DNA from: Solirubrobacteraceae bacterium
GTDB lineage: Bacteria > Actinomycetota > Thermoleophilia > Solirubrobacterales > Solirubrobacteraceae
NCBI GenBank assembly: GCA_035474295.1
Contig: DATINL010000036.1
Span: forward strand, 14,041 to 78,040
DNA length: 64,000 bases
Direction of reading: 5' to 3'
Part shown: positions 1 through 64,000 of the stretch, in pieces
How the letters are laid out: the number at the start of each line of letters is the position of its first letter
How positions within the stretch are numbered: the stretch's first letter is position 1
The notes under the pieces: generated by a model
Database searches by the model: none
What the model was told of the DNA's origin: nothing
What the model saw: only the letters and a program-made list of their open reading frames with translations
Program-made: the position numbers and the translations under genes

Positions 1-88
1 CGACGTGCAGCGACACGCCGTCGACCGCGCGCACCGGCTCGCCGCCGACGGCGGGGTAGTGCTTGACCAGCTCACGCAGCTCGAGCAT
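1..88 (-). CDS. ABC transporter ATP-binding protein, N-terminal part (runs off window edge)
   Basis: Manual translation MLELRELVKHYPAVGGEPVRAVDGVSLHV, a typical ABC ATPase N-terminus; GGAGAGGAG RBS upstream of ATG at 88. Confidence 0.8.
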   Translation of the reverse strand, partial: MLELRELVKHYPAVGGEPVRAVDGVSLHV

Positions 89-129
89 GTCGGCTCCTCT
101 CCGAGAGCCGCTGCGCGGGGGTTCGGTGG

Positions 130-627
130 TCAGCTGTAGAGCTTGCCACTGACCTGCACCGAGATCGCGTAGTCCGAGCGCCGGATCGTGCCGCTGAAGC
201 TCAGACCTGACCCGTGCGCATGGCGATAGCGTCCGCTGCCGCTGCTGATCGACAGCGAGCCGGAGAAGGTGGCGAACGTCGCTCCGCGGTGATAGCTGGC
301 CGTGCCGGAGCCCGAGATCGAGCCGTTGGAGCGACGGATGCTGACGTCGGCGCTGACGCGGCTGGTCGAGGTGATCGTCAGATGTACGTAGATCGTGCCG
401 CTGATCGTGCCTGACGCCGCGCCGCGCTCGTTGAGCGTGAAGCCGTGCCGGCTGGTGAGCCGCAGATGGCCGCTCTCGTGCAGCGTGGTCGTCTTGGCGG
501 AGAACGCGCGCGGGGGCACGGTGCGCGCGGCGTTGAGTTCAGGCGATCCACCCGCGCCGAGCGACACCGCGGGCAACGCGAGCGCCACCAGCAGGCCGAG
601 TGAGAGGCTGATCTGACGCGCGCTCAT
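130..627 (-). CDS. Secreted Ser/Gly/Thr-rich beta-strand hypothetical protein
   Basis: 3' part of ORF 130..1389; ATG at 627 overlaps upstream stop (ATGA); signal-peptide-like MSARQISLSLGLLVALALPAVSLG. Confidence 0.75.
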   Translation of the reverse strand: MSARQISLSLGLLVALALPAVSLGAGGSPELNAARTVPPRAFSAKTTTLHESGHLRLTSRHGFTLNERGAASGTISGTIYVHLTITSTSRVSADVSIRRSNGSISGSGTASYHRGATFATFSGSLSISSGSGRYRHAHGSGLSFSGTIRRSDYAISVQVSGKLYS

Positions 628-1436
628 TGCGGGCATGGGGACGTGGTGAGCGCGCTGCTGGCCGAGCCGTCGGCGTAGGTGAACTCGGCCGCGAACGGGA
701 AGCCGCCCGGCGGGCAGTGCGAGGGCACGATCACGCTGGTGGCGGTGGTGTGTGCGCCGCGGCGCGCGGCAGCACCGAGCGTGAGCGAGAAGCTGACGAT
801 CGACGCGTCGGGCTCGCCGCGCAGCGTGTGAATCGGCGGGATGCCCAGCAGCAGCTTGTCGCCGTAGGGAGCCTGATCTGGCAGCTCTCTGCCCGTCAGT
901 ACGATCTTCTTGTCGAACGGGGTGTAGCCGCGCGCGAGGATCACGACGGTCGGGTCGCTGCCGCGCAGCGGGCCGAGGAACACCCACATCGTGACGTGTT
1001 CGCTGACCAGCTGAGATCCCGCGCGCGCCTGCACGAGCGCGCGTCCTCGGCCGATCTGGGATTGCGGGGGGCAGCCGCCCGGGCCATGTGCGCGCAGGCG
1101 TGCGGCGGTGCAGCTGCGCAAGCTCGGTATGTCGAGGTTGAGCCCAGCCGGGAGATGCACCAGCGACCGGCGCAGCGCAGCGGGTACGTCGCCGTTGGCG
1201 GCTTTGAAGCTGATGGTGACGCTGAGCGCGGCCTTGGCGCCGAGCCGGTTGGGGGCCAGCGAAGGTGTGACGATCGCTGACGTGTTCGCCTGCGCGGGCA
1301 GCGCTTGCGCGAGCGTCGCAGACGTCGCCAGCAGCGCGCCGATCGTCAGCGTGCTCCCGGCCGTCGCGACCGTAGACATAGGCAGGCACGCGCAGGCCAC
1401 AAGCGCTGCGAGCGACATCTGAACTCTGGACGTCAT
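624..1436 (-). CDS. Secreted hypothetical protein
   Basis: GAGGAGAGGG RBS before ATG 1436; hydrophobic Ala-rich N-terminus; Cys pairs (RSC...GGCP, SHCPPGG, PCPQ). Confidence 0.75.
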   Translation of the reverse strand: MTSRVQMSLAALVACACLPMSTVATAGSTLTIGALLATSATLAQALPAQANTSAIVTPSLAPNRLGAKAALSVTISFKAANGDVPAALRRSLVHLPAGLNLDIPSLRSCTAARLRAHGPGGCPPQSQIGRGRALVQARAGSQLVSEHVTMWVFLGPLRGSDPTVVILARGYTPFDKKIVLTGRELPDQAPYGDKLLLGIPPIHTLRGEPDASIVSFSLTLGAAARRGAHTTATSVIVPSHCPPGGFPFAAEFTYADGSASSALTTSPCPQ

Positions 1437-1520
1437 CAATCCCTCTCCTCCCAGCGAGCGCCCGGATCGAGCGCTGCTCCCCGCATCGGCGTCCCAGGGG
1501 CTCCTACCCAACCCCTTTTC

Positions 1521-1539
1521 GTATTACCGATGGTAACAC
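1521..1539. promoter_or_regulatory. Imperfect palindrome GTATTACC-gat-GGTAACAC in AT-rich divergent intergenic region (candidate operator)
   Basis: 7/8 inverted repeat between divergent genes. Confidence 0.35.
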
Positions 1540-1585
1540 AAAATAATGTTTACCGTCGCAAGCCAGACCCAGCAGCTCGGGGCGC

Positions 1586-3214
1586 TTGAACACCCCGCAC
1601 CATAGTGTCCCTGAAATCGGATACGCGTCAAGGATACGTGAGCAGCTGGATCGACTCGCCGAGCACCCCTGGCTGGTCGGCGGCGACCCGAGCACGCCCG
1701 GGCAGCAGCTCGCGCGGCGCGTGCGCGTGCTCACGATGGGCGCGATCGTGATCGCCAACGTCGTCGGCTCCGCCGTGGTGGCCTGCTTCGCGCTGTTCGC
1801 GCTGCCGAAGCCCGCTGGGCTCGCAGGCGACGTGCGCTGGATCAACGTGGCGGTCGCGTGCGGATATGTGCTGTTCGCGTTGATCGTCGGCGCGAGCTGG
1901 GGCCGGCACGTGGTCGAAGCGGGGCCCAGCGGGATGCGCGCGTGGCTGTACGCCGAGCGCGCTCCGACCGCGGCTGAGCAGCTCGCGGTGCTGCGCGCGC
2001 CGCTGCGCATCATGGTCGTCGAGGCGGTGCTGTGGGGCATCGCGGTCGTGCTGTTCACGCTGCTCGAGTTGACGTTCTCCGGCTTGCTGGCGCTCGGCGT
2101 CGGCATGACGGTCGCGCTCGGCGGGATCACGACGAGCGCGACGTCGTATCTGCTCGCGGAGCTGGCGCTGCGGCCGGTCGCGTCGCGCGCGCTGGCCGCG
2201 GGCGCGCCACGGCGGCGCGGGCTGCCGGGCGTCGGTATGCGCTGGCTGCTCGCGTGGGGGCTCGGCACCGGCGTGCCGGTCGTCGGGCTGATGCTGGTCG
2301 GGATCGTCGCGCTGACGCCGGTGCCGGTGTCGAAGTCGGCGCTGGCGGTCACAACCGTGGCGCTGTGCGCGATGGGGCTCGTGTTCGGCGCGCTCGTGTC
2401 GCTGCTCGCAGCGTATGCGACGGTCCATCCGATCGCGTCGATCCGCGCCGGGTTGGCGCGCGTGCGGCGCGGCGACCTGGAGGTCGTGCTGCCGGTGTGG
2501 GATTCGACGCAGATGGGACTGCTGCAGGCCGGGTTCAACGAGATGGCGGAAGGCCTGCGCGAGCGCGAGCGCATCCGCGACCTGTTCGGGCGCCAGGTCG
2601 GCGCCGACGTCGCGCGCCAGGCGGTCGCCGAAGACGGCCAGGTGCAGCTGGGTGGCACGGTGCGCGACGTGGCGGTGCTGTTCGTCGACGTGGTCGGCTC
2701 CACCTCGCTCGCGGCCACCCGCCCACCGCAGGAGGTCGTCGAGCTGCTCAACCGCTTCTTCGGCGAGGTGATCGACGTCGTCGAAGAGCAGGGCGGGTGG
2801 ATCAACAAGTTCCAGGGCGACGCGGCACTGGCGATCTTCGGCGCGCCGGCGGCGCTGGAGCACAAGGAAGCGCGCGCGCTGCGCGCCGCACGCGAGCTCG
2901 ACGCGCGGCTGCGTGCGCGCGTGCCCGAGCTGCGGGCGGCCATCGGGGTGGCGGTCGGGCCGGCCGTGGCAGGCCGGGTCGGCGCCGAGCGGCGCTTCGA
3001 GTACACCGTGATCGGCGACCCGGTCAACGAGGCTGCGCGGCTGACCGAGCTGGCCAAGCAGCAGCGCACGCGGGTGCTCGCGTCAGGCGACGCGATCGAG
3101 CGCGGCGGAACGGCCGAAGCCGCGAGCTGGGAGCTCGGCGAGCAGGTGCAGCTGCGCGGGCGCACGCTGAGCACCAGGCTTGCGCACCCCGTCGAGGCGG
3201 CGGCTCAGCTCTAA
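1586..3214 (+). CDS. Membrane-bound class III adenylate/guanylate cyclase with HAMP domain
   Basis: About six TM segments, HAMP (DEMG-like STQMGLLQAGFNEM), catalytic motifs VLFVDVVGST, INKFQGDA, YTVIGDPVNEAARL. Confidence 0.92.
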   Translation: MNTPHHSVPEIGYASRIREQLDRLAEHPWLVGGDPSTPGQQLARRVRVLTMGAIVIANVVGSAVVACFALFALPKPAGLAGDVRWINVAVACGYVLFALIVGASWGRHVVEAGPSGMRAWLYAERAPTAAEQLAVLRAPLRIMVVEAVLWGIAVVLFTLLELTFSGLLALGVGMTVALGGITTSATSYLLAELALRPVASRALAAGAPRRRGLPGVGMRWLLAWGLGTGVPVVGLMLVGIVALTPVPVSKSALAVTTVALCAMGLVFGALVSLLAAYATVHPIASIRAGLARVRRGDLEVVLPVWDSTQMGLLQAGFNEMAEGLRERERIRDLFGRQVGADVARQAVAEDGQVQLGGTVRDVAVLFVDVVGSTSLAATRPPQEVVELLNRFFGEVIDVVEEQGGWINKFQGDAALAIFGAPAALEHKEARALRAARELDARLRARVPELRAAIGVAVGPAVAGRVGAERRFEYTVIGDPVNEAARLTELAKQQRTRVLASGDAIERGGTAEAASWELGEQVQLRGRTLSTRLAHPVEAAAQL

Positions 3215-3229
3215 AGCAGGGGCTCGCGC

Positions 3230-4924
3230 GTGTCGATGGAATGCGTGCAGGTGTCTGGTGTGTTCCTCTCGATTCCCAGCTCGATCCGAGCCGCTGGCGC
3301 TGTGGCGTTCACGGTCGCGGCTGTCTCGATCACCGTGGTTGCGACGTCGTCGATCGAGCGCACCGCAGCGGACCGCGGCTATCGGCACACGCTGGGAGCG
3401 CAGAACCTGCTGACGTCGATGCTCGACCGCGAGACGGGGCTGCGCGGGTTTCTGCTCACCGGCGACGACTCGTTCCTGCAGCCCTATCGCAGCGGGACAG
3501 CTCATTTCCAGACGGCAGTTCGCTCAGCGCGAGCGTACTCCCAAGACGTTCCGCAGCTGAGCGAACAGGTCCAGTTGGCCCAGCGCTGGCAGGCCGAAGC
3601 GCAGAGGTCGATCCTGCGGGTGCGGCGCTTCGGCGTTCACGGGTCGCCGTTCTCGACGTCACAGGCCTCGGCGCTGCGGCGCAAGCGCGTGATGGATGAC
3701 TTTCGCTCCGCCAACGCGCGTTACCTGTCCGTTATGAACCAGCGGCGCGTGTCCGGCGTCGCGGCCGCTACCGATCTCTCCACCTGGATCGTCGTGGCGT
3801 TGTCGCTGCTGCTGGCGACGATCCAGCTGGTGCTCGTGCGCCTGGGCTCGCGCCGGCGCGAGCGCAACCGTGCGGTGATCGCCGCCGCCGATCGCGCGCG
3901 CCAGGCGCGTGAGCGCACTTACGTCGAGGAACGCCGGCGCTTCGCCGAGATCGTGCAGGTGTCAGAGACCGAAGCCGAGGCGCGCGCCTTGATCAAGCGC
4001 CGGATCGAGTCCGGCATCGCAGACTGTGCGGTGGTGGTGCTCAACCGCAACAACAGCGCCGACCGGCTCGAGACCGCGACTGCGCTGGCCGCCGACTCCG
4101 CGCTCGCGGCGGCGCTGGCGGGGGCCACCCCGCGCGCCTGCCTGGCGATCCGCCTCGGGCGCACACACCACGAGACGCGTGACGAGAGCCCGTTGATCTC
4201 ATGTGAGCTGTGCGGCAAGAACGCCGCGCAGGCGACGTGCGAGCCGCTGCTGGTCGGCGGCCAGGTGATCGGGTCGCTGCTGATCTCCCACGAGCAGGAG
4301 CTCGACGAGCGGGCACAGCGGCTGATCGCGGAGACGGTCGGCTATACCGCTCCGGTGCTGGCCAATCTGCGCAACCTGGCGATCGCCGAGCGCAGGGCCC
4401 ACACCGACTCGCTCACCGGGCTGCCCAACCGCCGCGCGCTCGACGACACGTTCAAGCGCATGCTGGCCCAGGCCAGCCGTACGGTGGCGCCGCTGTCGGT
4501 GGTGCTGCTCGACCTCGATCACTTCAAGCGCGTCAACGACACGTTCGGCCACGATCGCGGCGACGAGGTGCTGGCGGCTGTCGCGGGCGTGTTGACCGAG
4601 TCGGTGCGCGCCAGCGACTTTGTCGCGCGCTTCGGCGGCGAGGAGTTCGTCGTGCTGCTGCCGGCGACCGATCTGCAGGGAGCCCTCCGGGCCGCCGAGA
4701 ACATCGCCCAAAAGCTCGCAACAGCCCATACACCGAAGCTCGATCGGCTTGTGACGGCGAGCTTCGGCGTAGCGGGCTTCCCCGAGCATGGCGTCGACGC
4801 CGAGACGCTCGTGCGCTATGCCGATCACGCGCTCTACCAGGCCAAGCAGGATGGGCGCAACTGCGTACGCGTCGCCTCAGACGAGCTGCCGGCTCTGCAG
4901 GTCTCGCCCAGCTCTCTCGCGTAG
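3230..4924 (+). CDS. Diguanylate cyclase (CHASE3-like sensor, GAF-like region, GGDEF)
   Basis: MLDRETGLRGFLLTGDDSFLQPY (CHASE3-like); DSLTGLPNRR, DLDHFKRVNDTFGH, RASD I-site and GGEEF active site. Confidence 0.92.
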   Translation: MSMECVQVSGVFLSIPSSIRAAGAVAFTVAAVSITVVATSSIERTAADRGYRHTLGAQNLLTSMLDRETGLRGFLLTGDDSFLQPYRSGTAHFQTAVRSARAYSQDVPQLSEQVQLAQRWQAEAQRSILRVRRFGVHGSPFSTSQASALRRKRVMDDFRSANARYLSVMNQRRVSGVAAATDLSTWIVVALSLLLATIQLVLVRLGSRRRERNRAVIAAADRARQARERTYVEERRRFAEIVQVSETEAEARALIKRRIESGIADCAVVVLNRNNSADRLETATALAADSALAAALAGATPRACLAIRLGRTHHETRDESPLISCELCGKNAAQATCEPLLVGGQVIGSLLISHEQELDERAQRLIAETVGYTAPVLANLRNLAIAERRAHTDSLTGLPNRRALDDTFKRMLAQASRTVAPLSVVLLDLDHFKRVNDTFGHDRGDEVLAAVAGVLTESVRASDFVARFGGEEFVVLLPATDLQGALRAAENIAQKLATAHTPKLDRLVTASFGVAGFPEHGVDAETLVRYADHALYQAKQDGRNCVRVASDELPALQVSPSSLA

Positions 4925-4976
4925 TCAGGTCGGACTCGGCAGCGGACACTCGCCGCGTCCAAGCGCCGCGGGCGCG

Positions 4977-5810
4977 TCAGACGGGCGCGTCGGCTGACAG
5001 GCCGGCGAGCTCGGCGCTGCGCTCCCAAAGCCGCTCGGCCAGCGTGTCGTCCTGTGCCTGTGCGCTGGGCGCCAGCACCTTCTCATCCTGGACGTACTCG
5101 CCGGTGAGGGCGGCGGCTTCGTCTGACAGCGAGAGCCACACCAGCGAGCTGGCGCCGCGAAGCGGAGAGCGGAAGAACGGCGCACCGAGCGTGGTCAGAA
5201 CCTTCCAGATCCCGTTGTCGTTCTTGCCGAAGCCGGTGCGCACCACGCCCGGGTGAAAGCAGTTCGCGTGCAGCTCGGGCGCACGCCTGGCCAGTTCACG
5301 TGTGAAGAGGATGTTGCACAGCTTCGAGGTGCCGTAGACGCGCATCGCGGCGTAGGACTGCTGGGATTGCAGATCGTCGAGATCAAGTCGTCCGGCCTTG
5401 TGGGCGTCGGATGCAGTGGTCACCACACGCCCACCGCGCAGACGATCGCGCAGCAGATTGGTGAGCAGGAACGGCGCGAGGTGATTCAGCGCAAACGTCT
5501 GCTCGAGGCCTTCGGCGGTTTGCTTGCGCGACGCGAACAGCGCGCCGGCGTTGTTCGCCAGCACGTCGATGTGCTCGTAGCGCTCACGCGCCTCAGCGGC
5601 GAGCGCGCGCACATCCCCCATCAGCGCCAGATCGGCGACGTGCTCATGCACCGGCGCGCCACCCCCGGTGGCCCTGGCCTCCTGCGCGACCGCTTTCACA
5701 CGCTCGGTCTCGCGCCCTACGAGCGCAAGCTCGACGCCCTGCCGGGCGAGCTCGATCGCAGCGGCGCGGCCAATGCCGCGGGTGGCTCCCGTGAGCAGGA
5801 CGAATGTCAT
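4977..5810 (-). CDS. SDR family oxidoreductase (retinol dehydrogenase-like)
   Basis: TGATRGIG, NNAG, YGTSK catalytic motif, HPGVVRT. Confidence 0.92.
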   Translation of the reverse strand: MTFVLLTGATRGIGRAAAIELARQGVELALVGRETERVKAVAQEARATGGGAPVHEHVADLALMGDVRALAAEARERYEHIDVLANNAGALFASRKQTAEGLEQTFALNHLAPFLLTNLLRDRLRGGRVVTTASDAHKAGRLDLDDLQSQQSYAAMRVYGTSKLCNILFTRELARRAPELHANCFHPGVVRTGFGKNDNGIWKVLTTLGAPFFRSPLRGASSLVWLSLSDEAAALTGEYVQDEKVLAPSAQAQDDTLAERLWERSAELAGLSADAPV

Positions 5811-5828
5811 GCCGCGGACTCTAGTGAG

Positions 5829-6896
5829 TCAGGCGGTGCGCCGACGACGCAGCAACGGGTCGCTCAGCGCGGGCGGCACGTAGCCGCGGTCCGTACGAGC
5901 CAGTGTGACGCCGGGAGGCACGATCTCGTCGATGCGATCCAGCACGTCGCTGCTCAACGTGACTTGATCCGCGCCGAGCTGTGACTCCAGTTGGTCCATC
6001 GTGCGCGGCCCGACGATCGGTGCGGTCACTGCCGGGTGCTGGAGCACGAACGCGAGCGCCATCTGCACGAGCGTGAGACCGGCATCCTCCGCGAGCAGCG
6101 CCAGCTGCTCGGCAGCGTCGAGCTTGAGCTGGTTCTCCGGCTTGTCCAGGTCGTAGCGTCCAGGCATCCGCTGGCTGCGGTGCGAGTGCGGCGCGTCCTG
6201 GCCCTTGCGATAGCCGCCGGTGAGCCAGCCGCCGGCGAGCGGGCTCCACGGGATCACACCGAGGCCGAGCTGCTCGGCGACTGGCAGCAGGTCCGCTTCC
6301 ACTCCGCGCACGAGGATCGAATACGGCGGCTGCTCGCTCACGAAGCGGCCGAGCGCGCGACGCTCGGAGACCCACTGCGCCTGCACAACCTCGTGGGCTG
6401 GGAACGTGGAGGAGCCGAACGCGCGGATCTTGCCCTGGCGCTGCAGGTCGGTGAGCGCGGCGAGCGTCTCCTCGATGTCGGTGTCGGGCTCGGGACGATG
6501 CACTTGGTAGAGGTCGATCCAGTCCGTGCCGAGGCGCCGCAGGCTGTTCTCGACTTCCTGCACGATCCAGCGCCGCGAGTTGCCACGCTTGTTGGGGTCG
6601 CCGCCCGGCTGACCGAACGGATGGTCCGCCGACACGCCCATCTGCGCGTGAAACTTCGTCGCGAGGATCACGTCGTCGCGACGGCCGCCGGCGAGCGCCT
6701 TGCCGACGATGACTTCAGACTCGCCCTGGGAGTAGACGTCGGCGGTGTCGATGAAGTTGATCCCCGCGTCCAATGCGCGGTGGATGATCGCGATCGATGT
6801 GTCGTGGTCGCGCTCACCCCAAGCGCCGAACATCATCGCGCCGAGACACAACGGGCTGACCTGCATGCCGGTGCGGCCGAGGCTGCGGTAGTCCAT
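5829..6896 (-). CDS. Aldo/keto reductase
   Basis: MDYRSLGRTGMQVSPLCLGAM, IDTADVY, LATK, DLYQVH, PWSPLAGG. Confidence 0.93.
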   Translation of the reverse strand: MDYRSLGRTGMQVSPLCLGAMMFGAWGERDHDTSIAIIHRALDAGINFIDTADVYSQGESEVIVGKALAGGRRDDVILATKFHAQMGVSADHPFGQPGGDPNKRGNSRRWIVQEVENSLRRLGTDWIDLYQVHRPEPDTDIEETLAALTDLQRQGKIRAFGSSTFPAHEVVQAQWVSERRALGRFVSEQPPYSILVRGVEADLLPVAEQLGLGVIPWSPLAGGWLTGGYRKGQDAPHSHRSQRMPGRYDLDKPENQLKLDAAEQLALLAEDAGLTLVQMALAFVLQHPAVTAPIVGPRTMDQLESQLGADQVTLSSDVLDRIDEIVPPGVTLARTDRGYVPPALSDPLLRRRRTA

Positions 6897-6963
6897 GCGC
6901 TCAAGCATACGACGGGCCACACCGCTCCGGGATCATCCGGCCACGGTTTTCAGCAAAGCTCGG

Positions 6964-8097
6964 TCAGCGGGCGAACCAGCTCGCACGGCGGCTCGCGCCG
7001 AAGTGCTGTTTCTCTGCGACGAGCGCCACCGACGGCTCGTTGTAGGTGCCGGTCGGCTTCGGTCCCGAGAGGAAGTCAACGTCGACGCGACCGACGCGAC
7101 CGGCGCCGAACTCGATGTAACACGAGCCTTGTCCACCGTAGCCAGCTGTCTGTCCGCTGCCGCGCAGGCTCGCGATCAGCTGCGCGGCAACCACGCGCGC
7201 CGCTCCCTCGGCGAACACACCTGCCTTGGGGACGCCGACGGTCGCGACGTCGCCGACGGCGTACACGCCCGGGAAGCGCGTGTGCAGCGTGCGCGGGTCG
7301 ACTGGGATATAGCCGTCTTCGGTCATCCCGCTCGCGATCACCACGTCGGGAGCGCGGTGCTTCGGCACGCCGAGGAAGAGGTCGTACGCCAGCTCACTGC
7401 CGTCGTCGAGCACTGCGACGCTGCGCGCGCCGTCGAGCGAACTCACACGCCGGCCGGGGATGAACGCGATGTCGCGCTCGGCGAACGCGGCCACGAGCGC
7501 ACGTGACGTTTCGGGCGAGGGCGGAACCGGGCTGCCCAGCGGGATCACGAACGAGATCTCGCAGTCGTCACGGACACCGCGCGCCACGAGCTGGTCGTGT
7601 AGCAGCAGCGCGGCTTCGCTCGGCGCCGGCGGGCACTTGAACGGCGCGCCGCACACGCCGATGATCGCGCGACCGTGCGAGAACGCGGGCAGCAGCTGGC
7701 CGAGGCGTGCTGCGCCGTTCACGGAGTAGAACTCGTTGCCCGACTGCGCAAGCCCAGGCGTGGCGTCGAGGTCGTAATCGGCGCCGAGCGCTACGACCAA
7801 GAAGTCGGCCTCGTGGGCACCGCCGTCGGTTGTGACCACGCGCGCCTGCGGGTCGATCTTGGTGATCGTCTCCTGAACGAAGCGCACCCCGGGCTTGGCG
7901 ATCTCGCGGTACGGCAGCCGCACCGCGTCGAGCGTCGTTCGGCCGAACATCACATCGAGCTTGGAGTACCCGAAGACGAACGCGTCGCTCTTGTCGATCA
8001 GGGTGACATCGACGTCGTCGCCGAGCGCATCTGACAGGACCGTCGCGAGCTCGAGTCCACCGAAGCCAGCACCCAGTACGACAACGCGGGTTTTCAC
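6964..8097 (-). CDS. FAD-dependent oxidoreductase, sulfide:quinone oxidoreductase-like
   Basis: GAGFGG Rossmann motif, FKCPPAP, GDVA, PKAG, C-terminal GSCYIEFG. Confidence 0.85.
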   Translation of the reverse strand: MKTRVVVLGAGFGGLELATVLSDALGDDVDVTLIDKSDAFVFGYSKLDVMFGRTTLDAVRLPYREIAKPGVRFVQETITKIDPQARVVTTDGGAHEADFLVVALGADYDLDATPGLAQSGNEFYSVNGAARLGQLLPAFSHGRAIIGVCGAPFKCPPAPSEAALLLHDQLVARGVRDDCEISFVIPLGSPVPPSPETSRALVAAFAERDIAFIPGRRVSSLDGARSVAVLDDGSELAYDLFLGVPKHRAPDVVIASGMTEDGYIPVDPRTLHTRFPGVYAVGDVATVGVPKAGVFAEGAARVVAAQLIASLRGSGQTAGYGGQGSCYIEFGAGRVGRVDVDFLSGPKPTGTYNEPSVALVAEKQHFGASRRASWFAR

Positions 8098-8106
8098 CGG
8101 GCAAGT

Positions 8107-8802
8107 CTATCCGGGCTGGGCGTGCTCGTCGCGGCGCTTGATCAGCAGCCATTGCGGCTTGGCGCCTGAGCGGGTGCGCTGCAGCGCGAAGCCGCCGCGC
8201 AGCTTCTCCCCGTGGAGCACGAACACGGCGTGGCCGCGGATCAGCGCGCGCGGCCAGGCGACGCGTCCGCCCTGCTCGTAGGTGCCGTGATCCCACACGA
8301 TCACCCGACCCGCCCCGAGCGGCCCTTCGAACGTGTTGTGCGCGATCGCGTGGTCGCCGACCTCGATGGCGAAGCGCTTGACCGCCGGATCCAGTGACGG
8401 CACCTTGGGGAGCGACCACGAGCGCATCACGCCGTCGACTTCGAGGCGCAGGTCGAAGTGGTGGGCGCTGGCCACGTGCTCCTGCACCACGAAGGCGCCG
8501 GCGCTGACGCCGCGGATCGCAAACTGCTCATGGCCCTCGAGCGCAACTTCGTCGAGCGCGACCCCGGAGACATGCGCGAGCGGCGGGCCGTCTCCCAGGA
8601 AGACCACGAGCTCGCCAACAGCCATAGCGGAGCCCTCGGCGTGTACCAGCACGGCGCCGTCCTGCCCGTTGCGAACCCAGCCCATCACCTCGAGCTCACG
8701 CGCGCGACTGACGATAGCGTCGCGAAACCCGACGCCCTGCACCTGACCGCGTACGACGGCCCGCACCGCTGCCGTCGCGGTCTTGCTTGCCTGATCAGTC
8801 AC
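8107..8802 (-). CDS. Acylphosphatase fused to LigD 3'-phosphoesterase (PE) domain
   Basis: N-terminal VRGQVQGVGFR and GWVRN (acylphosphatase); C-terminal FVVQEH, HFDLRLE, SWSLPK, FEG, VWDHGTY, LHGEKLRG, WLLIK (LigD PE); GTG start inferred at 8802. Confidence 0.88.
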   Translation of the reverse strand: MTDQASKTATAAVRAVVRGQVQGVGFRDAIVSRARELEVMGWVRNGQDGAVLVHAEGSAMAVGELVVFLGDGPPLAHVSGVALDEVALEGHEQFAIRGVSAGAFVVQEHVASAHHFDLRLEVDGVMRSWSLPKVPSLDPAVKRFAIEVGDHAIAHNTFEGPLGAGRVIVWDHGTYEQGGRVAWPRALIRGHAVFVLHGEKLRGGFALQRTRSGAKPQWLLIKRRDEHAQPG

Positions 8803-8828
8803 AGCAGAGCTCCCGCTTGCGCTCCGCG

Positions 8829-9386
8829 TTACGCACGCCGGTAGCGAACATAGGCGACACGGGAGCTGAACGTCTGTGTCTCCACCAGCTCCAAGTCGAT
8901 CCGCTGCTCCAGCGGCGGGAAGTAAGGCGTGCCGCTGCCCAGCAGCACCGGGCTGACGAACAGCCGGTACTCGTCGATCAGGTTCAGCTTCACGCAGGTT
9001 GAGGCCAGGCCAGCACCACCGACGGCGAGATCCTTCCCGGGCTGCTCTCTGAGCTTGGCGAGCTCTGCGGCAACGCCGTCGTTGGCCAGCCTGGCGTTGC
9101 CTTCGACCGTCTCGAGGGTCTTCGAGAACACGATCTTCGGCAGCTGCTGCCAGATGCGCGCGAATTCGAGCGCGTAGTCCGTGACCGACGAACTCTCCCC
9201 GATGTTCTCCCAATAGACCATCGTCTCGTAGAGCCGCCGTCCGCACAGGTGCGCGCCAAGCTCCCGCGTCTGCTCGTTGTGGAACCGGTGCAGGCGCTCG
9301 TCCGGCACGGACCAGTCGATCTCTCCGCCAGGCCCGGCGATGAAACCGTCCAGTGACGTGCTCATTGAGTAGATCAGCTTCCGCAC
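8829..9386 (-). CDS. Dihydrofolate reductase / RibD C-terminal family protein
   Basis: RKLIYSMSTSLDGFIAGP, GRRLYE, GGAGLA, DEYRLFVSPVLLGSG; GAGGAGG RBS before GTG 9386. Confidence 0.9.
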   Translation of the reverse strand: MRKLIYSMSTSLDGFIAGPGGEIDWSVPDERLHRFHNEQTRELGAHLCGRRLYETMVYWENIGESSSVTDYALEFARIWQQLPKIVFSKTLETVEGNARLANDGVAAELAKLREQPGKDLAVGGAGLASTCVKLNLIDEYRLFVSPVLLGSGTPYFPPLEQRIDLELVETQTFSSRVAYVRYRRA

Positions 9387-9572
9387 AAAGGATCCTCCTC
9401 CGAGTGGCTTTCGCCGCTGTACGATACGTCGCGTGAGAGGGCTCTCGCTCTGGGTCTGATGACTCGTTTGTCTGCGTGGGGTCGAAGAGCTCCTTCCTGT
9501 CGATCGGGTCGGTGGGCTCAGCGCTGTCAAGCGGATCGATTGGACAATGAGCGAGCAGGTGCGCTGCGCGTG

Positions 9573-9932
9573 TCAGGCCCCCAGTTCCTCTGAGACCGCC
9601 TGGAAGATCGCCATCTGCGCAGCCAGCGCCTCACCGGTGTAGGCGTCGACGACGCCGACATCGTCGACGATTGCCGCCGCGCGGGCGACCAGTCGCTGGA
9701 ACTCGTCGCTCGAGCGAATCTGATCCAGCGAGTCGCGCGCGCCGCGCAACAGGATGAACCCGGCGAGCTCGCCGCCGTGTGGGGCGAGCAGCACAGGCTC
9801 GAAGCTGTCGATTCGGCCGTCCTGCTGCAAGCTGCCGTAGTAGGTGAGGGTTTCCTGGAAGACCTCCAGCGCCTTGAGCTCGCGGCCCCGCACAACGGGA
9901 CCCCAACCGAGGAACAACGCGTCGCCAGCCAT
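9573..9932 (-). CDS. Conserved actinobacterial hypothetical protein
   Basis: GGAG RBS, ATG 9932; LFLGWG...GRE...FEPVLL.PHGG.L.GF sequence with normal codon bias. Confidence 0.7.
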   Translation of the reverse strand: MAGDALFLGWGPVVRGRELKALEVFQETLTYYGSLQQDGRIDSFEPVLLAPHGGELAGFILLRGARDSLDQIRSSDEFQRLVARAAAIVDDVGVVDAYTGEALAAQMAIFQAVSEELGA

Positions 9933-10090
9933 CACCGACTCCTCTCTGTCGTGTTGCCCATCGACGCTACTCCTGCACGAGACGCTCGTCGAGATGACAC
10001 CAGCCAGACCATCGAGAGACACCAAGCCAACGCAGGAGCAGTCGGCAGAGTCAACCGGCGAGGTTCGGCGGTCGGCTGCACCAGTCGGAG

Positions 10091-12823
10091 CTATTGAGAC
10101 GCGTTGAAGGCGGCGGCAAGATCCTCGCGCGAGTGGACCCCGAGCTTGGCGTACACATGCCGGAGGTGGTACTCGACGGTCTTCGGGCTCACGAAGATCG
10201 CAGCGGCGGTCTCGCGTGTGGTTTTCCCGTCGGCGAGCAGGCGCGCGATCTGCAGCTCTTGGGGCGTGAGGTCGTCGAGTGTGCTCACGTCACGCCGCCT
10301 CGCCGTCTCGCCGGTGGCCGCGAGTTCCGCGTGCGCCTGCTCAGCCCAGGGTTGCGCGCCGAGCTGCTCGAAGATCTCGACCGCGACGTGCAGCTGCTCA
10401 CGTGCGCGGATGCGCTTGCGGGCACGGCGCAGACGTGCCCCGTAGGCCAGCCGCGTGCGCGCGGCCTCGAACGCGTCTGGCGTCCGTTCATGCAATCGCA
10501 GCGCCTCCTCGAAGCAGGACTCCAGCTCCCCGGTGTCCGCCAGCAGTCCGCGGCAGCGAGCGGCGCGGGCCAGCGCCCATGGCTGACCCTTCGCGGTCGC
10601 TCGGGCCACGAACTCAGCGGCGATGATGGCGGCGTCGTTGTCGCGTCCGAGACGCAGCAGCGCGTCGACGAGCTCGGGCGCCGGGGAGAGGTCGACGTCG
10701 GCGATGCCACGTGAGCGCAGAGCATGCGCCTGGGACTGGTAATGCTCGACGGCCGCCGCCGGTGCTCCGAGCCCGAGCTCGAGATCGCCGAGCGCCTGGA
10801 TCGCCCACACGCCGAACAGACCGACGCCCAGCTCGTCGCACAGCTTTGTCGCCGCCGCCGCATGTTCGCGGCAGCGGGCCTCACGCCCCTGACGTGCCAG
10901 CAGCCACGCGAACCCGGCCAGCGCCGCGGCGAGCTCGACCCGCTGGCCGGTCTCCTCGCTCAGCCGGATCGCTTCGTCGTAGCTCGTCTCGGCGGCAGCC
11001 CACTGGTCGGTCGTCGCCTGGTCGCGCGCGAGCAGGTGCAGGAGGTAGGGCAGGGTGCTGAGCGCGGCGTGCGCGCGCACACGCTCGAACGCCCGGTCGA
11101 TCAGGGCGCGCCCGGCGTCGGCTTCGCGCAGCCACAGCGGCCCGAGCGCGGCCCAGGTGAGCAGCGCCGGGTCCTCGCGCAGCTCGTCTGAGTGCTCCAT
11201 GATCGCCACCGCTCGCCGCGCCGAGGCGGCGCCGGCCTCGCCCTGGCCGTCCGCCACCAGCGCCATGCCGTGCGCCATCGCGGCGAAGAATCGCGCGCGC
11301 TGGGAGTCGAGCCGGCTCGCCAGTGCGACGGCACGCTCGGCGGCCGCGATCATCGCCGCCGTATCCCCGGCGTAGAGGCACCCATGGACCGCCTCGGCGA
11401 GCATCACCACAGCCAGCCCTGGATCGGCACCGGCGATCCGCTCAGCCGCTCCCACGATCAGCGGAAATCCGTCCATGACCGGCCCGCGGCGCATCGCCAC
11501 CTGGCCGCGGAGGTGGTCGCTTCGCGCCGCGATCGTCGGTGCGGCGGCGTATGCCTGCGCACCGTCGAGCAGCGACAGCGTGCGCTGCGCGTCGCCCGCC
11601 AGCCACGCTGCTTCCGCCGCCGCCACCAACAGCTGATCGCGGGATTCGTCGATCGAGGAGAGGCCAGCGGCGCGCTCGAACGCCGCGGCGGCGACGGCGT
11701 ATGCGCTGCGCTCGCGCGCCCGGGCGCCCGCCTGGTCCAGCGCGTGTGACGCTTGGTCGTCCGGACCAACGCTCGCTTCCGCCAGGTGCCATGCGCGCCG
11801 GTCGAGGTCTCGGTTTCCGAGCGCCGCCGCCAGGGCCGCGTGCGCCGCGCGTCGCTCGGGCGCGGCCGCGTCGGCATACACAGCCGCACGCGCGAGCGGA
11901 TGAGTGAACTCCAGCTCACCGGCGCCGAGCGTGACGAGGCCTGCCTGCTCCGCCGCCGCGAGCTCGTCGAGCTTCAGTCCGATGTGCGCGGCGGCGCGTG
12001 CGAGCACGGCTACGCCGCACGCGTCGCTCGCGGCGACGAGCACGAGCACACGGCGCGTCGGCTCAGGCAGGTCACCGAAGCGGCGCAGGAAGGCCGTCGC
12101 GATGCTTGTCGAGATCGGCACCGGGGCAGCGCTCGCCTGGGATGCGAGCCCAGCGGCTTCGGGCGCGAGCTCGAGCAGCGCGAGCGGGTTGCCGGCAGTG
12201 GCGCGATACAGGCGTTCACGCACGTCGTCTGGAATGCCCTCCCGGAGGAGCAGCTCGGCCGCATCGGAGCGGTTGAGGCCTGACAAGCGGAGTGTCCGCA
12301 GGTCGGCGCCGTCCAGCAGCGATGGTTGACCCTCGCGTACGGTCATCACGAGCGCGATCGGATCCGCGAGCAGCCGTCGCGCGGCGAACAGAAGCGTCTC
12401 CGCGCTCGAGCGATCGAGCCAGTGCGCGTCATCGACGAGCAGCACGAGCGGACCCTCCTCTGCGCTCGCGGACAGCAGGCTGAGCGTCGCGGCGCCGATC
12501 GCGAAGCGGTCCCGAGCGCCTGCCGGGCCGAGGGCGAGCGCGCCGGCGAGCGCCGTCGCCTGCGGCGCCGGGATCCGGTCCAACGCGCTCAGCGCCGGGC
12601 CTAGCAGCTCGGCCAGCCCCGCAAACGGGATCACCGCCTCGGACTCGATCCCCCGGGATCGCAGCACGCGCATCCCGTCCGCGCTCGCGGCCGCGTGCTC
12701 GAGCAGCGCGGTCTTCCCGATTCCCGGCTCGCCGACGAGCGCGAGCACTCCGCTGCGGCCGGCCCGTGCCTGCGCGAGCAGCCGATCGAGCGCCAGCCGC
12801 TCGTCTTTGCGGCCAAGCAACAT
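10091..12823 (-). CDS. Large ATP-binding LuxR-family regulator (AAA ATPase + LuxR HTH)
   Basis: GEPGIGKT Walker A, LLVDDAHWLD Walker B, TAGNPLAL, C-terminal LTPQELQIARLLADGKTTRETAAAIFVSPKTVEYHL. Confidence 0.93.
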   Translation of the reverse strand: MLLGRKDERLALDRLLAQARAGRSGVLALVGEPGIGKTALLEHAAASADGMRVLRSRGIESEAVIPFAGLAELLGPALSALDRIPAPQATALAGALALGPAGARDRFAIGAATLSLLSASAEEGPLVLLVDDAHWLDRSSAETLLFAARRLLADPIALVMTVREGQPSLLDGADLRTLRLSGLNRSDAAELLLREGIPDDVRERLYRATAGNPLALLELAPEAAGLASQASAAPVPISTSIATAFLRRFGDLPEPTRRVLVLVAASDACGVAVLARAAAHIGLKLDELAAAEQAGLVTLGAGELEFTHPLARAAVYADAAAPERRAAHAALAAALGNRDLDRRAWHLAEASVGPDDQASHALDQAGARARERSAYAVAAAAFERAAGLSSIDESRDQLLVAAAEAAWLAGDAQRTLSLLDGAQAYAAAPTIAARSDHLRGQVAMRRGPVMDGFPLIVGAAERIAGADPGLAVVMLAEAVHGCLYAGDTAAMIAAAERAVALASRLDSQRARFFAAMAHGMALVADGQGEAGAASARRAVAIMEHSDELREDPALLTWAALGPLWLREADAGRALIDRAFERVRAHAALSTLPYLLHLLARDQATTDQWAAAETSYDEAIRLSEETGQRVELAAALAGFAWLLARQGREARCREHAAAATKLCDELGVGLFGVWAIQALGDLELGLGAPAAAVEHYQSQAHALRSRGIADVDLSPAPELVDALLRLGRDNDAAIIAAEFVARATAKGQPWALARAARCRGLLADTGELESCFEEALRLHERTPDAFEAARTRLAYGARLRRARKRIRAREQLHVAVEIFEQLGAQPWAEQAHAELAATGETARRRDVSTLDDLTPQELQIARLLADGKTTRETAAAIFVSPKTVEYHLRHVYAKLGVHSREDLAAAFNASQ

Positions 12824-12849
12824 CAGCCGATTCTGACGAGTAACCACCA

Positions 12850-12905
12850 CTGATGCGACCACGCCCGGGTTTCCGAACGACTAGGTGGCCCCCTGATGCG
12901 ATCCA
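12850..12905. promoter_or_regulatory. Direct repeat CTGATGCGA (12850-12858, 12893-12901), candidate operator in divergent promoter
   Basis: Two exact 9-mers 43 bp apart, each followed by (T)CCAC, between the LuxR gene and the methyltransferase. Confidence 0.5.
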
Positions 12906-12953
12906 CGGCGGCGCGGAGCTACGGTCGCCCCAATCGATCCAAGGAGACCCGTG

Positions 12954-14033
12954 ATGGCAACCGCCGAAGAGCCCGTCGAGCTCGACCCTCAGAAGCTCGA
13001 GCAGTTCGTGTTCCGCGCAGTCGAAGAGGTCGGGGCGACCCTCAACGCCGCGCTGGTCGTGATGGGCGACAAGCTCGGGCTCTATCGCGCGCTCGCCGGT
13101 GCGGGCGCGATCACGCCGGTCGAGCTCGCACGGCGCACGGGCGTCAGCGAGCGGTACATCCGCGAATGGCTGAACGCACAGGCGGCCGGCGGATTCGTGG
13201 AGTACGACCCGATCGGCGGCGGCTACACGCTCGCGCCCGAGCAGACGGTCGCGCTGACCGACGATACGAGCCCGGCGTATCTACCCGGTTTCTTTCAGAT
13301 CGCCCTCGGCGCCGTGATCGACTCGCCGCGCATCACGGAGGCTGCGCGCAGCGGCGCGGGCGTCGGTTGGCACGAGCACAACCACGACGTGTTCGAGGGC
13401 TGCGAGCGGTTCTTCCGGCCCGGGTACAACGCGAGCCTCGTGCCGGCGTGGCTGCCGGCGCTGGACGGTGTGGTCGAGAAGCTGCACGCCGGAGCCAAGG
13501 TCGCGGACATCGGCTGCGGACATGGCTCGTCGACGATTCTGATGGCGCAGGCGTTCCCGAGCTCGGAGTTCGTCGGATCCGACTATCACGCGGGCTCGAT
13601 CGAGACGGCGCGTGAGCGGGCACAAGCGGCGGGCGTGTCAGAGCGCGTGCGCTTCGAGACCACGCTGGCTTCCTCCGCCCCGGGCGAGGGGTACGACCTC
13701 GTGACGATGTTCGACTGCCTGCACGACATGGGCGACCCGGTCGGGGCGTCGCGGCAGGTGCGCGAGATCCTCGCGCCCGACGGAACCTGGATGATCGTCG
13801 AGCCGATGGCGGGAGACCGCGTCGAGGACAACCTCAACCCCGTCGGTCGCGCGTTCTACGGCTTCTCGACGTTTCTCTGCACGCCGGCGTCGCTGTCGCA
13901 GGAGGTCGGGCTCGCGCTCGGCGCACAGGCCGGCGAGGCGAGAATCGGGGACGTCGTCTCAGCGGGCGGGTTCACCCGCTTCCGGCGCGCCGCGGAAACC
14001 CCTTTCAACCTCGTGTTCGAAGCACGTCCGTGA
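12954..14033 (+). CDS. Class I SAM-dependent methyltransferase with N-terminal wHTH (Rv2258c-like)
   Basis: GDKLGLYRAL, ERYIREWL, ADIGCGHG motif I, FDCLHDMGDP. Confidence 0.9.
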   Translation: MATAEEPVELDPQKLEQFVFRAVEEVGATLNAALVVMGDKLGLYRALAGAGAITPVELARRTGVSERYIREWLNAQAAGGFVEYDPIGGGYTLAPEQTVALTDDTSPAYLPGFFQIALGAVIDSPRITEAARSGAGVGWHEHNHDVFEGCERFFRPGYNASLVPAWLPALDGVVEKLHAGAKVADIGCGHGSSTILMAQAFPSSEFVGSDYHAGSIETARERAQAAGVSERVRFETTLASSAPGEGYDLVTMFDCLHDMGDPVGASRQVREILAPDGTWMIVEPMAGDRVEDNLNPVGRAFYGFSTFLCTPASLSQEVGLALGAQAGEARIGDVVSAGGFTRFRRAAETPFNLVFEARP

Positions 14034-14061
14034 GCTCTACGATCGACCGAGGAGCGAACAC

Positions 14062-16263
14062 ATGAACACGATCACGGAAACCGCGGCAGCCCACGGGCCG
14101 CCCACAGGATCGATCGGCCGCGACGGCGAGCAGAGCCGCGCGCGCTACCCCGACAGCGAAGGCTTCGCCGAGCGTGACGGTCAGCGGCTGTTCTACGAGA
14201 TCTACGGCGCAGGCGAGCAGACGGTCTTCCTGATGCCGACCTGGTCGCTGGTGCACTCCCGCCACTGGAAGATGCAGATCGCGTACTTCGCGCGCCATTT
14301 CCGGGTGCTGACGATGGACGGGCTTGGCAACGGGCGCTCGGACCGCTGCCGCGAGCGGCGGCGCTACGCCCCCACGGAGTTCGCGCGCGACTGCCTCGCG
14401 GTGATGGATGCAAGCGGGACCGAGCGGGCGGTGACGGTGAGCCTCTCCACCGGCGCGCAGTACCAGCTCGAGCTGGCACGGCTGGCGCCCGAGCGGGTGG
14501 CCGGCGCGGCGTTCGTCGGCCCGCTGTTCACCTATACGCCGACGCACAACACGGTGCTGACACACCCGCTGGCGCAGCACCTCGCAAAAGCCTCCGCGCT
14601 GGCGCCGCCGTTCTGGTGGACGCACATGAGCGCGGCCCACTGGCACCGGGACTACCAGGCGTGTGCGGAGTGGTTCATCGCGCGCTGCCTGCCGGAGGCG
14701 CACTCGACCAAGGCCATCGAGGACGGGGTGGGATGGGCCCAGGACACCGACCCCCAGACGCTGATCACCACGCTGGCGCACGGTGAGTTCCTGCGCGGCC
14801 GGCGCACCCTGCGCGGGCTGGCCCGCAACCTGGACTGCCCGGTGCTCGTGGTTTCCGGCGACCGCGACAAGATCACACCGCCGCGCGACGCGCGCGCGCT
14901 CGCGCGTCTCAGCGCAGGCAAGCTCGAAGTCGTGCGCGGCGCCGGACACTTCACGCACGCGCGCAAGCCGGTGCAGGTCAACCTGGCGCTGCGCGACTTC
15001 GCGGAGGATGCGTTCGGGCGCCGGCGCACGCCGCGGGATCCCACCGTGTACCGACCCGATGGCCGTCCGCGCGCGCTGTTCGTCTCCTCACCGATCGGGC
15101 TCGGCCACGCGCAGCGCGACGTGGCGATCGCTCGCGAGCTGCGCGAGCTGCATCCGGACCTGCAGATCGACTGGCTGGCGCAGGACCCGGTGACCAGGAT
15201 GCTCGAGACGGAGGGCGAGCGGATCCATCCCGCGAGCGCTCATCTGGCCAATGAGTCTCGCCACTTCGAGTCGGAGTCCGCCGAGCACGACCTGCACTGC
15301 TTCCATGCGCTGCGGCGCATGGATGAGATCTTCGCGGCCAACTTCATGCTGTTCCACGACGTCGTGCGCGAGCAGCGCTATGACCTCTGGATCGGAGACG
15401 AGGCGTGGGAGCTCGACTACTACCTGCACGAGAACCCGCGCGAGAAGCGCGTTCCGTTCGCGTGGCTGACCGATTTCGTCGGGTTCCTGCCGATGCACGA
15501 CGGGGACGAGCGCGAGAGCTTCCTGACGGCCGACCACAACGCCGACATGGTCGACCACGTCGCCGAGCACCCGGAGGTCCGCGACCTGGCGCTGTTCGTC
15601 GGCAACCCCGAGGACATCGTGCCGGAGCGGCTCGGGCCGCAGCTGCCGATGATCCGCGACTGGACCGAGCGCAACTTCGACTTCACCGGCTACGTCACCG
15701 GTTTCGACCCAGCAGATCTCGGCGAGCGCACGAAGCTGCGCGCGGAGCTGGGGTACGGCGACGACGAGCGCGTGTGCATCGTCACCGTCGGCGGGTCGGG
15801 CGTGGGCGGCAGCCTGCTACGGCGGGTGATCGCGGCGTTCCCGCAGGCCAAGGAGCGCATCCCCGATCTGCGCATGATCGTCGTCGCGGGCCCGCGCATC
15901 GATCCCGCGTCACTCCCCTCCCATCCTGGGCTCGAGGTGGTGCCTTACGTGCACAACCTCTATCGGCACCTGGCCGCGTGCGACCTGGCGGTGGTGCAGG
16001 GCGGCCTGACCACGTCGATGGAGCTGACGGCGCAGAAGCGGCCGTTCCTGTATTTCCCGCTGAGCCATCACTTCGAGCAGAACTTCCACGTTCGCCACCG
16101 GCTCGAGCGCTATGGAGCGGGTCGCCGCATGGACTACGACGACTCCCCGCCCGAGCAGATCGCGGCGGCGATCGCACAGGAGATCGGCCGGCAGGTCGAC
16201 TACCGCGACGTCGAGGTCGACGGCGCCGCGCGCGCAGCGCGACGCATCGCCGAACTGCTCTGA
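14062..16263 (+). CDS. Alpha/beta hydrolase fused to GT-B glycosyltransferase (family 28 C-terminal-like)
   Basis: Hydrolase elements DGLGNGRSD, SLSTG elbow, GDRD, GHFTH; GT elements SSPIGLGHAQRD, VTVGGSGVG, VQGGLTTSME, FEQNFH. Confidence 0.85.
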   Translation: MNTITETAAAHGPPTGSIGRDGEQSRARYPDSEGFAERDGQRLFYEIYGAGEQTVFLMPTWSLVHSRHWKMQIAYFARHFRVLTMDGLGNGRSDRCRERRRYAPTEFARDCLAVMDASGTERAVTVSLSTGAQYQLELARLAPERVAGAAFVGPLFTYTPTHNTVLTHPLAQHLAKASALAPPFWWTHMSAAHWHRDYQACAEWFIARCLPEAHSTKAIEDGVGWAQDTDPQTLITTLAHGEFLRGRRTLRGLARNLDCPVLVVSGDRDKITPPRDARALARLSAGKLEVVRGAGHFTHARKPVQVNLALRDFAEDAFGRRRTPRDPTVYRPDGRPRALFVSSPIGLGHAQRDVAIARELRELHPDLQIDWLAQDPVTRMLETEGERIHPASAHLANESRHFESESAEHDLHCFHALRRMDEIFAANFMLFHDVVREQRYDLWIGDEAWELDYYLHENPREKRVPFAWLTDFVGFLPMHDGDERESFLTADHNADMVDHVAEHPEVRDLALFVGNPEDIVPERLGPQLPMIRDWTERNFDFTGYVTGFDPADLGERTKLRAELGYGDDERVCIVTVGGSGVGGSLLRRVIAAFPQAKERIPDLRMIVVAGPRIDPASLPSHPGLEVVPYVHNLYRHLAACDLAVVQGGLTTSMELTAQKRPFLYFPLSHHFEQNFHVRHRLERYGAGRRMDYDDSPPEQIAAAIAQEIGRQVDYRDVEVDGAARAARRIAELL

Positions 16264-16267
16264 AGAC

Positions 16268-16295
16268 TTGACTTACGGCGAGTTACGCATATAAC
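16268..16295 (+). promoter_or_regulatory. Candidate sigma70-type promoter TTGACT-N16-TATAAC
   Basis: Near-consensus hexamers in an AT-rich gap upstream of the DUF4242 gene; CTTGAC...GTCAAG inverted repeat nearby. Confidence 0.45.
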
Positions 16296-16327
16296 TGTTT
16301 TGCTGCCTGTCAAGACTGGAGGATATC

Positions 16328-16624
16328 GTGGATACATACGTGATCTTGAGGCGTGGCGCGTGGGGGTCCGGGGAGGAGCTGGGCGCTGCGGCCGGCCGCT
16401 CGACGAAAGTCGGGGACGAGGAGATGTCTGACGACATCCGCTGGATCCGCAGCTACGTGCTCAACGAGCCCGATGGAAGGGTGGGCACCGTGTGTGTCTA
16501 CCAGGCGAGCAGTCCCGAGGCGATTCGCGAGCACGCGGCGCGCGCGGACCTGGCGGTCGACGAGATCATTCCGGTCGCGGATACGGTGATCGTCCGAGCG
16601 GACCCACCGGCGGCGGCCGCGTAG
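16328..16624 (+). CDS. DUF4242 (SCO4226-like) domain protein
   Basis: IRWIRSYV, GTVCVYQASSPEAIREHAARADL..DEI; GGAGG RBS. Confidence 0.82.
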   Translation: MDTYVILRRGAWGSGEELGAAAGRSTKVGDEEMSDDIRWIRSYVLNEPDGRVGTVCVYQASSPEAIREHAARADLAVDEIIPVADTVIVRADPPAAAA

Positions 16625-16776
16625 ACACATCCAGATAGCCGGCTCAGTCAAGCGCGCCGGCCGGCGCGCCGATAGCCCCCGCTACAGGAATCTGGCTGGA
16701 GATCGACAACTATCCTCGCAGCACCGCGAGGTCTGCGACGCTGCGGCAGGCGACGGTCGATTGTGGGAGGCGGGAG

Positions 16777-17055
16777 ATGGCAGTGAGCCTGGAGACGATC
16801 TTCGCGCGCGTGCGGCGTGTGCCGCCCGGGTATGTGACAACGTACGGGGACCTCTCTCCGGGTGCTCCACGCCACGCGGGACGAGCGCTCTCGCAGATGC
16901 CGGCTGATATCCCGTGGTGGCGCGTGGTGCGCAGCGACGGCAGCTGGCCCAAGGGAGCGGAGCAGCGCGCGCGACTGCTCGAAGAGGATGTGCCGATCCG
17001 TGGTCAGCGCGTCGTCATGGACGAAGCACGGATACCGCCCGAGGCAATCACGTGA
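16777..17055 (+). CDS. atl: Alkyltransferase-like protein (ATL, MGMT family without catalytic Cys)
   Basis: VPPGYVTTYGDL, PRHAGRAL, PWWRVV (Trp in place of the PCHRV Cys). Confidence 0.85.
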   Translation: MAVSLETIFARVRRVPPGYVTTYGDLSPGAPRHAGRALSQMPADIPWWRVVRSDGSWPKGAEQRARLLEEDVPIRGQRVVMDEARIPPEAIT

Positions 17056-17738
17056 ACCGCGCTGACACGGTCAACGATCCAGCGGGCGAACATCAGCTCG
17101 CGCGAGCGCACCTGCTCGGTATCGACGACACGATCTCGACGCTGGTGGTGGAGCAGGGGGCGATCGAGTTCTACCTGCCGACGATGGCGGTCGAGCTGCC
17201 CGACCTGATGAGCGGCATGACGCTTCACATCATCGGCCAGCTGATCAGCCGGTTCGCGGCGATCGCGGTGTTCACGCGGCTGAAGAGCTCTCTCGGCGGC
17301 ACGATCGACCCAGCGCGGCTCGCGGAGAGCTCCGAGGAGGAGCTGCGCGCAGTCGGGCTCTCCTACGCCAAGGCGCGGGCGCTGCGCGAGCTCGGCGCGC
17401 GAGTCCTATCGGGCGAGCTGGATTTCGACGCGCTGCGCGAGCTGAGCGACGAGCAGATAATGGAGCGGCTGGTCGAGCTGCGCGGCGTCGGACCCTGGTC
17501 GGCGCAGGTGTTCATGCTGCGCGATCTGCGCCGTATCGACGTGTTCCCAGCCGGCGACATCGGGTTGCGCAAGGCGATCGCGGCGCTCGACGGGCTGCCG
17601 GCCACCCCGTCGGCGGATGACGCCGCGCAGCGGGCGCTGGCGTGGCGACCGTACCGCTCCTATGCAGCCGGCTATCTGTGGCGATCCTACGCCGCGACTC
17701 GCGCAGCGCGCATCACGCGAACAGCGCCTGTTGGGTGA
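17052..17738 (+). CDS. alkA: DNA-3-methyladenine glycosylase II family (HhH-GPD)
   Basis: IIGQLIS, GLSYAKAR, LRGVGPWSA HhH, FPAGDIG, WRPYRSYAA; GTG overlaps upstream stop. Confidence 0.88.
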   Translation: MNRADTVNDPAGEHQLARAHLLGIDDTISTLVVEQGAIEFYLPTMAVELPDLMSGMTLHIIGQLISRFAAIAVFTRLKSSLGGTIDPARLAESSEEELRAVGLSYAKARALRELGARVLSGELDFDALRELSDEQIMERLVELRGVGPWSAQVFMLRDLRRIDVFPAGDIGLRKAIAALDGLPATPSADDAAQRALAWRPYRSYAAGYLWRSYAATRAARITRTAPVG

Positions 17739-18279
17739 ATCCGGGCGCGCGCTCGATCTCGAGCATCCGTCGCTTCGTGGTGATACCGCCCGGCGCGGAG
17801 AATCCGTGCAGAGCACCGGTGGCCGCGAGCACGCGATGGCAGGGGACGATGATCGGGAACGGGTTCGCCCCGAGCGCGGCTCCGACGGCGCGGGCCGCGC
17901 CGGGCTCGCCGATAGCCGCCGCGACCTCGCCATAGCTGACGGTGGTACCAGGCGCGATCTCACGCGCCGCGGCATAGACGCGCAGGCGAAAGGGGTCGAC
18001 GGCGCGCTCATCGAGCACGACCGCGCGCAGATCGCGTCGCTCGCCGGCGAGCAGCGCGACGATGCCTGCGATCGCCTCCCGCACCGGCGCCGGTGCCGGC
18101 GCAGCGCTTGGATCCGTGCGTGATTCACCACCGCGCGTCCGAGCTGGCGGCAGCAGCACCTCGGTGATCCCATGTGCGCTCCATCGCACGCCGCACGTCC
18201 CGAGCGCGGTGTCGAAGGCAGCGAACCCGTCGATGAGGCCTGCGTGGCCCAAATCGGCTGGCAAGGTCAGCTCACTCAA
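17713..18279 (-). CDS. ogt: Methylated-DNA--protein-cysteine methyltransferase
   Basis: SYGEVA, ARAVGAALGANP, IIVPCHRV active site, KRRMLEIE. Confidence 0.92.
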   Translation of the reverse strand: MSELTLPADLGHAGLIDGFAAFDTALGTCGVRWSAHGITEVLLPPARTRGGESRTDPSAAPAPAPVREAIAGIVALLAGERRDLRAVVLDERAVDPFRLRVYAAAREIAPGTTVSYGEVAAAIGEPGAARAVGAALGANPFPIIVPCHRVLAATGALHGFSAPGGITTKRRMLEIERAPGFTQQALFA

Positions 18280-18701
18280 TCGGTGTTCGTGGGCGTCAAG
18301 ACGATCACCGGGATGACGCGGTCGCTCTTCTGCTCATACTCGGCGAACTGCGGGAAGCTGTCTGCCTGCGTGCGGTAGAGGCGCTCGCGCTCCTCGCCGG
18401 ATGCCTCGCTGGCAACCGCATCGATCGTGTCGGCGCCGACTTCGATGCTGACGTGAGGCTGGGCTTTGACGTTGCGATACCAGTCGGGATTCGTCGGCGC
18501 TCCGCCCTTCGAAGCGAATACGACGTAGCGCCCGTCGTCGCTCTGGTAGGCGAGCGGGTTGATGCGGCTCTTGCCGGATTTCGCACCGGTGTGGTGCAGC
18601 AACAGCAGCGGCATGCCCTCGAACATGCCACCGACGCGTCCTTCGTTGGCGTGAAACTCAGCGATTATCTGCGCGTTGAAGTCTGCGGGCGACGTGGACA
18701 T
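18276..18701 (-). CDS. Deazaflavin (F420)-dependent nitroreductase family protein
   Basis: FNAQIIAEFHANEG, LLLHHTGAKSG, ASKGGAPTNPDWYRN, RVIPVIVL. Confidence 0.9.
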   Translation of the reverse strand: MSTSPADFNAQIIAEFHANEGRVGGMFEGMPLLLLHHTGAKSGKSRINPLAYQSDDGRYVVFASKGGAPTNPDWYRNVKAQPHVSIEVGADTIDAVASEASGEERERLYRTQADSFPQFAEYEQKSDRVIPVIVLTPTNTD

Positions 18702-18751
18702 CGGTGCTCCTCGGGATGTGTGTACAGAACGCTGACTCAGTCTAGGAGCAG

Positions 18752-19882
18752 CTACGCGCTCTGCCTCCTCACTACCCGTGCGATCGCGCGAGCGTCGGGG
18801 CGCATGAGCCGCAACTGGCCGCTGATCTCGGTCCTGTAGCCGTTGAAGAACAGACCTGGCGCCGACGGGTGCTGGGTGCCGCCGCTGACGAGCGGAACGC
18901 CGTCACCGCTCAGCACGCCGAGGTGGCCGACCAGCGGCTCCAGCGCCCGCCGGTAGCCCGTTGCTGCAATCACGGCATCGGGCTGGATGCGAGTGCCATC
19001 GGCAAGCAGCACGTCCGCGCCGTCGAAGCCCTCGACGGCGGCAACGATCTCGATGCGTCCAGCCTTCAGTGCGGCGACGAAGCCATCGTCGAACGCCGGC
19101 GCTTGGTGTCGACGCAGCATGGTTGTAGCCACGCCGCTCGGTGAGCGGGGAAGCCCGTAGGGTTCGAGATTGCCGTAAAGCATCCGCTGCGCAAGCCAGA
19201 TGATCTGATCAGCGACTCGCACCGGAACGTGTTTGAGTGTGATCCCGTTGACCTGCACGGGAACGCCCACGAACTTTCGCGGCAGCACGTTCGGGGGCGT
19301 CCGGCACGCGACCCGCACGCGCCCCGTGCCCCCTCTTGAGAGGAGCAGAGCGACCTCCGAGCCGGTCGTACCGGGCCCAACCACAAGCACGTCGCGCCCG
19401 CGGTAAGGCTCGGCGTTTCGATAGGCGCTTGAGTGGATGAGCTCGCCCGTGAAATCCTCGCGCCCCGGCCAGTCGGGCAGGTCGGGCTCGTTATCGAATC
19501 CGGTCGCGATGACCGCGAAGCGCGCCTGCAGATGCTCACGATCAGTCTCAACCCGCCACCCTCCGCTCACGGCGCCCAGCCGCCGGACCTGGGTGCCGAA
19601 GCGAACCTCGATGCGATGGTGAGCGGCGTAGTCCTCGAGGTACTGGACCCACGCGTCGCGCGACGGGTATTCGCCGTAGCGCCGTCGGCGCGCACGATAG
19701 CCGGGCTGCGTACACATCCATCCCGGCGTATTCAGCCGCAGCCCGTCGTAGCGGGTGCGCCAGCTCGCAGCGACCTGGTCGGTCTGCTCGAGCACGATCA
19801 CATCGACACCAACGCGCCGAAGCGCGGCTGCCGTCGCCAGCCCGGCGGTGCCCGCGCCGCACACAACCGCCTTCGCCGTCAT
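18752..19882 (-). CDS. Flavin-containing monooxygenase (FMO-like)
   Basis: GAGTAG, WRTRYDGLRLNT, IHSSAY (FxGxxxHxxxY), second Rossmann GPGTTG, ATGY; AGGAGG RBS. Confidence 0.9.
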   Translation of the reverse strand: MTAKAVVCGAGTAGLATAAALRRVGVDVIVLEQTDQVAASWRTRYDGLRLNTPGWMCTQPGYRARRRRYGEYPSRDAWVQYLEDYAAHHRIEVRFGTQVRRLGAVSGGWRVETDREHLQARFAVIATGFDNEPDLPDWPGREDFTGELIHSSAYRNAEPYRGRDVLVVGPGTTGSEVALLLSRGGTGRVRVACRTPPNVLPRKFVGVPVQVNGITLKHVPVRVADQIIWLAQRMLYGNLEPYGLPRSPSGVATTMLRRHQAPAFDDGFVAALKAGRIEIVAAVEGFDGADVLLADGTRIQPDAVIAATGYRRALEPLVGHLGVLSGDGVPLVSGGTQHPSAPGLFFNGYRTEISGQLRLMRPDARAIARVVRRQSA

Positions 19883-19949
19883 GTTGAGCCTCCTGTTCAA
19901 ATCGGTGTCGCCGATCATGAGCACAGACCGTGTGCATGAGCGTGTGCGG

Positions 19950-21716
19950 CTAGGACTCGCCGACGAGCGTTGTCAGCCTGGGGTTGTCGATCTCGCCGGC
20001 GAGCATCCGTGCCGAGTCGAGCGCGCCGGCCTGCCCGATGTGCGCGGCATGAACGAGCCCCCGCACCACGAGCTCGCGCATCTCGGTGCGCGCTGCCAAC
20101 GCGCCGAGCGCACGGATCAGCTTGTGCGTCTGCTCGTGCTCTGCCTGATCGAGGTTGAACAGGATCGCGGTGTCGAGCACATGGCCCTGCATCCAGACAT
20201 AGCGATCGGGCAACCGTGTGCAGCGGGCGCGCGCCTGGTCGATCCACCCGCGCGAGGTTCCCAGCTGACCGCGAGCGCGATGCAGCAGCCCGAGGTTGCG
20301 CGCCGCGAGACCCTCCCAGCACGGATCCTGCAGTTCGCACGCCAGAGCGAACGCCCGCTCGAAGCGCTCGGCCGCGCGGGTGGTGTCGCCGTGCTGCAGG
20401 TCGACCTCGCCTCGCAGCGCCTCGGGGAATGGAAGAAAGGACAGCCAGCGCTCGGCCTCGACGAGCTCGAGCGCACGGTCCAATGCCCAGATCGCCTCGC
20501 CTGCCTCGCCGCGCAGCAACTGTGCGCGCGCGATCAGACTCAGCGAGAACGCGGTCTGACGGCGATCGCCGCAGCGCTCGGCGCGCTCGACGGAGCCGCG
20601 CAAAGCCGTAAAGGCGCCGGCGTAGTCGCCCATGTCCGAGCGGTTCATGCCCTGCACGGCAAGGATCGCCGCATGCTCGGCGTCGCTATCGGCAAGCCGC
20701 TCCGCGCGGGTCAGCCAACGCTCGACCGATGCACGGCGACCGGCCTGGATGTCGGTATAGGCCAACTCGCGCAACGCCGAGACGAGCGTGTCGCGGTGGT
20801 CGGCCGCCTCGGCTGCAGCAACCGCCTCGTGGAGCACCGCGGCGCCCTCCTCGTCGCGCCCGCGCACCGCATGCACAAGCGCGGCGCCCAGCGCGACCAG
20901 CGAGCGGGCGTGCAGAACCCCGTCGCCGCATGCGGCAGCCTCGGCGCGCGCCAGACGCAGGCATCTCAGCCCGTGCTCGAGCGCTCCAGCCGCCACCGCC
21001 GCTTCGCCAGCTTCCAGGTGACCGCGCGCTGCGACGCGGTCACCGACGGCGGCATCGCCGTCGACCCCGGGTCCGGCCGCCTGCAGCACCGCCGGTGAGG
21101 GTTCACATCCGAGCTCGGCACGGAACAGGCGTCGGCATGCCGCGACCTGCGCGAGCGCGCCGGCACGGTCGCCGCTGGAGGCCAAGCCGCGTATCAGCAA
21201 CTCGTGGTGGCCTTCATCGAACGGGTCCAGCGCCACCAGGCGCGTGGCGAGCTCGACCGTCTGGTCGGGACGTCCGGCCGCGAGCTCTGCCAGCGCGGTC
21301 TCACGCAACGCGGTCTCGGCGCGCCCGGCGTACAGCCTGCGTGTCACCAACAGCCACGACTCGAATGCCGGACTCGCCGCGAGCTCCCTCCCTTCGAGCA
21401 GCACCCCACCCGTAGAGCCTGCTTCGCGGATGTCGACCACGACGTCGGCAGCGAGCAGCAGTTGCACAGGGTCGCCGTGCAGCACCGCCGCAGGACCGAG
21501 CGCGCGGCGCAGCTGCGCGAGATTCCAGCGGAGCGCGCCGAGCGGATCGGCAGCGTCGGCGAACAGGAACTCAGCAAGCTGGCGGCGGGTGGCCGGACGC
21601 TCGCACAGCAGCAGATAGGCGAACAACGCCCACGCCTTACGACCTCGCGGCGGGGGCGCCGCGACTCCGTCGCGCAGGATCATCGGCGCCCCAAGCAACC
21701 GGATGGAGGTCACCAC
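19950..21716 (-). CDS. BTAD/SARP-type transcriptional activator with TPR-like C-terminus
   Basis: IRLLGAP, GRKAWALFAYL, LRWNLAQLR, LDPFDEGHH, LFRAELGCEPSP. Confidence 0.88.
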   Translation of the reverse strand: MVTSIRLLGAPMILRDGVAAPPPRGRKAWALFAYLLLCERPATRRQLAEFLFADAADPLGALRWNLAQLRRALGPAAVLHGDPVQLLLAADVVVDIREAGSTGGVLLEGRELAASPAFESWLLVTRRLYAGRAETALRETALAELAAGRPDQTVELATRLVALDPFDEGHHELLIRGLASSGDRAGALAQVAACRRLFRAELGCEPSPAVLQAAGPGVDGDAAVGDRVAARGHLEAGEAAVAAGALEHGLRCLRLARAEAAACGDGVLHARSLVALGAALVHAVRGRDEEGAAVLHEAVAAAEAADHRDTLVSALRELAYTDIQAGRRASVERWLTRAERLADSDAEHAAILAVQGMNRSDMGDYAGAFTALRGSVERAERCGDRRQTAFSLSLIARAQLLRGEAGEAIWALDRALELVEAERWLSFLPFPEALRGEVDLQHGDTTRAAERFERAFALACELQDPCWEGLAARNLGLLHRARGQLGTSRGWIDQARARCTRLPDRYVWMQGHVLDTAILFNLDQAEHEQTHKLIRALGALAARTEMRELVVRGLVHAAHIGQAGALDSARMLAGEIDNPRLTTLVGES

Positions 21717-21776
21717 GACGTCACCTTGGCATACTCAGCTCAGAGCACTTACGCTCGAACCACAAGAAATCACCGA

Positions 21777-22040
21777 ATGCCGCGCTTCCTGATACATAGA
21801 GTGCTTGGCGACGTTACCGAGGATGAGCTCGAGGCGGCGGCCGAAGCCTCACGCCGCGTCCGCGCCGAGCGCTTTCCAGAGATCGAGTGGGAGCACTCGC
21901 ACGTGGTGCGCACAGCAGACGGCCTCACCTCTTATTGCGTCTACTCCGCGCCCAGCGCCCAGCACGTCCGCGACCACGCAGCCGCGGCCGGGCTGCCAAC
22001 TGACGAGGTGCTGGAGATCGAGCTCGACCTCCTGCCCTAG
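21777..22040 (+). CDS. DUF4242 (SCO4226-like) domain protein
   Basis: MPRFLIHR, IEWEHSHV, SYCVYSAPS...VRDHA...GLPTDEV. Confidence 0.82.
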   Translation: MPRFLIHRVLGDVTEDELEAAAEASRRVRAERFPEIEWEHSHVVRTADGLTSYCVYSAPSAQHVRDHAAAAGLPTDEVLEIELDLLP

Positions 22041-22341
22041 AGGGAGCATGCCGCGCAGGGCCGTCAAGCGGAGCGCGTCGCGCTATGTCAAGTCGGTGAG
22101 CTCCTTGATCGAGAAGAGCCATCACAGTGAGCCATGTTGCTAAAGACGATCGAAGAATCTGATCCTGGCGGCGATGATAGTCAGTCGCGATCGCCGCGCA
22201 CGAGGTTCAAAGAGAGCTTCACCTGACCAGCACGGGCATGAAGCTGCCCTCCAGTCTCTCCGGAAGGACCAATAGACGAAACGCTCACTCGGCGTGAGTC
22301 ACGCAGCTCCGTGGCGCTGGGGTTCCCGGCGCCGGGGAACC

Positions 22342-23979
22342 TTAGCCTTGATCCACCGTTTTGGGAGTGGGGGTGGCGTTTTGGCGGGTGGTTGGTCGTT
22401 GAGGCTCGGGCGGGCGGGTGTTGAGTCGTGGTTTAGGGCGTGCGGGTGGTTCTTTGGTGGGGGTGGGGCGAGTTGCGGCCGTCGCGACGTCGCGATCGGT
22501 GGTGTTCGGGCAGGCTGAAGCTGGGGGGGTCGGCGTTGGGTCTCCTCTTGGTTGTGGTCGTGTCTCAGGTGAGTGACGGCACAGCGCGTAGGCGCTGAAG
22601 GGTGGTGAGGAACTGGGTCTCCCATGGCCATTGGGCGGGCATCCGGAGTGTGACTGTGCGAGCGGTGCGGGTGACTCGGCCGGGAATGCTCAGCAGTCGG
22701 CGGCGTGTTGTCCGCGCTGTTCGGATGACCGTGTCGGGCAGGCCGATCAGGGTGGTCCATCGCAGTAGGTTGTGCGCGAGCGCGGCGATCACGGTCCAGG
22801 CGGCGTTGGCGATGAATCTGCCGGAGGGGAAGTGCGCGAGTGCTTGGTCTTTGAGTTCACGGATCGCGAGTTCCACAACGGCATGTCCGCGGTGCTCGGC
22901 CTCGACGAGCGCGATCGTGTCGGTGCGGTTGGTCAGGAACGCGTGATGACGCCAGTCCGGCCATATCTCGGCCTGCTTGCCAATGAGACGGGTGCGACGG
23001 ACGATCATCCGTGTGGTCCCGAGCATCGTCTGCGCGATCTGCGCCTCCCCGTTCCTGGGGGTAATCCTCAAGGGACTGCCAGTCCTCTTCCGGGATCGCT
23101 GTGATCGCCGCTTTGACAGGCGCTTGCTGGGTGATCCCGATCGAATACGTCCAGCCTGCGGCGTGCAGGCGGGCCATCAGCTTGTTGTTCCAGAACCCCG
23201 AGTCGGCCCGCAACAGCTTGGGGCCCCTCGCGCCGGCTCGCTGAACGCGGGGGATCAGTTCTTCAACGAACCGTAGTACCCCGCGCGCTGTGTGCGCCTG
23301 GCCTTGCCGAGCGCGGATGTGCAACACCTCGCCAGTCCCCGCACGGGTCGCGACGATCGGGTGATACCCGCGCTTGTGTGTATACCCATAGCCAGCGCCC
23401 TGCTTCTCGTAGCCATAGACCTCGCCAACAAAACTGTCCACGTCGACGATCAGTCGCTGATCGCCTGGACCTGCACCGGCCGCCCACGCCCGCCCCAGAC
23501 AGTCAGCCAGCACTCGGTCGAGTTGGCGGACATGCCCGAAAGTAAACGCCCGCAGGAACGTCCCCAACGTCGAGGGTGCCGCCACCCCATGACCCAACAC
23601 CGCGCTGGTCTGACCCGAGCGCAACACGTCACAGTCATCGATGCAGTCCGCGCCCAGACACATCGCGGACACCAAGCTCATGACCTTCCGGCCCACGTTC
23701 GCCGCTCCCGCCCGGTCGCCGAGATCAACCATCCGGTCGACCACAGCCTCGATCCCAAGCCGCTGCGCGAGCACCGCCGGGAGCAGCATCCCGGCGTTCG
23801 CGACCACCCGCTCATCATCGAAGAGCACCCTCGTCACGTCCGGCAGACCACTCACCATGTAGGTGACCTCCTGTTCAGGCCCGCCGTCGCCCGACACGAC
23901 AGCTTTCTGCCCGCTCAGGAGGTCATCTAAATCTCAGCCCCGGACGACTCCCCACCAAAGAACGGTGGATCAAGGCTAA
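22342..23979 (-). mobile_element. IS1380-family insertion sequence
   Basis: Perfect 19-bp terminal inverted repeat TTAGCCTTGATCCACCGTT (22342-22360 / 23961-23979) around an IS1380-type transposase; the outer TA may be a target duplication. Confidence 0.9.
22565..23858 (-). pseudogene. IS1380 transposase, split by a +1 frameshift
   Basis: Motifs APSTLGTFL, VDVDS, GYHP, RADSGF, then in another frame EHRGHAVVELAIRELK, PSGRFIANAAW; removing one base of the G5 run at 23057-23061 restores DYPRNGEAQIA. Confidence 0.85.
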
Positions 23980-24266
23980 ACACGCGACGCCCCCGCTCGA
24001 TCAACAAGACCCCAAAAAACGCCAGGGGCCTCACCAGGGGCCTCAGCCCTTCCACGCTCGGGCCCACTGGTGACCCTTTGCGTATTGATCGCGTTCTGCC
24101 CGATAGCCTCTACGAGCTGTGAGCTGGAAAGAACTCGTCGCGCCGAGCAGCCCTCTAGGCCCGTCATGAGCGAGTCGGTCTGGACCGGTCTGTCGGCATG
24201 TACCCGAGTGAGATGCGGCGGCTGCGCGGATCGCCTGGGGTTTTGCTACGCCGCTCGTGGTGAACG

Positions 24267-25322
24267 TTAATCCCCTCGAGACTCGCGTTTGTCCCGAGGA
24301 TCGCGCTCGTAGCGCCCACCTAGGTATTCGTCGACCCAACCGAGGGTGCTGCGCCACGTGCCGTCGGCGGCTTTGGAAGCCTTGAGCCGACCCCGGGTCG
24401 CGGCCACGCGTAGCGCGTTTGCGGAGATCCGTTCGGACGCCAGCGCGGGCAATGGAACCAGGCGTGATGGGCCGGCGACGGCGGGGACGACGAACTTATG
24501 GAGGTTGTCGAGGATGGCGCGGGCGAATAGCTCTCCGAGGGGGCTATGGTCACCTTGATCGGCGCTCTGGAGTGCGGCCAGGTATCGCCGGCGGTCTCCC
24601 TTGAAGATGATTGCGGGCGGATACCCAAGCCGAACTAGGAGCAGATTGAGAACGAGCCGGCCGGTGCGCCCGTTGCCGTCGAGAAATGGATGGATCTGCT
24701 CGAAGCGCGCATGGAGCTTGGCTAGCGCTTCGGGCTCGATGTCGTCATCCTCGCGGCCCAGCGCTTGCACCTGGCTGATCCAGTCGGTGACCATGGCGGA
24801 GACCTCAGGCCACGGTGGTGGGCGCATGCCGCCGGGAAACGCCCGGATGTCGTGCTCGCGGAATGAGCCTGGACGCTCGCTATCGCCGGCGCTTGGGTGA
24901 GGCGCGACGTTCCATACGGGTGTGAGCGCAAGGCGGTGGATGTGTCGAAGCTCGGTCAACGAGAACAGTCCGTCGCTCGACCATGCGCCGGGGTTCAACG
25001 CCTGGCCGTAGACCCAGTTGGCGGCATCCGCGTACCCGCGCACCTCCATGTACTCCCTGAGCTCTTTGTTGCCTACCGCTCGGCCTTGCTCGAGCAGCTG
25101 CTCGACCTGCTTGAGCACGAGTGTGTTGCCTTCGATGGCAGTCGAGTGGTGAGCCTCCTCGAGCCATATGCCGCGCCAGATGTCGTCTGCTTCGCCAGGT
25201 GAGGGCAGCCCGCCGAGCCGCTCGCGCAGTTCGCCGATCTGAACACGCAGGCGCTCGTAGACGGCAGCTCGCGTAGGCCGCCCGCGGCCGGCCACCCGTA
25301 TGAGTTTGTGCGGCTGAGGCAC
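24267..25322 (-). CDS. Fic family protein (class II) with C-terminal HTH-like extension
   Basis: Inhibitory motif HSTAIEGN, catalytic HPFLDGNGRTGR, C-terminal ISANALRVAATRGRLKA..DGTWRS; start inferred. Confidence 0.9.
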   Translation of the reverse strand: MPQPHKLIRVAGRGRPTRAAVYERLRVQIGELRERLGGLPSPGEADDIWRGIWLEEAHHSTAIEGNTLVLKQVEQLLEQGRAVGNKELREYMEVRGYADAANWVYGQALNPGAWSSDGLFSLTELRHIHRLALTPVWNVAPHPSAGDSERPGSFREHDIRAFPGGMRPPPWPEVSAMVTDWISQVQALGREDDDIEPEALAKLHARFEQIHPFLDGNGRTGRLVLNLLLVRLGYPPAIIFKGDRRRYLAALQSADQGDHSPLGELFARAILDNLHKFVVPAVAGPSRLVPLPALASERISANALRVAATRGRLKASKAADGTWRSTLGWVDEYLGGRYERDPRDKRESRGD

Positions 25323-25649
25323 TATCCAATTGTACCGCACATATTCACAAAAGTGTGCGGTTGTCGCCAAGGCAATTGCACCGAACAAATGTGGGAGGCT
25401 GGGCACCTTTGCCGCGGGCGTAGGGCAGAGCGATCCTGACGCTTATCGCGGCCGCGCGGGGCCTGAGCCGCCATCCGGGTTAGCCGTCACGCTGGCGCTT
25501 CGCTTTGCCCCCGCCGCCTACCGGATTCAAACGTCACCGCAGTCGATGAGGTCCCCCAGCGGCCATCATCTGCGCGCCACACGGATGCCACATCGTGCGA
25601 ATCCAGGAACGCGACATAGGCGTCATCAATTGGCTCGCTGAAGAGCGCC

Positions 25650-26153
25650 TCATGGCCAGGGTAGGTCGAGTGCTCGCGCCGTGGTGCTGAGCTTCATGAT
25701 CAGCCGGCACGGGTCTGTCGACGAGGGCTGGAAGTCGTGGGCGCGATAGAAGTCCGCTGCGTTGCTGTCCACCGCGTCGACGACTATAAGGTGCCCGCCA
25801 GCTGAGCGAGCGGCCGTAACGATCGTAGTTAGGGCGTAAACCAGCAGCTCGCCGCCGAGCCCTTGGCCGTGCAGATCGCTACGTAGGGCCAGCTTGGCCA
25901 GGAGGATCGCGGGGATGCGGTTTGGCGCTCCGCGGCCGACGCCCGGTGGCGCGGTATCCCGCTCGACTAGATAAGGGGCGACCGCAAAGTAGCCCGCGAC
26001 AGTGCGAGTAGCGTCCTCGACGAGCAGATATGTACGAGTGCCCTGCCCTGTGGCATTCCGGGCGTGTCGCTGTAGCCATTCGGTGAGGGCATCGTGCCCG
26101 CAATCGAACGCGTCGAGGTCGTGACCGGCGAGCGGCTCGACCCGGTAGCTCAC
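25650..26153 (-). CDS. GNAT acetyltransferase toxin (TacT/AtaT-like)
   Basis: FDCGHDALTEWL, AGYF, PAILLAKLAL, HGQGLGGELL, IVVDA, FYRAHDF. Confidence 0.9.
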   Translation of the reverse strand: MSYRVEPLAGHDLDAFDCGHDALTEWLQRHARNATGQGTRTYLLVEDATRTVAGYFAVAPYLVERDTAPPGVGRGAPNRIPAILLAKLALRSDLHGQGLGGELLVYALTTIVTAARSAGGHLIVVDAVDSNAADFYRAHDFQPSSTDPCRLIMKLSTTARALDLPWP

Positions 26154-26428
26154 GTCGACTTGATTCGCCTGCGCCGCGTGGCCGCAGTAGCCGCCTTTGC
26201 GAGTCCGGGGGCATCCTCCGGCTCATCGAGAGATGCGACGAGCTGGTCGAAGTAAGCGGCTGGGACTACCGTCGATGCTCGCTCCCGCACGATATTGTCG
26301 GCGCGATCCAGCGCAGCAAGGACAACGAACGACGACACTGACTCGCCTGCCAGTGCTGCTGCTTGCTCGATTTGCTTGCGCTCCGTTGATGTGAGTCGCG
26401 TCTCTAGGCGCTCTGCCTTGACGGCCAC
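26150..26428 (-). CDS. DUF1778 ribbon-helix-helix antitoxin (TacA/AtaR-like)
   Basis: ERLETRL...IEQAAAL.GESVSSFV; AAGGAGG RBS; stop overlaps toxin start. Confidence 0.9.
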   Translation of the reverse strand: MAVKAERLETRLTSTERKQIEQAAALAGESVSSFVVLAALDRADNIVRERASTVVPAAYFDQLVASLDEPEDAPGLAKAATAATRRRRIKST

Positions 26429-26594
26429 ATGAACCTCCTTAGCTACGTACAAGTGTACGGAGCCGCTCCTCGCGCGTCAAGTACATACGCATCCCTCGCG
26501 CGCCGCGGGCTCCAGGGTGCTCGCCGACTTATCGAGCGATATTCGCCCGCCCGCCAGCAGCGCAGCGCGGTTCGACTTGAGGTCGTTGGCTCCA

Positions 26595-28226
26595 TCAAGA
26601 TAGTTGTCTGTTGTCGTTGTCGGAGGCGCGGAGTGGCCCCATGGTCGTTGCTGAGCACGACATCTCCCGACTAGCATTTCGACGTCGGCATACGGTGATC
26701 GCATCCGCATACCCGCTCAGGTCGTAGCGCCCTCCGGGGCCCCAGGAGTCAAGCTGGCACTCGACCAGCAACCCGCGCTCAACCGCGATGGCCGCGAATA
26801 GCTCACGCGACATTGGTGAACGCCAGCCGCGACGGGACGGAAGTTGACCACGATTGCGTCCGTCGGAGTGATGCACGACTGCGACACCACCAGGCGCGAG
26901 GACACGGGCAATTTCCTCAAGGTAGGCCGCTTGATCGCGCGGAGCCACGTGCACGAAGACATCGAATGACCACACGGCGTCGATCGAGCCATCCTCTACG
27001 CCAGGCAGATCGTTCCCGGACGAGAGGACGTACTGGATGCGTGTATCACCGCTAAAACGCTCCCGGCACAGCTCGAGCGGTCGCTCACTTACATCTACGA
27101 GCACCAGGTGAGAGCCGCGTATTGCGAGCGCCTGTGACCAACGCCCGGCGCCCGGCCCGATTTCTAGCACAACGGCGCCCGCTGGAATCCAGCGATCAAG
27201 CACGTCCTCGATAAGCGCCTGCTTCCACTCGACCGAAGCATTCCATTCCTCGCCGCGCCCGCTCCAGTCATAGCCGGTCCACTGTCGGCGGTTGTCGAGC
27301 GGCGAGTTTCCGCGCCACCGCAAGTGCGCTGGCCCGAGCACGCCACGCTGCTGCTCTGCCACCAGCCGGCGGTCCTCGATCGCAGTGCGTACCCGGCGCA
27401 TCAGCTGGTGTGCGAATTCCGTAACGCGCCGCGTTGTGGATGCACATCGACGGAGAATGCTCACCCACAGCTTTCGAGAGCGCTCCGATATTGTAGGCGC
27501 ACAGGTAGCCCTTCCGGCCCCGACTCGATGCACGAATAGAGCGCCGCGCTGCTCACCGCTGAGCCGCAGCTCCGTCACCGCCTCCCGGACTCCCGGATAC
27601 AGCGGGTGGGTAAAGTCATCCAATACAAGCAGCGCACCATCTGCCAGAAACGGTTGCCATGCCCGCACCTCTCGGATGGTCTCTCCTCGACCATGTGAGC
27701 TGTCGATATACAGCAGATCAACCATCCGGTGATGCGATGTCCCGTCAACTCCCGGCGCGACAATCAACTCAATTCGATTGCGGACTGATGAGTTGGTCAG
27801 CTGTAAGTACAGCTCGCGCTCGGAACGCTCGACGGGGTCATAGCCCACCACTGTGCGCCGCCGATCCGCCAGCGCCAGCGAGATCGTGGTCCATGCGGTT
27901 CCAGTTCCCAGCTCCACCACATAACGGCGCCCCCGTGCCAAGCCCATCAGCGTTGCCAGATCCCGTGGTCGCGTGGTCGACACCAAGCTGAACCGATCCC
28001 CTATGCGCAATGCCACCCGACGTGCGCTCAATTGAAACAACGCCACTCTAGGTGGCAAGGCCCGTAGTGCCACGAGAAAGCTCAGCTCGCGCCGCAAGCC
28101 GTCGAGACGGTCCAGGCGCCACTCCTTCTTGCGCCGGTCTTTGGCGAAAGCCTCCGGCAAAACTGCCGTAACCGTCAAAAGCATCGTCGAGCATGCAGTC
28201 GCCGCACGCAGAAGCCCACCCGTCAT
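26595..28226 (-). CDS. Protein with two class I SAM-methyltransferase domains
   Basis: Domain 1 VELGTGTA, LLYIDSSH, LVLDD (Methyltransf_24-like); domain 2 LEIGPGAGRW, VDVS, DAVWSFDVFVH, VLAPGG; start uncertain. Confidence 0.75.
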   Translation of the reverse strand: MTGGLLRAATACSTMLLTVTAVLPEAFAKDRRKKEWRLDRLDGLRRELSFLVALRALPPRVALFQLSARRVALRIGDRFSLVSTTRPRDLATLMGLARGRRYVVELGTGTAWTTISLALADRRRTVVGYDPVERSERELYLQLTNSSVRNRIELIVAPGVDGTSHHRMVDLLYIDSSHGRGETIREVRAWQPFLADGALLVLDDFTHPLYPGVREAVTELRLSGEQRGALFVHRVGAGRATCAPTISERSRKLWVSILRRCASTTRRVTEFAHQLMRRVRTAIEDRRLVAEQQRGVLGPAHLRWRGNSPLDNRRQWTGYDWSGRGEEWNASVEWKQALIEDVLDRWIPAGAVVLEIGPGAGRWSQALAIRGSHLVLVDVSERPLELCRERFSGDTRIQYVLSSGNDLPGVEDGSIDAVWSFDVFVHVAPRDQAAYLEEIARVLAPGGVAVVHHSDGRNRGQLPSRRGWRSPMSRELFAAIAVERGLLVECQLDSWGPGGRYDLSGYADAITVCRRRNASREMSCSATTMGPLRASDNDNRQLS

Positions 28227-28869
28227 CCTCTCCCCCTCCGGCCGGTCGGTTGGCGCCAGGCTCAGACTGGCGAACCGTGACGGTCATCCCAACACACGGA
28301 ATTATTGAATGTTGCGGAGGATGCTTTCGGCTGCGGGCCTGTCTGTGATCAGCCGGCTAAACGCGCGGCCCCATCTATGCGCCAGCGCGCGCTCGACGCA
28401 GTATGAAAACTGGCCCGCTTGTTATCGTTGCAGCTCGAAGCCAACACGCGTGTATCAAGACACTGCAGCGGGCACAATGGCTTGCAGTAGACAACTGTGG
28501 CGGTGGAACGGTTACGTAGCACCGCCTTCACCGCGGCATCCGTGCGCGTAAGCGCATCTAGATGCAGCTCGTACCCGTCCGATCGAACGATCTTGTAAGT
28601 CATCCCGGCGCATTGTTGCCCGTTTGTCAGTCGCCTCAAACGCGGCGCGCACCGAGATAGGCACACGTGGAGCTCCGCTGGATAGCACTTCGACTGCGAC
28701 CTACTCACCGATGCTCCCCCAACTCGCGCTCACGACATGTGACCCGCCCGATGTGGATGCACACGGTGCATCCAGTGAGCGTGGCGAGGGCGCGTTCCCA
28801 CCTATGGTGTCTTCGCGGCGCGCCGTCTGCTGCGAGCGGAATGCCTGTGGCAGACGCTACCGTACGCCC

Positions 28870-29745
28870 GTGCGAGTAGCCACCTGGAACGTCAACTCAA
28901 TCAAGCAGCGGCTGCCGCGATTGCTGAGCTGGCTAGATCAGCGAGCCCCCGACGTCGTTTGTCTCCAGGAGAGCAAGCTCGCCGATGACGCGTTCGACAA
29001 GCTGTTCGGCGACGAGCTCACCAGTCGTGGCTATGAGGTCGCGCGCCACGGCGAAGCGCAATGGAATGGCGTGGCGATCCTCTCCCGCACGGGACTTGAC
29101 GATGTCGTAACCGGACTTGCCGGCGCGCCAGGCTTCCCGCACGCGGAAGCGCGCGCAGTGTCGGCAACCTGCGGCGGTATTCGGGTGCACTCGGTGTACG
29201 TGCCCAACGGGCGCACCCCGGATTCCGAGCACTACGAATACAAGCTCGCTTGGCTGGGTGCGCTGCGCGACGTCGTCGTCGCCGGCCCAGAAGCTGTGCT
29301 GGTGTGCGGCGACATGAACATCGCCCCGGCGGACGTCGATGTGTTCGATCCAGATGCCTACGCCGGCCAAACCCACGTCACACCGCGTGAGCGCGCAGCG
29401 CTCGCCAGTCTCCAGGCGCTGGGCCTGCGCGACGTCGTACGCGATCGCTGGCCATCCGAGCGCGTGTTCACGTTCTGGGACTACCGGGCAGGCATGTTCC
29501 ATCGGGATTTGGGCATGCGGATCGACCTGGTGCTCGCCCCCGCCGCCGTAGCCGCCAGGGTTCGCGCAGCCTGGGTGGACCGGCAAGCCCGCAAGGGCAC
29601 CGCGCCCAGCGATCATGCGCCGGTGATCGTCGATCTTGATGCCGCGCCGGACGGGGACATAGGACCGGTCGTACCGCCGCCCTCCGCTCCGGCGCTCAAG
29701 CGTGGTTCGCTCGAGCTCAGGCTGCCCCAGTCCCCGGCTACCTGA
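28870..29745 (+). CDS. xth: Exodeoxyribonuclease III / AP endonuclease
   Basis: ATWNVNS, CLQESK, WNGVAIL, YVPNG, GDMN, RIDL, PSDHAP. Confidence 0.93.
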   Translation: MRVATWNVNSIKQRLPRLLSWLDQRAPDVVCLQESKLADDAFDKLFGDELTSRGYEVARHGEAQWNGVAILSRTGLDDVVTGLAGAPGFPHAEARAVSATCGGIRVHSVYVPNGRTPDSEHYEYKLAWLGALRDVVVAGPEAVLVCGDMNIAPADVDVFDPDAYAGQTHVTPRERAALASLQALGLRDVVRDRWPSERVFTFWDYRAGMFHRDLGMRIDLVLAPAAVAARVRAAWVDRQARKGTAPSDHAPVIVDLDAAPDGDIGPVVPPPSAPALKRGSLELRLPQSPAT

Positions 29746-29763
29746 TGGAGCTCTTGGCTTGAC

Positions 29764-30566
29764 CTTCACCGTCGACTACTGAGGTTTGCGCACAGCAGCA
29801 CCCGCCGGCCCCGTCGAGCTGAGCGCGCCGTCCCCGCGGGCATCGAGTGCTGGACGTTTGTTCTAAGAGCCCACCGCAACTGAGCTCGCACAGCTACGTT
29901 CTCGATGTACAGGTATGCGCTCTCCTCGTGTCTCCCTCATGCCGCTCCTGGTGCTGTGCGTCTCCGGCTCGTGTCTTCTGCCCGTCGCCGACGCCTCAGC
30001 CAACACCAGCCATGCCGGCTGGCCGCGCATCACCGGCGTGCTGATCCTCAACTCGCTCGACCACGCACGCCCGATCGATCTGCGCCCCGGCCATGACCCG
30101 TTCGACGGCACCGACCCCACGTACTCCTGCGACCAGCTGCATACGCGCCGTGTGTGCTTCCCGGGCCACGGCCCGGCCGTCGTGCCCAGCGATATCGGCC
30201 ACGACGAGCTGCTCGGCGGCCACGGCAACGACAGGATCTACGCCGGCCCGGAAGGCGACGTTCTATGGGGCGACTACAAGCCCTCGAGCCAGCCCACCAC
30301 CCAGACCGACCACCTGTTCGGCGGCCCGGGCAATGACTTCATCTACGCCAGCCACGGCATCAACGACATCGACACCGGGCCTGGCCGCGACATCGTGCAT
30401 GCTCATTTCGGGCGCGGCAGGATCACGTGCGGCTCGTCTGCCACCATCGTGTTCCTGAGCCATAAGAGCCGCCCTCACTATCGGCTCACCGGCTGCAAGC
30501 GCATCAGTTACTTCACCGTCGGCTACTGAGGTTTGGATCGCCAGCAGCCTGCCCGTCGAGCTGAGT
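29764..30566 (+). repeat. Direct repeats (25 bp at 24/25 identity plus imperfect extension) flanking one gene
   Basis: CTTCACCGTCG[A/G]CTACTGAGGTTTG at 29764-29788 and 30511-30535, both followed by CAGCAGC...CCCGTCGAGCTGAG. Confidence 0.85.
29915..30529 (+). CDS. Secreted protein with hemolysin-type (RTX) Ca-binding repeats
   Basis: Signal-peptide-like N-terminus; GGHGNDRIYAG, GGPGNDFIYAS, GINDIDTGPGRDIV. Confidence 0.8.
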   Translation: MRSPRVSLMPLLVLCVSGSCLLPVADASANTSHAGWPRITGVLILNSLDHARPIDLRPGHDPFDGTDPTYSCDQLHTRRVCFPGHGPAVVPSDIGHDELLGGHGNDRIYAGPEGDVLWGDYKPSSQPTTQTDHLFGGPGNDFIYASHGINDIDTGPGRDIVHAHFGRGRITCGSSATIVFLSHKSRPHYRLTGCKRISYFTVGY

Positions 30567-31034
30567 ACCGCTGGCCTCGTCGAGTGCCGGTCCCGGTCGA
30601 GCGTGGCGCCCGTCGAGTGAGCGCCCGCCGCACAGGCGTGGCCCGGCCGTAGAAGTCCGCCCCTCGAGCCCGCCTCCTCGCTCCCGCCAGAAGCTAGCCC
30701 ACATATTCGATTATGCGCCTAAACGAATGATGCAGCGCTCAAGTCGGCTGGCTAAAACGCCGAACGCGTAGTCGAGGAGCTTTTGCCCAGGCATTTCCGC
30801 GTGGCAGGGCCGAAGATCTTCGCGGCGCCGCTCGGCACGGGCGGAGTCGTACGGCATCTCAAAGACGGGAGCAACGCAGTGCGCGGGATCACCCAAGCCG
30901 GCTATCGCTCGCACGCCTCACAGGGGAGTTCAGGCACGCGCGATTCGCACGACCCCGCCGGCGCTCGTCAACCGCCCGATGCGACTGTGTTGAAAACACC
31001 CAACGCGGCCGTATCGAAGAGTAAGCTCGCGCGA

Positions 31035-32549
31035 ATGGGGATGGGCATGCAGGACAATTCGGGCGCTCCGCCGTCGCAGAACCCCTGGGTCCGGTTAGCC
31101 CCGTGGGGCTTGCTGCTGCTACTGAGCGTTTACGCGTCGCTTGTCACGAGCGGCGTGCTCTCGGCCCTCAGCGTGCTGCTGCTCGCCTGCATCGCCGTGT
31201 TCCTCGGCTGGCGTGTCGGCAACGACCGGCGCGTTGCGCTCGAGCGTGAGATCGGCAACCGCTCGAACGAGCTGCGTCGCGCGCTCACCGAGCTGGAGAT
31301 CGCCCAAGCCGAAACCGTGCGCCGCCTGTCGATGGCGGTTGAGTTCCGCGATGAGGACACCGGTGCGCACATCGAGCGCATCGGGCGATTCTCCACGCTG
31401 CTCGCCGAGCAGATGAGCATGGAACCCGACTTCCTCGAGCTGCTCGGCCACGCTGCGCCGCTGCACGACGTCGGCAAGGTGGCGATCCCCGACGCGATCC
31501 TGCTGAAACCCGGCTCGCTCACGCCCGAGGAGCGCGCGATCGTGGAAACCCACGCCGAGGAAGGCTATCGGCTGCTGCGCGGCTCCTCCTCGTCGATTCT
31601 CGACCTCGCCGCGACGATCGCGCTCAGCCACCACGAGAAGTGGGACGGCTCCGGCTACCCACGCGGGCTTGCCGGCGAATCGATCCCGATCGAAGGACGC
31701 ATCGTGGCGATCGCGGATGTGTTCGACGCGCTCACCAGTGACCGTGTTTATCGGAAAGCATTCCCTGTAGAAAAAGCTGTTGAGATGATGCTCGAGCAAC
31801 GCGCTCTGCACTTCGACCCGTTGCTGCTCGACGCGTTCATGGAAGTGCTCGGCGCCACTGGCCCCGACGCGCGCGCCAAATCTAAGCCCGACCCGCGCGC
31901 GCTGATCGCCGACGCGCTCGACGCGTACACGATCGCCATGGAACGCGGCGACGCCGAATCCGCTGAAACCACGATCGCCCAGGCGATCGAAGACGGTCTC
32001 GCGCCGGCCACGCTGCACGGTGAGGTCATCGCCCCCGCGATGGACCGCATTGGCGAGCTCGGCGACTCCGGGGAGCTTGACGCTGAAGCGGAGCAACTCG
32101 CTGCCGGTATCACCCGGCGGATCCTCGCGACGATGTACCGCTACATGCTCGGCGCCACCGAGCCGACACGCGAACGCGTGCTGCTCGCCGGTGTCGAAAG
32201 TCCCACGCACAAGCTGAGCCTGCAGATGGTCCACGACCAGCTCTCCGCGGCCGGGTTCCAAACCACGCTCGACACCGATCTCACCGAAGACCGACTCAGC
32301 ACGGTCATGGAAACGAAATCCCCTGAGCTGATCGTGCTTGGCGCGAGCGACCCCGCCGAAGTGCAAGCGCTCGAGCGCATCATCGGTGAGCTGCGCAAAA
32401 CCCACCCCGCCGTGCCGATCGTGCTCGGCGGCGCGGTGCTCGCGGATCTGCCGCGCCGCCATCAGAACGTGCAAGTGCTGGAGCGCATCGACGAATCGGT
32501 GCCGGCCGTCGAGCAGCTGCTCACGGCGCGCTCTCACGCGCTCGGCTAG
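31035..32549 (+). CDS. Membrane-anchored HD-GYP phosphodiesterase with C-terminal cobalamin-binding-like domains
   Basis: Two TM helices; DTGAHIERI, LHDVGK, HHEKWDGSGYP, ADVFDALTS; helical cap plus Rossmann domain (VLLAGVE..H, IVLGG). Confidence 0.85.
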   Translation: MGMGMQDNSGAPPSQNPWVRLAPWGLLLLLSVYASLVTSGVLSALSVLLLACIAVFLGWRVGNDRRVALEREIGNRSNELRRALTELEIAQAETVRRLSMAVEFRDEDTGAHIERIGRFSTLLAEQMSMEPDFLELLGHAAPLHDVGKVAIPDAILLKPGSLTPEERAIVETHAEEGYRLLRGSSSSILDLAATIALSHHEKWDGSGYPRGLAGESIPIEGRIVAIADVFDALTSDRVYRKAFPVEKAVEMMLEQRALHFDPLLLDAFMEVLGATGPDARAKSKPDPRALIADALDAYTIAMERGDAESAETTIAQAIEDGLAPATLHGEVIAPAMDRIGELGDSGELDAEAEQLAAGITRRILATMYRYMLGATEPTRERVLLAGVESPTHKLSLQMVHDQLSAAGFQTTLDTDLTEDRLSTVMETKSPELIVLGASDPAEVQALERIIGELRKTHPAVPIVLGGAVLADLPRRHQNVQVLERIDESVPAVEQLLTARSHALG

Positions 32550-32559
32550 ATTCCCGCTC

Positions 32560-33528
32560 ATGCCAGATCGCGCAATCGTGACCGGCGGCGCCGGGTTCAT
32601 CGGCTCGCACGTCGTCGACTCCCTGCTTGCCCAGCGGTGTGCCGTGACGGTGATCGACGATCTCTCCTCTGGCGACCCGGCGCGCGTTGCCCCCAGCGCC
32701 GATCTACACGAGCTCGACATCGTCGACAAACCCGCTCTCGACGCGCTCATCGAGCGCGTGCGTCCCGATGCGATCTATCACCTCGCGGCGCAATCCAGCG
32801 TTGTTGTCTCCGTAAAGAACCCTACGCTCGACTGCGCCGTCAACGTGCAGGGCACGCTTAACGTGCTCGAAGCAGCCAACCGCCTGGGAGTGTCTGTCGT
32901 GTTCACCTCCACCGGCGGCGCGCTGTACGGCGACGACGCGCCGCTGCCAACGCCGGAGGAGCGCATCCCCGCGCCGCTCGCACCCTATGGCGCGTCGAAG
33001 TGGGCTGCTGAAGCGTACGTCAACACCTGGTCGCTCTCCTCTGGTATCCCGCACGCGGTCTGCCGCCTCGGCAACGTATATGGCCCGCGTCAATCCCCCC
33101 ACGGCGAAGCCGGCGTGGTGTCGATCTTCACCCACCACCTGCACACGCGCAAGCGCCCGAAGCTGTTCGGGCACGGCAAGCCGACACGTGACTACGTCTA
33201 CGTGTCGGATGTCGTCAGCGCGCTGCTCGCAGCGTCTGGCACGCGCGGCACGTTCAACATCGCCACAGGTGTTGAAACCGACGTGCTCACGGTTTGGCAG
33301 GAGCTGCAGCGCGCGGCGCGCACCAACGCTCGCTGCGCTGCTGACAGCGCCCCCGTGGTAGACATCAACCCCGAGCTGGCCGACCTGCGCCCGGGCGAGC
33401 TCGAGCGCAGCTGTCTCGACACCGCGAAAGCCGCACGCGAGCTCGGCTGGCACGCGGAAGTCGCGCTCAGCGACGGCCTGCAGCTGACCTACCGCGCGCT
33501 CGTCGACGAGTTCGACCGCTCGAAGTAG
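32560..33528 (+). CDS. NAD-dependent epimerase/dehydratase (UDP-glucose 4-epimerase-like)
   Basis: TGGAGFIGSH, HLAAQ, STGGALYG, YGASK, NVYGPRQ, TRDYVYV. Confidence 0.92.
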   Translation: MPDRAIVTGGAGFIGSHVVDSLLAQRCAVTVIDDLSSGDPARVAPSADLHELDIVDKPALDALIERVRPDAIYHLAAQSSVVVSVKNPTLDCAVNVQGTLNVLEAANRLGVSVVFTSTGGALYGDDAPLPTPEERIPAPLAPYGASKWAAEAYVNTWSLSSGIPHAVCRLGNVYGPRQSPHGEAGVVSIFTHHLHTRKRPKLFGHGKPTRDYVYVSDVVSALLAASGTRGTFNIATGVETDVLTVWQELQRAARTNARCAADSAPVVDINPELADLRPGELERSCLDTAKAARELGWHAEVALSDGLQLTYRALVDEFDRSK

Positions 33529-33650
33529 CACGCTGTCTGGCTGCAAGATCCGTTGCAAAAGCAGGTAGTGCGCACTCGCAGCACTGCCTAACGGGTTAGA
33601 GGTTGCGCAATCGCGCACGCTGCGCGCACCTGATCGTGGAGACCCCGAGG

Positions 33651-34664
33651 ATGAGCACAATGAGGTGTGCTAGGAAGGCAACCTTGGCTGTGCTGGCCAT
33701 GACGGCCGCCACCACGAGCTGCGCAACCGCGCCGATCGCGCGCGCAGACGCTGCGGGCGGCGCTCAAGCGCCGTCGCACACGCTCACCGGCGGCAGCGAG
33801 TATGGGGTGACTGTCGCCATAGCCGCGCGTACGCGCCCGCGCATAACCAGGTTCTCGGTGCCCGCCACATCCGTCGCAGGCGCACCGCCGCGAGTCACGC
33901 TGCGCATCGACGAACCGCACGTCGGCACTGTCAACGCCCAGGTTGTCGTGATCAGCATTGCGCTGCACAAGCGTGCGCTGACCGCCAACCTGGGGTGGGT
34001 GCACACCGGTAGAACCGTCGTCGTGCGCTGGCCGCGCAGAGCAAAGCTCACCGCCGGCGCCTACCAGGTGAGCTTGCGCGCTCACGACCACCACCACGCA
34101 ACGCTCGCACGCCGCGCGCATACCTCGGGCACGGCGAACCTCACGGTCACCCCGCGCCCGGCACCTGCACCTGCGCAACCCGCGCCAGCCCCACTCACGC
34201 CGCTGCCCGTTGGAGCCCCCACGCCGGCGCAAACCGCCGGCGCAACGTTCCCCGTCGTCGGCGCGCACAGCTTCGGCAACGCCGACAACCGCTTCGGCGC
34301 TGGCCGCGCCGGTCACACCCACCAAGGCCAGGACATCCTCGCAGCCCAGGGTCTGCCGGTCGTGGCGCCGCTCGCCGGCACGATCACCACGACCGGCTAC
34401 CAGGCGTCCGGAGCGGGGTACTACGCGGTCGAGCACGCATCCAACGGGTTCGACTTCTTCTTCGCCCACTGCACAGCCGGGTCGCTCGCGGTCAGCCCCA
34501 ACCAGCCTGTCACAGCCGCCCAGCCGGTGTGCGCGGTCGGTCAAACCGGCGACGCCACCGCGCCGCACCTGCATTTCGAGATCTGGGTCGGCGGCTGGCA
34601 CGCAGCTGGTGGGCAGCCGATCGACCCGCTGCCGTACCTGCAGGCGTGGGACACGAGCCGGTAG
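33651..34664 (+). CDS. Secreted M23 family peptidase
   Basis: Signal-peptide-like start; HQGQD (HxxxD), FAHC, VGQTG, PHLHFEI, IDPLPYL. Confidence 0.9.
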   Translation: MSTMRCARKATLAVLAMTAATTSCATAPIARADAAGGAQAPSHTLTGGSEYGVTVAIAARTRPRITRFSVPATSVAGAPPRVTLRIDEPHVGTVNAQVVVISIALHKRALTANLGWVHTGRTVVVRWPRRAKLTAGAYQVSLRAHDHHHATLARRAHTSGTANLTVTPRPAPAPAQPAPAPLTPLPVGAPTPAQTAGATFPVVGAHSFGNADNRFGAGRAGHTHQGQDILAAQGLPVVAPLAGTITTTGYQASGAGYYAVEHASNGFDFFFAHCTAGSLAVSPNQPVTAAQPVCAVGQTGDATAPHLHFEIWVGGWHAAGGQPIDPLPYLQAWDTSR

Positions 34665-34677
34665 CATCTCCCGTCGC

Positions 34678-34750
34678 GGCGAGATAGCTCAGTTGGTAGA
34701 GCACACGACTGAAAATCGTGGTGTCCCGGGTTCGAATCCCGGTCTCGCCA
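34678..34750 (+). tRNA. tRNA-Phe (GAA)
   Basis: Cloverleaf GGCGAGA acceptor / TCTCGCC, D-arm AGCTCAGTTGGTAGAGC, anticodon stem CACGA-CTGAAAA-TCGTG, T-loop GTTCGAATC; CCA not encoded. Confidence 0.97.
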
Positions 34751-34833
34751 TACCACGAACTCGCTGTAAACCGGCGCTTTTGATTTCTCTCGTCGCGGTC
34801 TTTTCGCGGCGGTTTTGGACAGTTTTTGCGGTC

Positions 34834-34855
34834 CGTGGCCCAATCGTGGCCCAAT
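34834..34855. repeat. 11-bp tandem repeat CGTGGCCCAAT x2, resembling integrase arm-type sites next to the tRNA
   Basis: Exact tandem about 85 bp downstream of the tRNA 3' end, after T-rich tracts. Confidence 0.5.
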
Positions 34856-34939
34856 GGAGGGTTCTTCGCCGGTTAGGGTGAGCCCGGCGACCTGCTCGCG
34901 GGCTTTGCGCACGAGCTTGTCGAAGCTCTCGCCGTGGCT

Positions 34940-35378
34940 GCCCGGGGGGCCACCCGCGAGCTTTTCGGTGCAAATGGCGAGGTCGGTCGTCCGCGCGCGC
35001 CGTACTGATTGGGCCGCCCCTGCACCAGGACGTAGAGGCTGGCGTCACGCAGCGACGCGTTGCCCGACAGGTCAATCCGGTTCAGATGGCGCTCCGCGGC
35101 GGCACCCCCAACACTGGGACAGCGTCGCCAAGGGCGAGCGCCGCGAACCGCTCGGCGACGGTCGCCACCGTGCCAGGACTACTCGAAGTCTTTGCCTCGA
35201 TTACCCACCGTCGCCCGCCGGCGTCGACCACCACATCAACACCACGATCAACGGGCTCGGAGATCAGAGCACGGGCGGACTCCCGCTCGTCAAAGAGTTC
35301 GGCAAGGATGCTCGGCAGCCGATGGACGGCTTCACGTTCAAACTCCACAGCTTGCATTCGAAAGTCCAGTTGTCGCAC
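34940..35378 (-). pseudogene. Type IV toxin-antitoxin AbiEi-like antitoxin (restriction-endonuclease-like N-terminus), frameshifted and truncated
   Basis: VDVVVDAGGRRWVIEAKTSS...VPVL, then in another frame ERHLNRIDLSGNASLRDASLYVLVQGRPNQY..RGRPTSPFAPKSSRVA. Confidence 0.65.
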
Positions 35379-35775
35379 GGGGCAATGAGTTCAGTAGAAA
35401 CAACAGTTGTGTAAAAGACATGCATTGCGCATCGATACAACTCGCCGAATGCGAGCACGCAATGCCCTGCCGACTCCGACGCCGGTGTGGCTGACCTCGA
35501 ATCTCGACGCGGTGACAAACGGGGTCCAAGCGTCGAGCGCGAGCCTCATTCCAAACGATTGGGCCACCGATCTCGCTGGGCGGACGGATCCTCGATGTCT
35601 TCATTGAGATTTGGGCGATCACCGTCATAGCAGCGCTCGCCGGCGCACTCGGCAGCTTTCTTCAAATGCGGGGCCGGGAGATGGAAGAGGCACGCTGAGC
35701 GACCACGCTGCGCGGCTCCCTCGGGCCTACATGCCGTCGCGGCCGCGGCGTCTGCAGCCGAATATTCGGCCTGGC

Positions 35776-37224
35776 TCAGCCGTCGACGAGCAGGCTGTCA
35801 AGGGGCCCCAGGAGGCCCATCGAGTGGCGCGAGACGCCGGGCAGCTCTTGGAGTCGATGGGTTAGGGGTTCGCCGCGCTTTCGGCGCTCGAGTTGCTCGC
35901 GGGCGATCGGCCGCCATAATTCGTCGATCACCCGGGTCGGCTCGCCTGAGACCTCCTCGACCGAGCGCTCCAGATGCTCGGCCCAGAGCCGCAGCCGCGT
36001 CTCGCGCGCGACGGTGTGGTCGCACGTCACGACATTCATCTCGGTGTCGTTGAAGAACGAGTGCTCGTTGAGGTTGGCCGACCCAACGGTCAGCCAGGCG
36101 TCGTCGACGATACCGATCTTGGCGTGAACGTATAGCGGGCCGGTGAGCCCCCCGCTGCGGGCTGAGATTGTCGTAGCCAGAAAGCGAGCTGCGCCGTTGT
36201 CGGCAGCCGCCAAGACACCCAGCTGGCCGCGCGTCGTGTCCGCCCCATTGTTCGGCTTCGCGGGCAGCAACACGACAACGCGAAAGTCATCGCTCGGCGG
36301 CTTGCGAAGCTTGTCGGCGAGGATCTCCACCACCTGAGCCGACCACAGGAACTGACTCTCTAGGTAAACGAGCTTGCGAGCCGACCGCAGTGCGCGTGTG
36401 TACGCCTCCAAGATGCGAAAGTCACCCTGCGGCAGGAAGTTGTAGATCTTCTCAGGGAGGGTTCGCACCACCTGGAGCTCCACGTCGCCGGCGACGGCCG
36501 GCGACGTGGTCTCCTCGATTTGCTCGCCGGCCACTTCGCGCCAACGGGCGGCGAAGTGCGCCGCCACATCGGCGACTGCCGGGCCGCGCACGCGGCTGGA
36601 AGCATCGTGCCAGCCCAGACGGCCGCGCATTAAGTGGTCACTGCTGTCAAAACGATCGCCGCCGAGCGACGTCAGGTCGATACCCCCAACGAACGCGACC
36701 TCGCCATCCACGATCACGAGCTTCTCGTGATGACAGTGCATCGGGCGCTCGTGGAAATCAAGCGCACACTGCACGCGCGTGCCCCGGATGAGCTCCTCAC
36801 GCACGCGGCGCACCGCCGCGCGAGCCGGCGTAAAGACCGGCAGCGGCGCACCCGCCCACAACAAGATCCTGACCTCGACTCGCTCGGCCAAATCACCGAG
36901 CAGATCGCGCAGCCGAGACGCCTGGCTGTCGCGCGTCAGCCCGAAATCAGGTGTCACGTGCCACCCGGCGATATGCGCATGCAAGCGAGCGCCGGCGAGC
37001 GCCTCGGCGATGCGCGGCAGCGCTTCCCCACCGTCAACCAACACTTCAAGTGAGCTGCCCGTGCGCGGCGGCGGATCGCCGGCAGCCCACAGCGACGAGC
37101 TGGGAGGCGGATTCAACTGGTCGCTCCGGCCAACACGCGCCAGCCGGCGACGATGATGCCCACCGACAGCGACCTCGATGCCCCGACCTGTCCACCCATC
37201 GACTCGCTCAACCAAGCCACCCAT
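35776..37224 (-). CDS. Phospholipase D family protein
   Basis: Two HKD motifs HHEKLVIVD and HAKIGIVD, GGIDL, GSANLN. Confidence 0.9.
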   Translation of the reverse strand: MGGLVERVDGWTGRGIEVAVGGHHRRRLARVGRSDQLNPPPSSSLWAAGDPPPRTGSSLEVLVDGGEALPRIAEALAGARLHAHIAGWHVTPDFGLTRDSQASRLRDLLGDLAERVEVRILLWAGAPLPVFTPARAAVRRVREELIRGTRVQCALDFHERPMHCHHEKLVIVDGEVAFVGGIDLTSLGGDRFDSSDHLMRGRLGWHDASSRVRGPAVADVAAHFAARWREVAGEQIEETTSPAVAGDVELQVVRTLPEKIYNFLPQGDFRILEAYTRALRSARKLVYLESQFLWSAQVVEILADKLRKPPSDDFRVVVLLPAKPNNGADTTRGQLGVLAAADNGAARFLATTISARSGGLTGPLYVHAKIGIVDDAWLTVGSANLNEHSFFNDTEMNVVTCDHTVARETRLRLWAEHLERSVEEVSGEPTRVIDELWRPIAREQLERRKRGEPLTHRLQELPGVSRHSMGLLGPLDSLLVDG

Positions 37225-37249
37225 CTACCCACGGAGCCTACCCACAGTG

Positions 37250-38121
37250 CCCAGAGGAGCTTCGCTACGTACCACACCAGGGGCTGCGTCGCAGTCCAGA
37301 GTTGGTCGTCGTCGAGCCGGCGTACGACGCGCGCGACACACGGCCGGGATCGAAGTCACCTCTGCACCGACGCCACCGACCGTGCACTCGTCGACGCCGC
37401 GCTCGACTGGGCAGCTACCGCTCGACGGCGTCAGTCGCCTACCTACGGCGCGCTCCCCCACCGCCCGAGCTCGAGCCGCTTTTTCCCACGCTCCCCGTCC
37501 TCCGTGAAGCGCTTGACCCCGCATTCTCCCGGCACGGATTGCGCGGCCGCCGCTCAAAGCTTCCGGCAAATCTCAGCCACCCCGCCTGCATGATCCGATC
37601 AACTTCGCCGCCGGCTGCGGCGGCTCTTCGGTCTCGGCGTCCGAGCCGAAGTGATCCGCGTCCTGCTGACCATCCGAGCACCGCGTCTTTCGAGCGGCGT
37701 CATCAACGCCGCCGCTGGCTTCGCCCAGCGCAATGTCCGCGAAGGCCTCTCCCACCTCCACGAGGCGGGAGTCATCGACGTCGTCCACGTTTCCGACAAC
37801 CGCTACTACTCCATCAGCCCAGCTGACTGGGTCGCCCCGCTGCGCCTGCGCTCCGCCCCGGACCTGCCTTTCCACTTTGACTGGATCCCCGCCTACCGCG
37901 CACTGACCGGAATTTTGCGCTGGCTCCAGCAATAAGAGCTCGACGAGCTCTCCCCGTATCTTCTCTCGAGCTACGCCCGAACGCTCCTGGACGACATCGC
38001 GCCCGATCTCGGCTACGTCGGCGTCCCGACAGGTCTCCACGGCGCCCACGGCGCGGACTACTGGGATCAGTTCACCTCGATCGCGCAGACGGCGATCCGA
38101 AGCATTCGCGGCCACGCATAG
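37250..38121 (+). pseudogene. Degraded hypothetical gene with winged-helix region
   Basis: Protein-like blocks in different frames (TDRALVDAALDW; LEPLFPTLPVL; RLRRLFGLGVRAEVIRVLL...VREGLSHLHEAGVI); in-frame TAA at 37933 followed by continuing ELDELSPYLL...; boundaries approximate. Confidence 0.5.
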
Positions 38122-38289
38122 CTGCACAACCATCCTCGACGAATGCTGGCGCCCATCATTTCGCTCGATACATCGATCCCAGATGATCGGGCCACGAGAA
38201 GACCTCTCATGGCCCGGCAGAATAAGCATAGGATGTTGACGCGCTTTTGGCGGGTCGAGTGAGTCAAGAGATGATCGGAACGGCATGAC

Positions 38290-40308
38290 ATGTACGCCGT
38301 AGTGAGAGCCAGCCGAGCGGTCGCGCGCGTCATCGCGTGCTTGTTGGTTGCCATGGCAGCGTCGATGCTCAACGGCGCCGGCCCTGCCTCCGCCGGCTCG
38401 ATCGGCTACGACGCGACGCACACGCAGACCATCGACGCCGGCCACAGCCTGAACGCCGTCTCCTGCGTGCCCGGCACGACCACCTGCGTCGCTGCCAATA
38501 GCCAAGGCAACGCCTTCTACGCGACGAACGTCAGCGCGAGCGCAGCGGCGACGTGGAGCTCGTGGAGCGGCCCGGGGGTGAGCCCGAGCTACGCGGTTGA
38601 GTGTCCGACGAGCACGCTCTGCCTGCTGGCCGCCGGCACCATCAACGGCGGCGGCAAGATGTACCACGCGACCTCGCTCGGGGGCGCTTTCCTGGCATCG
38701 TTCTCGCCGAGCTTCGGCGTGAACGCCGTCTCCTGCCCGTCCGCGTCGTTCTGCGCGAGCGCGCAGGGAGAGGGCAACATGCGCTTCTCCACCACTCCGT
38801 CCACCTCCTCCCCCTGGACGATCGTGGGTCTCGGAGGCGGGGATTTGGAGGACGTCTCCTGCCTGTCCTCGTCGTTCTGCGTGGAGGTCGACAACCGTGG
38901 CAACGTCCACGTCGCGACGGAGGAGATCACCGAGGACTACGTGTGGACCTCGACCAACGTCAACGGCACAACCGGGCTGCGCGGCGTGTCCTGCGTCACG
39001 ACGACATCGTGCTTCGCCGTCGACGGCGGCAGCGATGTCCTCATCCTCATGATCAGCCCCAGCGGCGGAGCGACGGCCACCAGGCAGGCCATCGACGGCG
39101 CGAACGGACTCGTCACGGTCGCCTGCACGGGCACGACCTGCGCAGCCGCGGACACCCACGGGGGAATCTTCGCCTCGACGAACGCCGGCGCTGACTGGAC
39201 CACGCGCTACAGCGGAGGCGCCGTGGTGACGAGCGTGTCCTGCGCATCGGCGTCGCTCTGTGCGGCGGTTACGACAGCCGGCGACATCACGACGTTCGAC
39301 CCTGCATCCACCGTGCCGCCGCTCGTGCTAACTAGCAGCCCGCTGCCGCCAGGCGCCGTGGACGATCCCTATGGGGCCCAGGTCGTTCAGGCCGCCGGCG
39401 GAACCCCGCCATACCAGTGGTCAGCGACCGGCCTGCCGCCGGGCCTCGTGGTCGACCAGGCAAGCGGGCGGATCTCCGGCACACCGATGACTGCGGTGTG
39501 CGTGCGCTCGCCCTGTCCTCAGCCGGCTGCCACCTACGCCCCGACCATCACAGTGGCGGACAGCCATGGCACTCTGGCCTCGTCACCGCTCACGCTCGCG
39601 CTGGCAGCCAGGATCTCCGCTTTGCAGGTCGCCATCACAGGAGCCGGCTTCGGAGAAGTCAGTTCCAGCCCGGCCGGGATCAACGCCTGCGGCATGCCGG
39701 GCGGCGCCTGCGAAGCCTCCTACGACGACGGCACCGTGGTGACGCTCACCGCGCATCCGGCCGCCGGCTCGGAGTTCGCCGGATGGTCGGGGGGTTGCTC
39801 AGGTGCGGGTGCGTGTCAGGTCACGATCGGAGCCGGTACGACGCCGCCCGCGCGTTTCGAGCACGCACCGCCGGCCGATTTGGGTCCGTCGACCGGGCCG
39901 GGTCCCTCGGTCGGTGCGGGCCCGTCCACCCATCCGCAACCGCCGGTCCGCGCGCACCTCCTGATCAAGCAGCTGCGCGCAGAGCCAGTCCGGACACGGT
40001 GCGCAGTTGGATCCGCGGCCGTCGCACGGTCGCACCGGCGGGTCTGCGCCAAGCTCGCAATCACGGTCGAGGGCACGATTGCCAAGGAAGCTCGCGGCAC
40101 CGTCAGCATCAAGATCGGCGCTCGCGCGCATGGGCGACCGAAGACCGTAACCGAGCGAGCGCGGATCCTCGACGGTCGCTGGCGCGTGCGGATCCTGCTC
40201 TCCGGCGCCGACCACCACCCCAAGGCAGCCATCTCCGTCAGCACCCGCTTCGCTGGGAGCGCCGGCGTTGGGGACGACCAGTCCATGCGTCGCGTCAGGG
40301 TCCGGTAG
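38290..40308 (+). CDS. Secreted protein: Cys-rich repeats, putative Ig domain, divergent InlB B-repeat
   Basis: Signal peptide; repeated (A)VSC.S...C..V units; AAGGTPPYQWSATGLPPGL...ISGTP; GTVVTLTAHP..GSEFAGWSGGCSG. Confidence 0.85.
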   Translation: MYAVVRASRAVARVIACLLVAMAASMLNGAGPASAGSIGYDATHTQTIDAGHSLNAVSCVPGTTTCVAANSQGNAFYATNVSASAAATWSSWSGPGVSPSYAVECPTSTLCLLAAGTINGGGKMYHATSLGGAFLASFSPSFGVNAVSCPSASFCASAQGEGNMRFSTTPSTSSPWTIVGLGGGDLEDVSCLSSSFCVEVDNRGNVHVATEEITEDYVWTSTNVNGTTGLRGVSCVTTTSCFAVDGGSDVLILMISPSGGATATRQAIDGANGLVTVACTGTTCAAADTHGGIFASTNAGADWTTRYSGGAVVTSVSCASASLCAAVTTAGDITTFDPASTVPPLVLTSSPLPPGAVDDPYGAQVVQAAGGTPPYQWSATGLPPGLVVDQASGRISGTPMTAVCVRSPCPQPAATYAPTITVADSHGTLASSPLTLALAARISALQVAITGAGFGEVSSSPAGINACGMPGGACEASYDDGTVVTLTAHPAAGSEFAGWSGGCSGAGACQVTIGAGTTPPARFEHAPPADLGPSTGPGPSVGAGPSTHPQPPVRAHLLIKQLRAEPVRTRCAVGSAAVARSHRRVCAKLAITVEGTIAKEARGTVSIKIGARAHGRPKTVTERARILDGRWRVRILLSGADHHPKAAISVSTRFAGSAGVGDDQSMRRVRVR

Positions 40309-41063
40309 TCGCGGGCGATGAGTCTCGTGGTTGGCTTGAGTCTGTATTCACACACCCGGTCCACCGCAAGCGAGGAGCGCATCATGACCACTTACACCTT
40401 CGACGTCTTCTCCAGTCTCGACGGCTTCGGCTCTGTCAACGGCGGCGACTGGGGCGGCTACTGGGGCAAGCAGGGCCCCGAGCTGCTCGAGCACCGCCTC
40501 GCCTCGTTCGACGCGAAGCAGCGGATGGTCTTCGGGGCCAACACGATCCGGCTGTTCGCAAACATGCTGGCCGACAGCACCGAGGAGTCCGACGTGCGCG
40601 ACCCGTGGGTCACTCGGATGTGGAACATGCCGGCCACGGTCGTGTCGAGCACGCTTCAAGGCCCGCTCGACTGGCCGGACGCGACCGTCGTCAGCGGCGA
40701 CGCCGTCGACGTCGTCGCCCGGCTCAAGGAGGAGTCCGACGTGCCGCTGCGCTCACACGGCAGCCTGTCGCTCAACCGCGCATTGATGGCCGCCGGCCTG
40801 GTCGACCGCGTCCAAGTAACGCTCTTTCCCGTAATCACCGGTCAAACCGGAGCGAGCCCGATCTTCCAGGGCGCCGCCGACTTCGACCTCGAGCTGATCG
40901 AGAGCCGGACGCTCGACGACCACATCCAGGAGCTCGTCTACCGGCCCACCTTGCACGTCTGAATCCCTGCCTGGGTTCTCGTTGCCCGGGCGCAGGATGT
41001 CGCCGCTGCGTCGCGTCAGGGTCCGGTAGTCGCGGGCGATGAGTCTCGCGGTCGGTTTGAGCC
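40286..41063 (+). repeat. 42-bp perfect direct repeats (plus about 15 bp imperfect) flanking the DHFR-like gene
   Basis: TGCGTCGCGTCAGGGTCCGGTAGTCGCGGGCGATGAGTCTCG at 40286-40327 and 41007-41048. Confidence 0.92.
40384..40962 (+). CDS. Dihydrofolate reductase / RibD C-terminal family protein
   Basis: FSSLDGFG, MVFGANT, VVSSTL, HGSLSL, VDRVQVTLFPVITG; GAGGAG RBS. Confidence 0.9.
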   Translation: MTTYTFDVFSSLDGFGSVNGGDWGGYWGKQGPELLEHRLASFDAKQRMVFGANTIRLFANMLADSTEESDVRDPWVTRMWNMPATVVSSTLQGPLDWPDATVVSGDAVDVVARLKEESDVPLRSHGSLSLNRALMAAGLVDRVQVTLFPVITGQTGASPIFQGAADFDLELIESRTLDDHIQELVYRPTLHV

Positions 41064-41100
41064 CGACGACTCGGCGTACCTTGGCGGTAGGCTGCTCGGC

Positions 41101-42873
41101 ATGAGCGCTTCCTCTGCTCGATCGGTGCTCGTCACCGTCGCGCTCGTCGCCACCGCGACGCTCATCGCGGCCGTCGCCACCGCGCACGCGGATCCAGCCT
41201 TCACGCCCGCGACGCCCATCGGGACGGGCGAGGCCAACGCCTACCACCCGACGGTGGCCGCTAACGCGCATGGCGACGCTGTCGCGGTCTGGAGCGAGGA
41301 CGCGGGGGGCGACACCGAGGTCGTTGCCAGCACCCGCGACGCGGACGGATCATTCTCTGCACCGAAGGTGCTTTCGATCCCCGGCGACTTCGCCTACACC
41401 CCGACGGCCGTCATCGACGCAGCGGGCGACGCGACAGTGGTCTGGGGCGAGGCGCTTGGCTCCGGAGGTGTCGACAGCGTCGAAGTCGCCGACCACCCTG
41501 CCGGTGGGTCGTGGGGCGACGCGCAGACCGTAGCTGCCGGCAACCCCGACGGACTCGCCGCCGACCCCGCCGGCGACGAGCTGCTCACGTGGACCGACGG
41601 CCCGCTCGTGGCGACCAACCTGCGCGTGCAGTACCGCCACCACGGCCAGCCGTTCGCGCTCGGAACGACACCGCCCGCGGTCGAAACCGGCACCTACGGC
41701 AGCGCGCTCCTCCCCGCACTCGACTCCACCGGCGCCGGTGTCATCGCGTGGACCCACGACACGGTCGTCAACCCCCCGAACATCGAGAGTCATATCGAGG
41801 TCGCGCGGGTCTCGAGGGAGGGCGCCGTCGGCGCGCCGCTGTCGCTCACTGCGAGCCATGCTTCGGCGTTCGCACCGGCACTGGCTCTCGCCGACTCGGG
41901 CTTGGCTACGGTCGTCTACGCCTACGGCGACACTTCCAGTGGACCGAGGGCCTTCCACGCCAAGACGCTCGCGCCCGACGGCACGGTCGGAGCCGACCAG
42001 GCACTGTCGAACGCCGGCGCTGGCATCGCCGAGCTTGCCGTTGACTCCAGTGGAGATGTCACAGCAGCGTGGACGCGCAACGTGTCGGGGGCGATGCTGC
42101 TCGAGCAGGCGACTGCGCTCACGACGCAAGCATTCTCCCAGCCGCCGACGGTGCTCGACACGGATGCTGCGAACAGCGGACCAGCGGTCGCTGTCGCGCC
42201 GAACGGGCAAACCCTGATCACCTGGGGCCACGATGGCTCTCACACCGCCGGCGACCCCCACGCCGGCACCGAGCGGGCCGTGTTCCGCGCGGCGGGTGCC
42301 ACCGCATTCGGTCTGCCGCAGACGCTCGGTATCGGCAATGACCAACCGTCGGCCGCACTCGCCTGCCAGGACGACGCCATCGACGTCTTCCGGACTATTC
42401 CCGCCCAGCAGCCCTACCCGATGTCAGCGGCGACGACGATCGACCCGGCCAACCACGGGCCCTCGCCGTGCGCCGCCCCGACGTCGACGACGCCACAGCC
42501 CACCGCCGCGACGCCGTCGGCCGGCTCGCCGCCGACGCCGGTCGCTACCTCCCACAATGCGCCGCCGCACTCGGCGGTGCTGTCGATCGGCAAGCTCGTC
42601 GTCTTGCCCTCGACGCTGCGCTGCGTGAGCGCTCGGCGCTTCAGTATCCGTCTGCGGGTGCCGAAGAGCTCCGCGGTTATCTCGGCCCGCGTGGTCGTCA
42701 ATGGGCACAGCGTCGGGGTACGCAAGGGCAGCCGCCTGCGCTCGACCGTCAACCTGCGTTCGCTGCCGAAGGGCCGTTTCAGCGTCAAGATCACGCTCAC
42801 GCTCACCGGCGGTGAGACCCTGACCGAAGGCCGTCGTTACCGCAACTGCACGCCGCGACGCGTCGGTCATTGA
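41101..42873 (+). CDS. Secreted repeat (beta-propeller-like) protein with Pro/Thr linker and C-terminal basic beta domain
   Basis: Signal peptide ending AHA; repeated VA.N..GDAV.VW units; TPQPTAATP linker; VNLRSLPKGRFSVKI tail. Confidence 0.8.
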   Translation: MSASSARSVLVTVALVATATLIAAVATAHADPAFTPATPIGTGEANAYHPTVAANAHGDAVAVWSEDAGGDTEVVASTRDADGSFSAPKVLSIPGDFAYTPTAVIDAAGDATVVWGEALGSGGVDSVEVADHPAGGSWGDAQTVAAGNPDGLAADPAGDELLTWTDGPLVATNLRVQYRHHGQPFALGTTPPAVETGTYGSALLPALDSTGAGVIAWTHDTVVNPPNIESHIEVARVSREGAVGAPLSLTASHASAFAPALALADSGLATVVYAYGDTSSGPRAFHAKTLAPDGTVGADQALSNAGAGIAELAVDSSGDVTAAWTRNVSGAMLLEQATALTTQAFSQPPTVLDTDAANSGPAVAVAPNGQTLITWGHDGSHTAGDPHAGTERAVFRAAGATAFGLPQTLGIGNDQPSAALACQDDAIDVFRTIPAQQPYPMSAATTIDPANHGPSPCAAPTSTTPQPTAATPSAGSPPTPVATSHNAPPHSAVLSIGKLVVLPSTLRCVSARRFSIRLRVPKSSAVISARVVVNGHSVGVRKGSRLRSTVNLRSLPKGRFSVKITLTLTGGETLTEGRRYRNCTPRRVGH

Positions 42874-42999
42874 CGACGCGCGTCAGACACGCTCACCCTT
42901 TGCCCCGTCTGGTTCGGTTGTGGCACCTTCCTTTGGGAGAGACCGGATTTGCATGCTGGTCGTATCTGACGCGTATCGAACAGCCAGGAGTGTCCGCTG

Positions 43000-43155
43000 A
43001 TGCAAGATGAGCGCGAGCGCATGAAGGTGGGAGACAGGAGAATCCTGCGATTTACTCAGCTTGTAATGGCTGTCGTGCCAGCAGTAGTTCTCGCGATAGC
43101 AATTGGGTCGGCGCTGGGTCTGCTGGCTTTCGTCGCTACGGGCGGAATTGTTTAG
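43000..43155 (+). CDS. Small membrane protein (51 aa, below the ORF-track cutoff)
   Basis: AGGAG RBS at 42986; MQDERERMKVGDRRILRFTQLVMAVVPAVVLAIAIGSALGLLAFVATGGIV. Confidence 0.5.
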   Translation: MQDERERMKVGDRRILRFTQLVMAVVPAVVLAIAIGSALGLLAFVATGGIV

Positions 43156-43219
43156 CTTCAAAATTGGTTTCTTTATGAGAGATTCGAAGACACGGTCGTC
43201 AAGATGAGGGATGATCAGG

Positions 43220-43456
43220 ATGGCTAAGTTGCTGGCTGTATTGGCCCTTGTGAGTACAGTTCTCGTGCTCCTTCGGGCGGCTCTTGGCGTAACCGCAGGG
43301 CAACAGGTACAGGTGCTGCCGTACGTATGTGTAGTCGTGGTGTGGCTCGGCGTAATCGTGGCCTGGGTTGCGATGAGGCGCGGGCGACAACGCGGGCGCG
43401 GGCGACAACGCGGGCGAGGGGGACAACGCAGTCGAGGTCTAAGAGCCTCGAGATGA
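43220..43456 (+). CDS. Small two-TM membrane protein with Arg/Gly-repeat tail
   Basis: Two hydrophobic segments then RGRQRG repeats encoded by an 18-bp tandem (43379-43414 plus a partial copy). Confidence 0.45.
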   Translation: MAKLLAVLALVSTVLVLLRAALGVTAGQQVQVLPYVCVVVVWLGVIVAWVAMRRGRQRGRGRQRGRGGQRSRGLRASR

Positions 43457-43542
43457 GGGCCCCCGCCCACGGATAACAAAGGAGCCTGTCCCCAGAGGTA
43501 CCGAGAGGTCGCTAATGGGAGTAGGTCGTTCCCCGCTGCTCA

Positions 43543-43570
43543 GATAGGCCCTGGTAAGCGGGGGCCTATC
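43543..43570. terminator. Hairpin GATAGGCCC-N10-GGGCCTATC, candidate terminator
   Basis: Perfect 9-bp inverted repeat between convergent genes; no clear U-tract. Confidence 0.4.
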
Positions 43571-43912
43571 GCTTCGCGATGGCTAGACGCTCGCCGGTAC
43601 CCGCGCCGACAGACGTATCCTCGGCGTATGTCTCTCGCATCCTCGTCGCCGGCCTCTGCAAGAAACCTGTCTTTGGTGTGCGACGGGTTCGAGCTCTCTA
43701 ACGAAGGAGCACATCGTCGGTTTGTGGGCGAACAAGGTTATCTCCTGGATGCCCGTGGGATTGGCACCGATGAGTGCGGGAGCCGTTGCGACTGGTCCCG
43801 TGACCATTACCGCGGTTGGCTCATTTACCACATCGGTCTGGATCGAAATCCAATACCAGCTCCTGCCTGCATGAGCCCACCACGGGCTAGGGCGAACTTG
43901 TCTGGCATATCG

Positions 43913-46369
43913 TCACCATAGCGACCAGTTGTCACGATTCAGCTGGCCTCGGATGTTTTCGACGACACCGTCGGCAGATCGCAGTGCGCCCTCGATGAAC
44001 CCCGTGTATTCGGAGACAGCTTCGCCGCAGATGTGCATGTTCTGCGTCGAGCGAGTCGCACGACCCATCAATCCGAACGCTTGAAGCCTGGGTATGACGT
44101 TGTAGGACTGCGCACCGACTGACCAGGCGTGACAGCCGGCACTGACCGGCGGTCGCGCCCAGTCGCGGATGCCCCACGTGCGGATCGTCTTCGCTGCTGC
44201 GTCTATCTGGCTGTCGTGGGACAGCTCTTTACCCTGGATGAACCCGGCTTCGTGAACAACTGATGTCGCTTCCTGGTCCGGATGGACAACGGAGACACAA
44301 ATCGTCGTCATTGTGCGCCCCAAGGAGCACTCTCGGCCGCCACAGAAGCATTCTGGGCAGAGTGGGGCGTCGAAGGCGGAGTTGACGAGAGTGCCCCAGA
44401 CCTGTGGCCGCAAGTCGTCGAGCAATGGCACAACCTTGGGATGACCGGGGTTGCGCAGCACGTCGAACACCTGCTCGAGCTCGCGGATGCCCACTGGTGC
44501 GCGCCCCGTCTCAAGACCCACACCCTTGCACCAAGTGCTGATCAGCTCGCGGTTCTCGGCGGCCCAGGTGTCTACGGTGGTCACAAATCTCGCCACGTGG
44601 TCTTCCCAGACACCGACGTGCGGCTCGAGCACCGGCGGCTCAATGCCAGCGGGGTTTGGCGGGTCAGCTGCGATCCAGTCGAGCAGCAGGTGCGTCAGGT
44701 CGATGTGAGCTTGGCGTCGTGCCTGGAGAAGTATCTGCTGAGCCAGGGCTCGCTTCAGGCTGCTATCCCGCGAGCCTACCTCGGCTTTGTCGTGTACGGG
44801 CAGCTCGACGAACGGACTCCAGAAGCGGCCCGCCGGCTGGTCGGTGTACAGTATCGCCAAGCCCTCGTTTCCCTCGCGATCAAAATGCAGCTCGCGGGCC
44901 GGTATTCCTGCGACACCGGTCTGGGCGGGAATATCTGTTCGCCACCATGGAGACCCCACCTGGATGATGCATTTCAGCAACGGGAACCCAAACATGCGGT
45001 GAAGATCCTCGTATATGGGCTCGGGGAAGTGGTCGGAGAGTCTCCGTAGGGGCTCGAGGGGTAGTGCGAGGACGCAGTGATCTGCGTCGACGCGATAGTC
45101 GCGGTCGTTTCGGCGATCTCTGACTGTCAGAAGTACGCTGTCGTCCGGACCGGGTTCCACGGCCAGGATCTCCTGCGCTGGACGCAGGAACACGTTTGGT
45201 CGCCCGACGAGTTCGTCGACCAGGCACTGAACGAGCGCATGGCTTCCCTGCGCGAGTGTCGTGAGATCACTACCCGACCTGTGGAACAGTCGCAACCAGA
45301 ATATTCCCCACTCGACGGCATTCGGGTTCTCGGGAAGCAGATGGTAGAACGTCCCGTCCTCCTGCATATATCGAATGGCGGCCGGGCTCAGCTCTTCGGC
45401 AACCGCGTTCCAGAACCCTTCATCGCGAAGAAAGTAACCACGGTGCTTCGCGTGACGACGCAACTCGTCGTACTTCTCAGACTCTCGCCACTCCCGTGGA
45501 CATGAACCGGCAACCCCTGGGCACAGGTGGTCTACCCACTCCTGAATAGCGCGGCGGCGCTTGAGTAGCTCCGGCTGATCTTTCAGCTCCCAGTCCGCGG
45601 GCGGCTCGCCCGCAGGATTACCATGTCGGGGTTTGCCTTGCGCGAGGCTCACGGATGAACCGTCTCCTGTCGAGCAGGCGGCTACGTGTGGTAAAGATGA
45701 AGCGTTCTCACCGTCAGCCTCATCCTGCGGGGACTCCGTGTCGCCAGGCGCACCACCCCCATCCTGTATGCGCAGCGTCGTATCAAGACACAGATCGAGA
45801 AGAATCGAGTCCTTCTGCTGCGCTCTGGTCCATCCCCAACTATCCAGATGACCCTCAGCCCTCAGATATTCAAAGAGCGGCTCGCGGAAAAGTCGAAGAA
45901 TCGCCAGCCGCAGCAGATCCAATGGCTCAGTGGCGGACGAGCGCCCGCTGGTGTCCGCGTAGTGGATCATCTCATCGCTACGCAGCGTGTAGCGATCGTA
46001 AGCGGATCGTGCGGCGGTGTCATCGCTGCGCGTGGACGTGAACGGTTTCTTATCCAAACCGAATTTTCCCACCAGCTGCTTCAGGAAGGGCTGGGTTTCG
46101 AGCTCAAATCGCATCGGCCCGAACTCCGCGTGAAACGGGCTCATCTCCACGGTTTCGATTCGCCCACCAAACCTCGGGGCAGCCTCGAACACAGTCACCA
46201 TCACGCTGGAATCCCCAGTTCTTGACTCCTCGCTAAGTTTCAGCGCGCAGAACAACCCGGCGATGCCACCGCCAACGATGGCGATGCTCTTCTGCGCCTG
46301 TGCGGCCCCGCTCATGTCCGTCGCTGGGGACTGGCGGTGGAGCTTGGCAGGATTGTCCGCGTCAGGCAT
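43913..46369 (-). CDS. Flavin-dependent amine / L-amino-acid oxidase family protein with large insertions
   Basis: IVGGGIAG, FEAAPRFGGRI, AEFGPMRF, CVLALP, C-terminal HICGEA...GFIEGAL; GGAGGAG RBS before ATG 46369. Confidence 0.85.
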   Translation of the reverse strand: MPDADNPAKLHRQSPATDMSGAAQAQKSIAIVGGGIAGLFCALKLSEESRTGDSSVMVTVFEAAPRFGGRIETVEMSPFHAEFGPMRFELETQPFLKQLVGKFGLDKKPFTSTRSDDTAARSAYDRYTLRSDEMIHYADTSGRSSATEPLDLLRLAILRLFREPLFEYLRAEGHLDSWGWTRAQQKDSILLDLCLDTTLRIQDGGGAPGDTESPQDEADGENASSLPHVAACSTGDGSSVSLAQGKPRHGNPAGEPPADWELKDQPELLKRRRAIQEWVDHLCPGVAGSCPREWRESEKYDELRRHAKHRGYFLRDEGFWNAVAEELSPAAIRYMQEDGTFYHLLPENPNAVEWGIFWLRLFHRSGSDLTTLAQGSHALVQCLVDELVGRPNVFLRPAQEILAVEPGPDDSVLLTVRDRRNDRDYRVDADHCVLALPLEPLRRLSDHFPEPIYEDLHRMFGFPLLKCIIQVGSPWWRTDIPAQTGVAGIPARELHFDREGNEGLAILYTDQPAGRFWSPFVELPVHDKAEVGSRDSSLKRALAQQILLQARRQAHIDLTHLLLDWIAADPPNPAGIEPPVLEPHVGVWEDHVARFVTTVDTWAAENRELISTWCKGVGLETGRAPVGIRELEQVFDVLRNPGHPKVVPLLDDLRPQVWGTLVNSAFDAPLCPECFCGGRECSLGRTMTTICVSVVHPDQEATSVVHEAGFIQGKELSHDSQIDAAAKTIRTWGIRDWARPPVSAGCHAWSVGAQSYNVIPRLQAFGLMGRATRSTQNMHICGEAVSEYTGFIEGALRSADGVVENIRGQLNRDNWSLW

Positions 46370-46664
46370 GGCGCTCCTCCGGTCGCACGCTCCCTCAACG
46401 CTGAAGCAATCAACCCGAGCGCAGCGGATGGTACCCGAGCGCCGCGGATGGCGCCGGCTCTCGGGAGCGCAATCGAGTCCGTGTAAGCGCCAGCGCTTAC
46501 CAGCGCCGCAACCCCGGGGCCACAACACAGCCTCGAGGTTCGATGCCGCCAGCGCGAGCTATTGTCAGAGCGTGGCTCCGTCACGTTCACCTGAAGGCTG
46601 ACTCGTCCCAGCACCTCCGCAGGCTCTTGAGGGCACAGACAGCTTCGTAGGGGCGGATGCGACG

Positions 46665-47171
46665 GTGCTGGATTATTGGAGATGGGCGTTTTCGGACCTT
46701 CGGGACAACACGCAGCGCGGTGTGCTGGCGGAGTTTCTCGTGGCGTTAGCGCTCGGGCGCATCAAAACCCGCAGGAGCGGCTGGGACAATTACGATGTCG
46801 CAACGGGCTCGGGTGTGCGAGTCGAGGTCAAGGCGAGTGGCTACCTGCAATCGTGGGCGCAGGCTGCGCATTCGCGGCTCAGCTTTACGCGGGTCATCGG
46901 GCGCACATGGGATGCGAACACAAACGAATTCGGCGCTGAGCCTGAAATCCGGGCGGACGTGTTTGTGTTTTCGGTGCACACCTGCAAGGACCCTCAGCGC
47001 TACGACGCACTCGACGTCTCCCAGTGGGAGTTCTACGTCGTGCCAGCCCAGCCAGTGAGCGAATGTGGCTACAAGAGCGTGAGTATTGCCTGGGTGCGTG
47101 GGCACGCGGAGCCCGTGCCTTTCAGCGAGCTGGCAACGACCATCGAGCGTGTTGGAGGCGGCAGCTGCTGA
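46665..47171 (+). CDS. Restriction-endonuclease-like (PD-(D/E)xK) hypothetical protein
   Basis: DYWRWAFSDL, RGVLAEFLVA, YDVATGSGVRVEVKASGY, ADVFVF, WEFYV; frame open back to 46602 so the start is uncertain. Confidence 0.7.
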   Translation: MLDYWRWAFSDLRDNTQRGVLAEFLVALALGRIKTRRSGWDNYDVATGSGVRVEVKASGYLQSWAQAAHSRLSFTRVIGRTWDANTNEFGAEPEIRADVFVFSVHTCKDPQRYDALDVSQWEFYVVPAQPVSECGYKSVSIAWVRGHAEPVPFSELATTIERVGGGSC

Positions 47172-47220
47172 GTCGTGAGTGAGCGCTGGAGGCGGCAGCT
47201 GCTGAGTCGTCAGTCAGCGC
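47153..47220. repeat. 34-bp tandem duplication containing the upstream stop codon
   Basis: TGGAGGCGGCAGCTGCTGAGTCGT[G/C]AGT[G/C]AGCGC x2, 2 mismatches. Confidence 0.85.
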
Positions 47221-47284
47221 TGTTGGCGGGAAGCACGCGCTGCGTTTACGACGTGCACGCGTATGTGCACACGGATGCGTACAA

Positions 47285-47355
47285 GTGCGCACACGGGAGA
47301 TCGGGTGCGCCTCGGGTGCGCACACAGGAGATCGGGTGCGCACACAGGAGATCGG
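47285..47355. repeat. 20-bp tandem repeat GTGCGCACAC[A/G]GGAGATCGG x3 plus one truncated unit
   Basis: Units at 47285, 47316, 47336; truncated unit at 47305. Confidence 0.85.
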
Positions 47356-47375
47356 CAGTACGTTGAACAGCGGCT

Positions 47376-48785
47376 ATGAACCGGATAACACCCCACGACA
47401 TCAACCTGGAATCTGCGCTCGCGGGGATTGTCGGCGAGCGCTACGTGCTCACCGACCCCGGCGTGAAGCTTGCGTACGAACGCGACGTGACGGGCCGCTA
47501 CTCGGGAAGCGCGCGCCTGGTGGTGCTGCCGGCTGACACAGCGGAGTGTGCTGCGACGTTGGCCGCGTGCGCACGGCATGGAGCGCACGTGGTGCCGCAG
47601 GGAGGCAACACCGGGCTCGTGGGCGGCGGCACCCCACGCGCGGGAGAGATCGTGCTCAGCACTCGCCGCATGAGCGCGATCGATGTGCTCGACGAGTCAG
47701 CCCACCAGCTCACGGCCGGCGCCGGGGCGACTCTTGCGGATGCGCAGCGCGCGGCGAGCGCAGCTGGGTTTGAGCTGACGCTTGATCACGGCGCGCGCAG
47801 CGCTGCGACGCTCGGTGGTTTGGCTGCGACGGATGCCGGTGGAAGTCTGGCGCTGAGGTACGGCACGATGCGCCGGCATGTGACAGGCGTGGAAGCGGTG
47901 CTCGCGGATGGGCGTGTCGTGTCGCGCCTGTCCGGGTTGATGAAGGACAACGCGGGGTATCGCTGGCACGATCTGCTCGTTGGCAGCGAAGGCACGCTGG
48001 CGGTGATCACGCGCGTGCGATTGGCAGTTGCTCCGCCTGCGGGGCGGCGCGTGTCGGCGTTGTTCGGTGTGCGCTCGTTCTCGGCTGCGCTCGCGCTGCT
48101 GAGCTCGTTGCGCGCGCACGTCCCCGGGTTGCGCGCCGCAGATTTCTTCACTGCTGATGGGCTCGAGCTAGTGTGCGGCCAGCGCCGGCTGTCCCGGCCG
48201 TTGCGCGCGCCACACCGCCTCTATGTGGTGGTCGAGTGTGCGGGCGACGGCGATCTGATCGCACAGCTGACGGGTGCGGCGCGCGCCGGCCGTGAGAGCT
48301 CCGCGATCGATCTAGACGCGGACGTGGTGGTTGCGGATGACAGTGGCGCCCGAGCTCGTCTCTGGGCTTACCGGGATGCTCAGAATGAGGCTATCCGTGC
48401 GAACGGCGTGCCGCACAAGCTCGACGTCAGCGTGCCGCTCGGGCAGCTGCCGGCGTTCGCGCATGAGCTGGCGGAGCTGCTCGAAACACAGCGTCCCGCG
48501 GCGCGGCTCGTGCTGTACGGGCACCTCGGCGATGGCAACGTGCACGTGAACATCCTCGGATTGGATGAATCCGACGAGCGCGTCGACGAGCTGGTGCTGA
48601 GGCTTGCCGCGACGCATGGCGGCACGATCAGCGCGGAGCACGGGGTAGGGGTGGCCAAGGTGAAGTGGCTGGGACTCGTGCGCTCCGCTGAAGAGATCGC
48701 CCTGATGCGCTCGCTCAAGGCTGCGTTTGACCCCGACGGCGTGCTGAGCCCGGGGCGCGTGCTTCCCGTGCGCACAGCACGCTGA
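47376..48785 (+). CDS. FAD-linked oxidase (GlcD / D-2-hydroxyglutarate dehydrogenase-like)
   Basis: PQGGNTGLVGG, KDNAGY, GSEGTLAVIT, GHLGDGNVH, ISAEHGVG. Confidence 0.92.
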   Translation: MNRITPHDINLESALAGIVGERYVLTDPGVKLAYERDVTGRYSGSARLVVLPADTAECAATLAACARHGAHVVPQGGNTGLVGGGTPRAGEIVLSTRRMSAIDVLDESAHQLTAGAGATLADAQRAASAAGFELTLDHGARSAATLGGLAATDAGGSLALRYGTMRRHVTGVEAVLADGRVVSRLSGLMKDNAGYRWHDLLVGSEGTLAVITRVRLAVAPPAGRRVSALFGVRSFSAALALLSSLRAHVPGLRAADFFTADGLELVCGQRRLSRPLRAPHRLYVVVECAGDGDLIAQLTGAARAGRESSAIDLDADVVVADDSGARARLWAYRDAQNEAIRANGVPHKLDVSVPLGQLPAFAHELAELLETQRPAARLVLYGHLGDGNVHVNILGLDESDERVDELVLRLAATHGGTISAEHGVGVAKVKWLGLVRSAEEIALMRSLKAAFDPDGVLSPGRVLPVRTAR

Positions 48786-48811
48786 GCGACGCACACACCC
48801 GCCGGTTCGCG

Positions 48812-49321
48812 TCAGCGCGTGGGTGCCTGCATGAACTCATCCAACCCCGCGAGCGCCTTGCGCTGGACGGATGCTCGCAGCGGCGGCAGCCAGCCGAACA
48901 GCAGCCCCGGGGCGCCGAGCGCCTGGCGTGCCCAGCGGTGGAAGTCGAACTCGTCGCGCTGCTCGGCGATCAGGCCGTTCGCGCCGAAGCGCAACTCGGA
49001 GCGCACCCGGTTGACCACCGGCCGGCCGGTCTGGCTGAACGTGTAATGCGCCACCCAGCTCACCGATGCGCCATCGGCGGTGGTGGAGCGCTCGGTCACT
49101 TCGAGCTTGAAGTCCTTTGCGCGCGCGGCGAGCATCCTCCACATCGCACCAACCTGCTCGCCCTGCAGATTGGCGAACACCGGGTCGGAGAAGCGTGCAT
49201 CGGGCTCGTAGCACGCAGCCATCGTGTCGCCGTCGCGTTGGGCGAACGCGCTGTAGAGGCGGTCAACCAGCTGCAGCTGCGGCGCATCGTGCGGCGGTGG
49301 GCTCTGCTCTGTGAGCGACAT
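48812..49321 (-). CDS. NTF2/SnoaL-like protein
   Basis: LYSAFAQRDGDTMAACY, FSDPVF, WVAHYTFSQTGRPVVN, RDEFDF; AAAGGA RBS. Confidence 0.85.
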   Translation of the reverse strand: MSLTEQSPPPHDAPQLQLVDRLYSAFAQRDGDTMAACYEPDARFSDPVFANLQGEQVGAMWRMLAARAKDFKLEVTERSTTADGASVSWVAHYTFSQTGRPVVNRVRSELRFGANGLIAEQRDEFDFHRWARQALGAPGLLFGWLPPLRASVQRKALAGLDEFMQAPTR

Positions 49322-49805
49322 CGGGTCCTTTCGTTTTCGAACGTACACCGTAACCGGGACTGACGTCGCCTGTATGTCCGTCTGAGGTTGTTCTTGCGAT
49401 GGGGATGTCGCTTTCGGACAGAAACGGGTGTGCACGCACCCGTGTCAGTCCTCCACCTCCAACGGCATTCCCAAGGTTCCGCTGACCATCGGCGGCGACC
49501 ATCGGTGCGGCCGGCGTGGGGTGGGATGCTCCAAATTTGATGGTGCTGCGCGCGCGTACGTACGCGCGCGCAGCACCTATGAAAATGAATGTACTACCTC
49601 TCCGCACCCAGCTCGAGCAGGTGATTCGGCCGGTCGCTGGTCGCGGTGGATACATGTGCTCGCCACCCGGTGCGGAGTGGTCTGTGCCCGCCCGCCAGGC
49701 AGGGCCAACTCGGCGCGATGTCGATGTAAGTCGGCGCGATGTCGATAGGGGGGATGCGCCTGTTGGGTGAGTGGATGGCGACGGAGATCACGCCATACAC
49801 GTCAG

Positions 49806-49853
49806 GATTCGCCGATGAGCGACCCGCAAGATTCGCCAATGAGCGACCCGCGG
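49806..49853. repeat. 24-bp tandem duplication of the start-codon region
   Basis: GATTCGCC[G/A]ATGAGCGACCCGC x2, giving MSDPQDSP-MSDPR. Confidence 0.85.
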
Positions 49854-50495
49854 CTGGTCATATTCGACTGCGACGGCGTGCTCGTCGACAGCGAGTCGAT
49901 CTCCAACGGTGTGCTTGCCGACATGCTGAGCACCGCTGGCGTGCCCACCACACTGGCGCAGGCGCGTCGCGAGTTCCAGGGTCTGCTGCTCTCCCAGGTT
50001 GGCGTGCGCGTGGAAGCGATGCTGGGCCGACCGCTCCCGGATGACTGGCTGGCAGCGTTCGAGCGCACCCGCGCTGAGCTGTTCCGGCGCGAACTCGAGC
50101 CCGTGCATGGCGTTGCTGACGTGCTCGCCCAGCTGCATGCTGCACACACCCCGATCTGTGTCGCGTCGCAGGGAAAGCTGGAGAAGACGCGCCTGTCGCT
50201 GGAGCTCACAGGCCTGCACCGGTGGTTCGGGGATGCTGCGCTGTTCTCCGCGTACTCGGTCGCCCGCGCCAAGCCGCACCCCGATTTGTTCCTGCACGCA
50301 GCTGCCGCGATGTGCACCGAGCCGGCCCACTGTGTCGTCATCGAAGACACCCCCTCGGGCGTGCTCGGCGCCGTGGCAGCCGGCATGCATGTCTTCGGGT
50401 ATGCCGCAGACAGCGACATTTCGTCACTGCGCCGGGCGGGCGCGGAGACGTTCCTGTCGATGCACGAGCTGCCTGCGCTGCTCGGGCTCGCCTGA
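49815..50495 (+). CDS. HAD-superfamily hydrolase, subfamily IA
   Basis: FDCDGVLVDSE, VASQG, KPHPDLF, VIEDTPSGV; start region duplicated (alternative ATG 49839). Confidence 0.92.
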   Translation: MSDPQDSPMSDPRLVIFDCDGVLVDSESISNGVLADMLSTAGVPTTLAQARREFQGLLLSQVGVRVEAMLGRPLPDDWLAAFERTRAELFRRELEPVHGVADVLAQLHAAHTPICVASQGKLEKTRLSLELTGLHRWFGDAALFSAYSVARAKPHPDLFLHAAAAMCTEPAHCVVIEDTPSGVLGAVAAGMHVFGYAADSDISSLRRAGAETFLSMHELPALLGLA

Positions 50496-50545
50496 AGCGG
50501 CGGCCCTGCTGGGATTCTCTGAAGCGGGGGCCCTGCTGGGATTCT
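50492..50545. repeat. 27-bp tandem duplication beginning at the HAD stop codon
   Basis: CTGAAGCGG[C/G]GGCCCTGCTGGGATTCT x2. Confidence 0.85.
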
Positions 50546-50665
50546 CTGGCGCGGGGTGGGCTGCTCGGGCTCTCCTGATGGGCTGCGCTGCTGCTCTCTC
50601 TCGGCCTGGTGCGTAGAAGCTGCCGCAGTGTGTACATGCGCCTGCATGCGGGTACGTTTCGACCT

Positions 50666-51154
50666 ATGGTCGATCACAAGCTGCTCTCGATCTACCTGAA
50701 CGACCATCTCGCGGGTGCTACATCGGGGCGTGAGCTTGCCAAGCGCGTTGCGCGCTCCAATCGCTCCAACGATTATGGTCCGGCTCTCGCGCGCCTGGCG
50801 CAGGAGATCAACCAGGATCGTGAGTCGCTGTTGGGCCTGATGCGCACGCTCGCCGTGCGCATCGACCATGTCAAGGTCACAAGCGCATGGGTGCTCGAGC
50901 GAGCTGCGCGACTCAAGCTGAACGGACGCATACGCACCTACTCTCCGCTGAGCCGCCTGGTGGAGCTGGAAGCCCTGGAGCTTGGAATCACCGGCAAGTT
51001 CGCGCTGTGGCGCTCGCTGAGAGAAGTCGCGAAGGAAGAGCCGCGTCTGTCGCAGGCCGAGCTCGCACGACTGCTCGAGCGTGCCCAACAGCAGCTCCAC
51101 GAACTTGAAAACGGCCGCCTGACAGCCACAGCTGACGCGTTTGGGATCGCCTAG
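50666..51154 (+). CDS. Conserved actinobacterial helical hypothetical protein
   Basis: LSIYLNDHLAGA.SG.ELA.R, RLKLNGRI..YSPLSRLVELE.L..GI.GK..LW. Confidence 0.78.
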   Translation: MVDHKLLSIYLNDHLAGATSGRELAKRVARSNRSNDYGPALARLAQEINQDRESLLGLMRTLAVRIDHVKVTSAWVLERAARLKLNGRIRTYSPLSRLVELEALELGITGKFALWRSLREVAKEEPRLSQAELARLLERAQQQLHELENGRLTATADAFGIA

Positions 51155-51218
51155 CTGCGCGTGGAGCTCGCGCTGCGTGCCCGCGCAATGCGCTCACGTG
51201 CGTAGCGCTCATGGGGTA

Positions 51219-51491
51219 TTACTCCACCAGCCTGAACGCCACCTCATCCACGTAACACCAGCTCCAGTCCTCGCCCGGCTCGGCCGAGCGGATGATCGGG
51301 TGCTTGGTCGCCTGGAAGTGCTCTGTCGCGTGGCGCCCGGGTGAGTTGTCGCAGCACCCGATGTGCCCGCACGTCTGGCACATGCGTAGATGCACCCACT
51401 GCCCACCCGTCCGCAAGCACTCCTCGCATCCCCTCACCTCCGCGGGCAGCTCGAGCAGCTGCGCCGCCTCAAGATGTTCGCAAGTCGCCAA
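51219..51491 (-). CDS. UBP-type zinc finger protein
   Basis: CEHL, CEECL..G..WVHLRMC..CGHIGCCD, HATEHF, W.WCYVD. Confidence 0.88.
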   Translation of the reverse strand: MATCEHLEAAQLLELPAEVRGCEECLRTGGQWVHLRMCQTCGHIGCCDNSPGRHATEHFQATKHPIIRSAEPGEDWSWCYVDEVAFRLVE

Positions 51492-51608
51492 AGCTCGATC
51501 CTTTCCTGGGGTGCCTTCAGGTTACGCCTGCTGCGTCGCGCGCTCGGCTCCGTTGAGCAGGGTTGACAAGCGGTAAAGGAATTCGGATTCCGTGCCGATC
51601 TTCCATCT

Positions 51609-52925
51609 ATGCGGCGCCGTTCCCTCGATCGCTCTCATCGTGCTGCCGGTTTGGCGCTGCTCACATGTGTCGTGTTCGTGCTGTGGCTGCAGCTCGGCGT
51701 CGGCGGCGCCACGGTCACCGACTACGTCGACGACCTCGTCACGGTGTTCGCCGCGCTGCTCGCAACCGTGCTGTGCGTACGCGCGCGTGCCCGCGTACGC
51801 GCCGGTACCGAGCTGCAGCAGAAGCAGCCGAGCACTGAGCCGCAGCAGAAGCAGCCGAGCACTGAGCCGCAGCAGAAGCAGCCGAGCACTGAGCCGCAGC
51901 AGAAGCAGCCGAGCACTGAGCTGCAGCAGAAGCAGCCGAGCACTGAGCCGCAGCAGAAGCAGATGGCTAGGTTCTGGACGCTGCTCGCCTGCGCCACCGC
52001 CTGCTGGACGCTCGCCGAGGTGATCTGGGCCGTATACGACCTGATCCTCGGCGAAAACGTGCCTGTGCCCTCCTGGGCCGACATCGGCTATCTCAGCGCG
52101 ATCCCGCTATCCGTTGCCGCGCTGCTCGCCCACCCCGCTGCTCACGGCACCAGCACGCGCAAAGCCCGCACCGTGTTCGACGGGCTGGTCGTCGCCACCG
52201 CGCTGCTGTTCCTCAGCTGGACGCTCCTGCTCGGCCCGCTGTGGCGCTCCACCGACCTCACCACCGCCGGCGGCCTGGTGTCGCTCGCCTACCCGTTCGG
52301 CGACATCGTGATCGTGTTCTTCATCGTGCTCGTCGTGCGCAACATGACCAGCGGCTCGCGTCTGTCGCTGTGGGCCCTGCTCGGCGGTCTGCTCGCGATG
52401 GCTCTGTCCGACAGCTTCTACACCTATCTCACCGAGCTCACCACCTACTCCACCGGCTCTGCCATCGACACCGGTTGGGTTGTCGCATATCTGGGTATTG
52501 CCCTGTCGGCGTACTTCTTCGACCCCGCCGACGCTCCCGTGCCCGCCCCCGCCCCCGCTTTCGCCGACGACCCCCCGCCCGCTCCAACACTCGTCGCGTT
52601 GATCTCCCCGCTGCTGCCCGTGCTGCTCGCGCTCACCGTCGCCGGCGTGCAGCTCAAGCTCGGCCACCATCTCGACCGCGCCGCCTGGATCATGGCGTTC
52701 GGCCTGATCGCGCTCGTGCTCGTCCGCCAAGCGCTGCTCGTGCTGGAGCTGCTCGCCCCGCACCCCGGGTCTGACGCCCGCCTGATGGATCGACTTGCGC
52801 TCGCCGCTCTCGGCGGCTCTGCCGCTAATTCTTCTGACACTCTGCGACCCGCTCCGCACGCCGGCAGCGGCCCCGCACAGCCCGTCGTCACCCCGGCTGT
52901 GCACCATCGCTACGAGGAGCTCTAA
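51609..52925 (+). CDS. Multi-pass membrane protein (sensor-like) with internal 9-aa tandem repeat
   Basis: About ten hydrophobic segments; PSWADIGYL, LAYPFGD, LSDSFY resemble membrane sensor regions of actinobacterial GGDEF proteins; no cytoplasmic output domain. Confidence 0.75.
   Translation: MRRRSLDRSHRAAGLALLTCVVFVLWLQLGVGGATVTDYVDDLVTVFAALLATVLCVRARARVRAGTELQQKQPSTEPQQKQPSTEPQQKQPSTEPQQKQPSTELQQKQPSTEPQQKQMARFWTLLACATACWTLAEVIWAVYDLILGENVPVPSWADIGYLSAIPLSVAALLAHPAAHGTSTRKARTVFDGLVVATALLFLSWTLLLGPLWRSTDLTTAGGLVSLAYPFGDIVIVFFIVLVVRNMTSGSRLSLWALLGGLLAMALSDSFYTYLTELTTYSTGSAIDTGWVVAYLGIALSAYFFDPADAPVPAPAPAFADDPPPAPTLVALISPLLPVLLALTVAGVQLKLGHHLDRAAWIMAFGLIALVLVRQALLVLELLAPHPGSDARLMDRLALAALGGSAANSSDTLRPAPHAGSGPAQPVVTPAVHHRYEEL
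51807..51962 (+). repeat. 27-bp coding tandem repeat, about 5.8 copies (TE[P/L]QQKQPS)
   Basis: ACTGAGC[C/T]GCAGCAGAAGCAGCCGAGC units read directly. Confidence 0.92.
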
Positions 52926-52932
52926 GCAACTC

Positions 52933-53139
52933 ATGCCCCCGCCACCCACCAGCGCCGGCAGTCACGAAGTTGTGTGGCTCGCCCCGCGCTCCTCCGCCTA
53001 CGCCCCGCCGCCGATGCCCGCGCGCCCGCGCTCCGGCGACCGCGCCACCGCGTGGATCGTGATCGCCCTCACGTTCGCCTGCACCGCGCTCGCGCTGTTC
53101 GACATGTACCTGCTGATGTCCGCCTCCGCACCCGCCTGA
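52933..53139 (+). CDS. Small single-TM protein
   Basis: Pro-rich N-terminus then AWIVIALTFACTALALFDMYLL. Confidence 0.55.
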   Translation: MPPPPTSAGSHEVVWLAPRSSAYAPPPMPARPRSGDRATAWIVIALTFACTALALFDMYLLMSASAPA

Positions 53140-53188
53140 CTCACCACACCGCCCGACTCACCACAGCGGCTGACTCACCACAGCGGTT
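53138..53188. repeat. 17-bp tandem repeat GACTCACCAC... x3
   Basis: Units at 53138, 53155, 53172, overlapping the upstream stop codon. Confidence 0.8.
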
Positions 53189-53226
53189 GACCACGCGGCG
53201 CGTACCCCCCTGCCGCGCGCTGAACG

Positions 53227-54129
53227 CTACGCAGCAACCCGCCCGTCGAGGCAGTGCGCACACTCCTCGATGTCATCCAGCGTGATCTCCAGCGGCGCGT
53301 GGTTCGACGGCCGGAACCCCTGGCGGTACTCGTGGTTCACCTCGCACCGCACCACATGCTCCGCGAGCGACTCGCTCGCGAGGAACAGATCGATGCGCAT
53401 CCCCAAGTCGCGCGCGTAATGTCCTTCGCGCTGATCCCAGCACGTATACCCGCGATCGTCGGGGTGCAGCACGCGGTACACATCCACCAGCTCCCCGTCC
53501 TCGAGAATCTCCCGCAGATCCTCCCGCTCCGCGCGCGCGGTGTGGTACGAGTTCTCAAACCAGCGTGGCTCGTACACATCCTGGTCGGTCGGCGCCACGT
53601 TGAAATCCCCCGCGATCAGCAGCGGATGGGAGTGCTCGTCGTACGCCTGATGCGCCACCGCCTCCAGGAACTGCAGCTTCGCCGCGTCGTCGAGCTCCTC
53701 GCCGCTCGGCCCCGCCGGCACGTACACGCACCCGATCGTCAACCCCTGCATGGTCACCTCGAGCCAATGCCCCTCCGCGATGTCGTGGTGGTGGTCGAGC
53801 GACAAGCTGCGATGCGTGATGTGGTGGTCGCTGCGCACGAGGATCGCCACACCGCCGCTATGCGCCCCCGGGCTGTGCTGGCAGCGATACCCCAGCCGCT
53901 GCAACTCCCCTAACGGAAATCTGTTCTCCGGACAGCGTGTCTCCTGGATGCACACCACATCCGGCTGCTCGGCCTTCAGCAGCTGCTCCAGCCGCGGCCA
54001 GCGCGCTCTGATGCCGTTGACGTTCCAGCTCACCACCTGCAGCGCGTGCGCATTCCCGTGTGCTCCCCGCATTCCCTGCCCCCGATCGTCTGCCTTGTCG
54101 TTTGAGTCTCCCTCGCGACTACTAATCAC
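53227..54129 (-). CDS. xth: Exodeoxyribonuclease III family protein (divergent second copy)
   Basis: VSWNVNG, CIQET, YVPAG, AGDFN, RIDL, PSNHAP. Confidence 0.88.
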   Translation of the reverse strand: MISSREGDSNDKADDRGQGMRGAHGNAHALQVVSWNVNGIRARWPRLEQLLKAEQPDVVCIQETRCPENRFPLGELQRLGYRCQHSPGAHSGGVAILVRSDHHITHRSLSLDHHHDIAEGHWLEVTMQGLTIGCVYVPAGPSGEELDDAAKLQFLEAVAHQAYDEHSHPLLIAGDFNVAPTDQDVYEPRWFENSYHTARAEREDLREILEDGELVDVYRVLHPDDRGYTCWDQREGHYARDLGMRIDLFLASESLAEHVVRCEVNHEYRQGFRPSNHAPLEITLDDIEECAHCLDGRVAA

Positions 54130-54198
54130 AAGCTAGACATGACAAATAGACACGACTAGATGTCCGGTGGACAATCTAAAAATTCGTGATTAGACATC

Positions 54199-54226
54199 TT
54201 GTCCTATTGTAATTTCCGTTTACCAT
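54199..54226 (+). promoter_or_regulatory. Candidate promoter TTGTCC-N16-TACCAT in an AT-rich divergent region with repeated TAGACA motifs
   Basis: Strong local AT enrichment at 54120-54250; -10 fits TANNNT; three TAGACA copies between 54130 and 54200. Confidence 0.45.
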
Positions 54227-54488
54227 TTGATATACATAAACGGTTACGTATGGGTAGCGGAACAAGTCGGGTCGGCGGCCGAGCCAAGCGCCCGGTCGCC
54301 GGCGACTTGACATACGGAGCATTGCGCGGCTCAGCTGGGGCACTCGGCTGGGGTATCCCCACCGGCCGCGCACACACAGCGCGATTTGGCGTGGCGGCGC
54401 CCCCGGGCAGGCCCGCCACGCCACGCGCACTCCCGCTCGCCGTGCTCTCGCCGCTGCTGCCGTCCGCCCGCGCCACTACCTTGCGCCC

Positions 54489-55490
54489 ATGCTCGTCAAT
54501 GAGCTTCAAGACGGCGTGGAGCTGGACCAGGTGCTGCTCGTGCGCCAGGTCGAACGCCGCCAGCGCCGCGACGGCGGCGACTACCTGCGCGTGCAACTCG
54601 GCGACCGCACCGGCGCGATCGCCTGCATGGTGTGGGACAACATCGGCGAAATCGAATCGCTTGCGCCCGCCGGCGCGCCTGTGCACGTGCGCGGGCGCTA
54701 CTCCGTGCACCCGCGCTTCGGCCCGCAGCTCAACCTGCGCTCGCTCTCAGCCCCCGCGCCCGGCACGTTCTCGCTCGACGACCTGCTCGACGGCCCGCCG
54801 CGCTCCGTCGCTCAGCTGGAAGCCGACCTGCGCGAGCTGCTCGCCACGATCCAGCAGCCCCATCTGCGCCTGCTGCTCGACCACGTGTTCGACCCCGGCT
54901 CGCCGCTGTGGGCCGGCTACCGTGACGCCCCCGCCGCGAAGTACTACCACCAGGCTTATCAGCACGGACTGCTCGAGCACTGCCTTGGCGTCGCCCAGGC
55001 CGTCAGCGCCATCTCCTCCACGTTCCCCGGCATCGACCGCGACGTCGCGGTCACCGGTGCGCTGCTGCACGACATCGGCAAGCTCGACGCGTACACCGAC
55101 GACCCGCAAGCGATCGACCTCACCGACCTCGGCCGCCTGCACGGGGAGATCCCGCTCGGCTACTACCGCATCCGCCGCGCGATCGAAGACATCGCTGGGT
55201 TCCCGCAGGAGCTCGAGCGCGCGGTGTTGCACATCATCCTCTCCCACCACGGCACGCTCGAGCACGGCTCACCTGTGGTCCCCTGTACGCGCGAAGCCAC
55301 ACTCGTGCACATGATCGACAACCTCGGCGGCCGCCTTGGCAGCTTCGACCGCCTGGAGAAGGAACTGCCGCCGGGCCAGCGCTGGACGAGCTTCGACCGT
55401 GCCATCGGCGGCGGCGCGTTCTTCGCGTCGCGCGAGCCCGTAGTGGCTCCGGCTGTCGTTCCCGCAGTTCCCGCGCGCGAAGCCGCGTAG
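54489..55490 (+). CDS. yhaM: 3'-5' exoribonuclease YhaM/CBF1 family (OB-fold + HD)
   Basis: LGDRTGAI..MVWD OB-fold, PAAKYYHQAY.HGLLEH, LLHDIGK, HIILSHHG. Confidence 0.88.
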   Translation: MLVNELQDGVELDQVLLVRQVERRQRRDGGDYLRVQLGDRTGAIACMVWDNIGEIESLAPAGAPVHVRGRYSVHPRFGPQLNLRSLSAPAPGTFSLDDLLDGPPRSVAQLEADLRELLATIQQPHLRLLLDHVFDPGSPLWAGYRDAPAAKYYHQAYQHGLLEHCLGVAQAVSAISSTFPGIDRDVAVTGALLHDIGKLDAYTDDPQAIDLTDLGRLHGEIPLGYYRIRRAIEDIAGFPQELERAVLHIILSHHGTLEHGSPVVPCTREATLVHMIDNLGGRLGSFDRLEKELPPGQRWTSFDRAIGGGAFFASREPVVAPAVVPAVPAREAA

Positions 55491-55589
55491 AGCTTCGCTC
55501 GAACGCCGAATCTCGGTCTTTGGCGTGAAGCCTTGACGGTCGGGTTGGATCTCGCATAGAGACCGAAATGGTGGCTACATTCCGGCCTG

Positions 55590-55967
55590 ATGCCGAGTCG
55601 TCTCTTCCACTACACGACACGTGATTTTGCGTGTGAGTGTCAGACAGACATGGACGTTGGTCGCCCGGTGCTCGTCGAAGTCTGGGACGGTCTCTATGGC
55701 CCAGGCTTCTACGCGTTGGACATTGGCCCCAAGGATGCCACGCGTGACCAGCTGCGTTGGGAGTGCTTCGGTGATTCAAGGCCGGATCATCCAATGGATG
55801 GTGTCTTGGTGCTCAATCCGGTGTTTGCAGATGTTCAATTCGCGAGGGTGGAAGAACGCATCTGGTTGATGAATGCATCGTGGGGCTCACGGACCTCGAT
55901 CGAAGGCATGATCGTGGCGATTGGCGAGTGGACGAGCAGTGGTTGGGAGGTAGAAGAGTACGAATAA
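55590..55967 (+). CDS. Stand-alone HYD1-type ADP-ribosyltransferase-like protein (putative toxin)
   Basis: LFHYT strand-1 motif and GLYGPGFYALDIGP..ATRDQL...FG, matching the Tox-ART-HYD1 pattern by eye; TACATT -10 just upstream of ATG (leaderless-like). Confidence 0.65.
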   Translation: MPSRLFHYTTRDFACECQTDMDVGRPVLVEVWDGLYGPGFYALDIGPKDATRDQLRWECFGDSRPDHPMDGVLVLNPVFADVQFARVEERIWLMNASWGSRTSIEGMIVAIGEWTSSGWEVEEYE

Positions 55968-56007
55968 CATCTAGTATCTCGATCCCAGGTTTGCTATTGT
56001 GTGGGCG

Positions 56008-56709
56008 ATGGCGGAGGCGCACACAAACAGATTGCGACGCAGTACGGAGTCACCGGGTTATTGGCTCGAAGGCAAGTACTACGAAGGATTCGCAGATGAC
56101 CCCTTGCTCCCTGAAGGCCATCGGCGGCGCATCGCCGCCTGGGCGCGTAAAGCCGGCACTCTGTCTGTCTCCCAGCAGGCGCTGCTGGAGTCGCCGCCTA
56201 CCCGTGGGCCGTCCGCGGCGCAGCAGCAGGCTGAAGCGCTTGCCGGATCTGAGACCAGCCCCATGTGGCGCTGTATCACTGAGGAAGAGCAGCAGATGGT
56301 GCGCGATCCCGGGGCCCACCCAATGCTCGCTGGCGTGAGCTATCCGCTCGGCATCGGGCAGCTCGCTTCGCTCACGGGCTCGACTCACGATCAGATTCGT
56401 CACTGGCACGAGCTTGGCCTGCTGCGCGCCCGCCGGAGCAAGGGCGGCCATCGCCAGTTCTTCGCCAATGCCGTGTTGCGTGCGTTCTTCCTGCGCAGGC
56501 ACATGTCTCAGCCGTACATCACAGTGCTGCGCGACATCAGCAAGCTCGAGGGCGCCCCGCTGCTTGCGGGCATGGCAACGCTGTTGCATGAGCAAGCGTC
56601 TCGGTTCGACAGCGTTGGGCACGACCTGCTTACACAGACGGCTCAAAACCTCGACCGGGTCAGCACCCTGTTCGCCGGGCGCCCGGGCACAGCGTCACCG
56701 ATCGTCTGA
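56008..56709 (+). CDS. MerR-type HTH protein with uncharacterised N-terminal domain
   Basis: LGIGQLASLTGSTHDQIRHWHELGLL.ARRSKGGHRQF; TGcTATTGT extended -10 seven bases before ATG. Confidence 0.75.
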   Translation: MAEAHTNRLRRSTESPGYWLEGKYYEGFADDPLLPEGHRRRIAAWARKAGTLSVSQQALLESPPTRGPSAAQQQAEALAGSETSPMWRCITEEEQQMVRDPGAHPMLAGVSYPLGIGQLASLTGSTHDQIRHWHELGLLRARRSKGGHRQFFANAVLRAFFLRRHMSQPYITVLRDISKLEGAPLLAGMATLLHEQASRFDSVGHDLLTQTAQNLDRVSTLFAGRPGTASPIV

Positions 56710-56870
56710 TTCAGCAGCAGCTGCTCCGGCGCCTTGCCTCCCGCCCGCACGCATGACCACGCCCACGGCCATTGCGTTAGGTACGAACCCGCCTGAATCC
56801 CGCAAATAGCGGGCCGAGCAGGCCGAGGAGTGGAGGTCCAAACCCAGCCGGGTTCTATCTTTGGAACCCA

Positions 56871-59075
56871 ATGGCAAAGGACACCGAGAAGCTGATCCGC
56901 CAGTTGTCGCTGATCTCATACCTGATGGCCGAGCGCCGGCCCGTCACGGCCCTCGAGATCCGGCGCGACGTGGAGGGCTACAGCGGCATGAACGAAGACG
57001 CGTTCGCCCGCCGCTTCTACGCCGACCGCTCGGAGCTCGAATCGCTGCGCATCCAACTCACCGTCGAGAAACCCGCCGACGGCGCCGCCGAGCAGGAGAA
57101 CTATTCGCTGCGCCCGGAGAACTTCCACCTGCCCGCGATCGAGTTCTCAGACCAGGAGCTCGCGGCGCTGCAAACCGCGCTGCACCTGCTCGACGGCGAG
57201 TTCGCCTACGCCGAGCCGCTGCGCCTCGCGCTGCAGCAGATCACCTGGGGCCGCCCGAGCCCGCTGCGCGCCCCCGAGCAGCGCTCGGTCGCACTCGGCA
57301 TCACCGCATCCGCCGGCGGCCATGACCTGTCGGCGCGTTTGACGAAGATCGAAACCGCGATCTTCCGCAACAAAACGATCACGTTCGACTACTACACGAT
57401 GGAACGCGACGACGTCGGCTCGCGCCGCGTCGACCCCTACCACCTGTTGTTCCAAGGCGGCGAGTTCTACCTGCTCGGGCGCGCGCACGAACGTGAGGCG
57501 ATTCGCGTGTTCCGGCTCTCGCGCATCCGCGGCAAAGTCTCCTACGCCACCAAAGCCGAGCACGACTTCAAACGCCCCGCCGACTTCGACCCGCGCTCCT
57601 ACGCCTCGCGTGCGGAATGGCAGTTCGGCGACGAGCTCGGCACCGCCGAGATCCTGCTATCCGAGCGCATCGCCTGGCAGATCGAGCGTCACTTCGGTCG
57701 CTACGGAGAGATCCTCGACGAGCATTCTGCCAGCAACGGCGGTGGTCATCGCGACCGCAGCGATCACAGCAGCGATCACAGCAGCGGCCACGGCCACGGC
57801 CACGGCGGCGACGCCGACGGCAGCGAGAGCGACGGCGACAAGCTGTTCCGCACCGGCTACTCCAACTCGCGCATGCTCGTCTCATGGGTGCTCGGGCTCG
57901 GCGAGCACGCTCGCCTGCAAGCCCCCCCCGAGCTCGTCGAGGAGCTCCAGCAGCGCGTCGCGCTGCTGGAGGAGCGTCACGCCGAAACCACGCTGCAGCT
58001 CGCTCCCGGCGCGCCCGCGCCGCCGCCCGCGCCCGTGCGCGCGCCGCGCACCTCCCGCCGCGCCGCCGCCGACGGCGATAGCGACTCCTCGCGCCGCAGC
58101 GAAACTGCGATTCGCCCGGAGCGCTTCGCGCGCCTGGTGACGCTCGCCAGCATCCTGATCACCTCCGGGCGCGCCGGCAAGCGCGTGTCGATCGCCGACG
58201 TGCGCGAGCGCCTGCAGCTCAGCGACGAGGAGCTGCGCGAAGACATCAACGTGCTCAACGTCGTCAACTTCGGCGGCGGCTCGTACGTGTTGTACGCGGA
58301 GATCCTCGACGACGAAGGCGAGATCGACGTCGACCCCGAGCCTTACAGCGACAACTTCGACCGTCCCGCGCGTCTGCTGCCGGTCGAAGCGAAAGCGCTG
58401 ATCGCCGCGATCGACCTGATCGGCGAGCACATCCCCGAAGGCTCGCTCGCATCCGCGCGCGAGAAGATCGTCACCGCGCTCGGTGAAGACCCGATGGAGC
58501 AGGGCCTGCAAGTCGCGCACGCCACCGGCAACGACTCCGAAGTCGCCTCCACGATCTCCCGCGCCATCACCGAGCACCGCCTGGTCGAGCTCGAGTACTA
58601 CAAGGAGAACGAAGACCAGTTCTCCCAGCGCCGCGTCGAGCCCTACGCGCTCACCAACGGTCGCGAAGGCTGGTACGTCGCGTCGTTCGACCCCCAGAAA
58701 GCCGAGATGCGCCACTTCCGCCTGGATCGCATCAAGCGCGCGGAAGTCACCGACCAAACGTTCGACCCGCGCCCCGAAGTGAACCCCGCTGCCGACGTCG
58801 ACGGCTGGATGCGCACCGGCGAAGTGCAAGCGTCGCGCACCGCACGCGTATGGATCTCCCCCGCGCGTGCGCGCTGGGCCCGTGAGCAGCGCCGCGTCGT
58901 CGAAGAGCTCAACGACGGCTCGATCGTCGTCGAGCTGAGCTTCGCCGGCGTCGACTGGCTGGTGCGCGAGATCCTCAAGGAAGCCGGCGACGCTGCCGTG
59001 CTCGAGCCGCAAGACGCACGCACAGCTGTGCTTGCCGCGGTTGCGCGTCTGCGCGGCGTCCCCGCCGGGGTCTAA
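56871..59075 (+). CDS. pafBC: Fused PafBC-type regulator (two HTH-WYL-WCX modules)
   Basis: Module 1 FARRFYADR.EL, RRVDPYHL..QGGEFYL, RVFRLSRI; module 2 ERFARL, RRVEPYAL...REGWYV, RHFRLDRI. Confidence 0.88.
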   Translation: MAKDTEKLIRQLSLISYLMAERRPVTALEIRRDVEGYSGMNEDAFARRFYADRSELESLRIQLTVEKPADGAAEQENYSLRPENFHLPAIEFSDQELAALQTALHLLDGEFAYAEPLRLALQQITWGRPSPLRAPEQRSVALGITASAGGHDLSARLTKIETAIFRNKTITFDYYTMERDDVGSRRVDPYHLLFQGGEFYLLGRAHEREAIRVFRLSRIRGKVSYATKAEHDFKRPADFDPRSYASRAEWQFGDELGTAEILLSERIAWQIERHFGRYGEILDEHSASNGGGHRDRSDHSSDHSSGHGHGHGGDADGSESDGDKLFRTGYSNSRMLVSWVLGLGEHARLQAPPELVEELQQRVALLEERHAETTLQLAPGAPAPPPAPVRAPRTSRRAAADGDSDSSRRSETAIRPERFARLVTLASILITSGRAGKRVSIADVRERLQLSDEELREDINVLNVVNFGGGSYVLYAEILDDEGEIDVDPEPYSDNFDRPARLLPVEAKALIAAIDLIGEHIPEGSLASAREKIVTALGEDPMEQGLQVAHATGNDSEVASTISRAITEHRLVELEYYKENEDQFSQRRVEPYALTNGREGWYVASFDPQKAEMRHFRLDRIKRAEVTDQTFDPRPEVNPAADVDGWMRTGEVQASRTARVWISPARARWAREQRRVVEELNDGSIVVELSFAGVDWLVREILKEAGDAAVLEPQDARTAVLAAVARLRGVPAGV

Positions 59076-59083
59076 TTCGCAGC

Positions 59084-59587
59084 ATGAGTCGACGCGACCA
59101 GATCAAGATGAGCGAGGCCGAAGTCGCGTCGTTCCTGGCGGAGGAGCGCACGGTGGTCTGCGCCACCCAGGGCCCGCGCGGGTGGCCGCACCTGATGCCG
59201 CTGTGGTTCGTATCGCGCGATGCGCCTGCCGACGAGCCAGGTCCGCGAATCTGGGCGTGGACGTACGCCTCCTCGCAGAAGACCCGCAACCTCGAGCGCG
59301 ACGCGCGCGCGACGCTGCAGGTTGAGACGGGTGAGGTGTATCAAGAGCTGCGCGGCGTGATGCTCGAGACCGACGCGGTCATCCACCGCGACTTCGACAC
59401 TGTGCGCGCGCTCGGCCATGAGATCTTCGCGCGCTACGCGTCGCCACGTGGCGAGCCACCGGCACCTGAGCTGCACCCCGACGTCGGCTCGATGGTCGAC
59501 AAGCAGGCCGCCAAGCGCGTGGCGTTCGAGTTCGTCGAGCGCCGCCGCGCGAGCTGGGATCATCGCAAGCTGGGTGGCGTCTACTAA
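59084..59587 (+). CDS. Pyridoxamine 5'-phosphate oxidase (PPOX class, F420-dependent) family protein
   Basis: RRDQIKMSEAEV..FL, PHLMPLWF, SQKTRNLERD.RATLQVE.G..Y.ELRGV, SWDHRKL. Confidence 0.88.
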   Translation: MSRRDQIKMSEAEVASFLAEERTVVCATQGPRGWPHLMPLWFVSRDAPADEPGPRIWAWTYASSQKTRNLERDARATLQVETGEVYQELRGVMLETDAVIHRDFDTVRALGHEIFARYASPRGEPPAPELHPDVGSMVDKQAAKRVAFEFVERRRASWDHRKLGGVY

Positions 59588-59670
59588 CTCGCGCCTTTGA
59601 AGTCGGCCGGTCGCTCGAAAAGTGCGTGATTAGCAGCTAGAGTGTGCAGTATCGTGTGCAGAGGAGCCTG

Positions 59671-60417
59671 ATGCCAGAACCTGTCCTGCGTAACAGCCCA
59701 CTTTCGAGCGTCTTCTGCGAGGTGCGTTTCGAGGCCACCTCACTCGACTCGAGCGCGATCCTGCGCCTGAACGACCAGCTCGCGCTCACTGGCCTGACGC
59801 AGTACAGCGACGAGCAGGGCATGCAGATCGCTGTTCGGCCTGGGCAACTTCAGCAGACGCCGATCAAGCGCCATCGGTTCGCCAGCGCCGATGGGTCCGA
59901 AGCGCTGACGCTCGATGCCAACGCGTTTGCGTTCGAAGTCGCGGTCTACGGTGGCATTGACAGTTTCCTCGAGGCGTGGATGCCGGTTGCGCGCGCAGCG
60001 GGGGAAGCGCTGGGTCTCGAATCGCGCACACGCATCGGCCTGCGCTACGTGAATGAGCTGCCGCTGTCCGGCGACACACGTGACGCTGTCGCCGAGGCGA
60101 TCAAATCCGAGCTGCTCCCGCCATGGGCCGCCCAAGAGCACCTGCAGCAGCTGTCGGTTTCGCTGCACGAGCTGCGTTTCGGTCAGCCCGAGGGTGAGCT
60201 GACCTTCCGGCATGGCATGCAGCGCGCGGCTCCCGGTGCTCGACCGGTCTACCTCCTGGACTTCGATCACTACGAGCAGCGGCTGCGCGCCTTTGACGTC
60301 GACGACGACGAGCAGCGCCTACGACGCTTCAACGATGTTCTGTACAACGTCTTTCGCTGGTCGATAACCGATGCTCAGTACCAAGACTTCGATCCTGAGG
60401 AGCGCCCCGATGCCTGA
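59671..60417 (+). CDS. TIGR04255 family protein
   Basis: SPLSSVFCEVRF, RIGLRYVNEL, YLLDFD, LYNVFRWSIT; GAGGAG RBS. Confidence 0.85.
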   Translation: MPEPVLRNSPLSSVFCEVRFEATSLDSSAILRLNDQLALTGLTQYSDEQGMQIAVRPGQLQQTPIKRHRFASADGSEALTLDANAFAFEVAVYGGIDSFLEAWMPVARAAGEALGLESRTRIGLRYVNELPLSGDTRDAVAEAIKSELLPPWAAQEHLQQLSVSLHELRFGQPEGELTFRHGMQRAAPGARPVYLLDFDHYEQRLRAFDVDDDEQRLRRFNDVLYNVFRWSITDAQYQDFDPEERPDA

Positions 60418-61177
60418 TACGGCGAGGTGGTCAAAAGCGAAGCCGGCACCCCATTGGTATGGGCTGGGGGAACATGGCTTCGCATACATGGATTGTGTCG
60501 AGGACACGGGCGTGACGCTGGTGCCGCGCCTCTCCCGGCGTGACGGCAGCACCGGCGCGTGGGGCGATCCCTGCCGGGAAACCTTGGATCGCGGAGACGC
60601 ATACTGCATATTCGCGGTTGCGCCGCCCACTGCACTGAGGCCGAACATGGATGTCTACGGGTGCGCGTTACCGCAGGACGTAGTGACCATCACTCCATTT
60701 CGTCCGAAGCTCCACAGACCACAGCCGCTCGTAGTCGCAGTGCCGCAGGTGGCGCTCGAGGATGTGCTGGCCGGCCTGCGCTCACAGGCGGGGCTTCCCG
60801 TCGGCGACCTGGCTGCAATGCTGGGCGTCTCGCGCCGGCAGTTCTACAACTGGGTGAGCTGCGAGAACGAGCCTGACCTCGAGCAGGAACAGCGGGTGCG
60901 GCGCACGGCTACGCTGGTCACGCGGCTGCACGAGCACTACCCGGCGAGCCGCCTCGTGCGAGCGGCCCTGCTGACCTCTACCGTGAACGGCAGCGCGTTC
61001 GACGCATTCAAGGAGAACGATCTCGTGAGTGCCGAGCTCGCCGTCGACGCGGTCATCGCTGTGGCCCAGAAGCCGCGCGAGGGCATCGCGCCAGTCGATC
61101 GACTGCCATACGATCGTGAGCGAGTGCTGATCGAGCTGGAGCATCTGCGTGGCACTCCCCGTCAGGGAGATGGCTGA
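60410..61177 (+). CDS. Xre-like HTH protein (putative antitoxin)
   Basis: GLPVGDLAAMLGVSRRQFYNWV HTH; GAGGAG RBS; start overlaps upstream stop. Confidence 0.72.
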   Translation: MPDTARWSKAKPAPHWYGLGEHGFAYMDCVEDTGVTLVPRLSRRDGSTGAWGDPCRETLDRGDAYCIFAVAPPTALRPNMDVYGCALPQDVVTITPFRPKLHRPQPLVVAVPQVALEDVLAGLRSQAGLPVGDLAAMLGVSRRQFYNWVSCENEPDLEQEQRVRRTATLVTRLHEHYPASRLVRAALLTSTVNGSAFDAFKENDLVSAELAVDAVIAVAQKPREGIAPVDRLPYDRERVLIELEHLRGTPRQGDG

Positions 61178-62162
61178 TACCCGTGGCACCCCGCCGCTGC
61201 ATCCGCGCCTGGACGAGCTTCTTCGGCTCGACCGGGATGCGCGCCTGAAGCTGATCCAGGAGATCAGCGCAAAGGGCTTTGAGCCGGGCTGCTGGATTCG
61301 TCTCGAAGATGCCGATCTGATGCACGGTGCGATAGCCGTACGGGACATGGTCTGGGCGCTGGAGCGCATTGAGAAGCTGCCTGCCGGTGCGCTGTTGGGT
61401 GTCGAGGAATTCGAAGGTGAGCATCCTTGGAATCCACCGGCAGACGGTGAAAGTGCTTGGATCATCATCAGCCAAACCTGCGACTTGGTGCGCGACGTGC
61501 GTGACGAGCCGTTGATCCAAGTGGCGCTGCTTCGTTGCGCGGGTGACACCGAGGACCTCCCGTCCTGGTCGCGGAACTCTGCGCGCTGGATCCCGCTCGA
61601 TCCGACGGGCAAGCGCTCGCGCTACTACGTTGACCTGCGCGTGCAAGCCTTCGTGCCCAAGCAGCTGCTTGCCGGGCAAGAGGTCAAACAGGCGATCCCC
61701 GCGGATCGTTTTGGCAAGCAGCGCCCACGCACTCGCTTTCCGCTGCGGGTCGGGCAGCGCCATAGCCGGATAGGAGTCCCAACGCCGATCGTCGAACGGA
61801 TCGTCGACCCGCTTGCCGGGGTATTGAAGAGGAACAAATCGCTGCGCGTCAAACTTGACGGCGCATTCTCAGAGTGGCTCTTGCTTCCCGCGGAGGCCGA
61901 GCACGACCCGCTGATTCTCCTGGGCATCACTCCGCACGACCCTGGTGACCTGGCGTTTCGGGACGCTGAGGACCTTTTCTTCGGGCAGCTGTGGAATGTA
62001 TTCCCACCAGACTTACGGGAACGCCTGGATGAGAGCCGCTCGCAAGTCATCGCGCTCGACGATCTGACGGTGCCAGTGTGGACAGCGGCCTGGAGGCTCG
62101 ACCTCGACTTTCTGACATATGGCAGCAAAGGCGACGCCGACTCGCCCGAGCCCCATGCATGA
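61170..62162 (+). CDS. Hypothetical protein with IIISQTCDL motif (possible PemK/MazF-like fold)
   Basis: WIIISQTCDLV, EPLIQV, YYVDLR, C-terminal LDLDFLT; GGGAG RBS; start overlaps upstream stop. Confidence 0.72.
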   Translation: MADTRGTPPLHPRLDELLRLDRDARLKLIQEISAKGFEPGCWIRLEDADLMHGAIAVRDMVWALERIEKLPAGALLGVEEFEGEHPWNPPADGESAWIIISQTCDLVRDVRDEPLIQVALLRCAGDTEDLPSWSRNSARWIPLDPTGKRSRYYVDLRVQAFVPKQLLAGQEVKQAIPADRFGKQRPRTRFPLRVGQRHSRIGVPTPIVERIVDPLAGVLKRNKSLRVKLDGAFSEWLLLPAEAEHDPLILLGITPHDPGDLAFRDAEDLFFGQLWNVFPPDLRERLDESRSQVIALDDLTVPVWTAAWRLDLDFLTYGSKGDADSPEPHA

Positions 62163-62232
62163 GGTCGACTCGAGCGATTGGAGGACAACGCCGACGCGCC
62201 AACAGCGCCTTGCTCGATAGTCTGCATCCCGC

Positions 62233-63327
62233 GTGCAGCCGTTGAAAGGACTCATCCTGTCTGGGGGCAAGGGCACACGCCTGCGCCCGATCACCCACAC
62301 GAGCGCCAAGCAGCTCGTGCCGGTGGCCAACAAGCCCGTGCTGTTCTACGGCATCGAAGCGATGGCCGCCGCCGGGATCGAGGAGGTCGGGATCATCATC
62401 GCCCCCGAAACGGGCCAGGAGATCCGCGACGCCGCCGGTGATGGCTCCCAATTCGGGGTGCGCATCACCTACGTGGTGCAGGACGAGCCGGCGGGGCTCG
62501 CCCATGCGGTGCTCACAGCTGAGCCGTTCCTCGGCGACAGCCCGTTCGTGATGTACCTCGGCGACAACCTGCTGCAAGGCGGCATCTCCGATCTCGTCAG
62601 CGCGTTCCGCGAGCACCAGCCCGACGCGCTGATCCTGCTCACGCCGGTGCCCGACCCTGAGAACTTCGGCGTTGCCGAGCTCTCCCAGCCGGAGCACGCG
62701 GGTGAGACCGGCCACGTCGTGCGCCTCGTGGAGAAGCCCCCCGAGCCCGCCACGAACCTGGCGCTGGTCGGCGTGTACATGTTCACCGCGTCGATCCACG
62801 ACGCCGCGCGCGCGATCGCCCCGTCCCAGCGCGGCGAGCTCGAGATCACCGACGCGATCCAGAACCTGGTGGACTCCGGGATGCGCGTGGAGCCGCACAT
62901 CGTGCGCGGCTGGTGGAAGGACACCGGGCGTCTGGACGACATGCTCGAAGCGAATCGCCTGATCCTCGACAACATGGTCGGCCGGCTCGACGGCGAGCTG
63001 ATCGAGTCGCAAGTCGACGGACGCGTCGTGATCGAGCCCGGCGCGCGCTTGGAGCGCACCACCGTGCGCGGCCCGGCCGTGATCGGCGCCGGCGCACAGC
63101 TGCGCGACTGCTACATCGGCCCGTACACCGCGATCGGCGAGCACTGCCACATCTCCCGCGCGGAAGTCGAGCACTCGATCCTGCTGAGCGGCTCCTCGGT
63201 GTGCGATCTGGACGGCCGCATGGAGTCCTCGCTGCTGGGTCGCAACGTGTCGGTCCGCCGCGGCGATCGCCAGCCGCGCGCATACCGCTTCATGGTCGGC
63301 GACAACTCCGACATCTCGATCCTGTGA
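62233..63327 (+). CDS. rfbA: Glucose-1-phosphate thymidylyltransferase (long form)
   Basis: GGKGTRLRPITHTSAKQLVPVANKP, GLAHAV, YLGDN, VEKP, RGELEITD, WWKDTG. Confidence 0.95.
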   Translation: MQPLKGLILSGGKGTRLRPITHTSAKQLVPVANKPVLFYGIEAMAAAGIEEVGIIIAPETGQEIRDAAGDGSQFGVRITYVVQDEPAGLAHAVLTAEPFLGDSPFVMYLGDNLLQGGISDLVSAFREHQPDALILLTPVPDPENFGVAELSQPEHAGETGHVVRLVEKPPEPATNLALVGVYMFTASIHDAARAIAPSQRGELEITDAIQNLVDSGMRVEPHIVRGWWKDTGRLDDMLEANRLILDNMVGRLDGELIESQVDGRVVIEPGARLERTTVRGPAVIGAGAQLRDCYIGPYTAIGEHCHISRAEVEHSILLSGSSVCDLDGRMESSLLGRNVSVRRGDRQPRAYRFMVGDNSDISIL

Positions 63328-63388
63328 ACGCGCCGCTCAGAATGTCGCTCAGGACTGTGCGCACGCCTCTCGGCAGCGGAGCCGCGCA

Positions 63389-64000
63389 GTGAAGATCCTC
63401 GTCCCCGGCGGATCCGGGATGCTCGGCCACGACGTGCGCCGCGCCGGCGAGCGCGCCGGCCACGAGCTCGTGCTCGTGGACCTGCCCGAGCTCGACATCA
63501 CCGACGAGCACGCTGTGCAGGCGCTCTACGAGCGCGAGCGCCCCGACGCGACGATCAACTGCGCCGCCTGGACCGACGTCGATGGCGCGGAAACCAAACA
63601 AGCCCAGGCCCAGGCGGTCAACGCCGACGGCGCCGGCATCCTCGCGCGCGCCGCCGGCGCGCTCGGCACGCCGCTGCTGCAGCTCAGCACCGACTACGTG
63701 TTCAGCGGCGCCGCGCCGCTCGACGCCGACGGCCAGCCGCGCGCGTACGTCGAATCCGACCCGACCGGCCCGCGGTCGGTGTACGGCTCGACGAAGCTCG
63801 CCGGCGAGCAGCAGGTGCTGGCTGCGTCTCCGCGCCACACGGTCGTGCGCAGCTCGTGGCTGTTCGGCCTCGACGGGCACAACTTTGTCGCCACGATGTT
63901 GCGTATCGCCGCCGAGCGCGCCGCGAGCGGCGAGCCTGCTGTCGTGCAGGTGGTTACCGACCAGGTCGGCTGTCCCACCTGGACCGGCCAGCTTGCGCCC
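63389..64000 (+). CDS. rfbD: dTDP-4-dehydrorhamnose reductase (partial, runs off window)
   Basis: KILVPGGSGMLG, INCAAWTDVD.AE, STDYVF, YGSTKLAGE, RSSWLFG, DQVGCPT. Confidence 0.93.
   Translation, partial: MKILVPGGSGMLGHDVRRAGERAGHELVLVDLPELDITDEHAVQALYERERPDATINCAAWTDVDGAETKQAQAQAVNADGAGILARAAGALGTPLLQLSTDYVFSGAAPLDADGQPRAYVESDPTGPRSVYGSTKLAGEQQVLAASPRHTVVRSSWLFGLDGHNFVATMLRIAAERAASGEPAVVQVVTDQVGCPTWTGQLAP

Follow-up and report, generated by a model that had tools for sequence, protein, structure and literature searches.

A cassette of two genes, here called A and B, forms an insert of about 1.3 kb right behind the yhaM stop codon, and so between two housekeeping genes, of a soil actinobacterium of the Solirubrobacterales, within the 64-kb window (the whole stretch of DNA that was analysed; Table 1). 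The pair has the layout of a toxin-antitoxin (TA) system, with two small, co-oriented and adjacent genes that stay together across unrelated genomic contexts. We give roughly even chances to the reading that it is a new toxin-first module, type II TA-like or defensive, in which a minimal toxin resembling ADP-ribosyltransferases (ARTs) would be held by a MerR-fold protein serving as antitoxin and autoregulator. NAD+-using toxins such as DarT, ParT, MbcT and CmdT are central to TA and anti-phage biology, and to our knowledge each further family of them has revealed a target or a route of neutralisation not seen before. If the reading is true, A is among the smallest ART-type toxins known and the first to be paired with a MerR-fold antitoxin, and the N-terminus of B is a new protein domain that presumably blocks the ART active site. 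The cassette also constitutes an unusually clean natural experiment, in which the 1.3-kb insert can be set against nine empty sites and a derivative from which the putative toxin has been deleted; it comes from a poorly studied order of soil actinobacteria, and both of its proteins are small and easily tested in laboratory hosts.

Table 1 Features of the A-B cassette and its junctions (positions in the window)
Feature	Position	Strand	Basis or remark
Left junction: last yhaM codons and TAG stop (GAAGCCGCGTAG)	55479..55490	+	8/12 imperfect direct repeat of 56785-56796
Inserted cassette	55491..56784	+	Missing between yhaM and pafBC in 9/9 congeners
-10-like hexamer TACATT	55576..55581	+	8 nt ahead of the A ATG
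Gene A, stand-alone protein with ART-like motifs	55590..55967	+	125 aa; conservation, AF2 model, dN/dS
18-bp imperfect palindrome CTAGTATC-TC-GATCCCAG in the A-B spacer	55971..55988	.	Candidate operator for B
Extended -10-like element TGcTATTGT	55992..56000	+	7 nt ahead of the B ATG; putative internal promoter
Gene B, N-terminal domain (aa 1-112)	56008..56343	+	No known family; proposed to bind and neutralise A
Gene B, MerR-type winged HTH (aa ~116-158 of the 233-aa form)	56353..56481	+	PF00376, PF13411, Foldseek
Gene B, C-terminal helical region and stop	56482..56709	+	Four helices, aa 153-224
Right junction GAACCCGCCTGA	56785..56796	+	Resembles a relic of the yhaM 3' end with its TGA stop, by comparison with empty sites

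Both open reading frames proposed in the preliminary description, one of 125 aa and, 40 bp later, one of 233 aa encoding a MerR-type helix-turn-helix (HTH), proved to be genes under purifying selection. Protein A begins MPSRLFHYTT...YGPGFYALDIGP...ATRDQLRWECFG and carries two motifs, H7-Y-T (motif I) and G37-x-G39-F-Y41 (motif II), with D70 or E88 as candidates for a third residue. Throughout its family (35 sequences, with identities down to 29%) the residues H7, T9, G37, G39, Y41, F60 and W119 are invariant, and this, together with a dN/dS of 0.11-0.19, places gene A beyond a chance reading frame. The 29 closer sequences all have D70, which gives way to N or S in 6 of the 35, and about three quarters of the members carry an acidic residue at position 88; no acidic third residue is invariant across the whole family, nor is any R or K conserved between H7 and Y41. 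The automatic gene call on record for A (P0001) is 99 aa long and misses the first ~26 residues, the invariant His among them.

As had been claimed from the sequence, A has neither a signal sequence nor a carrier domain, and this extends to its relatives, all ~68 of which stand alone, measure ~100-145 aa and carry the His motif at residues 5-9. When the family profile was used for another round of searching, it led back to this closed set of 68 proteins and to no annotated ART, and among 1.8 billion representatives there were no long relatives bearing carrier domains; three long matches from the representative search (P0066, P0072 and P0075) were rejected as unrelated repeat proteins. Phage, plasmid and IMG/VR collections yielded no copy of A.

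The insertion is evident from comparison with congeners, in all nine of which the site is empty and the gap between yhaM and pafBC measures 78-330 bp, against 1380 bp here. By domain search, the left neighbour is a YhaM-like gene with HD and OB domains (54489-55490) and the right neighbour a fused PafBC gene with WYL, WCX and HTH_PafC domains (56871-59075). The YhaM C-terminus, ...AREAA*, is the same as in relatives, whose empty sites read ...GCGGCCTGA followed at once by A(n)TCCGCAAATAGCG, a motif found here at 56800-56811. The flanks of the insert show neither terminal inverted repeats nor a clean target-site duplication, only the 8/12 imperfect repeat that includes the yhaM stop. The cassette had been described as a patch less GC-rich than its neighbours, and the figures bear this out: the insert has a GC content of 61.6%, against 69-70% in its flanks, gene A 55.8% (GC3 63.5%) and gene B 65.0% (GC3 75.6%), compared with 70.2% in yhaM and 68.6% in pafBC (GC3 88-89%) and 67.3% in the window as a whole. 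The dip is thus pronounced in A and in the 5' portion of B, beyond which it is mild.

We find a B homologue directly downstream of A and on the same strand in all of the ~22 distinct A loci, the outcome of the genome-neighbourhood search that had been proposed as a check for a conserved pair. The pairing is kept as identity to A falls from 74% to 29-35%, with B homologues next to even the most distant A proteins (hhalign probability 98.5-99.7%), and in one locus (L030) the start of B overlaps the stop of A by one base. The surroundings of the pair are unrelated from locus to locus: yhaM, pafBC or xthA lie near it in none of the 18 other loci, and other copies adjoin integrases, transposases, a FitA-PIN pair or an AAA_15/21 and DUF4276 pair. 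Within sampled genomes of the order, A is present in 3 of 301 (including the genome of the window) and B in 5 of 301. These observations support the view that the cassette is a horizontally acquired, mobile accessory unit.

The distribution is also asymmetric. None of the ~22 loci has A without B, while one genome (G663), the one clear B-only case, retains B, its promoter region and the spacer, with A reduced to its last ~45 nt. Another genome (G501) holds a fragment of B only, and in two further loci B is intact and A carries a 4-nt deletion (L016) or a 1-nt insertion (L019), both in long-read MAGs and both possibly sequencing errors. The asymmetry is as a TA pair predicts, and supports that reading.

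Each gene had been said to have a -10 element 7-8 nt before its ATG; both lie where they were described, and their distances are kept in homologous cassettes. TAGATT or TACATT stands at an equal distance from A in 11 of 15 cassettes, in which the sequence farther upstream is unconserved and DNA homology begins at ~55563. The position of TACATT, just 8 nt ahead of the A ATG, suggests that the mRNA of gene A may be leaderless or nearly so. The claim of a separate promoter for B agrees with what lies ahead of that gene, namely a conserved -10-like element, TTGCTAnnnT, which holds a fixed distance from B and is kept in G663, where A is deleted, and the spacer palindrome, which is conserved in 13 cassettes including the one without A. 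The palindrome lies ahead of B, not ahead of A, and occurs nowhere else in the 64-kb window, where 0.22 such sites would be expected. Scans for E. coli-type sigma-70 promoters and for terminators gave nothing informative.

The preliminary description had called A a HYD1-type ART, and this is too strong. A itself gave no match at E<=10 to PF15633 (Tox-ART-HYD1) or to any other ART family, and the best PF15633 scores among members of its family were 19.5, 18.2, 14.7, 12.8 and 12.4 bits, all below the gathering cut-off of 25 bits; A is not a member of the Pfam Tox-ART-HYD1 family. What stands of the claim is that the conserved His and aromatic motifs are present. PF15633 was the sole Pfam family matched by more than one A member (6 of 35, best E 0.0016, sub-threshold), the matches covering the first half of the profile, from position 1 to ~50-54 of 97, and falling on LFHYT...YGxGxY, so that in these sub-threshold alignments H7 and Y41 of A correspond to the start of PF15633 and to position ~40-54. 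Searches of Pfam, NCBIfam, PADLOC and PHROGs with protein A returned nothing, as did those of PADLOC and PHROGs with all 35 members. PDB sequence searches with the family profiles gave non-significant matches only, the best of which was the PARP domain of ZAP/PARP13, with both motifs at equal spacing (E 0.86). A scan of 401 genomes of the phylum for genuine HYD1 domains found a single sub-threshold match to PF15633, a DUF2971 protein, which was set aside; the hhalign alignment of the A family with it is confined to the LFHYT motif (probability 13%) and thus provides no bridge to HYD1.

The AF2 model of A has a pLDDT of 92.8 and the element order beta1-alpha-beta-alpha-beta.... When it was compared with the folds in the PDB, the matches favoured small ART-type toxins and none was significant (best E=0.4, TM 0.33-0.39). 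First among them was TreTu, an Rhs toxin tip and ART toxin; TreTu, Tne2 and CC0527/DUF952, which we take to be small ART-superfamily proteins, made up six of the ten best matches (E>=0.4), with PARP1 catalytic domains lower down. In BFVD the best match was to an unnamed protein (E 4.8e-3, TM 0.52; not significant), and phage proteins labelled 'PARP catalytic domain' were among the best. An ART fold is thus only suggested by the predicted structure. From the motifs, we infer that A is an ART-like protein of the H-Y-[D/E] type, which would use NAD+.

The identification of B as a MerR-HTH protein was borne out. PF00376 scores 38.5 bits (cut-off 28.2) over residues 119-154 of a 236-aa form that starts at GTG 55999, PF13411 scores 30.7 bits (cut-off 21.6), and by Foldseek the HTH matches the MerR-family proteins TnrA, GlnR, RacA and BldC with probability 1.00. 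Homologues align to the ATG at 56008, which gives the 233-aa form. NCBIfam equivalogs (CueR, ZntR, SoxR, MerR, HspR and others) score far below their cut-offs on B, and it has no C-terminal ligand-binding domain of the TipA or BmrR kind; its C-terminal helical region is probably a dimerisation region. The HTH sits in the middle of the protein, preceded by a conserved 112-aa domain with the motif LRRSxDPxGYWLGxxFxxGFxDDPxLPEGxRRRIAxWAR, in which G17, D30, D31, R39, R41 and W45 are invariant. This domain is modelled as a small beta-sheet plus helices (pLDDT ~87-91), has no Pfam and no PDB fold match, and found just 12 close relatives in a database search. Such an architecture, a DNA-binding domain with an extra conserved domain, is like that of type II antitoxins and counts for the TA reading. 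A MerR protein beside a small enzyme is also how a regulator and its regulated gene would look, which counts against it. The families of A and B are both missing from Pfam, PADLOC and the literature searched, and there we likewise found no MerR-paired ART module, in agreement with the earlier remark that no MerR-fold antitoxin was known alongside a HYD1 ART.

How a toxin-first module might work can be outlined from these elements. A, at 125 aa, would be a minimal ADP-ribosyltransferase of the H-Y-[D/E] type that works in the cytoplasm, with an NAD+ pocket built from the GxGxY41 strand and from His7 on strand 1, comparable to that of PARPs and HYD-type toxins. Free A would then arrest growth, either by hydrolysing NAD+ or by ADP-ribosylating an essential macromolecule. 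B would be both antidote and regulator: its novel N-terminal domain would bind and block A, while its central MerR-type winged HTH would bind the 18-bp spacer palindrome and so control B's own -10-only promoter. The two genes may be co-transcribed from a putative leaderless promoter ahead of A, with the internal promoter keeping B in excess. Should B be lost or inactivated, through loss of the cassette, stress or phage attack, A would be set free, and a role in defence could follow. One could also speculate that A is the founder of a new class of minimal (~125 aa) cytoplasmic H-Y-D/E ART or NADase toxins, restrained by an undescribed N-terminal domain of B on a MerR fold, and that the cassette is an abortive-infection or addiction module hopping among Solirubrobacterales intergenic sites without a recombinase gene of its own; this we hold to be a real but doubtful possibility.

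That A and B form a non-enzymatic pair appears unlikely to us. In such a pair, A would be a small beta-rich co-repressor, anti-repressor or signal receiver that modulates B, by analogy with the control of TnrA and GlnR through a protein partner, and its H and Y motifs would be structural or ligand-binding. All ART signals of A do lie below significance, its family is missing an invariant catalytic acid, and the closest structures to B are the minimal MerR-type factors TnrA, GlnR, RacA and BldC; the strict co-occurrence of A and B would suit any obligate protein pair. The invariant residues of A, however, are the two NAD+-pocket motifs of H-Y-E ARTs at the right spacing, and ART proteins predominate among its best fold matches. 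Regulators without target genes would, moreover, be odd for a 1.3-kb mobile unit in unrelated contexts, and within the 64-kb window the palindrome is confined to the cassette.

A further possibility, which we regard as distinctly unlikely, is that A ADP-ribosylates and so inactivates an antibiotic or other xenobiotic and B is a MerR-type sensor that turns the cassette on, the cassette then being a mobile resistance unit rather than a TA pair. The model for this is Arr, the rifampin ADP-ribosyltransferase, a stand-alone protein of ~140 aa with an H-Y-D triad that inactivates rifamycins. Like Arr, A is a very small stand-alone actinobacterial protein with H-Y-D-like motifs, here from a soil organism; the cassette shares its mobility and sporadic occurrence with resistance genes, the palindrome falls within the promoter spacer region, and the MerR family is well known for sensors of drugs and stress. 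Unlike Arr, which is a resistance enzyme and not a toxin, A has no Pfam match to that family, nor does any of the 35 members at E<=10, and Arr is absent among the 50 best PDB fold matches. In B, the HTH is central with an extra conserved domain ahead of it, and the C-terminus is not a ligand-binding domain of the TipA or BmrR kind; the palindrome precedes B rather than A, and a B-only derivative and decayed copies of A would be unexpected if A were useful cargo. Finally, it is highly improbable that A is the detached C-terminal tip of a secreted Rhs/LXG-type toxin, kept beside its immunity gene so that it could recombine into a full-length toxin: the weak similarity of A is to a polymorphic-toxin domain (PF15633), an Rhs toxin tip heads its PDB fold matches and stand-alone toxin cassettes have been described (Zhang et al. 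2012, PMC3482391), but all ~68 members stand alone, have the His motif at residues 5-9 and possess a conserved -10 element of their own, the 1.8 billion representatives hold no long carrier-bearing relatives, the partner is DNA-binding and not Imm-type, and Rhs, LXG or secretion genes were found near none of the loci examined.

Taken as a toxin-first module, the cassette combines features of several known systems. Tox-ART-HYD1 (PF15633) was defined in a polymorphic-toxin setting, with a signature that includes a conserved [RK] and [DE] (Zhang et al. 2012, PMC3482391). A shares with it the aromatic G-x-G-x-Y and, at matching spacing, an N-terminal H motif placed on strand 1, but no [RK] signature residue was found, the scores of the A family lie below threshold, and A stands alone instead of forming the C-terminus of a secreted polymorphic toxin; its partner is a MerR-HTH protein, whereas that of Tox-ART-HYD1 is Imm-My6CBD. 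The earlier comparison with HigBA holds, as it does for MqsRA, for the layout only, with the toxin gene upstream and a separate promoter-like element ahead of the putative antitoxin gene; the proteins are unrelated.

DarTG consists of the ART toxin DarT and a macrodomain or NADAR antitoxin, and is cytoplasmic, mobile and sporadic, with roles in defence. The A-B cassette is likewise mobile and sporadic and would have its ART-type toxin gene first and the antidote second. By PADLOC, neither A nor any of the 35 members resembles DarT/DUF4433, and the domains of B are MerR domains only, with no macrodomain, NADAR or other hydrolase domain, so that neutralisation would take place by binding or repression and not by reversal of the modification. 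In RES-Xre systems (ParST, MbcTA), an NAD+-using toxin is blocked by direct binding of an HTH-containing antitoxin. This resembles the pairing proposed here of an NAD+-using toxin with an HTH-containing partner; in the cassette, however, the signature is H-Y-D/E rather than R-E-S, the putative toxin gene and not the Xre gene comes first, and the HTH is of the MerR and not the Xre class.

The use of a MerR-family protein as antitoxin has itself been proposed for MerR-PIN operons, two-gene mobile modules that in silico work has assigned to the type II TA systems (PMC10669575). In this the cassette would be like them, although there the MerR gene leads and the toxin is a PIN RNase. B differs from other MerR proteins by its 112-aa N-terminal domain, and departs from the classic MerR layout of an N-terminal HTH, a coiled coil and a C-terminal effector-binding domain in placing its HTH at residues ~116-158 of 233.

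Genes A and B follow one another on the same strand between yhaM and pafBC, 40 bp apart. The two -10-like elements lie where the preliminary description had named them and that observation is thus confirmed, as are both reading frames and the less GC-rich patch, since GC content separates the pair from both neighbours (see table). All homologue alignments place the start of B at ATG 56008, the alternative in the list of open reading frames being GTG 55999. The recorded automatic call for A (P0001; 99 aa) starts about 26 residues late, omitting 55590-55667, and therefore misses the invariant LFH7YT motif; unlike it, homologues are called at 125 aa. We favour the 125-aa form because of this conserved motif and the -10 element at a fixed distance.

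Features of the cassette, its surroundings and related loci (window positions unless a locus is named)
Feature	Position	GC (%)	GC3 (%)	Description
Whole window		67.3		
Membrane protein gene	51609-52925			multi-pass; six tandem 9-residue units (QQKQPSTEP/L) in N-terminal loop (about 51740-51900)
yhaM		70.2	88-89	upstream neighbour; YhaM-like, HD and OB domains
GAAGCCGCGTAG	55479-55490			left copy of junction repeat
TACATT				-10-like; ends 8 nt upstream of A ATG
Gene A	55590-55967	55.8	63.5	125-aa ORF
CTAGTATC-NN-GATCCYAG	55971-55988			imperfect 18-bp palindrome in A-B spacer
TGcTATTGT				-10-like; ends 7 nt upstream of B ATG
Gene B	56008-56709	65.0	75.6	233-aa ORF
GAACCCGCCTGA	56785-56796			right copy of junction repeat
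CCGCAAATAGCG	56800-56811			motif upstream of pafBC
TTCTATCTTT	56856-56861			-10-like (TATCTT); 9 nt upstream of pafBC ATG
pafBC	56871-59075	68.6	88-89	downstream neighbour; PafB and PafC fused as one 734-aa protein with WYL, WCX and HTH_PafC domains; acidic/His-Gly-rich linker (…HSSDHSSGHGHGHGGDADGSESDGD…); match in relatives also extends beyond the junction (query residues to ~500)
TIGR04255-family gene	59644-60417			104 bits; first of short operon just downstream of PNPOx-like gene
DUF2971 gene	L007, 886-1770 (-)			294-aa protein, another actinobacterial genome
B-only derivative	L034, 1406-2244			genome G663
Cassette neighbours	L040, 7135-8930			soil MAG; ATPase and DUF4276 genes

The A family is small and closed: a search of 5.8 billion clustered proteins yielded 50 relatives and one of 1.8 billion yielded 31 representative clusters, and profile iteration brought the family to 68 proteins. 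In all three sets the relatives are stand-alone, of about 100-145 aa and without Pfam annotation, so that the stand-alone character originally claimed for A extends to its whole family. The 12 matches in species-representative genomes are all from Solirubrobacterales MAGs, and A compared with seven homologues gives dN/dS values of 0.11-0.19. A conserved neighbourhood of A and the MerR gene, proposed as a check, was indeed found: in a survey of loci L001-L006, 12 genome loci, L039-L041 and genomes G575 and G597, a B homologue lies 3' of A on the same strand at every A-bearing locus, usually after 10-45 bp. Even the most divergent A proteins, at 29-35% identity, precede such a gene; their partners have no Pfam match on record and align to the B profile in hhalign at 98.5% and 99.7% probability, including the N-terminal GYWxG...DDPxL...RxRIAxWA motif. 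Across loci the identity of B runs in step with that of A. A and B are both real genes and form an obligate pair.

This pair is a mobile insertion. In all nine congeners yhaM is followed directly by pafBC at 78-330 bp, against 1380 bp in the window, and yhaM, pafBC or xthA lie near the cassette at none of 18 other loci. The YhaM C-terminus (...AREAA*) is intact, the insert of about 1.3 kb starts directly after its stop codon, and at the right junction the sequence picks up at ...GCCTGA-ATCCCGCAAATAGCG, exactly as after the yhaM stop in empty sites. The junctions share an imperfect repeat (8/12) that includes this stop codon, which may point to cassettes in this genome being inserted at the 3' ends of genes; neither terminal inverted repeats nor a recombinase gene were found at the insert. 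Between genomes, DNA homology starts about 27 bp upstream of the A ATG and stops about 20 bp short of the B stop, and the transferable unit is therefore essentially two genes with short control regions. Among 301 sampled genomes of the order, 3 carry A (the window's included) and 5 carry B. The cassette landed just upstream of two elements, leaving them intact: CCGCAAATAGCG, which directly follows the yhaM stop in congeners and hardly differs among them except in the most distant (L029), and, about 45 nt further on, TTCTATCTTT, likewise conserved. They probably constitute a pafBC promoter or regulatory site. Other cassette copies adjoin integrases and transposases, or a FitA-PIN pair, at some loci, and some sit among ordinary metabolic genes; searches of phage, plasmid and viral-contig collections yielded no A. 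At L040 an AAA_15/AAA_21 ATPase gene begins 27 bp past the cassette and is followed by a DUF4276 gene, with an Xre-HTH gene upstream and a LexA-like gene downstream, a setting that looks like a defence island or mobile element.

The two genes are not lost symmetrically. Among the loci examined, none carries A without B. G663 has a full-length B behind a conserved spacer, with A reduced to its last ~45 nt, and it is with this remnant that similarity to the nearest intact cassette (L017) begins; here (locus L034) unrelated sequence following a 420-aa gene replaces the rest of A, making it a natural B-only derivative. In G501 a C-terminal B fragment is left without A, and two long-read MAGs, where sequencing error is possible, have an intact B beside an A with a 4-nt deletion (L016) or a 1-nt insertion (L019). 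Such B-only and A-decayed loci indicate that a promoter of its own can suffice for B, and the asymmetry is what a toxin-antitoxin pair would predict. In 11 of 15 cassettes a TA[GC]ATT hexamer precedes the A start by 8 nt, with no conservation farther 5', and the spacer is as conserved as coding DNA. Its palindrome is the single such site in the 64-kb window (0.22 expected) and is followed by TTGCTAnnnT, 7 nt upstream of the B start; both are kept at the A-less G663 locus. From these elements we infer that transcripts may be leaderless or near-leaderless, and predict an internal promoter for B with the palindrome as candidate B operator. A sigma-70 consensus scan was uninformative.

Across 35 aligned A sequences H7, T9, G37, G39, Y41, F60 and W119 are invariant and L5, Y8, A42, C59, G71, L73 and F84 nearly so. 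Of two candidates for the third catalytic residue, D70 does not vary among the 29 closer sequences and is N or S in six distant ones, and position 88, directly preceding the IWLM strand, carries an acidic residue in roughly three of every four members. The pattern LFH7YT ... YG37xG39FY41A[LT]D corresponds to motifs I and II of H-Y-E-clade ADP-ribosyltransferases (ARTs), whose PARP counterparts are H-G-[ST] and GxGxYF. The window protein matched nothing in any profile library scanned, and PF15633 (Tox-ART-HYD1) is the sole Pfam family matched by more than one of the 35 members (E<=10). It matches six, at 12-19.5 bits (best E 0.0016), all under the 25-bit cut-off, with profile position 1 at LFHYT and positions ~42-54 at the GxGxY strand; the "HYD1-type" label first given to A thus survives as a motif-level resemblance and not as family membership. 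The top PDB sequence match of the family profile is the ZAP/PARP13 PARP domain, covering both motifs at the same spacing (E 0.86). The AlphaFold2 model (pLDDT 92.8, pTM 0.87; element order beta1-alpha1-beta-beta-alpha2-beta...) gave no significant Foldseek match in the PDB (best E 0.4, TM 0.33-0.39). Six of the ten best, non-significant matches are small, A-sized proteins taken as ART-superfamily members, namely three chains of the Rhs toxin tip TreTu, the NADase effector Tne2 and two CC0527/DUF952 entries (Tne2 and DUF952 being presumably ART-like), and PARP1 catalytic domains rank lower. The fold search thus hints at an ART fold without reaching significance. Against viral models the best match is a protein without a name (E 4.8e-3, TM 0.52), followed by phage 'PARP catalytic domain' proteins. 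We consider it reasonably likely that A is a divergent minimal ART-fold protein related to HYD1 without being a member. Because every ART signal is sub-significant, a non-enzymatic regulatory pair stays alive as an explanation, if an unlikely one. Separately, the DUF2971 protein at L007 likewise begins LLFHYTS and matches PF15633 there at 20.9 bits, in line with a published proposal placing DUF2971 among ART-like proteins, near HYD1, DarT and AbiGi (bioRxiv 10.1101/2024.07.30.605764).

The only known domain in B is a central MerR-type winged HTH (PF00376, 38.5 bits; Foldseek probability 1.00 to TnrA, GlnR, RacA, BldC and classical MerR proteins). Canonical MerR proteins begin with the HTH, continue with a coiled coil and end in a sensor domain, whereas in B a strongly conserved 112-residue domain precedes the HTH and four helices follow it; all NCBIfam MerR equivalogs score far under their cut-offs. 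The N-terminal domain has no match in Pfam or the PDB, is modelled as a three-stranded sheet and five helices (four of <=8 residues), with block-mean pLDDT of 87-91 through residue ~60, falling to 68-73 across variable residues 61-80, and keeps G17, D30, D31, R39, R41 and W45 invariant. This architecture, the palindrome position and the B-only derivative all weaken the idea of an Arr-like small-molecule ADP-ribosyltransferase with a MerR sensor, which we regard as improbable, somewhat more so than a non-enzymatic pair.

The best-supported reading, to which we give about even chances, is a toxin-first type II toxin-antitoxin-like module, in which A would be a cytoplasmic, NAD+-using ART-type toxin, B would neutralise it via its novel N-terminal domain, and B would autoregulate through its MerR HTH and the spacer palindrome. 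That A is an orphan polymorphic-toxin tip with an immunity gene is highly improbable, being contradicted by the lack of long relatives among the proteins searched and by a partner of the DNA-binding type. A defence (abortive-infection) role of the toxin-antitoxin-like module is possible; defence-like or mobile genes lie near some copies only, and neither protein is represented in PADLOC. The enzymology of A is putative. The comparative-genomic case for the module is strong, it is narrowly distributed (uncultured Solirubrobacterales), and both proteins are easy to test.

Compared with known systems, A falls outside Tox-ART-HYD1 in three respects, namely its score, its architecture and its immunity partner, and the tests applied show no relationship to DarT, RES toxins or Arr. 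PIN toxins are the only ones for which MerR-type antitoxins have been put forward (PMC10669575), and no ART-MerR module was found in the literature searched. An ART toxin in a toxin-antitoxin or defence module is a known concept; the A family, the B family and their combination appear new.
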